In this document: piece by piece, positions 1 to 14,789 of the stretch
Layout: each line of letters begins with the position of its first letter
Position numbering within the stretch: the first letter of the stretch is position 1
Program-made: the position numbers and the translations under genes
The notes under the pieces: generated by a model
The model's input: the letters and a program-made list of their open reading frames with translations, nothing else
What the model was told of the DNA's origin: nothing
Database searches by the model: none
From: a virus
Length of the DNA: 14,789 nucleotides
Direction: 5' to 3' (one strand)
Virus genome (UHGV): UHGV-1727221

Positions 1-55
1 CGGCATACGAGATTCCTCTACGTCTCGTGGGCTCGGAGATGTGTATAAGAGACAG
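1..55. other. Illumina Nextera library adapter (3' part of P7, 8-nt i7 index, Read-2 transposase adapter with Tn5 mosaic end); not biological sequence
   Basis: 1-13 cggcatacgagat matches the end of P7; 14-21 tcctctac is an 8-nt index; 22-55 gtctcgtgggctcggagatgtgtataagagacag matches the Nextera Read-2 adapter plus 19-nt mosaic end. The ORF-track start codon at 41 lies inside this adapter. Confidence 0.9.
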
Positions 56-553
56 GTAGATAAAGGTATCAAAGCCGAACTGTTTGAATCCATGCTTGGT
101 GGATTAAAAGAGCTCTTTGTTGAACACAACGTTGTTGTTCCAGAAGAATCAGTTGATGTTGTAGCTGAAATGGAAGAAGAGCTGCAAGAACATAAAGAAG
201 AATCAGCTCGTCTGTTCGAAGAACTCAATATGCGCGACGCATATATCAATTATGTGCAGCGTGAAGTGGCATTGAGCGAAAGTACTAAAGATCTGACTGA
301 GTCTCAAAAAGAAAAAGTCTCTGCTCTGGTCGAAGGTATGGATTATTCAGATGCATTCTCAAGTAAATTGAGTGCAATCGTAGAAATGGTGAAGAAGTCT
401 AATAAAGATGAAAGCACTATTACTGAGGGTATAAATACTCCTGATACTGAAGCAGCCGGACTAAATTTCGTCACTGAAGCTGTAGAAGATAAAGCTGCAC
501 AGGGTGCAGAAGATATTGTAAGTGTATATGCGAAAGTCGCATCTCGTTTCTAA
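56..553 (+). CDS. 22: Prohead core scaffold protein gp22, C-terminal fragment (5' end truncated by the adapter junction)
   Basis: Open frame continuous from the adapter junction to TAA at 551-553; acidic, low-complexity protein ending ...SVYAKVASRF, directly upstream of gene 23 as in T4. The true N-terminus is absent. Confidence 0.8.
   Translation, partial: VDKGIKAELFESMLGGLKELFVEHNVVVPEESVDVVAEMEEELQEHKEESARLFEELNMRDAYINYVQREVALSESTKDLTESQKEKVSALVEGMDYSDAFSSKLSAIVEMVKKSNKDESTITEGINTPDTEAAGLNFVTEAVEDKAAQGAEDIVSVYAKVASRF
430..437 (+). promoter_or_regulatory. T4-type late promoter box TATAAATA inside the 3' end of gene 22, candidate late promoter for gene 23
   Basis: Exact TATAAATA at 430-437, about 135 nt upstream of the gene 23 ATG (572). 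T4 late promoters (gp55/gp33-dependent) have this -10-like consensus. Confidence 0.45.
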
Positions 554-571
554 TTTTAAAGGTTAACACAA

Positions 572-2137
572 ATGACTATCAAAACTAAAGCTGAACTTTT
601 GAACAAATGGAAGCCATTACTGGAAGGTGAAGGTTTACCGGAAATTGCTAATAGCAAACAAGCGATTATCGCTAAAATCTTTGAAAACCAGGAAAAAGAT
701 TTCCAGACAGCTCCAGAATACAAAGACGAAAAAATTGCTCAGGCATTTGGTTCTTTCTTAACAGAAGCTGAAATCGGTGGTGACCACGGTTACAATGCTA
801 CTAACATCGCTGCAGGTCAGACTTCTGGCGCAGTAACTCAGATTGGCCCAGCTGTTATGGGTATGGTACGTCGTGCTATTCCTAACCTGATTGCTTTCGA
901 TATTTGTGGTGTTCAGCCAATGAACAACCCGACTGGCCAGGTATTCGCACTGCGCGCAGTATATGGTAAAGACCCGGTCGCTTCCGGTGCTAAAGAAGCA
1001 TTCCACCCAATGTATGGTCCAGATGCAATGTTCTCTGGTCAGGGTGCTGCTAAGAAATTCCCAGCTCTGGCTGCTAATACCACTACAGTCGTAGGTGACA
1101 TTTATTCTCACTTCTTCCAGGAAACTGGTACCGTATATCTGCAAGCTTCTGCTGTCGTAACACTTGATTCTAGCGCGACTGATGCTGCTAAATTAGATGC
1201 CGAAGTTAAAAAACAAATGGAAGCTGGTGCACTGGTAGAAATCGCTGAAGGTATGGCTACTTCTATCGCTGAACTTCAGGAAGGTTTCAACGGTTCTACC
1301 GATAACCCATGGAATGAAATGGGCTTCCGTATCGATAAACAAGTTATCGAAGCTAAATCTCGTCAGCTGAAAGCTGCTTACTCTATCGAATTAGCACAAG
1401 ACCTCCGCGCTGTTCACGGTATGGATGCTGATGCTGAACTGTCTGGTATTCTGGCTACAGAAATTATGCTGGAAATCAACCGCGAAGTTGTTGATTGGAT
1501 TAACTACTCAGCTCAGGTTGGTAAATCTGGTATGACCCTGACTCCGGGTTCTAAAGCTGGTGTATTTGACTTCCAGGACCCAATCGATATTCGTGGTGCT
1601 CGCTGGGCAGGTGAATCCTTTAAAGCTCTGTTGTTCCAGATTGACAAAGAAGCAGTTGAAATTGCTCGTCAGACTGGTCGTGGTGAAGGTAACTTCATTA
1701 TCGCTTCCCGTAACGTAGTTAACGTTCTGGCTTCAGTTGATACCGGCATTTCTTATGCTGCACAGGGTCTGGCTACCGGCTTCAACACTGATACTACCAA
1801 GTCAGTATTTGCTGGTGTTCTGGGTGGTAAATACCGTGTATATATCGACCAGTATGCTAAACAGGATTATTTCACTGTAGGTTATAAAGGTCCGAACGAA
1901 ATGGATGCTGGTATTTACTATGCTCCATATGTAGCTCTGACTCCGCTGCGTGGTTCCGATCCGAAGAACTTCCAACCGGTAATGGGATTCAAAACTCGTT
2001 ACGGTATCGGTATCAACCCATTTGCAGAATCCGCTGCTCAGGCTCCGGCTTCTCGCATCCAGAGCGGTATGCCTTCTATTCTGAATAGCCTTGGTAAAAA
2101 CGCTTACTTCCGCCGTGTATATGTTAAAGGTATCTAA
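572..2137 (+). CDS. 23: Major capsid protein gp23 (precursor)
   Basis: 521-aa ORF beginning MTIKTKAELLNKWKPLLEGEGLPEIANSKQAIIAKIFENQ and ending RRVYVKGI, near-identical to T4 gp23 as I recall it (also 521 aa); AAGG Shine-Dalgarno upstream. Confidence 0.97.
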   Translation: MTIKTKAELLNKWKPLLEGEGLPEIANSKQAIIAKIFENQEKDFQTAPEYKDEKIAQAFGSFLTEAEIGGDHGYNATNIAAGQTSGAVTQIGPAVMGMVRRAIPNLIAFDICGVQPMNNPTGQVFALRAVYGKDPVASGAKEAFHPMYGPDAMFSGQGAAKKFPALAANTTTVVGDIYSHFFQETGTVYLQASAVVTLDSSATDAAKLDAEVKKQMEAGALVEIAEGMATSIAELQEGFNGSTDNPWNEMGFRIDKQVIEAKSRQLKAAYSIELAQDLRAVHGMDADAELSGILATEIMLEINREVVDWINYSAQVGKSGMTLTPGSKAGVFDFQDPIDIRGARWAGESFKALLFQIDKEAVEIARQTGRGEGNFIIASRNVVNVLASVDTGISYAAQGLATGFNTDTTKSVFAGVLGGKYRVYIDQYAKQDYFTVGYKGPNEMDAGIYYAPYVALTPLRGSDPKNFQPVMGFKTRYGIGINPFAESAAQAPASRIQSGMPSILNSLGKNAYFRRVYVKGI

Positions 2138-2150
2138 TCTTTGACGATTT

Positions 2151-2182
2151 AAGGGACCTTCGGGTCCCTTTAGTTGTTTTTA
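2151..2182 (+). terminator. Intrinsic terminator-like hairpin after gene 23 (stem aagggacc / ggtccctt, UUCG tetraloop, then T-rich tract)
   Basis: Perfect 8-bp inverted repeat 2151-2158 / 2163-2170 around loop ttcg, followed by tagttgttttta. Confidence 0.55.
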
Positions 2183-2185
2183 TGG

Positions 2186-2193
2186 TATAAATA
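2186..2193 (+). promoter_or_regulatory. T4-type late promoter TATAAATA for gene 24
   Basis: Exact TATAAATA at 2186-2193, 27 nt upstream of the gene 24 ATG (2221), with AGGAA Shine-Dalgarno between. Confidence 0.55.
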
Positions 2194-2220
2194 AATCATA
2201 TAAACCAAAAGGAAAGCGCA

Positions 2221-3504
2221 ATGGCTAAAATCAACGAACTTCTGCGCGAATCAACCACAACGAATAGCAACTCAATCGGTCGCCCAAATCTCGTTGCTTT
2301 GACTCGCGCTACCACTAAATTAATATATTCTGACATTGTAGCAACGCAAAGAACTAATCAACCTGTTGCTGCTTTTTATGGTATCAAATACCTTAACCCA
2401 GACAATGAATTTACATTTAAAACTGGTGCTACTTACGCTGGCGAAGCCGGATATGTAGACCGAGAACAAATCACAGAATTAACAGAAGAGTCTAAATTAA
2501 CTCTCAATAAAGGCGATTTATTTAAATATAATAATATCGTTTATAAAGTATTAGAAGATACTCCATTTGCTGATATTGAAGAAAGCGACTTAGAGTTAGC
2601 TCTTCAGATTGCAATTGTTCTTTTAAAGGTTCGTCTATTTTCTGACGCAGCGTCAACAAGCAAATTTGAAAGCTCTGATAGCGAAATTGCGGATGCTAGA
2701 TTCCAGATTAATAAATGGCAAACCGCGGTTAAATCTCGTAAACTTAAAACTGGTATCACAGTTGAATTAGCGCAAGATTTAGAAGCAAATGGATTCGATG
2801 CTCCTAATTTCTTGGAAGATTTGCTTGCAACTGAAATGGCAGATGAAATCAATAAAGACATTCTGCAGTCTTTGATTACAGTGTCAAAACGCTATAAAGT
2901 TACAGGAATTACTGATAGCGGATTCATCGATTTGAGTTATGCATCTGCTCCTGAAGCTGGTCGTTCATTATATCGAATGGTATGTGAAATGGTTTCGCAT
3001 ATCCAAAAAGAATCAACTTATACAGCAACGTTTTGTGTTGCTTCAGCTCGTGCCGCTGCGATTCTTGCTGCATCAGGTTGGTTAAAACATAAACCAGAAG
3101 ATGACAAATATCTTTCACAAAATGCCTACGGGTTCTTAGCTAATGGTTTACCGCTTTATTGCGATACTAACAGCCCATTAGATTATGTAATCGTTGGTGT
3201 AGTAGAAAATATCGGTGAAAAAGAAATTGTTGGATCCATTTTCTATGCTCCGTATACAGAAGGTCTTGACTTAGATGACCCTGAACATGTGGGTGCATTT
3301 AAAGTTGTAGTCGATCCAGAAAGCTTGCAACCATCTATCGGTTTATTAGTTAGATATGCTTTATCAGCAAATCCTTATACCGTAGCAAAAGATGAAAAAG
3401 AAGCAAGAATAATTGACGGTGGAGACATGGATAAAATGGCGGGTCGTTCAGATTTGTCTGTTTTATTAGGTGTTAAATTACCAAAAATTATTATTGATGA
3501 ATAA
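2221..3504 (+). CDS. 24: Capsid vertex protein gp24 (paralog of gp23)
   Basis: 427-aa ORF (T4 gp24 is 427 aa as recalled), N-terminus MAKINELLRESTTTNS; internal similarity to gp23 (VELAQDL...LATEM..EIN versus IELAQDL...LATEI..EIN). Confidence 0.95.
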   Translation: MAKINELLRESTTTNSNSIGRPNLVALTRATTKLIYSDIVATQRTNQPVAAFYGIKYLNPDNEFTFKTGATYAGEAGYVDREQITELTEESKLTLNKGDLFKYNNIVYKVLEDTPFADIEESDLELALQIAIVLLKVRLFSDAASTSKFESSDSEIADARFQINKWQTAVKSRKLKTGITVELAQDLEANGFDAPNFLEDLLATEMADEINKDILQSLITVSKRYKVTGITDSGFIDLSYASAPEAGRSLYRMVCEMVSHIQKESTYTATFCVASARAAAILAASGWLKHKPEDDKYLSQNAYGFLANGLPLYCDTNSPLDYVIVGVVENIGEKEIVGSIFYAPYTEGLDLDDPEHVGAFKVVVDPESLQPSIGLLVRYALSANPYTVAKDEKEARIIDGGDMDKMAGRSDLSVLLGVKLPKIIIDE

Positions 3505-3507
3505 AAC

Positions 3508-3534
3508 AAAGGGACCGAAAGGTCCCTTTTTATT
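3508..3534. terminator. Bidirectional terminator-like hairpin between convergent genes 24 and rnlB (stem aaagggacc / ggtcccttt, GAAA tetraloop)
   Basis: Inverted repeat 3508-3516 / 3521-3529 with loop gaaa, flanked by A/T runs on both sides; lies between the gene 24 stop (3502-3504) and the rnlB stop (3534-3536, minus). Confidence 0.5.
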
Positions 3535-4538
3535 TAGCTCAACAACTCAATCCAAGCTGGACGAAGTACATCTTGTACCATTTTAACTAATTCCTTTTTA
3601 ATCAAAGAAGGATTATCTGCTTGAGTTAGAGTAATACCTTCACGAGAAGTTTCTTCCAAAATATCTTGGACAGTTAGACCCATCACCTTTCCAAAATCCT
3701 TTGGACCAATTTCACCAATTTTAGAAATAACGTTATTTACCCGGTTCAGTGTAACGTAACAAGCTAAAATTCCCACCAATTTGTTATCAGCTTCTGATAG
3801 CTCAACTTTAGCTTTAATAGGCTTATCAGACTTTTTCTTTTCACTAAATTTGGAATTCTTGCATTTAATTGCTACACGATTTCCATTATGAAGCCAAGAA
3901 GGATAACAAGGTTTCAATACATATCCTTCAGCAGTAAATACTTCGCCTTTTGCTTCGGCATTCCAAACGCATTTATTTGCATCAACTAATCCAGCATGGT
4001 CTACTGTAAAATTATAATCTTGGACGACAGAATCTAAATCATTTGGCAATTTAATAAGTTCTTCAAATTTACCGCGACCTAAAAGTGGAGCAATTTTAAA
4101 TTTAAATGTATTACAGAATGATTCCATCATATAATCGTCGACATAAGTCACATCACCACTTTCTGTAGTGACAATAATGTCAAATACATAAAAATCTTTA
4201 TCGCCATAATCGACATTCTTCTGAATGCCAGGTCCAGCGAATTCGCCAAAGACTTGATAAGATACAACCGCTGAGGTTTCCATAATATCTTGTACTGCTT
4301 TAATGGAATCAGCGTAATTCTTTAGAATAATTTCATACCCAAAGAAATCTTCAGCGGGAAGAATCGGTCCAGTACGCTTAGCGCAAGTTACTTTATCACG
4401 CTCAATAATCAATGAGAAATTTGTGCCGTGAATCTTTTCACGAGCTACCCACTCCCCACCAGTCAATCCCAAGCTATAAAGTTTTTCAATAAATTTAGAG
4501 TTGTAATGATTTTCAAGACTGCTATACTTTTTAAACAT
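3534..4538 (-). CDS. rnlB: RNA ligase 2 (Rnl2; ATP-dependent nick-sealing RNA ligase)
   Basis: 334-aa ORF matching T4 Rnl2 in length and sequence as recalled; covalent nucleotidyltransferase motif I KIHGTN (Lys35), motif IV-like EGYVLK and motif V-like AIKCKN are present. Confidence 0.95.
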
Positions 4539-4547
4539 AATTAATCC

Positions 4548-4826
4548 TCAAAATGTAATTTCTAACCAATCACCATCACGCTGATCACTATTGACTTTAA
4601 AGCTAAATCCTTCTTTTCTCAGCCAATCACCAATTTCTTCAGTAATCAATTTATCACGAGCAATACAATAATAACTAAAATGCGTTTTACCTTGTTCAGC
4701 TGCTTTATTAGCAAGTTCCGAAAAATCTTTAATAAAGCACTCTAGTTTAAACTGTTTACTTTTGAATGCTTTTTCGCGTAATTGATTAGCAAAAGATTCA
4801 TTTTCATAAAGATCATACTGTTCCAT
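4548..4826 (-). CDS. 24.2: Small hypothetical protein (T4 24.2 position)
   Basis: 92-aa ORF immediately downstream of rnlB on the same strand, 10-nt gap; the name is assigned from position in the T4 gene order, not from a recognised motif. Confidence 0.55.
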   Translation of the reverse strand: MEQYDLYENESFANQLREKAFKSKQFKLECFIKDFSELANKAAEQGKTHFSYYCIARDKLITEEIGDWLRKEGFSFKVNSDQRDGDWLEITF

Positions 4827-5028
4827 TTTTCACCTTTTTATTGATATGTCTTTTTCTATAGACAACTTTTTCTCGAGTTTCAAATTTATTCTTAGCAGTC
4901 ATAGCTCGAGCCCATAATACAGCCACTTCTTTTGCCTGTAAGTTCAATTCACGAGCAATTTCAATGAATGACTTTCCAGACTCATGAAGAGTAAACACCA
5001 CAACCTCAGTTCTCATAATCAATCTCAT
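4813..5028 (-). CDS. 24.3: Small hypothetical protein with a probable helix-turn-helix (T4 24.3 position)
   Basis: 71-aa ORF overlapping the 24.2 start by 14 nt; contains an HTH-like segment SGKSFIEIARELNLQAKEVAVLWARA and a basic C-terminus. Confidence 0.5.
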   Translation of the reverse strand: MRLIMRTEVVVFTLHESGKSFIEIARELNLQAKEVAVLWARAMTAKNKFETREKVVYRKRHINKKVKNGTV

Positions 5029-5095
5029 GTTATCGAGTTGGTGCCATTATATACATCATTTTCTGATTGTGTTTTGTGTGCTTTCAAAATGAAGA

Positions 5096-5113
5096 AAGGG
5101 GCCGAAGCCCCTT
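5096..5113 (-). terminator. Hairpin 4 nt downstream of the hoc stop (stem aaggggc / gcccctt; the loop reads UUCG on the minus-strand transcript)
   Basis: Inverted repeat 5096-5102 / 5107-5113 around a 4-nt loop; sits between hoc (stop 5118-5120) and the 24.3 start. Confidence 0.45.
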
Positions 5114-5117
5114 ATGA

Positions 5118-6533
5118 TTATGGATAGGTATAGATGATACCAGTTTCTAAAGCAGTTTTGTGAATGATGTATCCATTACGTGATTCTTGGACATCAACTT
5201 CTGGATAGTCTTTCATCATCTTCTGAAGAGTGTAACGATGCAAGTAATACTTACTACCCGGATCGTCAATTTTCCAATCTTTACCTTCTTCAGTCATTTT
5301 TTGGATTTCATCCATAACCCACCAACCGCACCAGATGTAAGCTGAAGTACGATGTGGAAGAGGATGAACATAAGGTAGTTCACCTTCTGGTTCAATTGGA
5401 GTCCGTTCAGCAATAACAACTTCAGCTGTTGAACTAATTGTCTTTGAAGTGTAATTATCTTTAGTTAATACTGCTTCAACTTTAATTGTATGAGTACCCG
5501 CTGAGGAGGTATCAATACTATAAGTATTAGTAGAATTACTTTCTGCTACGTTGTCTTTCTTCCAAGAGTACACAATATTAGTATCACCAGGAGCACCAGT
5601 AACAGATGCTGTTAAAGTTGCAGTTCCACCAACAGTAGTATTAACTGATGGCGGAGATAAAGAAATGGTGGCACTATTAAATGTCGCATTATTAGTTACT
5701 ACTGTTGCTTCTGCTGAAATTTCTTTTGTAACATAATTTGTTGCAGAAACAGATGCGGTGCATTTAAGAGTTTTACTTCCGACTTCGGTCGGAGTGAATT
5801 TATACGTAGCAGAAGTTGCATCCGGAATATTACTGTCATCCATTGACCATTGGAATGTTATAGTAGCACCTGAAGGTGCACTAGAGACATTTGCAGTTAA
5901 AGTAATAGGAACACCAAAGACTGTAGTCGGAGACTCGGGTGTAATTTTTAGCGTCGAAGAATTAGCCTTTTTATTTACAGTCAAAGAAACCGCTGATGAT
6001 TCTACTGTTTTATCAACGTAATCAGTTGCAGTCACTGTGACAGAGCAAGTTATAGACTTAGTTCCTTCAGTTGTTGGTGTATATTCAAAGGTTGATTGCT
6101 TTTGACCGTCAACAGCGACCCCGTCAACTTTCCATGTATAATCAATAGCAGCACCAGTAGGTTGATTGCTTACATTAGCAGTGAATGTTGTTGCTGTTCC
6201 AATTTCTACTGCTGCAGGAGAAGCCGGAGTAACAGTGATAGTGGAATTATTTTCTTTCTTATTAACAGTGATAGTTGTTGATGCTTCAGCTATTTCCGGA
6301 TCTCCTGCGGAAAGTGTATTAGTTGCAACCACTTTAATTTTTTTTGTTCCTGCTGGAGAAGCAAGAGTATAATCCATTGTAGCAGCCGTAGAGCCCTGTG
6401 TTATATCATCTACAGTCCAGACGTATGTAATAGTACCATCTGGAGTTTCACCTGCAGGTGTAGCAGTGAATGTTTGTGAACCTCCAATAACCCCTGTAGG
6501 AGTTAGAGGAGATAACGTGACAGTGAATGCCAT
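5118..6533 (-). CDS. hoc: Highly immunogenic outer capsid protein Hoc, enlarged variant with four tandem Ig-like modules plus a C-terminal capsid-binding domain
   Basis: 471-aa ORF rich in Thr/Ser/Val with four repeats of about 90-95 aa (pattern T(F/L)TA(N/S)V..P.G..I.Y.W..D(D/G/N)...K.I.C.); conserved C-terminus ...YIWCGWWVMDEIQKMTEEGKDWK...IIYTYP; located between 24.3 and inh as in T4. Confidence 0.85.
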   Translation of the reverse strand: MAFTVTLSPLTPTGVIGGSQTFTATPAGETPDGTITYVWTVDDITQGSTAATMDYTLASPAGTKKIKVVATNTLSAGDPEIAEASTTITVNKKENNSTITVTPASPAAVEIGTATTFTANVSNQPTGAAIDYTWKVDGVAVDGQKQSTFEYTPTTEGTKSITCSVTVTATDYVDKTVESSAVSLTVNKKANSSTLKITPESPTTVFGVPITLTANVSSAPSGATITFQWSMDDSNIPDATSATYKFTPTEVGSKTLKCTASVSATNYVTKEISAEATVVTNNATFNSATISLSPPSVNTTVGGTATLTASVTGAPGDTNIVYSWKKDNVAESNSTNTYSIDTSSAGTHTIKVEAVLTKDNYTSKTISSTAEVVIAERTPIEPEGELPYVHPLPHRTSAYIWCGWWVMDEIQKMTEEGKDWKIDDPGSKYYLHRYTLQKMMKDYPEVDVQESRNGYIIHKTALETGIIYTYP

Positions 6534-6542
6534 AAGTTATCC

Positions 6543-7223
6543 TTATTTTAATGTTACGAAAGAAGAGTTGCGTGTTTCACGAATTAAAACTGATCCGTCA
6601 CGGTTAATGTAATAAATTAAGCTAAATAAAGTTTGGTGTGCTGACGCATGTTCAAAACTAGTTGGGTGAGATTTCCAATCAGGAGTTTCAGCAATCCATT
6701 GATAAATCCACCAAGGAACAGTACAGAATCCTGGATTTTTTCCAATCAACTGAAGATTTGGGCTAAAGTTTTCCGGAAGAGTAAATACAGACGGCTTTTC
6801 AGATTCAATAATCTCAGCTACAGCCTGTTCAAATTTTTCTTCAACAAATGGAGTATCTTCAATCAAAACTGAGGTATTTTCAGGAATTTTATCCGTTTCT
6901 ACTACTTCAATTTTAATGTCAGATTTAACCGGAGAATCAATCAAAAGTGCTGCTTCTGGATTGACTTCTTCATCGTCATATTTTAACCCCTCTGCAGCAT
7001 CAGCAGCATCAATTAAGTCTTTAATAGATAACCCATCAGTCTCCGGCATAGGTTCACTAGCGAGCTTCTGGAGGGCTTCTTCAATATCAACAACGATATT
7101 ATCAAAAGATTTATTCTTTTTGACCTTTATACCAAACTGTTCAGCATATTCAGCTAATTTAGCTTTAGCTTCTTTGTTATCATCAAGAGCCTTCAGCTCT
7201 GCAATATAATCTTTATCTATCAT
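6543..7223 (-). CDS. inh: Inhibitor of prohead protease gp21 (Inh)
   Basis: 226-aa ORF (T4 Inh is 226 aa as recalled) directly upstream of hoc on the minus strand, separated by 9 nt; acidic N-terminal half. Confidence 0.8.
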   Translation of the reverse strand: MIDKDYIAELKALDDNKEAKAKLAEYAEQFGIKVKKNKSFDNIVVDIEEALQKLASEPMPETDGLSIKDLIDAADAAEGLKYDDEEVNPEAALLIDSPVKSDIKIEVVETDKIPENTSVLIEDTPFVEEKFEQAVAEIIESEKPSVFTLPENFSPNLQLIGKNPGFCTVPWWIYQWIAETPDWKSHPTSFEHASAHQTLFSLIYYINRDGSVLIRETRNSSFVTLK

Positions 7224-7236
7224 AATATTTCCTCAG

Positions 7237-7244
7237 TATAAATA
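7237..7244 (+). promoter_or_regulatory. T4-type late promoter TATAAATA upstream of uvsW
   Basis: Exact TATAAATA at 7237-7244, 29 nt upstream of the uvsW ATG (7274), in the 50-bp inh-uvsW intergenic region. Confidence 0.5.
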
Positions 7245-7273
7245 TAGATATATTTATTACATGGTATTTAGAC

Positions 7274-8785
7274 ATGACTGACATTAAAGTACATTTTTAT
7301 GATTTTAGTCACGTGAGAATTGATTGTGAAGAAAGTACATTTCATGAACTCCGTGATTTCTTTAGCTTTGAAGCTGATGGGTATCGTTTTAATCCGAAAT
7401 ACAGATATGGCAACTGGGATGGACGAATCCGTCTTTTAGATTATAATCGTCTTCTTCCATTCGGCTTAGTCGGGCAAATTAAAAAGTTCTGTGATAACTT
7501 TGGCTATAAAGCCTGGATTGACCCGCAGATTAACGAAAAAGAAGAATTATCAAGAAAAGATTTTGATGAATGGCTTTCTAAATTAGAAATCTATTCAGGA
7601 AATAAAAGAATTGAACCACACTGGTATCAAAAAGATGCAGTGTTCGAAGGATTAGTTAATCGTCGTAGAATTCTTAATCTTCCAACATCCGCTGGTAAAT
7701 CTTTAATTCAAGCTTTGCTTGCGCGGTATTATTTGGAAAATTATGAAGGTAAAATTCTTATCATTGTTCCAACAACTGCTTTAACAACTCAGATGGCTGA
7801 TGACTTTGTTGACTATCGTTTATTCAGTCATGCAATGATAAAGAAAATCGGTGGTGGAGCATCAAAAGATGATAAATATAAAAATGATGCACCAGTCGTT
7901 GTTGGTACATGGCAAACTGTAGTAAAACAACCGAAAGAGTGGTTCTCCCAATTTGGTATGATGATGAATGATGAATGTCATCTTGCTACAGGAAAAAGTA
8001 TTTCATCTATCATATCAGGTTTAAATAACTGCATGTTCAAATTCGGTTTGTCTGGTTCATTACGTGATGGCAAAGCCAATATCATGCAGTATGTTGGAAT
8101 GTTTGGTGAAATATTTAAGCCAGTAACGACTTCTAAGTTAATGGAAGATGGACAAGTAACTGAGCTAAAAATTAATAGTATTTTTCTTCGCTATCCCGAT
8201 GAGTTCACTACTAAATTAAAGGGAAAAACTTACCAAGAAGAAATAAAAATTATTACTGGGCTTAGTAAAAGAAATAAATGGATCGCTAAATTAGCTATTA
8301 AGCTTGCGCAAAAAGATGAAAACGCTTTTGTCATGTTTAAACATGTATCGCATGGTAAAGCTATTTTCGATTTAATTAAAAATGAATACGATAAAGTTTA
8401 TTACGTATCAGGGGAAGTTGATACCGAAACCCGCAATATAATGAAAACCTTAGCTGAAAACGGTAAAGGAATAATTATAGTAGCTAGTTATGGTGTATTT
8501 TCTACTGGTATTTCAGTTAAAAATCTGCATCACGTTGTTTTAGCGCATGGTGTTAAATCAAAAATCATTGTATTACAAACAATCGGTCGTGTATTACGTA
8601 AGCATGGTTCTAAAACAATCGCAACCGTCTGGGACCTCATAGATGATTGTGGTGTTAAGCCAAAATCTGCTAATACTAAAAAGAAATATGTTCATTTGAA
8701 CTATCTTTTAAAACACGGCATTGATCGTATTCAGCGCTACGCAGATGAAAAATTTAATTACGTAATGAAAACAGTTAATTTATAA
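7274..8785 (+). CDS. uvsW: UvsW DNA/RNA helicase (SF2, recombination-repair; branch migration)
   Basis: 503-aa ORF beginning MTDIKVHFYDFSHVRIDCEE; Walker A LPTSAGKS, motif II DECH, SF2 C-terminal motifs (QTIGRVLR); matches T4 UvsW as recalled. Confidence 0.95.
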   Translation: MTDIKVHFYDFSHVRIDCEESTFHELRDFFSFEADGYRFNPKYRYGNWDGRIRLLDYNRLLPFGLVGQIKKFCDNFGYKAWIDPQINEKEELSRKDFDEWLSKLEIYSGNKRIEPHWYQKDAVFEGLVNRRRILNLPTSAGKSLIQALLARYYLENYEGKILIIVPTTALTTQMADDFVDYRLFSHAMIKKIGGGASKDDKYKNDAPVVVGTWQTVVKQPKEWFSQFGMMMNDECHLATGKSISSIISGLNNCMFKFGLSGSLRDGKANIMQYVGMFGEIFKPVTTSKLMEDGQVTELKINSIFLRYPDEFTTKLKGKTYQEEIKIITGLSKRNKWIAKLAIKLAQKDENAFVMFKHVSHGKAIFDLIKNEYDKVYYVSGEVDTETRNIMKTLAENGKGIIIVASYGVFSTGISVKNLHHVVLAHGVKSKIIVLQTIGRVLRKHGSKTIATVWDLIDDCGVKPKSANTKKKYVHLNYLLKHGIDRIQRYADEKFNYVMKTVNL

Positions 8786-8799
8786 GGGCTTCGGCCCTT
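8784..8799 (+). promoter_or_regulatory. UUCG-tetraloop hairpin overlapping the uvsW stop codon and abutting the uvsW.1 Shine-Dalgarno (possible terminator, RNA-stability or translational control element)
   Basis: Stem aagggc (8784-8789) / gccctt (8794-8799) with loop ttcg; the uvsW stop TAA is 8783-8785; GGAG at 8801-8804 and the uvsW.1 ATG at 8811. Confidence 0.45.
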
Positions 8800-8810
8800 T
8801 GGAGAAAAAG

Positions 8811-9041
8811 ATGTTACTAGAATTTAAACAATTTCTTTATGAAGCTTCTATTGATGAATTTATGGGTAAAATTGCCTCTTGTCAAACATTAGAAGGTTTA
8901 GAAGAACTTGAAGCTTATTATAAGAAAAGAGTCAAAGAAACTGAATTAAAAGATACTGATGACATCTCTGTGAGAGATGCTTTGGCAGGAAAAAGAGCTG
9001 AATTAGAAGATTCAGACGATGAAGTAGAAGAAAGCTTTTAA
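8811..9041 (+). CDS. uvsW.1: UvsW.1 small acidic protein (UvsW-associated)
   Basis: 76-aa ORF from ATG 8811 preceded by GGAG at 6-nt spacing. The ORF track's 80-aa version begins at a TTG at 8799 inside the hairpin; the ATG is preferred. T4 UvsW.1 is 76 aa as recalled. Confidence 0.7.
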   Translation: MLLEFKQFLYEASIDEFMGKIASCQTLEGLEELEAYYKKRVKETELKDTDDISVRDALAGKRAELEDSDDEVEESF

Positions 9042-9050
9042 ATTAAAAAA

Positions 9051-9072
9051 GGCCCAACCAAAAAGGAAGGGC
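9051..9072 (-). terminator. Possible terminator hairpin for the minus-strand uvsY-cluster transcript (stem ggccc / gggcc, 12-nt loop, A/T runs either side)
   Basis: Inverted repeat 9051-9055 / 9068-9072; on the minus strand it is followed by the U-run complementary to aaaaaa at 9045-9050. The large loop makes this less certain. Confidence 0.35.
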
Positions 9073-9114
9073 CAAAACTATAGACTAAAGGTCACACTAT
9101 AGCAAAAGTTGTGT

Positions 9115-9264
9115 TTCATTTAATTGTTCTTCCGAACTTTCTGAAACTGGTAGTTCTTTAATGTAATTATAGCAAGGCCCAGGATGTACAGGACCTTTGT
9201 CTGTTTCAACAACCAATGCAGAATCGATTGGAGTTTTACAGACAACACAAATCTTATCTGACAT
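9115..9264 (-). CDS. uvsY.-2: Small Cys-containing protein, 49 aa (T4 uvsY.-2 position); absent from the supplied ORF track
   Basis: Manual minus-strand translation from ATG (complement of 9262-9264) gives MSDKICVVCKTPIDSALVVETDKGPVHPGPCYNYIKELPVSESSEEQLK then stop (complement of 9115-9117); strong GAGGAG Shine-Dalgarno 6 nt upstream (complement of 9271-9276). Confidence 0.55.
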
Positions 9265-9289
9265 GATTGTCTCCTCTGAATTATATATC

Positions 9290-9297
9290 TATTTATA
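9290..9297 (-). promoter_or_regulatory. Minus-strand late promoter box TATAAATA upstream of uvsY.-2
   Basis: Plus strand reads tatttata at 9290-9297 (TATAAATA on the minus strand), about 26 nt upstream of the uvsY.-2 ATG and overlapping the uvsY.-1 stop codon. Confidence 0.4.
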
Positions 9298-9517
9298 CAA
9301 CTCTCATATGCATATCAATGCCCATATCTTTAGAATAAAAATATTCATCAAGATATCCGGCAAATTTTCCTTTAATATAAAGGACATCTTCACCACACGG
9401 GTGATCGGCCAAGATACGAATATCCTGACGCTTAAGATTATGCTTTTTCATTAAGAATTGAATCTCAGTTTCAAATTCTTCTTCATAATTAAAAGCATCA
9501 TCAATGCTATATCTCAT
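9293..9517 (-). CDS. uvsY.-1: Small hypothetical protein downstream of uvsY (T4 uvsY.-1 position)
   Basis: 74-aa ORF whose ATG overlaps the uvsY stop (TAATG on the minus strand at 9515-9519), implying translational coupling. Confidence 0.65.
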   Translation of the reverse strand: MRYSIDDAFNYEEEFETEIQFLMKKHNLKRQDIRILADHPCGEDVLYIKGKFAGYLDEYFYSKDMGIDMHMRVV

Positions 9518-9930
9518 TATTTTCCAGCCTCAAATGCTCGCATGTCTTGAATATGCTTAATAGCAAATCCGCGTGATTTGATAGCATCAAGAGCTCCGCT
9601 ACAGAAATCTAATAAAATCCCCCAATACTGTAACGAGGTATCAACCTTTAAAACATCCTTATCCGCTGATAGAACTGTCTTCATTTCTGATTTCTCGTAA
9701 CGATCCATACTAAATTCATCACCATCTCCTCGTCCCGAGTAGTAGTCTAATTTAGCTTTAAGAGCAACTTTTTTCTGTGCATCAATTCTAAGCATTTCCT
9801 TTTTAATACTTGAATGCTTATTAAGCCATTTACTATATAACATCACATTATTAGCTGCTTCATACTGTAATTTAGTCGAATCTATAAACACATCTTTCTT
9901 CAATTCTTCTTGAAGATCTTCTAATTTCAT
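9517..9930 (-). CDS. uvsY: UvsY recombination mediator protein (loads UvsX recombinase onto gp32-coated ssDNA)
   Basis: 137-aa ORF beginning MKLEDLQEELKKDVFIDSTKLQYEAANNVMLYSKWL; length and sequence match T4 UvsY as recalled. Confidence 0.93.
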   Translation of the reverse strand: MKLEDLQEELKKDVFIDSTKLQYEAANNVMLYSKWLNKHSSIKKEMLRIDAQKKVALKAKLDYYSGRGDGDEFSMDRYEKSEMKTVLSADKDVLKVDTSLQYWGILLDFCSGALDAIKSRGFAIKHIQDMRAFEAGK

Positions 9931-9970
9931 ATTGTTCTCTATTCAATTGTTATTGGATGGACTTAGATTC

Positions 9971-9996
9971 ATTATACCACGTTTATACGTGAAGCA
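9971..9996 (-). promoter_or_regulatory. T4 middle-mode (MotA/AsiA-dependent) promoter for uvsY: MotA box TGCTTCA plus sigma70-type -10 TATAAT
   Basis: Minus strand reads ataaTGCTTCAcgtataaacgtggTATAATgaatc: MotA box at plus 9990-9996 immediately after the gene 25 stop, 13-nt spacer, -10 hexamer at plus 9971-9976, about 35-40 nt upstream of the uvsY ATG (9930). Confidence 0.6.
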
Positions 9997-10395
9997 TTAT
10001 ACTCTATTACTGGAAGCCAGTTGCAGTTTTATCTGCTCAATATCATCAGGATTATCGATGACCGAAAAGCGTATTTCTACTATCAGAGTATAATCATCAT
10101 AAACTGGTATCACATTAACTGCTAATTTATCAATACGTGGCTCATAGTTTCTTACTGCGCTTTCGATATTGCGCTCAACTGTGTCAGCAGTAAGAGGAGT
10201 CATATTTTCAAAAAGCTGGTCTGATAAATCACATCCAAATTCAGGGTCAAACGGTCTTGAACCTTTTCTTGTTGTAATAATTCCCAAAAGACTGTTTTTA
10301 ATTGACCTTAATCCAAGCGATCTGGAAACGTCTTTGTTCCAATCCATTTTCATTTCCGGGTCAATATCAGAATAAAGCTTATTAATATTTGCCAT
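9997..10395 (-). CDS. 25: Baseplate wedge protein gp25 (lysozyme-like fold)
   Basis: 132-aa ORF beginning [29 protein letters not shown]; size and sequence match T4 gp25 as recalled; its ATG overlaps the gene 26 stop (TAATG). Confidence 0.93.
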   Translation of the reverse strand: MANINKLYSDIDPEMKMDWNKDVSRSLGLRSIKNSLLGIITTRKGSRPFDPEFGCDLSDQLFENMTPLTADTVERNIESAVRNYEPRIDKLAVNVIPVYDDYTLIVEIRFSVIDNPDDIEQIKLQLASSNRV

Positions 10396-11021
10396 TATAG
10401 TAACTCAAAGAACTCTTTGAGGCCTCTTATTACGTGAGCATGAGTTTTTCCACACTCTGGACACTTAATTGGAACAGCCAAATAAACGGTAGGCTTTAAA
10501 AGCATATCTTTTATAGCTACAATATCTGACTCTGTGATGATAGAATATAAATCTTCCAGTTCTTTTTCATTTAAGTCTTCAACTGGAATGCTTTCCCCGT
10601 TAGCATGAATCGTTTCTATGCATGATACTATCATGTGGGCTATATTTTTATCATCAAAAATTTTAGGGTATCGGAATTTAATTTTAATGTCACCCAGTGT
10701 ATACCAGAGGTCTTCTGGTGCATCTATTTGTGTATGTAATAGATTTATATGGGTTGGTATTTCAGTTCCACAGGTGCACTTCCAGGAGTTTTCGTGATTA
10801 ACTTCACCGAGAGAATGTGCCCATAAATGAATCAACAATAGTTCTGATTCTTGGCGGTTTAAATCTTTTGCATTTGTGCAGTCTTTGATTAGCTTTTTAA
10901 CAATTACTTCTACGGAACCATTATTTTTGGCAGTAATAAGTTCTAGATATTCTTTAAGCGTGAATGCGCGACAATTGATTATTTTAGAACCAACTCTCAC
11001 ATCAAATTTGTATTCATACAT
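10395..11021 (-). CDS. 26: Baseplate hub protein gp26
   Basis: 208-aa ORF (T4 gp26 is 208 aa as recalled); contains two Cys pairs (CTCG ... CPECG) suggestive of a zinc-ribbon; AAGGAG Shine-Dalgarno upstream on the minus strand. Confidence 0.85.
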
Positions 11022-11042
11022 ATTTAGCTCCTTTATTTATCA

Positions 11043-11054
11043 TATTTATAAATA
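11043..11054. promoter_or_regulatory. Palindromic bidirectional late promoter tatttataaata serving divergent genes 26 (minus) and 51 (plus)
   Basis: Plus-strand TATAAATA at 11047-11054 (gene 51 ATG at 11072, AAGGAG at 11061-11066) overlaps a minus-strand TATAAATA (plus tatttata at 11043-11050; gene 26 ATG at 11021). Confidence 0.55.
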
Positions 11055-11071
11055 GAATAAAAGGAGCATCT

Positions 11072-11821
11072 ATGGCAAACATTATTCGTTGTAAATTACC
11101 AGATGGTGTTCATCGTTTTAAACCATTTACGGTAGAAGATTATCGAGATTTTTTGTTAGTTCGAAACGATATAGAACATCGGTCACCACAAGAACAAAAA
11201 GAAATAATTACTGATTTAATTGATGATTATTTTGGAGACTATCCGAAGACTTGGCAACCATTTATATTTTTGCAGGTATTTGTAGGGTCGATAGGTAAAA
11301 CTAAAGTACCGGTCACATTTGTATGTCCAAAATGTAAAAAAGAAAAGACAGTTCCATTTGAAATATATCAAAAAGAATTAAAGGAACCTGTTTTTGATGT
11401 AGCTAATGTTAAAATTAAATTAAAGTTTCCTTCTGAGTTTTATGAAAATAAAGCAAAGATGATTACTGAAAATATTCATTCTGTTCAAGTAGATGAAATA
11501 TGGTATGATTGGAAGGAAATTAGTGAATCAAGCCAAATAGAACTTGTTGATGCCATCGAGATAGAAACATTAGAAAAAATTCTCGATGCAATGAATCCTA
11601 TTAATTTAACTCTACATATGTCATGCTGTAATAAGTACATTAAAAAATACACTGATATAGTAGACGTGTTTAAGCTATTAGTTAATCCAGATGAGATATT
11701 TACTTTTTATCAAATTAATCACACACTCGTAAAAAGTAATTATAGCTTAAATTCAATAATGAAAATGATTCCTGCTGAACGTGGATTCGTATTAAAACTG
11801 ATTGAGAAGGATAAACAATAA
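11072..11821 (+). CDS. 51: Baseplate hub assembly catalyst gp51
   Basis: 249-aa ORF (T4 gp51 is 249 aa as recalled); Cys pairs CPKC ... CC; its stop overlaps the gene 27 ATG (TAATG at 11819-11823). Confidence 0.85.
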
Positions 11822-12993
11822 TGAGTATGTTGCAACGCCCCGGATATCCAAATCTCAGCGTTAAATTATTTGATAGCTACGACGCTTGGAGTAATAATAG
11901 ATTTGTTGAATTAGCTGCTACTATTACTACATTAACTATGCGGGATTCTCTTTATGGCCGAAATGAAGGAATGCTACAGTTTTATGATTCTAAAAACATC
12001 CATACAAAAATGGATGGAAATGAAATAATTCAGATTTCTGTAGCTAATGCAAATGATATTAATAATGTTAAAACACGAATTTATGGATGTAAGCATTTTT
12101 CCGTGTCAGTAGATTCAAAAGGTGATAACATCATTGCTATTGAATTGGGAACTATTCATTCTATAGAAAATCTTAAATTTGGTAGACCATTTTTCCCTGA
12201 TGCTGGTGAATCTATAAAGGAAATGCTTGGCGTCATTTATCAGGATCGCACATTATTAACTCCAGCAATAAATGCTATAAATGCTTATGTTCCTGATATT
12301 CCATGGACTAGCACATTTGAAAACTATTTGTCATATGTCAGAGAAGTTGCTCTAGCTGTAGGAAGCGACAAATTTGTATTTGTGTGGCAAGACATCATGG
12401 GAGTTAACATGATGGACTATGATATGATGATAAATCAAGAACCATATCCAATGATTGTCGGTGAGCCATCTTTAATAGGTCAATTTGTCCAAGAATTAAA
12501 ATATCCATTAGCATATGATTTCGTTTGGTTGACTAAATCGAATCCTCACAAACGTGACCCAATGAAAAATGCTACTATCTATGCTCATTCATTTTTAGAT
12601 TCTTCATTGCCAATGATTACTACAGGAAAGGGTGAAAACTCTATTGTGGTGTCAAGGTCAGGTGCTTATTCTGAAATGACTTATAGGAATGGATATGAAG
12701 AAGCTATTCGTCTTCAAACTATGGCACAATATGACGGCTATGCTAAATGTTCTACTGTCGGTAATTTTAACTTGACTCCTGGTGTTAAAATTATTTTTAA
12801 TGATAGTAAAAACCAATTTAAAACAGAATTTTACGTTGATGAAGTTATCCATGAATTATCCAATAATAATTCAGTAACTCATCTATATATGTTCACTAAT
12901 GCAACGAAACTGGAAACAATAGACCCAGTTAAGGTTAAAAATGAATTTAAATCTGATACTACCACTGAAGAAAGTAGTTCTTCCAATAAGTAA
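11821..12993 (+). CDS. 27: Baseplate hub protein gp27 (forms the central hub with gp5)
   Basis: 390-aa ORF beginning [23 protein letters not shown]; matches T4 gp27 (about 391 aa as recalled). Confidence 0.93.
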
Positions 12994-13474
12994 TAAAGAA
13001 GTTTCTATTCCTAAAATGGGTCTTAAACATTATAACATTTTAAAAGATGTTAAAGGTCCTGATGAAAATTTAAAACTTCTTATTGATTCTATTTGTCCGA
13101 ATTTATCACCGACAGAAGTTGATTTCGTTTCTATTCATTTATTGGAATTTAATGGAAAGATTAAATCTCGTAAAGAAATAGATGGCTATACTTATGACAT
13201 TAATGATGTTTATGTGTGCCAAAGATTAGAATTTCAATACCAAGGAAATACATTTTATTTTAGACCTCCTGGAAAATTTGAACAATTTTTAACAGTGAGC
13301 GATATGTTATCTAAATGCTTGCTTAAGGTCAACGATGAAGTTAAAGAAATTAATTTTCTTGAGATGCCAGCATTCGTTTTAAAATGGGCAAATGATATTT
13401 TTACAACTTTAGCAATTCCTGGCCCTAATGGTCCAATAACTGGAATTGGCAATATTATTGGATTATTTGAATGA
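12941..13474 (+). CDS. 28: Baseplate hub distal subunit gp28
   Basis: 177-aa ORF (T4 gp28 is 177 aa as recalled) starting in the +1 frame 53 nt before the gene 27 stop; AAGG 6 nt upstream of the ATG; its stop overlaps the gene 29 ATG (ATGA at 13471-13474). Confidence 0.8.
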
Positions 13475-14747
13475 AAAAGCCACAAGAAATGCAAACGATG
13501 CGTAGAAAAGTTATTTCAGATAATAAACCAACGCAGGAAGCGGCTAAATCCGCTTCCAACACTTTATCTGGACTTAATGATATATCTACGAAATTGGATG
13601 ATGCTCAAGCTGCTTCTGAATTAATAGCTCAAACTGTCGAAGAAAAATCGAATGAAATAGTTGGAGCAATTGGTAACGTAGAAAGCGCAGTGAGTGATAC
13701 TACTGCCGGTTCTGAGTTAATTGCTGAAACTGTCGAAATTGGCAACAATATTAATAAAGAAATCGGTGAATCGCTAGGAAGCAAATTAGATAAATTAACA
13801 AGTTTACTAGAGCAAAAAATTCAGACAGCTGGAATTCAACAGACTGGAACTAGTTTAGCCACAGTTGAAAGCGCTATTCCTGTTAAAGTCGTTGAGGATG
13901 ATACTGCCGAATCTGTGGGTCCTTTATTACCGGCTCCCGAAGCAGTTAATAATGATCCTGACGCTGATTTTTTCCCTACCCCTCAACCAGTTGAACCCAA
14001 ACAAGAATCGCCAGAAGAAAAACAGAAAAAAGAAGCATTTAACTTAAAATTATCTCAAGCTTTAGATAAATTAACAAAGACTGTTGATTTTGGATTTAAG
14101 AAATCCATTTCAATTAGTGATAAAATATCAAGCATGTTATTTAAGTACACCATCAGTGCTGCTATTGAAGCCGCTAAAATGACTGCAATGATATTGGCTG
14201 TTGTTGTTGGAATAGACCTGTTGATGGTTCATTTTAAATACTGGTCAGATAAATTTTCAAAAGCCTGGGATTTATTTAATACTGACTTTACTAAATTCTC
14301 TAGCGAAACCGGAACTTGGGGTCCTTTATTACAGAGCATCTTTGATTCTATTGATAAAATTAAACAACTTTGGGAAGCGGGAGATTGGGGTGGATTGACA
14401 GCAGCTATCGTAGAAGGACTCGGAAGTGTTCTTTTTAATTTAGGAGAGCTTATTCAATTAGGTATGGCTAAATTATCTGCTGCAATTCTTCGAGTCATTC
14501 CTGGTATGAAGGATACCGCTGATGAAGTAGAAGGAGGAGCATTGGAAAATTTCCAAAATTCTACTGGAGCATCTCTCAATAAAGAAGACCAAGAAAAAGT
14601 TGCAAATTATCAAGATAAACGAATGAATGGAGACCTTGGTCCGATAGCAAAAGGATTAGATAAAATTGCTAATTGGAAAACTCGTGCATCTAATTGGATT
14701 CGTGGTGTTGATAATAAAGAAGCACTAACTACCGACGAAGAGCGTGC
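13471..14747 (+). CDS. 29: Baseplate hub / tail-length determining protein gp29, N-terminal 425 codons (3' end truncated at the adapter junction)
   Basis: Frame open from ATG 13471 ([22 protein letters not shown]...) with no stop up to the adapter junction at 14748; absent from the ORF track because it has no stop in the window. T4 gp29 is about 590 aa as recalled. Confidence 0.85.
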
Positions 14748-14789
14748 CTGTCTCTTATACACATCTGACGCTGCCGACGAAGCTAGAAG
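14748..14789. other. Illumina Nextera read-through adapter (Tn5 mosaic end reverse complement, Read-1 adapter reverse complement, i5 index, first base of P5 reverse complement); not biological sequence
   Basis: 14748-14766 ctgtctcttatacacatct is the mosaic-end reverse complement; 14767-14780 gacgctgccgacga is the Read-1 adapter reverse complement; 14781-14788 agctagaa is an 8-nt index; 14789 g. Confidence 0.9.

Follow-up and report, generated by a model that had tools for sequence, protein, structure and literature searches.

The two ends of the window, by which we mean the whole 14,789-nucleotide stretch of virus genome UHGV-1727221 analysed here, are almost certainly leftover Illumina Nextera (Tn5 tagmentation) dual-index adapter from an N712/S515-indexed library, carried into the assembly through untrimmed reads. 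They are a routine and well-known contamination artefact and hold no phage biology. We describe below the adapter at each end, the extent of the phage sequence between them, the two genes with false termini, and the recurrence of the same adapter in other public records.

Structure and identity of the left-end adapter

The first 55 bases of the window reproduce, without a mismatch, the final 55 nt of the i7-side adapter model, CAAGCAGAAGACGGCATACGAGAT + TCCTCTAC + GTCTCGTGGGCTCGG + AGATGTGTATAAGAGACAG. From the contig end towards the insert, the features are:

1..13, + strand: 3' part of the P7 flow-cell sequence, 13 of 24 nt, CGGCATACGAGAT (exact match)
14..21, + strand: i7 index in primer orientation, TCCTCTAC, which is Nextera N712, with index read GTAGAGGA (exact match and published tables)
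22..36, + strand: Nextera Read-2 sequencing-primer site, GTCTCGTGGGCTCGG, directly 5' of the mosaic end (exact match)
37..55, + strand: Tn5 mosaic end, 19 nt, AGATGTGTATAAGAGACAG, adjoining the insert (exact match)

The window opens in the order CGGCATACGAGAT-TCCTCTAC-GTCTCGTGGGCTCGG-AGATGTGTATAAGAGACAG and continues on the phage side with GTAGATAAAGG... All 13 nt of the P7 sequence present 5' of the index match, and the other 11 nt lie beyond the contig end. An exact match of 55 nt has a chance of about 4^-55 per position. Allowing up to three mismatches, the 19-nt mosaic end has two copies in the window, at 37-55 (+) and 14748-14766 (-); dinucleotide-preserving shuffles gave a mean of 0.01 matches, and none of the 200 reached two. 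The last three nucleotides of the mosaic end (CAG) equal the phage sequence by chance, so that the left junction is ambiguous by 3 nt.

A previous interpretation made without database searches (hereafter, the sequence-only reading) had described bases 1-55 as the P7 tail, an index, the Read-2 adapter, and the Tn5 mosaic end, and the adapter screen bears this out exactly over the 55 nt. It had also assigned the index to N712 and flagged the assignment for checking. Two papers make the same assignment, with the N712 primer given as ...GAGAT-TCCTCTAC-... and the index read as GTAGAGGA (PMC7589761 Appendix B; PMC7845766). The complete P7 string, CAAGCAGAAGACGGCATACGAGAT, is in the primer table of the former (PMC7589761).

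The right-end adapter and the index pair

The 42 nt at the right end of the window are adapter too, a point absent from the sequence-only reading, which covered the left end only. Positions 14748-14789 are the exact reverse complement of the mosaic end, the Read-1 site, the i5 index, and one P5 base. In other words, the suffix of the window equals the first 42 nt of the reverse-complemented P5+i5+R1+ME adapter (R1, Read-1 site; ME, mosaic end), with the mosaic end adjoining the insert:

14748..14766, - strand: Tn5 mosaic end, reverse complement, + strand CTGTCTCTTATACACATCT (exact match)
14767..14780, - strand: Nextera Read-1 sequencing-primer site TCGTCGGCAGCGTC, reverse complement, + strand GACGCTGCCGACGA (exact match)
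14781..14788, - strand: i5 index TTCTAGCT, which is S515, + strand AGCTAGAA (exact match and published table)
14789..14789, - strand: first base of the reverse-complemented P5 sequence (G of GTGTAGATCTCGG...), 1 of 29 nt (exact match)

Read on the + strand, this end is CTGTCTCTTATACACATCT-GACGCTGCCGACGA-AGCTAGAA-G. The arrangement faces outwards at both ends (P7-i7-R2-ME>insert<ME-R1-i5-P5, where R2 is the Read-2 site), and the window is a contig capped on both sides by Nextera adapters of an N712/S515-indexed library. The pair may be from set C of the Nextera XT Index Kit v2. The identity of S515 as TTCTAGCT is published (PMC7589761 Appendix B), and the published labels of the two indices, N712-A and S515-C, do not bear out an assignment of the pair to index set B (PMC7589761).

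Compared with the known Nextera and Nextera XT dual-index adapters, every base of 1-55 and 14748-14789 agrees, in the same order and with both mosaic ends facing the insert. The one difference is that the contig stops within the flow-cell sequences, which leaves 13 of the 24 nt of P7 and 1 of the 29 nt of P5.

Extent of the phage sequence and integrity of the interior

When the first 1,500 bases were searched by megablast against a set of 50,697 phage records, 1,054 of these matched. Among the matches listed, which are T4-like records, the alignments start throughout at query base 56 or 59. More than 1,000 T4-like records align to the window and, among the matches listed, none of the alignments enters bases 1-55. 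At the other end, a search with the last 1,190 bases found homology up to window base 14747 and no further. The relatives hold no counterpart of 1-55, the limits of homology coincide exactly with both adapter boundaries, and the end-specific searches give the same break points.

The whole window matches Escherichia phage Paracelsus (Tequatrovirus) as a single collinear piece, 56..14747, at 97.3% identity. Aligned with MAFFT, the two segments (14,692 nt against 14,692 nt) show 393 mismatches and not a single gap. The gene order is 22, 23, 24, rnlB, two small ORFs, hoc, inh, uvsW, small ORFs, uvsY, 25, 26, 51, 27, 28, and 29, which matches the 22-23-24-rnlB-hoc-inh-uvsW-uvsY-25-26-51-27-28-29 order of Tequatrovirus genomes. 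No further copies of the mosaic end were found inside the window at three mismatches or fewer. The sequence-only reading had warned that adapter-derived ends can create false gene starts, false termini, and chimeric joins. The first two occur here, in genes 22 and 29, as detailed below. The third does not apply to the interior: the lack of an internal mosaic end and the gap-free alignment of 14,692 nt with Paracelsus rule out internal chimeric joins.

We also considered base 58, which is A in the window and T in the T4-like relative PP01 and in the near-identical contig described below, as an error beside the junction. This was rejected, since Paracelsus also has A and the change is synonymous; as judged from the aligned sequences, base 58 is a natural variant.

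Several features of the interior concern variation among these phages. The ORF of Hoc (head outer capsid, or "whisker", protein) at 5118-6533 on the - strand encodes 471 aa with only faint Ig-like/PKD Pfam hits, and a protein identical to it is found on at least 10 public contigs. The Hoc of T4 has 376 aa, and the greater length in the window suggests an extra Ig-like domain. Genes 51 and 27 are each one codon shorter than in Paracelsus, by a change of CAA to TAA just before the usual stop (11819-11821 and 12991-12993, respectively). Their lengths (249 and 390 aa) are the same in the contigs L244 and L246, and these early stops are therefore a lineage variant and not an error. Some close relatives carry additional genes that are lacking in the window. 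An extra 233-aa ORF without Pfam hit adjoins a broken or short gene 23 call in two of them (L242 14374-16585 and L245 14374-15463). Another has a GIY-YIG (SegE-like) gene between uvsW and inh (L243 8533-9273), and PP01 has segD after gene 23 (L001 3332-3808). This is the homing-endonuclease variability typical of T4-like phages, and the corresponding sites of the window are "empty".

False start of gene 22 and false tail of gene 29

Both adapters adjoin a gene that is cut by the end of the phage sequence:

41..553, + strand: artefactual ORF of 170 aa, an adapter GTG start within five adapter codons fused in frame to codons 105-269 of gene 22
56..553, + strand: genuine 3' part of gene 22 (prohead scaffolding core protein), residues 105-269 and the stop
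13471..14747, + strand: genuine 5' part of gene 29 (baseplate hub / tail-length determinator), 425 codons and 2 nt of 590

The first five codons of the ORF at 41..553 are GTG TAT AAG AGA CAG (V/M-Y-K-R-Q), and all lie within the mosaic end. The sequence-only reading had derived the start codon and the residues MYKRQ from the adapter. The origin of the five codons holds, and the start codon needs correction: it was called an ATG and is the GTG at 41-43, read as methionine only through initiation. There is an ATG at 39-41, in a different frame (frame 3), where it meets a TAG at 57-59.

The gene 22 product of PP01 has 269 aa, and codon 105 of that gene begins at window base 56. Visual comparison finds no difference between residues 6-170 of the window ORF and residues 105-269 of the PP01 protein. 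A full-length gp22 would have 269 aa, with 104 N-terminal residues before VDKGIK...; the window ORF has 165 genuine residues and five that are coded by the adapter. Set against the gp22 of T4 (269 aa), the window copy lacks the first 104 residues and gains these five. The N-terminus of the annotated protein is an artefact, as had been proposed: homology to PP01 begins at codon 105, and the adapter supplies the five preceding residues. The expected upstream continuation of gene 22 in T4-like relatives is also found, as 104 further residues in PP01 and as uninterrupted sequence in the near-identical contig. The frame is open from base 2, so that a gene caller accepting partial genes would lengthen the protein by 18 residues coded by the adapter. 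Of the two possible artefactual gp22 products, the partial one from base 2 and the one with a methionine start from base 41, neither is on record.

At the right end, the phage part of gene 29 stops in codon 426 of 590, and 14 adapter-coded codons are appended (A-CLLYTSDAADEAR). The reading frame runs through the adapter as ...EERA-CLLYTSDAADEAR.

A near-identical contig passes the left junction

Looking up the Hoc protein of the window led to a contig of the metagenome assembly ENA ERZ652393, NODE_65_length_20875_cov_6.45 (L244), which we reverse-complemented for comparison. Over window positions 56-14747, NODE_65 has 10 mismatches (99.93% identity), at 58, 973, 976, 977, 10557, 10563, 10575, 13216, 13905, and 13908. 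Clustered as they are, these differences suggest either that one sample contained two close T4-like strains or that a single library was assembled twice. NODE_65 carries the identical 42-nt adapter stub on the right, at its own contig end. On the left, window bases 1-55 are replaced in it by ...TTCTAAATTCATTGACCATCTTGCAAAAGAATGGCTCGCTGAAAATAAATTAGCAG, which is the gene 22 sequence also present in PP01. Past the position that corresponds to base 56, it holds a complete gene 22 of 269 aa, then genes 21, 68, 67, 20, 19, and 18. This part beyond the left junction spans 4,883 nt in the stretch compared, out of the 20,875 nt of the contig. NODE_65 is virtually the same phage, probably from the same or a sister library, and the comparison comes near to the re-assembly proposed in the sequence-only reading. 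Its name is of the SPAdes style and its coverage is 6.45, a low value that fits a situation in which single read-through reads decide where contigs end.

This contig bears on the possibility that the window was amplified by long-range PCR from locus-specific primers with Illumina overhang tails (as in two-step 16S-style indexing), in which case the adapters would mark primer sites and not Tn5 cuts. The 33- and 34-nt tails are indeed widespread as amplicon overhangs. The 34-mer of positions 22-55 opens the overhang or tailed-primer term, and it is printed together with its Read-1 counterpart in 3,293 papers. However, there is no design logic in where the phage sequence ends, at codon 105 of gene 22 and codon 426 of gene 29, both in the middle of genes; the sister contig NODE_65, from a metagenome assembly, continues beyond the left end; and an amplicon of 14.7 kb could not be clustered whole on an Illumina flow cell. 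We consider an amplicon origin exceedingly improbable, and the ends would be synthetic under it as well.

The same adapter in other records

In GenBank, 43 phage records match the 55-mer, and the hosts of these phages include Bacillus, Listeria, Streptococcus, Staphylococcus, Acinetobacter, Pseudomonas, and E. coli. The full-length matches have 87-93% identity, as expected if only the 8-nt index differs. In IMG/VR, the 34-nt Read-2 and mosaic-end adapter occurs in at least 120 stretches. Among the IMG/VR matches listed, 123 of the 124 occurrences of the i7-side adapter lie within 60 nt of the end of the stretch, and the 12-mers downstream of it take 123 distinct values in 124 cases. The 8-mer upstream takes 28 values among the same matches, with TCCTCTAC (N712) found 10 times, and the P7 tail matches in 98 of 102 cases. 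We take 26 of the 28 upstream 8-mers to belong to the Nextera i7 list. The 33-nt Read-1 adapter also occurs in at least 120 IMG/VR stretches and is bound to ends in the same manner, with the S515 8-mer found four times among the matches listed. Taken together, the two adapter types, with other Nextera indices, cap more than 240 unrelated IMG/VR contig-stretch ends, many of them from metagenome 3300045988. Some of the IMG/VR loci (L003-L241) are shorter than their contigs, and for these "end" refers to the end of the stretch and not of the contig; loci as long as their contigs show the same pattern.

In an ordinary adapter-contaminated public assembly, the adapter lies at the terminus, faces outwards, and has a variable kit index between constant flanks. 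The window shares these traits and differs in nothing material; here, the adapter is in frame with a cut gene, hence the GTG start. Contamination of this kind at contig ends is what the NCBI VecScreen and FCS-adaptor screens target. We searched the literature for a paper devoted to adapter contamination of assemblies and found routine method mentions only. An ORF of at least 60 aa starts at the GTG of the mosaic end, with the false M/V-Y-K-R-Q N-terminus, in 42 of 246 adapter-bearing IMG/VR ends (17%).

The sequence-only reading would have been undermined by other phage genomes carrying the 55-nt sequence in the same context. The 55-mer does recur, and its contexts always differ: the same stretch is found at the ends of unrelated sequences with different neighbours. 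The 36-mer that spans the junction (41-76) is absent from viral (IMG/VR), JGI metagenome, and GTDB genome contigs.

These results leave a vanishingly small probability that the 55 nt are a genuine biological sequence, be it a natural Tn5 end or a segment encoded by the phage. The mosaic end is an engineered hybrid of the outside end and the inside end of Tn5, and it resembles both. In the window, however, a synthetic mosaic end stands next to primer, index, and flow-cell sequences that are specific to Illumina. A natural Tn5 insertion, in which native outside and inside ends would bound transposon genes within host DNA, is not what we see: the mosaic-end copies face outwards at the contig ends, and the interior holds only T4 genes, with no transposase, resistance gene, or mosaic-end copy inside the phage sequence. 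The interior, free of transposon genes, also aligns without gaps to Paracelsus. The absence of any listed alignment into 1-55 among the more than 1,000 T4-like records, and the recurrence of the stretch, each time with another kit index, at the ends of contigs that are unrelated, argue in the same direction. We found no point in favour of a biological sequence.

Adapters at both ends, as in the window, are found in nine IMG/VR stretches among the matches listed, of which five have the same type twice and four are mixed. A molecule with the same type twice is not sequenceable as one library fragment, and two-ended adapters therefore arise during assembly. This is relevant to whether the whole window could be one long Nextera molecule, with an insert of 14.7 kb, read end to end on a long-read platform. 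The P7/i7 side on the left and the P5/i5 side on the right do have the mutual orientation of one valid library molecule. Yet a mixed pair is expected half the time by chance, and four of the nine two-ended stretches listed are mixed. Both adapters are shortened, P7 to 13 of its 24 nt and P5 to 1 of its 29 nt, unlike what the reading of a full-length molecule would give, and inserts of 15 kb are not normally amplified by Nextera index PCR. NODE_65 has the same right stub, yet passes the left junction, and it bears a short-read-assembler name and a coverage of 6.45. We regard a single long molecule as very unlikely.

Adapter is also found inside some records. RefSeq NC_054919.1 (Escherichia phage vB_EcoM_G4507) holds a complete internal P7 + N710 (CAGCCTCG) + Read-2 + mosaic-end sequence (L124 1381-1620, about 76585-76824 of the genome). 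Poly-T runs and a mosaic-end fragment precede it, and it is flanked by a direct duplication of about 53 nt of gene 5. The CDSs on either side of it are both annotated as "baseplate hub subunit and tail lysozyme", the product of gene 5. Further internal matches to the 55-mer include those in MT584805 (within "DNA polymerase"), MK327937, MK327945, LR535910, and MH973725.

How the adapter-capped contig may have arisen

The leftover-adapter explanation implies a simple sequence of events. Two separate short library molecules would have had Tn5 cuts at bases 56 and 14747. With inserts shorter than the read length, Read 1 of the first would have run into ME-R2-i7-P7, which is seen reverse-complemented at the left end, and Read 2 of the other would likewise have run into ME-R1-i5-P5, giving the right end. 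Adapter trimming may have been omitted or incomplete. The assembler would then have used these read-through reads at the contig edges, with no further extension; an assembler stops at the adapter because it is common to every library molecule. Finally, the gene caller, faced with an adapter that is open in frame 2 and has a GTG in the mosaic end, would have produced the 170-aa "gene 22" that begins M-Y-K-R-Q and the gene 29 with 14 additional codons.

The stubs end 13 nt into P7 and 1 nt into P5. We considered whether the 55-nt stub reflects a default SPAdes k value. Among the IMG/VR matches listed, stub lengths vary between 33 and 76 nt and cluster at 46-49 and at 76, but not at 55, and we rejected this idea as unsupported.

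Implications for annotation and databases

The significance of these observations is one of data hygiene, and the evidence leaves no biological reading of the adapter open. In the window, the adapter creates a false start and N-terminus of gene 22 and a false C-terminal extension of gene 29. More generally, contig termini made by adapters could pass for genome ends, and a sequence common to thousands of unrelated contigs can give rise to false overlaps or chimeric joins. It is a widespread problem, as shown by the 43 GenBank phage records, the more than 240 IMG/VR contig-stretch ends, and one RefSeq genome of a T4-like phage (NC_054919.1).

Because one frame of the mosaic end is open and a GTG lies within it, the false peptides may be systematic. 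It is conceivable, although we would not presume it, that adapter-ended contigs regularly yield proteins that start with M/V-Y-K-R-Q or end with ...CLLYTSDAADE, and that these tags could serve to screen protein databases. If true, this would be a quality-control idea for finding adapter-derived false termini and not a matter of biology, possibly new only as a practical point. For the phage at hand, the remedy is to trim both adapter stretches (1-55 and 14748-14789) and to mark gene 22 as partial at its 5' end and gene 29 as partial at its 3' end.

Follow-up and report, generated by a model that had tools for sequence, protein, structure and literature searches.

The 14,789-nucleotide stretch of viral DNA analysed here (UHGV virus genome UHGV-1727221, hereafter the window) carries the hoc gene of a T4-like coliphage. 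We estimate at roughly 93% the joint probability that this gene is an RB69-type allele, that the Hoc protein it encodes contains an extra Ig-like module of non-recent origin (named M3), that its array of Ig-like modules is an exchanged cassette, and that the protein forms a longer fibre.

The gene, predicted to encode a 471-aa highly immunogenic outer capsid (head decoration) protein, occupies positions 5118..6533 (stop codon included) of the minus strand. According to the list of open reading frames it is intact, beginning with ATG and comprising 471 codons followed by a stop. A putative ribosome-binding site (AAGGA) is located 7 nt 5′ of the start codon, and a consensus scan detected a terminator-like GC-rich hairpin followed by a T run at 5096..5113 (minus strand), 4 nt past the stop codon; a terminator is annotated at the equivalent position in phages DalCa and NRG-P0074. 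No exact match to the T4 late promoter (TATAAATA) was found on the minus strand upstream of hoc and inh, where two sites with one mismatch are present (7272-7265 and 7258-7251). The gene order in the window is 23, 24, rnlB, 24.2, 24.3, hoc, inh, uvsW, in agreement with the annotations of T4 and RB69, and the locus is colinear as judged by blastn. The gene is thus present at the position expected for the Hoc family, between inh and 24.3 and near genes 23 and 24.

Some other features of these surroundings were also observed. The homing-endonuclease genes segD and segE, located in T4 between 23 and 24 and between inh and uvsW, respectively, are absent from the window, short spacers being left at these positions (2149-2208 and 7261-7279). 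The homologue of 24.3 (ORF 4813-5028, minus strand) encodes 71 aa, compared with 56 aa in T4 and 64 aa in RB69, and it is in this homologue that identity to T4 dips to 66-72% (at ~4800-4950), the neighbouring stretch being 94-100% identical.

The initial annotation had designated the gene product Hoc, and database searches bear this out. The 471-aa protein matched PHROG 1149 ('Hoc-like head decoration') with an E value of 1.5e-135, and T4 Hoc (5vf3_Z, 376 aa) was its sole strong match among PDB sequences (E 7.6e-140); nothing in the sequence is at odds with the assignment. Judged by these similarities, the protein is Hoc, a head decoration protein of the T4 family. The conserved capsid-binding C-terminus mentioned in the same annotation was recovered as well. 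It corresponds to a predicted domain of aa 382-471 (5121..5390, minus strand), 87 of whose 90 residues are identical to residues 287-376 of T4 Hoc (3 differences) and whose last 65 residues matched PHROG 21694 (E 2.6e-40). This domain contains at aa 450-454 the Glu-Ser-Arg-Asn-Gly (ESRNG) motif that is highly conserved in the capsid-binding domain of Hoc proteins (Fokine et al. 2023, PMC10385173, Fig. 7 legend). It gave no Pfam match and was modelled by AlphaFold2 (AF2) with low confidence (pLDDT 31-59), so that its anchoring geometry is taken from the sequence identity to T4. At the DNA level, the region encoding the domain (5118-5390) is ~92-98% identical between T4 and RB69, compared with ~45-85% for the neighbouring genes. 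This likeness reflects either unusually strong nucleotide-level constraint on the capsid-binding domain or a recently exchanged patch.

The part of the protein preceding the C-terminal domain consists of four tandem modules, as initially annotated. The T[FL]TA motif is found at residues 21, 116, 211 and 306, i.e. with an exact period of 95 aa, and all six module pairs aligned with scores 10-21 SD over those of shuffled controls, at 35-40% identity. Together, the exact period and the scores over shuffled sequences indicate that the repeat is real. The sequence signature that had been proposed for the modules does recur, but its consensus was somewhat idealised: the Cys residue of the 'K.I.C' element is limited to modules 2 and 3, and module 1 reads TFTATP. 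We placed the module boundaries such that M1 comprises aa 1-94 (6252..6533), M2 aa 95-190 (5964..6251), M3 aa 191-286 (5676..5963) and M4 aa 287-381 (5391..5675), all encoded on the minus strand. In an AF2 model based on a 46-sequence alignment (mean pLDDT 82.8), the region of aa 1-375 is predicted to fold into four all-beta modules of 7-8 strands each (pLDDT ~82-96), with seven strands in M1 (pLDDT 89-96), M2 (91-96) and M3 (83-95), and eight in M4 (82-90). The model therefore supports the presence of the N-terminal string of Ig-like domains typical of Hoc, in the form of four predicted beta-sandwich modules.

Searches of Pfam with single modules gave a match above the gathering score for M2 (PKD, E 1.6e-5). 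The matches obtained for M3 (PKD_4, Ig_2, Big_3_5 and PKD_3, E 0.002-0.007), which span the module, and for M4 (Ig_3, E 1.6e-5; I-set, E 2e-4) were all below the gathering scores, and no match was obtained when M1 alone was scanned; for these three modules the Ig fold is thus supported chiefly by the AF2 model and by homology among the modules. When the model was compared with the PDB using Foldseek, the top matches were four-Ig fragments (Dscam1 Ig1-4, ICAM-5 D1-D4 and Sidekick Ig1-4) aligned over ~410-440 columns, and the structure of RB49 Hoc (3SHS) was also matched (E 1e-10, 329 columns). The whole-chain TM-scores were low (0.17-0.33), as is expected for a flexible string of domains.

The initial annotation had further stated that T4 Hoc is 376 aa long and that the protein encoded in the window exceeds it by about 95 aa. 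Both statements hold: the 5vf3_Z chain contains 376 aa and the hoc gene of NC_000866 is 1131 nt, and the difference from the 471-aa protein is exactly 95 aa. Using phmmer, residues 1-190 aligned with residues 1-190 of T4 Hoc and residues 289-471 with residues 194-376, leaving aa 191-288 without a T4 counterpart and placing the number of extra residues at ~95-98. The unaligned segment corresponds to M3. M1, M2 and M4 are the orthologues of T4 modules 1, 2 and 3 (the last one), to which they are 60%, 56% and 45% identical, respectively, and M3 lies between the counterparts of T4 modules 2 and 3. The strands of M3 predicted by AF2 comprise residues 194-198, 203-205, 210-217, 224-231, 243-246, 252-263 and 270-281.

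An extra segment with a high content of T, S, A and V, whose own Pfam matches are all below the gathering scores, might be regarded as an unstructured or low-complexity linker, in which case the protein would contain only three Ig domains. We consider this extremely improbable. AF2 places seven strands within residues 194-281 with a confidence like that of the adjacent modules; the alignment of M3 with M2 extends across the entire module (score 198, z = 21), as does that with T4 module 2 (tblastn, E ~1e-15 to 1e-20), and M3 conforms to the exact 95-aa motif period. The predicted fold and the module alignments thus lead us to reject a linker and to retain the extra Ig-like module postulated initially: with domain search and structure prediction both carried out, M3 appears folded, and an outcome of only three Ig domains plus a linker was not seen.

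The probability that the long open reading frame is an artefact of assembly or annotation, in which a collapsed or expanded repeat hides a gene of T4 size, is close to nil. Tandem repeats are prone to mis-assembly, and a frameshift splits the gene in the nearest record, that of phage NRG-P0074. However, modules that are just 35-40% identical are too divergent to mislead an assembler. In addition, an RB69-type hoc is present in 31 records of the phage collection (at least 80% gene coverage), 29 of which, independent of each other, contain the full 1416-nt gene at 95.9-99% identity, and the corresponding protein cluster (P0001) comprises 54 member sequences.

Concerning the origin of M3, the module shares 38-40% identity with M2, 37% with M4 and 34% with M1, and its nearest relatives outside its own allele are T4-class modules 2 (42-47%). 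When M3 was used as a tblastn query against the phage collection, 31 records matched with at least 90% identity and the rest with at most 47%; matches of 60-90% identity were not present in this collection, and all matches listed fall inside hoc genes. Likewise, no Hoc allele having a module 2 or 3 that is more than 70% identical to M3 was found in the collection. These results suggest that M3 is a distinct, old and divergent module type that is specific to the RB69-type allele, and not a recent duplicate; it may have a slight affinity to the middle-module class.

The fourth module could alternatively have arisen by a recent tandem duplication of module 2 (or 3) in this phage lineage. M2 and M3 are indeed the top-scoring internal pair, and recent duplication accounts for other four-module Hoc proteins: modules 2 and 3 of the 472-aa protein P0016 share 80% identity with one another and 81-85% with T4 module 2, and modules 3 and 4 of Marfa Hoc (L005 201-1616) share 77% with one another and 55% with T4 module 3. 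For M3, though, such an event is very unlikely. M3 is no closer to M2 and M4 than unrelated module classes are to one another, and the module is present at 90-100% identity in 31 records belonging to two genera, RB69 included, which indicates that M3 is older than the phage studied here. We therefore keep to the reading of M3 as an old, allele-specific module.

The fourth module of Marfa Hoc appears to have been gained when the last (T4 module 3-class) Ig module was recently duplicated, which suggests an independent route to a length of 471 aa. Based on module genealogies that consist of identities over ~95 aa and a neighbour-joining tree without support values, four-module Hoc proteins would have arisen at least three times independently, i.e. 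through the RB69-type M3, through duplication of the T4-type module 2, and through duplication of module 3 in Marfa. A five-module protein of 567 aa (P0002, a cluster of 24 member sequences) contains T4-type modules 1 (91%) and 2 (79%) followed by RB69-type modules 2 (91%), 3 (96%) and 4 (99%). It is encoded on the 93-kb Logan contig SRR17833564_4194 (L006 4001-5704), where the lengths of the neighbouring genes match those of RB69, a Mosigvirus-like context. This hybrid order is as expected from an out-of-register crossover between the two alleles. Two shorter proteins also look module-shuffled: P0011 (376 aa) combines RB69-type modules 1 and 2 with a T4-type module 3, and P0004 (379 aa) combines a first module resembling T4-class module 2 with RB69-type modules 3 and 4.

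Taken as a whole, the window shares 96-97% identity with Tequatrovirus genomes (Paracelsus, DalCa, T2 and RB27), and it shows the same level of identity (96-97%) to T4 over genes 23 and 24 and from uvsW onward. Sliding identity and informative sites delimit within it a patch of RB69-like (Mosigvirus-type) DNA at positions 5292..6530, which spans the whole Ig array. Inside the patch, sliding identity reaches 94-99% for RB69 and 0-77% for T4; outside it, the values are 95-100% for T4 and 40-88% for RB69. In a three-way alignment, identity over 5350-6550 amounts to 93-99% with RB69 and 0-77% with T4. In the flanks (4500-5350 and 6550-7250), identity with T4 is 91-100%, apart from the 66-72% dip at ~4800-4950 described above, and identity with RB69 is 40-99%, with the values of 93-99% found within the hoc C-terminal coding region (5118-5350). 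One switch of the informative sites, from RB69-like to T4-like, lies in the interval 6530-6567, where hoc starts and inh stops. At the other side, T4-like and RB69-like sites are interspersed across 5181-5265, and from 5292 onward the sites are RB69-like; this lower junction falls in the coding sequence of the C-terminal domain, in which T4 and RB69 hardly differ. Counterparts of the allele are found in the Mosigvirus NRG-P0074 (99.0% identity) and in the Tequatrovirus DalCa (98.8%).

Read from its sequence, then, the window is a T4-like (Tequatrovirus) backbone with an RB69-like (Mosigvirus) Ig-array cassette. This mosaic, together with the occurrence of the same allele in both genera, points to exchange of the Ig array between genera as a unit. 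Transfer between Mosigvirus and Tequatrovirus would take place by crossovers at the start of hoc and in the C-terminal-domain sequence, and the number of modules would shift via out-of-register recombination between modules, as may have happened in P0002. That cassette exchange and unequal recombination drive the changes in Hoc module number is a proposal to which we give slightly better than even odds. At least three independent origins of four-module proteins would hint at selection on fibre length or ligand repertoire, and M3 might be an allele-specific module with its own binding specificity. With regard to the nearest record, that of Escherichia phage NRG-P0074 (PQ480333.1; L004 301-1717), we note that its 1417-nt hoc is split by the frameshift into CDSs of 201 nt and 1215 nt, which reflects either an error in sequencing or a phage that is naturally hoc-defective.

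By homology to T4, a monomer of the protein would be anchored by its C-terminal domain at the centre of a gp23* hexamer, with ~155 copies per head. We infer this monomeric binding to the hexamer centre from the 97% identity of the binding domain and from the gene 23 region of the window (56-2148), whose DNA is 97% identical to that of T4. As in T4, the string of Ig-like modules would project outward from the capsid as an acidic fibre. The computed pI of the protein is 4.8 and every module is acidic, with a pI below 5, which matches the acidic fibre described for Hoc (PMC10385173). T4 Hoc forms 155 fibres of 180 Å, each consisting of four domains (PMC10385173); at ~45 Å per domain, the fourth Ig-like module would extend the fibre from ~180 Å to ~225 Å. 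Hoc has been proposed to mediate adhesion to bacterial or mammalian surfaces or to mucus, and to keep virions dispersed through charge repulsion (PMC10385173, PMC7602432, PMC9958956). The Hoc encoded in the window may likewise adhere weakly to glycans, to mucus and to the surface of bacteria and disperse virions by means of its charge, as proposed for T4.

As the initial annotation surmised, the extra module may alter fibre length, adherence and suitability for phage display. Hoc of T4-like phages is dispensable for infectivity. T4 nanoparticle vaccines use it as a platform for display, and it is the proposed mucus-adherence factor of T4-like phages, so that fibre length and module content are of practical relevance. 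What the present analysis adds is that M3 probably represents an old, distinct module type, that four modules appear to have been reached via several routes, and that the array seems to move between genera as a unit; these results could be of help in selecting longer Hoc proteins that occur in nature as display scaffolds.

The four-module protein itself is an ordinary RB69-type Hoc and is already known, since the RB69 hoc gene is annotated in GenBank and the variability in module number has been published. Fokine et al. (2023, PMC10385173) describe 650 Hoc homologues having 1 to 10 Ig-like domains before the conserved C-terminal domain. An explicit published module count for RB69 Hoc was not found in the literature searched. 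The annotations of the 31 records containing an RB69-type hoc vary (Hoc, head outer capsid protein, PKD domain protein). Among the best 120 Hoc clusters, 80 have lengths of 375-379 aa, 31 of 468-472 aa and nine of 567-570 aa, and these three length classes correspond to three, four and five modules. The longer T4-type Hoc proteins are common in Tequatrovirus, accounting among these 120 clusters for 29 of 472 aa and nine of 567-570 aa.

Compared with known systems, T4 Hoc (NP_049793.1; PDB 5VF3 chain Z, 8T1X, 8T9R) belongs to the same family and locus as the protein encoded in the window, but contains three Ig-like modules. The T4-type Hoc proteins of 472 aa (vB_EcoM_G10400, P0016) and 568 aa (UGKSEcP1, P0006) have four and five Ig modules, respectively, and the same C-terminal domain as the window protein; their extra modules, however, are recent copies of T4-class module 2, which are 74-85% identical to each other and to T4 module 2, and overall these proteins are just 58-60% identical to that of the window. 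Klebsiella phage Marfa Hoc (YP_009850376.1) likewise has 471 aa, four modules and the C-terminal domain. The N-terminal three Ig domains of RB49 Hoc (3SHS), to our knowledge the only crystal structure of Hoc Ig modules, match the AF2 model, although with 14% identity and with three modules instead of four. The closest known system is RB69 Hoc (NP_861884.1; hoc, RB69p194), which is also encoded by 1416 nt and 471 aa long, has 454 of the 471 residues in common with the window protein (96.1% DNA identity across all 1416 nt), and contains the same four modules, including the M3 type between a module 2-class and a module 3-class module that marks the RB69-type allele, and the same C-terminal domain. 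The neighbouring genes, inh and 24.3, are the same as well; the difference is that the genome surrounding hoc in the window is T4-like and not RB69-like.

Follow-up and report, generated by a model that had tools for sequence, protein, structure and literature searches.

The 14,789-nucleotide stretch analysed here (the window; virus genome UHGV-1727221) is a Tequatrovirus baseplate region. Its DNA is 99.4% identical to Tequatrovirus records, and 502 phage records match it across at least 80% of its length. T4 records name the genes 25, 26 (with an internal 26′), 51, 27, 28 and 29. The ORFs of genes 26 and 51 have the positions given in the initial annotation (Table 1). In the window gp26′ would start at an ATT codon (Ile114, 10680-10682). 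As T4 records annotate it, gp26′ carries the second Cys knuckle only, so it could not form the four-Cys site described below on its own. The gp28 ORF (12941-13474) overlaps the end of gp27 by 53 nt (12941-12993) in a different frame, and the same overlap is found in the T4 record. Some public records carry unexpected names: one named Pseudomonas phage vB_PSGBLB0006 encodes a gp51 100% identical to that of the window, and NCBI attaches Salmonella enterica and Enterococcus faecalis to identical gp26 clusters, which are probably phage contigs in bacterial assemblies or cases of host mislabelling. A gene that the record of Klebsiella phage kp20 annotates as anaerobic ribonucleotide reductase overlies a fragment that matches gp51 residues 1-77.

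Table 1. Features of the gene 26/gene 51 locus (positions in the window) and C-terminal extension loci of other phages (locus handle, then positions where given).
Feature	Position	Strand	Basis or remark
132-aa flanking ORF	9997-10395	minus	ORF list
Gene 26 (gp26, 208 aa)	10395-11021	minus	ORF; short paralog, PF12322 core alone
gp26′, in-frame internal product (95 aa)	10395-10682	minus	T4 record annotation; BFVD entry Q8SDG4
gp26 Cys knuckle 2 (C187-P-E-C190)	10452-10463	minus	TGT CCA GAG TGT; predicted turn between strands 179-186 and 193-199
gp26 Cys knuckle 1 (C82-T-C84)	10770-10778	minus	TGC ACC TGT; predicted turn between strands 75-81 and 87-93
Divergent control region	11022-11071		Two overlapping late promoters flanked by two Shine-Dalgarno sequences
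Gene 51, whole ORF (gp51, 249 aa)	11072-11821	plus	ORF; divergent from gene 26, 50-nt spacer
Gene 51 core (gp51 residues 1-204)	11072-11683	plus	PF12322, hhalign, AF2; homologous to gp26
gp51 Cys knuckle 1 (C85-P-K-C88)	11324-11335	plus	Ortholog conservation and AF2 model
gp51 Cys knuckle 2 (C185-C186)	11624-11629	plus	Ortholog conservation and AF2 model
Gene 51 C-terminal extension (residues 205-249 and stop codon)	11684-11821	plus	Three predicted helices; none in gp26
390-aa flanking ORF (gp27)	11821-12993	plus	ORF list
Heptamer/extension loci	L061-L140, L058:6187-6393, L141:4187-4396, L059:5813-5998, L142:4244-4426		Cyanophage-type, KVP40-like and Stenotrophomonas T4-like phages
Ackermannviridae -1 extensions	L060:5786-5956, L143:2226-2423, L144:2286-2456		Homology to cyanophage extension

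The initial annotation had aligned gp26 and gp51 by eye and suggested that they are paralogs. All five of its blocks are recovered both by BLASTP (E 1e-5, 20% identity over 161 aa) and by profile-profile alignment (hhalign, 99.2% probability, E 9.6e-20, 188 columns), which pairs residues 12-208 of gp26 with 10-204 of gp51, a homologous stretch of ~190 residues. The hhalign input consisted of ortholog alignments of 36 gp26 and 37 gp51 sequences, collected by two database searches. The Smith-Waterman score of the pair is 73 versus 35.2 ± 5.9 for 2000 shuffles, none of which scored as high (z = 6.4). AF2 models were predicted for both proteins with pLDDT values of 91.9 (gp26) and 91.7 (gp51). In these models the predicted secondary-structure elements follow the same order up to about residue 203, beyond which gp51 is predicted to have three extra helices (208-248). 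A BFVD search with the gp26 model returned gp51-sized viral proteins at query TM-scores of 0.67-0.72. Since BLASTP, shuffle test, profile-profile comparison, models and BFVD search agree, we regard the homology as real; judged by their sequences, gp26 and gp51 are ancient duplicates, that is, true paralogs. That the resemblance reflects chance or composition, as a pairwise identity of just 20% might suggest, is refuted by the family-model (PF12322, PHROG 150), profile-profile, shuffle and BFVD structure results and deserves practically no credence.

The paralogy itself is not new, because Pfam PF12322 ('T4_baseplate') and PHROG 150 ('baseplate hub') already group both proteins; whether the relationship is documented, a question raised at the outset, can thus be answered with yes at the database level. 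PF12322 matches gp26 over its full length (E 8.8e-64, 215.6 bits) and gp51 at residues 1-201 (E 4.3e-55, 187.2 bits), membership being defined by a whole-protein score above the curated gathering threshold of 24.5 bits. The corresponding phrog_150 matches score 240 bits (6.7e-71) for gp26 and 295.7 bits for gp51. The two proteins are full-length, high-scoring members, in other words the family itself, and nothing sets them apart from it; the family description is silent on a metal site, a short/long relationship and frameshifting. A sequence search found no solved structure of gp26 or gp51, and no NCBIfam model matches either protein. The idea that gp28 is a third paralog came from a weak phrog_1140 match and the annotation of Acinetobacter phage Abraxas, and was rejected (hhalign probability 6%).

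Both proteins contain two Cys pairs, which had been proposed to occupy equivalent positions. Indeed, the pairs align in the gp26/gp51 profile alignment, and all four Cys are conserved across T4-like phages in both families. C82, C187 and C190 are invariant among the gp26 orthologs (n = 36), with C84 present in at least 90%, and C85, C88, C185 and C186 are all invariant among those of gp51 (n = 37). Merging both families (48 sequences) leaves only seven invariant columns (F20, Y25, S70, C82, C84, C187 and C190); four of the seven are Cys, and the four putative ligands are kept in 48/48 sequences across both paralogs. An exhaustive profile search (E <= 1e-3) yielded 1717 cluster representatives, the best 144 of which were aligned with the two window proteins. 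All four Cys are kept in 126 of the 146 rows of this distant alignment; the exceptions are CHCC (three), HCCC, CDCC and a few proteins that apparently lack the whole site. The spacing of the pairs is variable (CxC, CxxC, CC, C-x6-C), and a marine group of distant members has the canonical CxxC...CxxC.

In the AF2 models each Cys pair sits at a predicted β-hairpin turn, and the predicted layout of gp51 is equivalent to that of gp26. The conserved Cys and their positions at hairpin turns suggest a structural Zn(Cys)4 site, which the two pairs most likely form together. The modelled pattern further suggests a zinc-ribbon-like build with an insert of ~100 residues. Zinc ribbons (TFIIS C-terminal, Elf1, Rpp21) likewise consist of two β-hairpins with a Cys pair at each turn, and the CxxC...CxxC of distant PF12322 members resembles them. 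However, the PF12322 knuckles are ~100 residues apart, separated by an inserted α/β domain, the T4 spacings are degenerate (CxC; CC) and every family match lies below threshold (Zn_ribbon_Elf1, E 0.019, 15.5 bits versus a cutoff of 29.8; TFIIS, E 0.066; Rpp21, E 0.036; Tim15, E 0.77). A significant match to a curated zinc-ribbon family or a solved zinc ribbon was looked for and not obtained. Thus, of the zinc-ribbon-like fold put forward in the initial annotation, the hairpin knuckles with conserved Cys are borne out as predictions (AF2, alignments), whereas a link to known zinc-ribbon families is not. The widely varying spacings and the sub-threshold matches would also suit Cys pairs that are not a joint metal site at all, that is, two independent features, disulfides or a redox switch. 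We consider this highly improbable: the four Cys are invariant together in both paralogs, substitutions are to His or Asp or the site is seemingly gone entirely in a few proteins, and the Cys are predicted to sit at hairpin turns in zinc-knuckle fashion. Moreover, folding of gp26 and gp51 takes place in the cytoplasm, a compartment with few structural disulfides.

The distant PF12322 representatives of 228-240 aa are cyanophage proteins. Synechococcus phage S-RIM2 has a single PF12322 gene, followed by a 45-aa ORF ('baseplate hub assembly catalyst') and an 834-aa ORF, and the layout is the same in a KVP40-like Vibrio phage and in Stenotrophomonas phage Ps15. The 3′ end of the S-RIM2 core reads GCG AGT TTT TTC GCA TAG and contains T_TTT_TTC as an in-phase heptamer; conceptual translation in the -1 frame gives FFRIALLHTNLRSYYEGNFALMHHHKWNIEHIDNLMPWEKE..., which resembles the C-terminal sequence of gp51. 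Eighty diverse marine loci and S-RIM2 were taken, of which two lay too near a contig end, leaving 79 analysable loci. An in-phase TTTTTTN heptamer is present in the core ORF at 79/79; it precedes the stop by 6-15 nt in 78 of them and by 33 nt in the remaining one. The -1 frame opens just 7-67 nt ahead of the core stop and stays open for 158-227 nt beyond it, compared with only 7-85 nt for the +1 frame. The codon preceding the heptamer is one for Ser, Asp, Asn, Ala or Phe, invariably with T in third position, and TTT is the first Phe codon at every locus; measured against background usage, this codon choice has a probability of ~0.5 per locus, or ~10^-24 over 78 distinct loci if these are independent. 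RNA structure is enriched directly past the heptamer (mean z -1.67 versus -0.01 in control windows), with 29 windows at z < -2 versus 3 in the control. Two-gene phages keep the Phe-Phe motif, mostly as GAR TTC TTT, and have the heptamer in 0/37 T4-type loci; in the window, the 3′ ends of gp26 and gp51 contain no in-phase heptamer.

Hairpins lie ~5-45 nt downstream of the heptamer in L061-L140 (GGCUCUC...GAGAGCC; GGUCC-AUAU-GGACC; AGUAUGGCUCA...UGAGUCAUACU), and both stem arms encode part of a conserved 'LSH.SL' peptide. A single consensus stimulatory hairpin for covariation counting was sought and abandoned, as the hairpins differ between clades; for this reason only the z-score enrichment is given.

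The peptides encoded in the -1 frame are homologous to the extension of gp51. An HMM of the extension matches 79/79 of them (78 at E < 1e-3, best 1.6e-12). The reverse HMM, built from the -1-frame peptides, matches gp51 orthologs only at ~199-253 and gives no match to gp26, and hhalign relates extension and peptides with 96.8% probability (E 2.6e-10). phrog_634 matches gp51 residues 147-246, and PF28602 (a model not in the Pfam copy used for our search) is listed among precomputed Pfam domains on the C-terminal part of gp51, which suggests that the extension already has a family model of its own. Vibrio phage R10Z, Stenotrophomonas Ps15 and Synechococcus MA01 share the TTTTTTN heptamer and likewise have a homologous extension. 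In three genera of Ackermannviridae, an unannotated but conserved -1 extension of ~55 aa shows homology to that of the cyanophages (E 8e-11 to 2e-6); its junction, NTT TTC AT, is not the canonical heptamer. In public records the extension either appears as an independent gene of 45-62 aa or is missing, and no ribosomal-slippage join is annotated.

Given the in-phase heptamer and a -1 peptide homologous to the gp51 extension, one-gene phages appear to make both a gp26-like short and a gp51-like long form by -1 frameshifting. In this predicted mechanism, ribosomes would slip by -1 at U_UUU_UUN, on the Phe-Phe codons close to where the core ends, and so produce the long form. Alternatively, the small downstream ORF could be translated alone, by re-initiation or coupling, in which case gp51 would be a fusion of two once-separate proteins. 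Public records do annotate the ORF as a 'baseplate hub assembly catalyst' of its own, 31/80 loci have a possible start codon 3-5 codons past the heptamer, and the Ackermannviridae are without the canonical heptamer. We nevertheless find separate translation decidedly unlikely, since the heptamer is in phase at all 79 analysable loci and kept through synonymous choices, and the -1 frame opens so shortly before the stop. Counting Synechococcus MA01, 79/80 loci have no -1-frame start codon at the slippery site or before it. In 28/80 the first possible one lies at least 18 codons downstream, past the conserved block that aligns with gp51, so that in these loci both the conservation and the homology to gp51 begin at the slippery site, ahead of any start codon.

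If one-gene phages frameshift as predicted, the T4 pair would have arisen when gene duplication and in-frame fusion of the extension took over from recoding: gp51 would be the copy in which the extension became fixed in frame, gp26 the copy that lost it. We infer that the frameshift is ancestral and the two-gene state derived, because frameshifting spans Kyanoviridae, Schizotequatrovirus, Menderavirus and probably Ackermannviridae, while two genes are found only in a subset of Straboviridae. In a neighbour-joining tree built to root the duplication, the gp51 clade is supported by 99/100, and the tree gives no clear branching order for the gp26, gp51 and frameshift groups.

The spacer between the two genes contains TATAAATA on both strands, and the overlap makes the palindrome TATTTATAAATA at 11043-11054. 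The flanking Shine-Dalgarno sequences (GCTCCTTT and AAAGGAGC) fall within a 24-nt imperfect inverted repeat. The palindrome is found in 45/54 T4-type divergent loci, and the divergent layout in every sampled two-gene locus of Tevenvirinae-like and Acinetobacter/Aeromonas-type phages. The initial annotation had interpreted this arrangement as an inverted duplication around the palindromic promoter, a proposal that did not hold up: no DNA-level inverted repeat was detected at the locus beyond the promoter/Shine-Dalgarno region, the outgroups have a single PF12322 gene, and the Slopekvirus pair is co-directional. There, 51 and 26 stand in tandem, with the stop of 51 overlapping the start of 26, and the order on one strand is 48, 54, 51, 26, 25, preceded by a large ORF with a coil domain, possibly gp29. 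Since adjacency is conserved and orientation is not, the palindrome most plausibly represents two late promoters (TATAAATA) that overlap rather than a remnant of duplication. The hub gene order of Slopekvirus (L004:3501-5188, Klebsiella phage vB_KM5a1-KLB3; L002) is unlike that of T4, and its gp26 is shorter (184 aa).

Both gp26 and gp51 are listed as 'hub assembly chaperones' (Leiman et al., 2010, Table 2, PMC3004832), and gp51 is required for assembly, yet is not in the particle (PMC3004832). In the expert-style GenBank record of Acinetobacter phage Abraxas, the name 'tape measure protein assembly chaperone' is given to gp26, gp51 and gp28. The chaperone label is therefore not new, since published work and at least one GenBank annotation already use it. 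Most likely, gp26 and gp51 act as non-virion assembly chaperones for the hub and the tape-measure protein gp29. Phage lambda reportedly produces its G/GT tail assembly chaperones by a -1 frameshift. To our knowledge, this tail-chaperone frameshift is otherwise near-universal, and T4 is without it. As the single-gene relatives would make short and long forms by frameshifting, we suggest that the T4 pair does the G/GT job, with gp26 as the short chaperone and gp51 as the long one, whose extension would act as the T domain. On this model the core would bind gp29 and the extension a tube or hub protein, much as lambda T binds gpV.

The likeness to lambda gpG/gpG-T has several elements. Short and long forms have a common N-terminal body to which the long form adds a small C-terminal domain, they would be assembly factors that the tail requires but the virion does not contain, the gene lies within the hub/tape-measure cluster, and the one-gene relatives have an in-phase X_XXY_YYZ heptamer just ahead of the short-form stop. 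In contrast to lambda, the T4 forms are separate, divergent paralogs (20% identical) made without a frameshift and not from one mRNA, the PF12322 core, with its 4-Cys site, is roughly double gpG in size, and T4 genes 27 and 28 stand between 51 and the tape-measure gene. In Pfam, gp26 and gp51 have no sequence match to tail assembly chaperone (TAC) families. Fold likeness to solved TACs is modest and seen with the gp26 model only; the structure search with the gp51 AF2 model gave no TAC matches, and a TAC-like fold of gp26, predicted from its model, is for that reason merely suggestive. The T4 order is 51-27-28-29, and gp29 carries PF25671 (T4_Tape_measure). In one-gene phages an ORF of 650-935 aa lies directly downstream, for which a tape-measure role is weakly supported by sequence: a weak tape-measure match was found in the Vibrio phage only (phrog_58, E 5.8e-6), comparison with T4 gp29-type tape measures gave no Pfam matches and a non-significant BLASTP result, and in cyanophages the ORF belongs to large PHROG families labelled 'endolysin'.

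The paralogs might instead have diverged to unrelated functions, with gp26 a structural subunit of the hub and gp51 a catalytic factor in its assembly, and the likeness to G/GT would then be superficial. We think this unlikely, given that Table 2 of PMC3004832 has both proteins as chaperones and that at least three further lineages recreate the short/long pair from a single gene by predicted frameshifting, which argues that both forms act in one process. We favour, as fairly probable, the reading in which gp26 and gp51 are paralogs with a joint Zn(Cys)4 site that serve as G/GT-equivalent chaperones for the hub and gp29, the frameshift having been replaced by duplication in the T4 lineage. To the more extended proposal we lean only slightly: that in T4-like and Vi1-like myoviruses (Kyanoviridae, Schizotequatrovirus, Menderavirus and probably Ackermannviridae) a conserved, unannotated U_UUU_UUN -1 frameshift yields both forms, and that the duplicates which replaced it in the T4 lineage are T4's missing G/GT pair. 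In the full-text literature searched, neither the paralogy nor the four-Cys site, nor the short/long equivalence, nor the frameshift is described; an earlier mention elsewhere is possible.

The paralogy is ordinary and catalogued, and its interest lies in the context that it opens. The long product is probably mis-annotated or overlooked in hundreds of cyanophage, Vibrio-phage and Vi1-like phage records; a ribosomal-slippage join likely belongs where these show a 45-62 aa ORF called 'baseplate hub assembly catalyst' or simply a gap. If true, our reading would identify the missing G/GT tail-assembly-chaperone pair of T4, supply a reason why gp51 acts 'catalytically' and provide a clean natural case of a programmed frameshift replaced through gene duplication.

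Follow-up and report, generated by a model that had tools for sequence, protein, structure and literature searches.

The stretch of DNA analysed here (the window, 14,789 nucleotides of the virus genome UHGV-1727221) contains a genuine phage segment at positions 56–14747, which is bounded on each side by a short synthetic sequence. The phage segment, or insert, is 14,692 bases long and represents an internal piece of a Tequatrovirus (T4-like) genome; it begins within gene 22, of which it has the 3′ part, and ends within gene 29, of which it has the 5′ 72%. Between these two genes lie gp23, gp24, rnlB, hoc, inh, uvsW, uvsY, gp25, gp26, gp51, gp27 and gp28, which by the annotation of Escherichia phage Paracelsus include the genes of the major capsid protein and the vertex protein as well as baseplate genes. 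The genes at the two edges are both incomplete. The first is a homologue of the prohead scaffold gene gp22, of which the 3′ 498 nt are present on the plus strand (56–553) and the 5′ 312 nt are missing. The last is a homologue of gp29, the baseplate hub and tail-length determinator gene, which begins on the plus strand at 13471 and is cut by the right-hand adapter at 14747, leaving the 5′ 1,277 of approximately 1,773 nt (13471–14747).

The best match to the insert is Escherichia phage Paracelsus (MZ501096), which covers it completely from 8233 to 22924 in one collinear piece with 97.3% identity, and other Tequatrovirus genomes share this gene order from gp22 to gp29. In total 1,077 phage records matched the insert, 587 of them with at least 80% coverage, and nearly all of these belong to Tequatrovirus and its relatives. 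The internal origin of the insert can be observed directly at its edges. In pairwise alignments across the junctions the identity with Paracelsus begins at window position 56 and ends at 14747, and beyond both junctions Paracelsus runs on with genuine phage sequence that is unlike the ends of the window. The same continuity is seen in ten further assemblies or genomes that encode an identical gp24: in these the gp22 to the left of the insert is full-length (269 amino acids), the baseplate hub genes follow on the right, and gene 29, where it is reached, encodes a full-length product of 590 amino acids. In contrast to complete Tequatrovirus genomes, the window has only about 9% of a genome of roughly 167 kb (167,732 bp in Paracelsus), with one gene truncated at each end. 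There is no terminal repeat in the insert, the longest word common to its first and last 500 bases being 10 bases.

Some close relatives contain additional open reading frames that are absent from the window. These include a 233-amino acid reading frame that splits the major capsid gene region (relatives L107 and L110, 14374–15075), a GIY-YIG (SegE-like) reading frame between uvsW and inh (L108, 8533–9273) and a NUMOD3 reading frame after uvsW (L115, L116 and L123, about 16,300–17,600). Homing endonuclease genes typically differ in presence or absence between T4-like phages, and these extra reading frames are differences of that kind. The Hoc homologue, on the minus strand at 5118–6533, encodes 471 amino acids, while the relatives have 472 amino acids in some cases and 376 in others, a difference in length that is consistent with one Ig-like domain having been gained or lost among them.

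The first 55 bases of the window are an exact match to the string CGGCATACGAGAT + TCCTCTAC + GTCTCGTGGGCTCGG + AGATGTGTATAAGAGACAG, all read on the plus strand. Positions 1–13 are the 3′ 13 bases (CGGCATACGAGAT) of the P7 flow-cell sequence CAAGCAGAAGACGGCATACGAGAT, which is thus truncated, and positions 14–21 are an i7 index in its adapter form, TCCTCTAC. Positions 22–36 are the Nextera Read-2, or i7-side, transposon adapter segment GTCTCGTGGGCTCGG, and positions 37–55 are the Tn5 mosaic end AGATGTGTATAAGAGACAG, which faces the insert. In the published primer table the Nextera XT v2 index N712, whose index read is GTAGAGGA, has the adapter form TCCTCTAC, and the full P7 string appears there in the same form (PMC7589761, Appendix B). 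The 34 bases of the Read-2 adapter at 22–55 have no mismatches and were matched in 0 of 200 shuffled sequences.

At the right end the corresponding elements lie on the minus strand. The mosaic end, 19 bp long and again facing the insert, occupies 14748–14766, where its reverse complement, CTGTCTCTTATACACATCT, is read on the plus strand. It is followed at 14767–14780 by the Nextera Read-1, or i5-side, transposon adapter segment TCGTCGGCAGCGTC, with the plus strand reading GACGCTGCCGACGA, and at 14781–14788 by the i5 index TTCTAGCT, with the plus strand reading AGCTAGAA. The final base, 14789, is a G on the plus strand and a C on the minus strand, and is consistent with the last base of the P5 sequence ending in ATCTACAC. 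The Read-1 adapter (33 bases, 14748–14780) likewise has no mismatches and was matched in 0 of 200 dinucleotide-preserving shuffles. The index TTCTAGCT is named S515 in the published primer table (PMC7589761, Appendix B), in agreement with the preliminary description of this DNA, which had tentatively given that name and had read the right end as the reverse complements of the mosaic end, the Read-1 adapter and an index. That reading is exact to the base, with one P5 base in addition, and the pairing i7-side adapter which it had placed at the left end is there as well. Both were recovered by the adapter search that it had proposed.

The two ends can also be considered as a pair. The mosaic end occurs exactly at two sites in the window, 37–55 on the plus strand and 14748–14766 on the minus strand, which are inverted relative to each other and abut the insert on either side. 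Allowing up to three mismatches revealed no further copies in the window, so no adapter is buried inside it. The expected number of matches in shuffled sequence was 0.01, and none of 200 shuffles contained two. Directly outside the mosaic ends are the two transposon arms, TCGTCGGCAGCGTC (Read 1) and GTCTCGTGGGCTCGG (Read 2), without mismatches, and on each side an 8-nt catalogue index separates the arm from the flow-cell sequence, TCCTCTAC on the left and TTCTAGCT on the right. N712 and S515 presumably belong to one kit, the Nextera XT Index Kit v2 Set C. Of the flow-cell sequences, P7 is represented by its inner 13 bases out of 24 and P5 by a single base out of 29, and all of these match. The GC content is 0.50–0.53 in the adapters and 0.36 in the insert. 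Compared with the full Illumina Nextera XT dual-index adapters, the mosaic end, both arms, both indices and the adjoining P7 and P5 bases are identical; P5 and P7 are only partial, as expected where the read length or the assembly graph cuts the read-through short, and nothing else material differs. Both ends of the window are therefore synthetic Illumina Nextera adapters. The exact adapter matches and the loss of homology at 55/56 and 14747/14748 bear out the earlier view that the boundaries derive from library preparation and are not phage termini, and that gene 29 is cut at 14747; the boundaries are an artefact of laboratory and assembly and not of biology.

A look-up of the exact Hoc protein identified a second assembly of the same region, the contig NODE_65_length_20875_cov_6.45408 of ENA entry ERZ652393 (NODE_65 below; L109), which is 20,875 bp long, has a coverage of 6.45 and carries a SPAdes-style name. 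It aligns to window positions 59–14789 with 99.94% identity. At the right end the two agree in the junction, in the S515 index and in the final base. At the left end NODE_65 has no adapter: it passes window position 56 into the 5′ part of gp22 and then into gp21, gp68, gp67, gp20, gp19 and gp18, so that this assembly is directly observed to read through the left junction. It would be very unlikely for two independent libraries to share the junction, the index and the last base, and we infer from this that the window and NODE_65 are different assemblies of one library or set of reads. If they do share reads, then genuine reads cross the left junction, and the adapter found there would mark a branch taken by the assembler and not an end of the DNA. 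The fact that NODE_65 and the window stop at the same base on the right suggests that the right-hand limit was set by the reads rather than by the assembler.

Within the insert there are ten differences between NODE_65 and the window, at 58, 973/976/977, 10557/10563/10575, 13216 and 13905/13908. Base 58 is just outside the alignment, and three tight clusters (973/976/977, 10557/10563/10575 and 13905/13908) account for most of the remainder, as expected if the assemblers chose between alternative strain variants. A further assembly, L111 (ERZ28651243), carries the NODE_65 alleles at 10557–13216. Comparison of these sequences suggests that at least two strain variants of the T4-like phage co-occurred in the underlying samples. 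A contig from a public run, L114 (Logan SRR4305269_6932), is 100% identical to window positions 5117–7631 (2,515 bp); at window position 7631/7632, inside uvsW, it gives way to a bare 19-bp mosaic end, with which it stops. The same phage is thus represented by a further contig that is capped by adapter sequence. Sample names such as VATT16-1_SAMN05826531 might refer to the Vatanen 2016 DIABIMMUNE infant-gut cohort. Junction-specific scans of JGI metagenome contigs returned no matches for either of the two window junctions.

The reading that best accounts for these observations, with a probability of about 0.93, is that the window is a contig of a T4-like coliphage, assembled de novo from short reads of an N712/S515 Nextera XT library that were untrimmed or incompletely trimmed. 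The mechanism would be one of read-through followed by extension in the assembly graph. Some fragments of the library would have been shorter than the read length. In such a fragment Read 1 would run through the insert into ME-CCGAGCCCACGAGAC-i7-P7, where ME is the mosaic end, while Read 2 would run into ME-GACGCTGCCGACGA-i5(rc)-P5(rc). If left untrimmed, these reads would give the assembly graph a side branch wherever tagmentation had occurred, and at approximately 6x coverage such an adapter branch could persist as the end of the contig if the genomic path was absent or no better supported. The expected outcome is a contig whose ends carry partial adapters directed outward. The left end of the window, when reverse complemented, has exactly the order ME-CCGAGCCCACGAGAC-i7-P7, and the right end has exactly the order ME-GACGCTGCCGACGA-i5(rc)-P5(rc); the left end would thus be a read-through of the Read-1 type, on the minus strand, and the right end one of the Read-2 type, on the plus strand. 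The source data would likewise have been short reads of low coverage, and the provenance, with the probable sequencing platform and assembler, rests on the near-identical ENA contig NODE_65. The length of the left adapter (55 bases) is equal to the default largest k-mer of metaSPAdes, which is 55. We did not adopt the assembler k-mer as an explanation of this length: the right adapter has 42 bases and adapters at the ends of IMG/VR contigs have 33–76, with no peak at 55.

To place the window among similar cases we used viral contigs in IMG/VR, in which 82 stretches carry the N712 adapter and 23 carry the S515 adapter. All but two of these adapters are terminal and face outward, and the terminal ones comprise 33–76 adapter bases. 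Thirteen contigs have an adapter at both ends: eight have i7 at both, one has i5 at both and four have one of each. Nine of the thirteen thus carry adapters of the same type, which means that the two ends arose as independent events, since a molecule with the same adapter arm at both ends cannot be clustered or sequenced as a paired-end library molecule. With same-type pairs being more common than mixed ones, the arrangement in the window of P7 on the left and P5 on the right has no diagnostic value for a single molecule. In some of the adapter-bearing IMG/VR contigs (L050, L069 and L076) the P7 sequence is followed, in the read direction, by poly-A, a pattern familiar from short reads that have passed beyond the end of the library molecule. 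Two IMG/VR contigs have a complete N712 adapter in the interior. In L043 (IMGVR_UViG_3300009136_000256) it lies at 2545–2610 and extends from the mosaic end through P7, with unrelated sequence following directly, and in L076 (IMGVR_UViG_3300009379_000001) it lies at 81–152, after a poly-T run and 70 other bases. These two are probably chimeric joins that were made via adapter read-through.

The preliminary description had left two possibilities side by side, an untrimmed assembled contig or one full dual-indexed library molecule with an insert of 14.7 kb. The former is strengthened by NODE_65, which has the same right adapter end and reads through the left junction, and by the similar contigs in IMG/VR. 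According to the latter the window would be one physical molecule (P7-i7-ME-14.7 kb insert-ME-i5-P5) read from end to end, for example on a long-read platform. The two ends do carry different adapter arms, correctly inverted and with indices that form a valid kit pair, and this would agree with such a molecule, as would an insert that is collinear with reference genomes and contains neither an internal adapter nor a chimera. However, the outer 11 bases of P7 and 28 of the 29 bases of P5 are absent; the low-coverage contig NODE_65 shares the right adapter end and yet passes through the left junction; and the sibling contigs in IMG/VR have same-type adapters more often than mixed ones. In addition, inserts of 14.7 kb are not handled by Illumina clustering and are amplified inefficiently by the Nextera XT PCR. 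We consider a single molecule very unlikely and do not retain that part of the description. The exact architecture that was proposed with it, the reverse complement of P5-i5-ME-insert-ME-i7-P7, holds for the adapter arms and their orientation but not for P5 and P7, which are truncated.

A different idea accepts the adapters as artefacts but takes the positions of the breaks to be informative. The contig could have been broken where glucosyl-hydroxymethylcytosine leaves gaps in tagmentation or amplification, or where strain microdiversity fragments the assembly graph, and if this were true adapter-capped contig ends would systematically mark such regions in T4-like phages. The evidence in its favour consists of the fragmentary recovery of the genome (approximately 9%) and the clustered differences from NODE_65, and a biological meaning of the break positions is very improbable.

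It is less credible still that the adapters mark the physical ends of packaged phage DNA, either as genome termini or as packaging cuts. The attraction of this explanation is that adapter tips survive preferentially in an assembly graph where there is no genomic continuation, and true DNA ends are among such places. Both junctions, however, are located inside conserved structural genes (gp22 and gp29), and of the 587 phage records with at least 80% coverage of the insert those examined continue on both sides, as NODE_65 does on the left. The insert lacks a terminal repeat and makes up only about 9% of a genome of roughly 167 kb, and T4-type phages package by a headful mechanism that generates circularly permuted ends and no fixed termini. 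Assignment of the window ends as cos, pac or direct terminal repeat was rejected on the same basis, both ends being inside genes 22 and 29 of complete relatives and having no repeat. Finally, two perfect 19-bp inverted repeats flanking 14.7 kb might be taken for natural IS50/Tn5 ends of a composite transposon that carries phage genes, but this can be dismissed entirely. The 19-mer is the engineered hyperactive mosaic end, which differs from both natural ends, outside and inside. It is joined without a gap to the primer, index and flow-cell sequences of Illumina, turns up as part of the same adapter in phages as unrelated as those of Bacillus, Vibrio, Listeria, Streptococcus and E. coli, and has no 9-bp target duplication outside it (TGGGCTCGG on the left versus GACGCTGCC on the right). 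The annotated homologues in the insert are T4 structural and recombination genes only, with no transposase among them.

The assembled contig with untrimmed adapters is thus a known kind of contamination artefact and holds no biological novelty. Among GenBank phage records an adapter was found in 30 with the right end of the window as the query and in 43 with the left end, and the phages concerned have unrelated hosts that include E. coli, Bacillus, Vibrio, Listeria, Streptococcus and Acinetobacter, so no phage lineage has the adapter to itself. Among the records listed, roughly half have it at the end of the record or within about 100 bases of it. Examples of a Nextera adapter situated inside a deposited phage genome are MT584805.1 (107531–107585), MK373775.1 (149749–149781), MZ092003.1 (27885–27919), LR535910.1 (240196–240251) and MK327937.1 (110018–110072). 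Several GenBank adapters sit under annotated coding sequences, among them those of a DNA polymerase, a long tail fiber proximal subunit, a recombinase family protein and a baseplate hub protein, and records of this kind may be misassemblies or contain corrupted gene models.

We found no paper dedicated to Nextera adapters at contig ends, the closest analogue being a report of Oxford Nanopore adapter and barcode contamination in GenBank, in which oligonucleotides embedded in assemblies are attributed to incomplete trimming (PMC13182109). The artefact belongs to the same class, synthetic library oligonucleotides in deposited assemblies, and differs in platform and oligonucleotides, which in the window are those of Illumina Nextera, and in the likely route, which for the window would be read-through of short inserts and extension in a de Bruijn graph.

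The adapters have direct consequences for gene models at the edges of the window. A mechanically called open reading frame at 41–553 begins at a GTG inside the mosaic end and is fused to the C-terminal part of gp22. Adapter bases 2–55 encode GIRDSSTSRGLGDVYKRQ in the same frame, and an edge-partial call from base 2 fuses GIRDSSTSRGLGDVYKRQ to the last 165 residues of gp22. On the right the frame of gp29 (13471–14789) enters the adapter, which adds the spurious residues (A)CLLYTSDAADEAR to gp29(1–425). A collection of 15 billion proteins contained no exact copy of any of these three adapter-fused products. Gene callers will yield chimeric products at both truncated genes, and the 97 adapter bases (1–55 and 14748–14789) should be masked before any analysis.

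Contamination of this kind is widespread, with more than 100 contig ends in IMG/VR for N712 and S515 alone and, for the generic adapter, 30–43 phage records in GenBank. In the window, the perfect inverted repeats of 19 bp could be mistaken for the ends of a transposon or for terminal repeats. The relevance of the finding is one of data hygiene only: neither end of the window should be interpreted as a phage terminus, a packaging site or an inverted terminal repeat.
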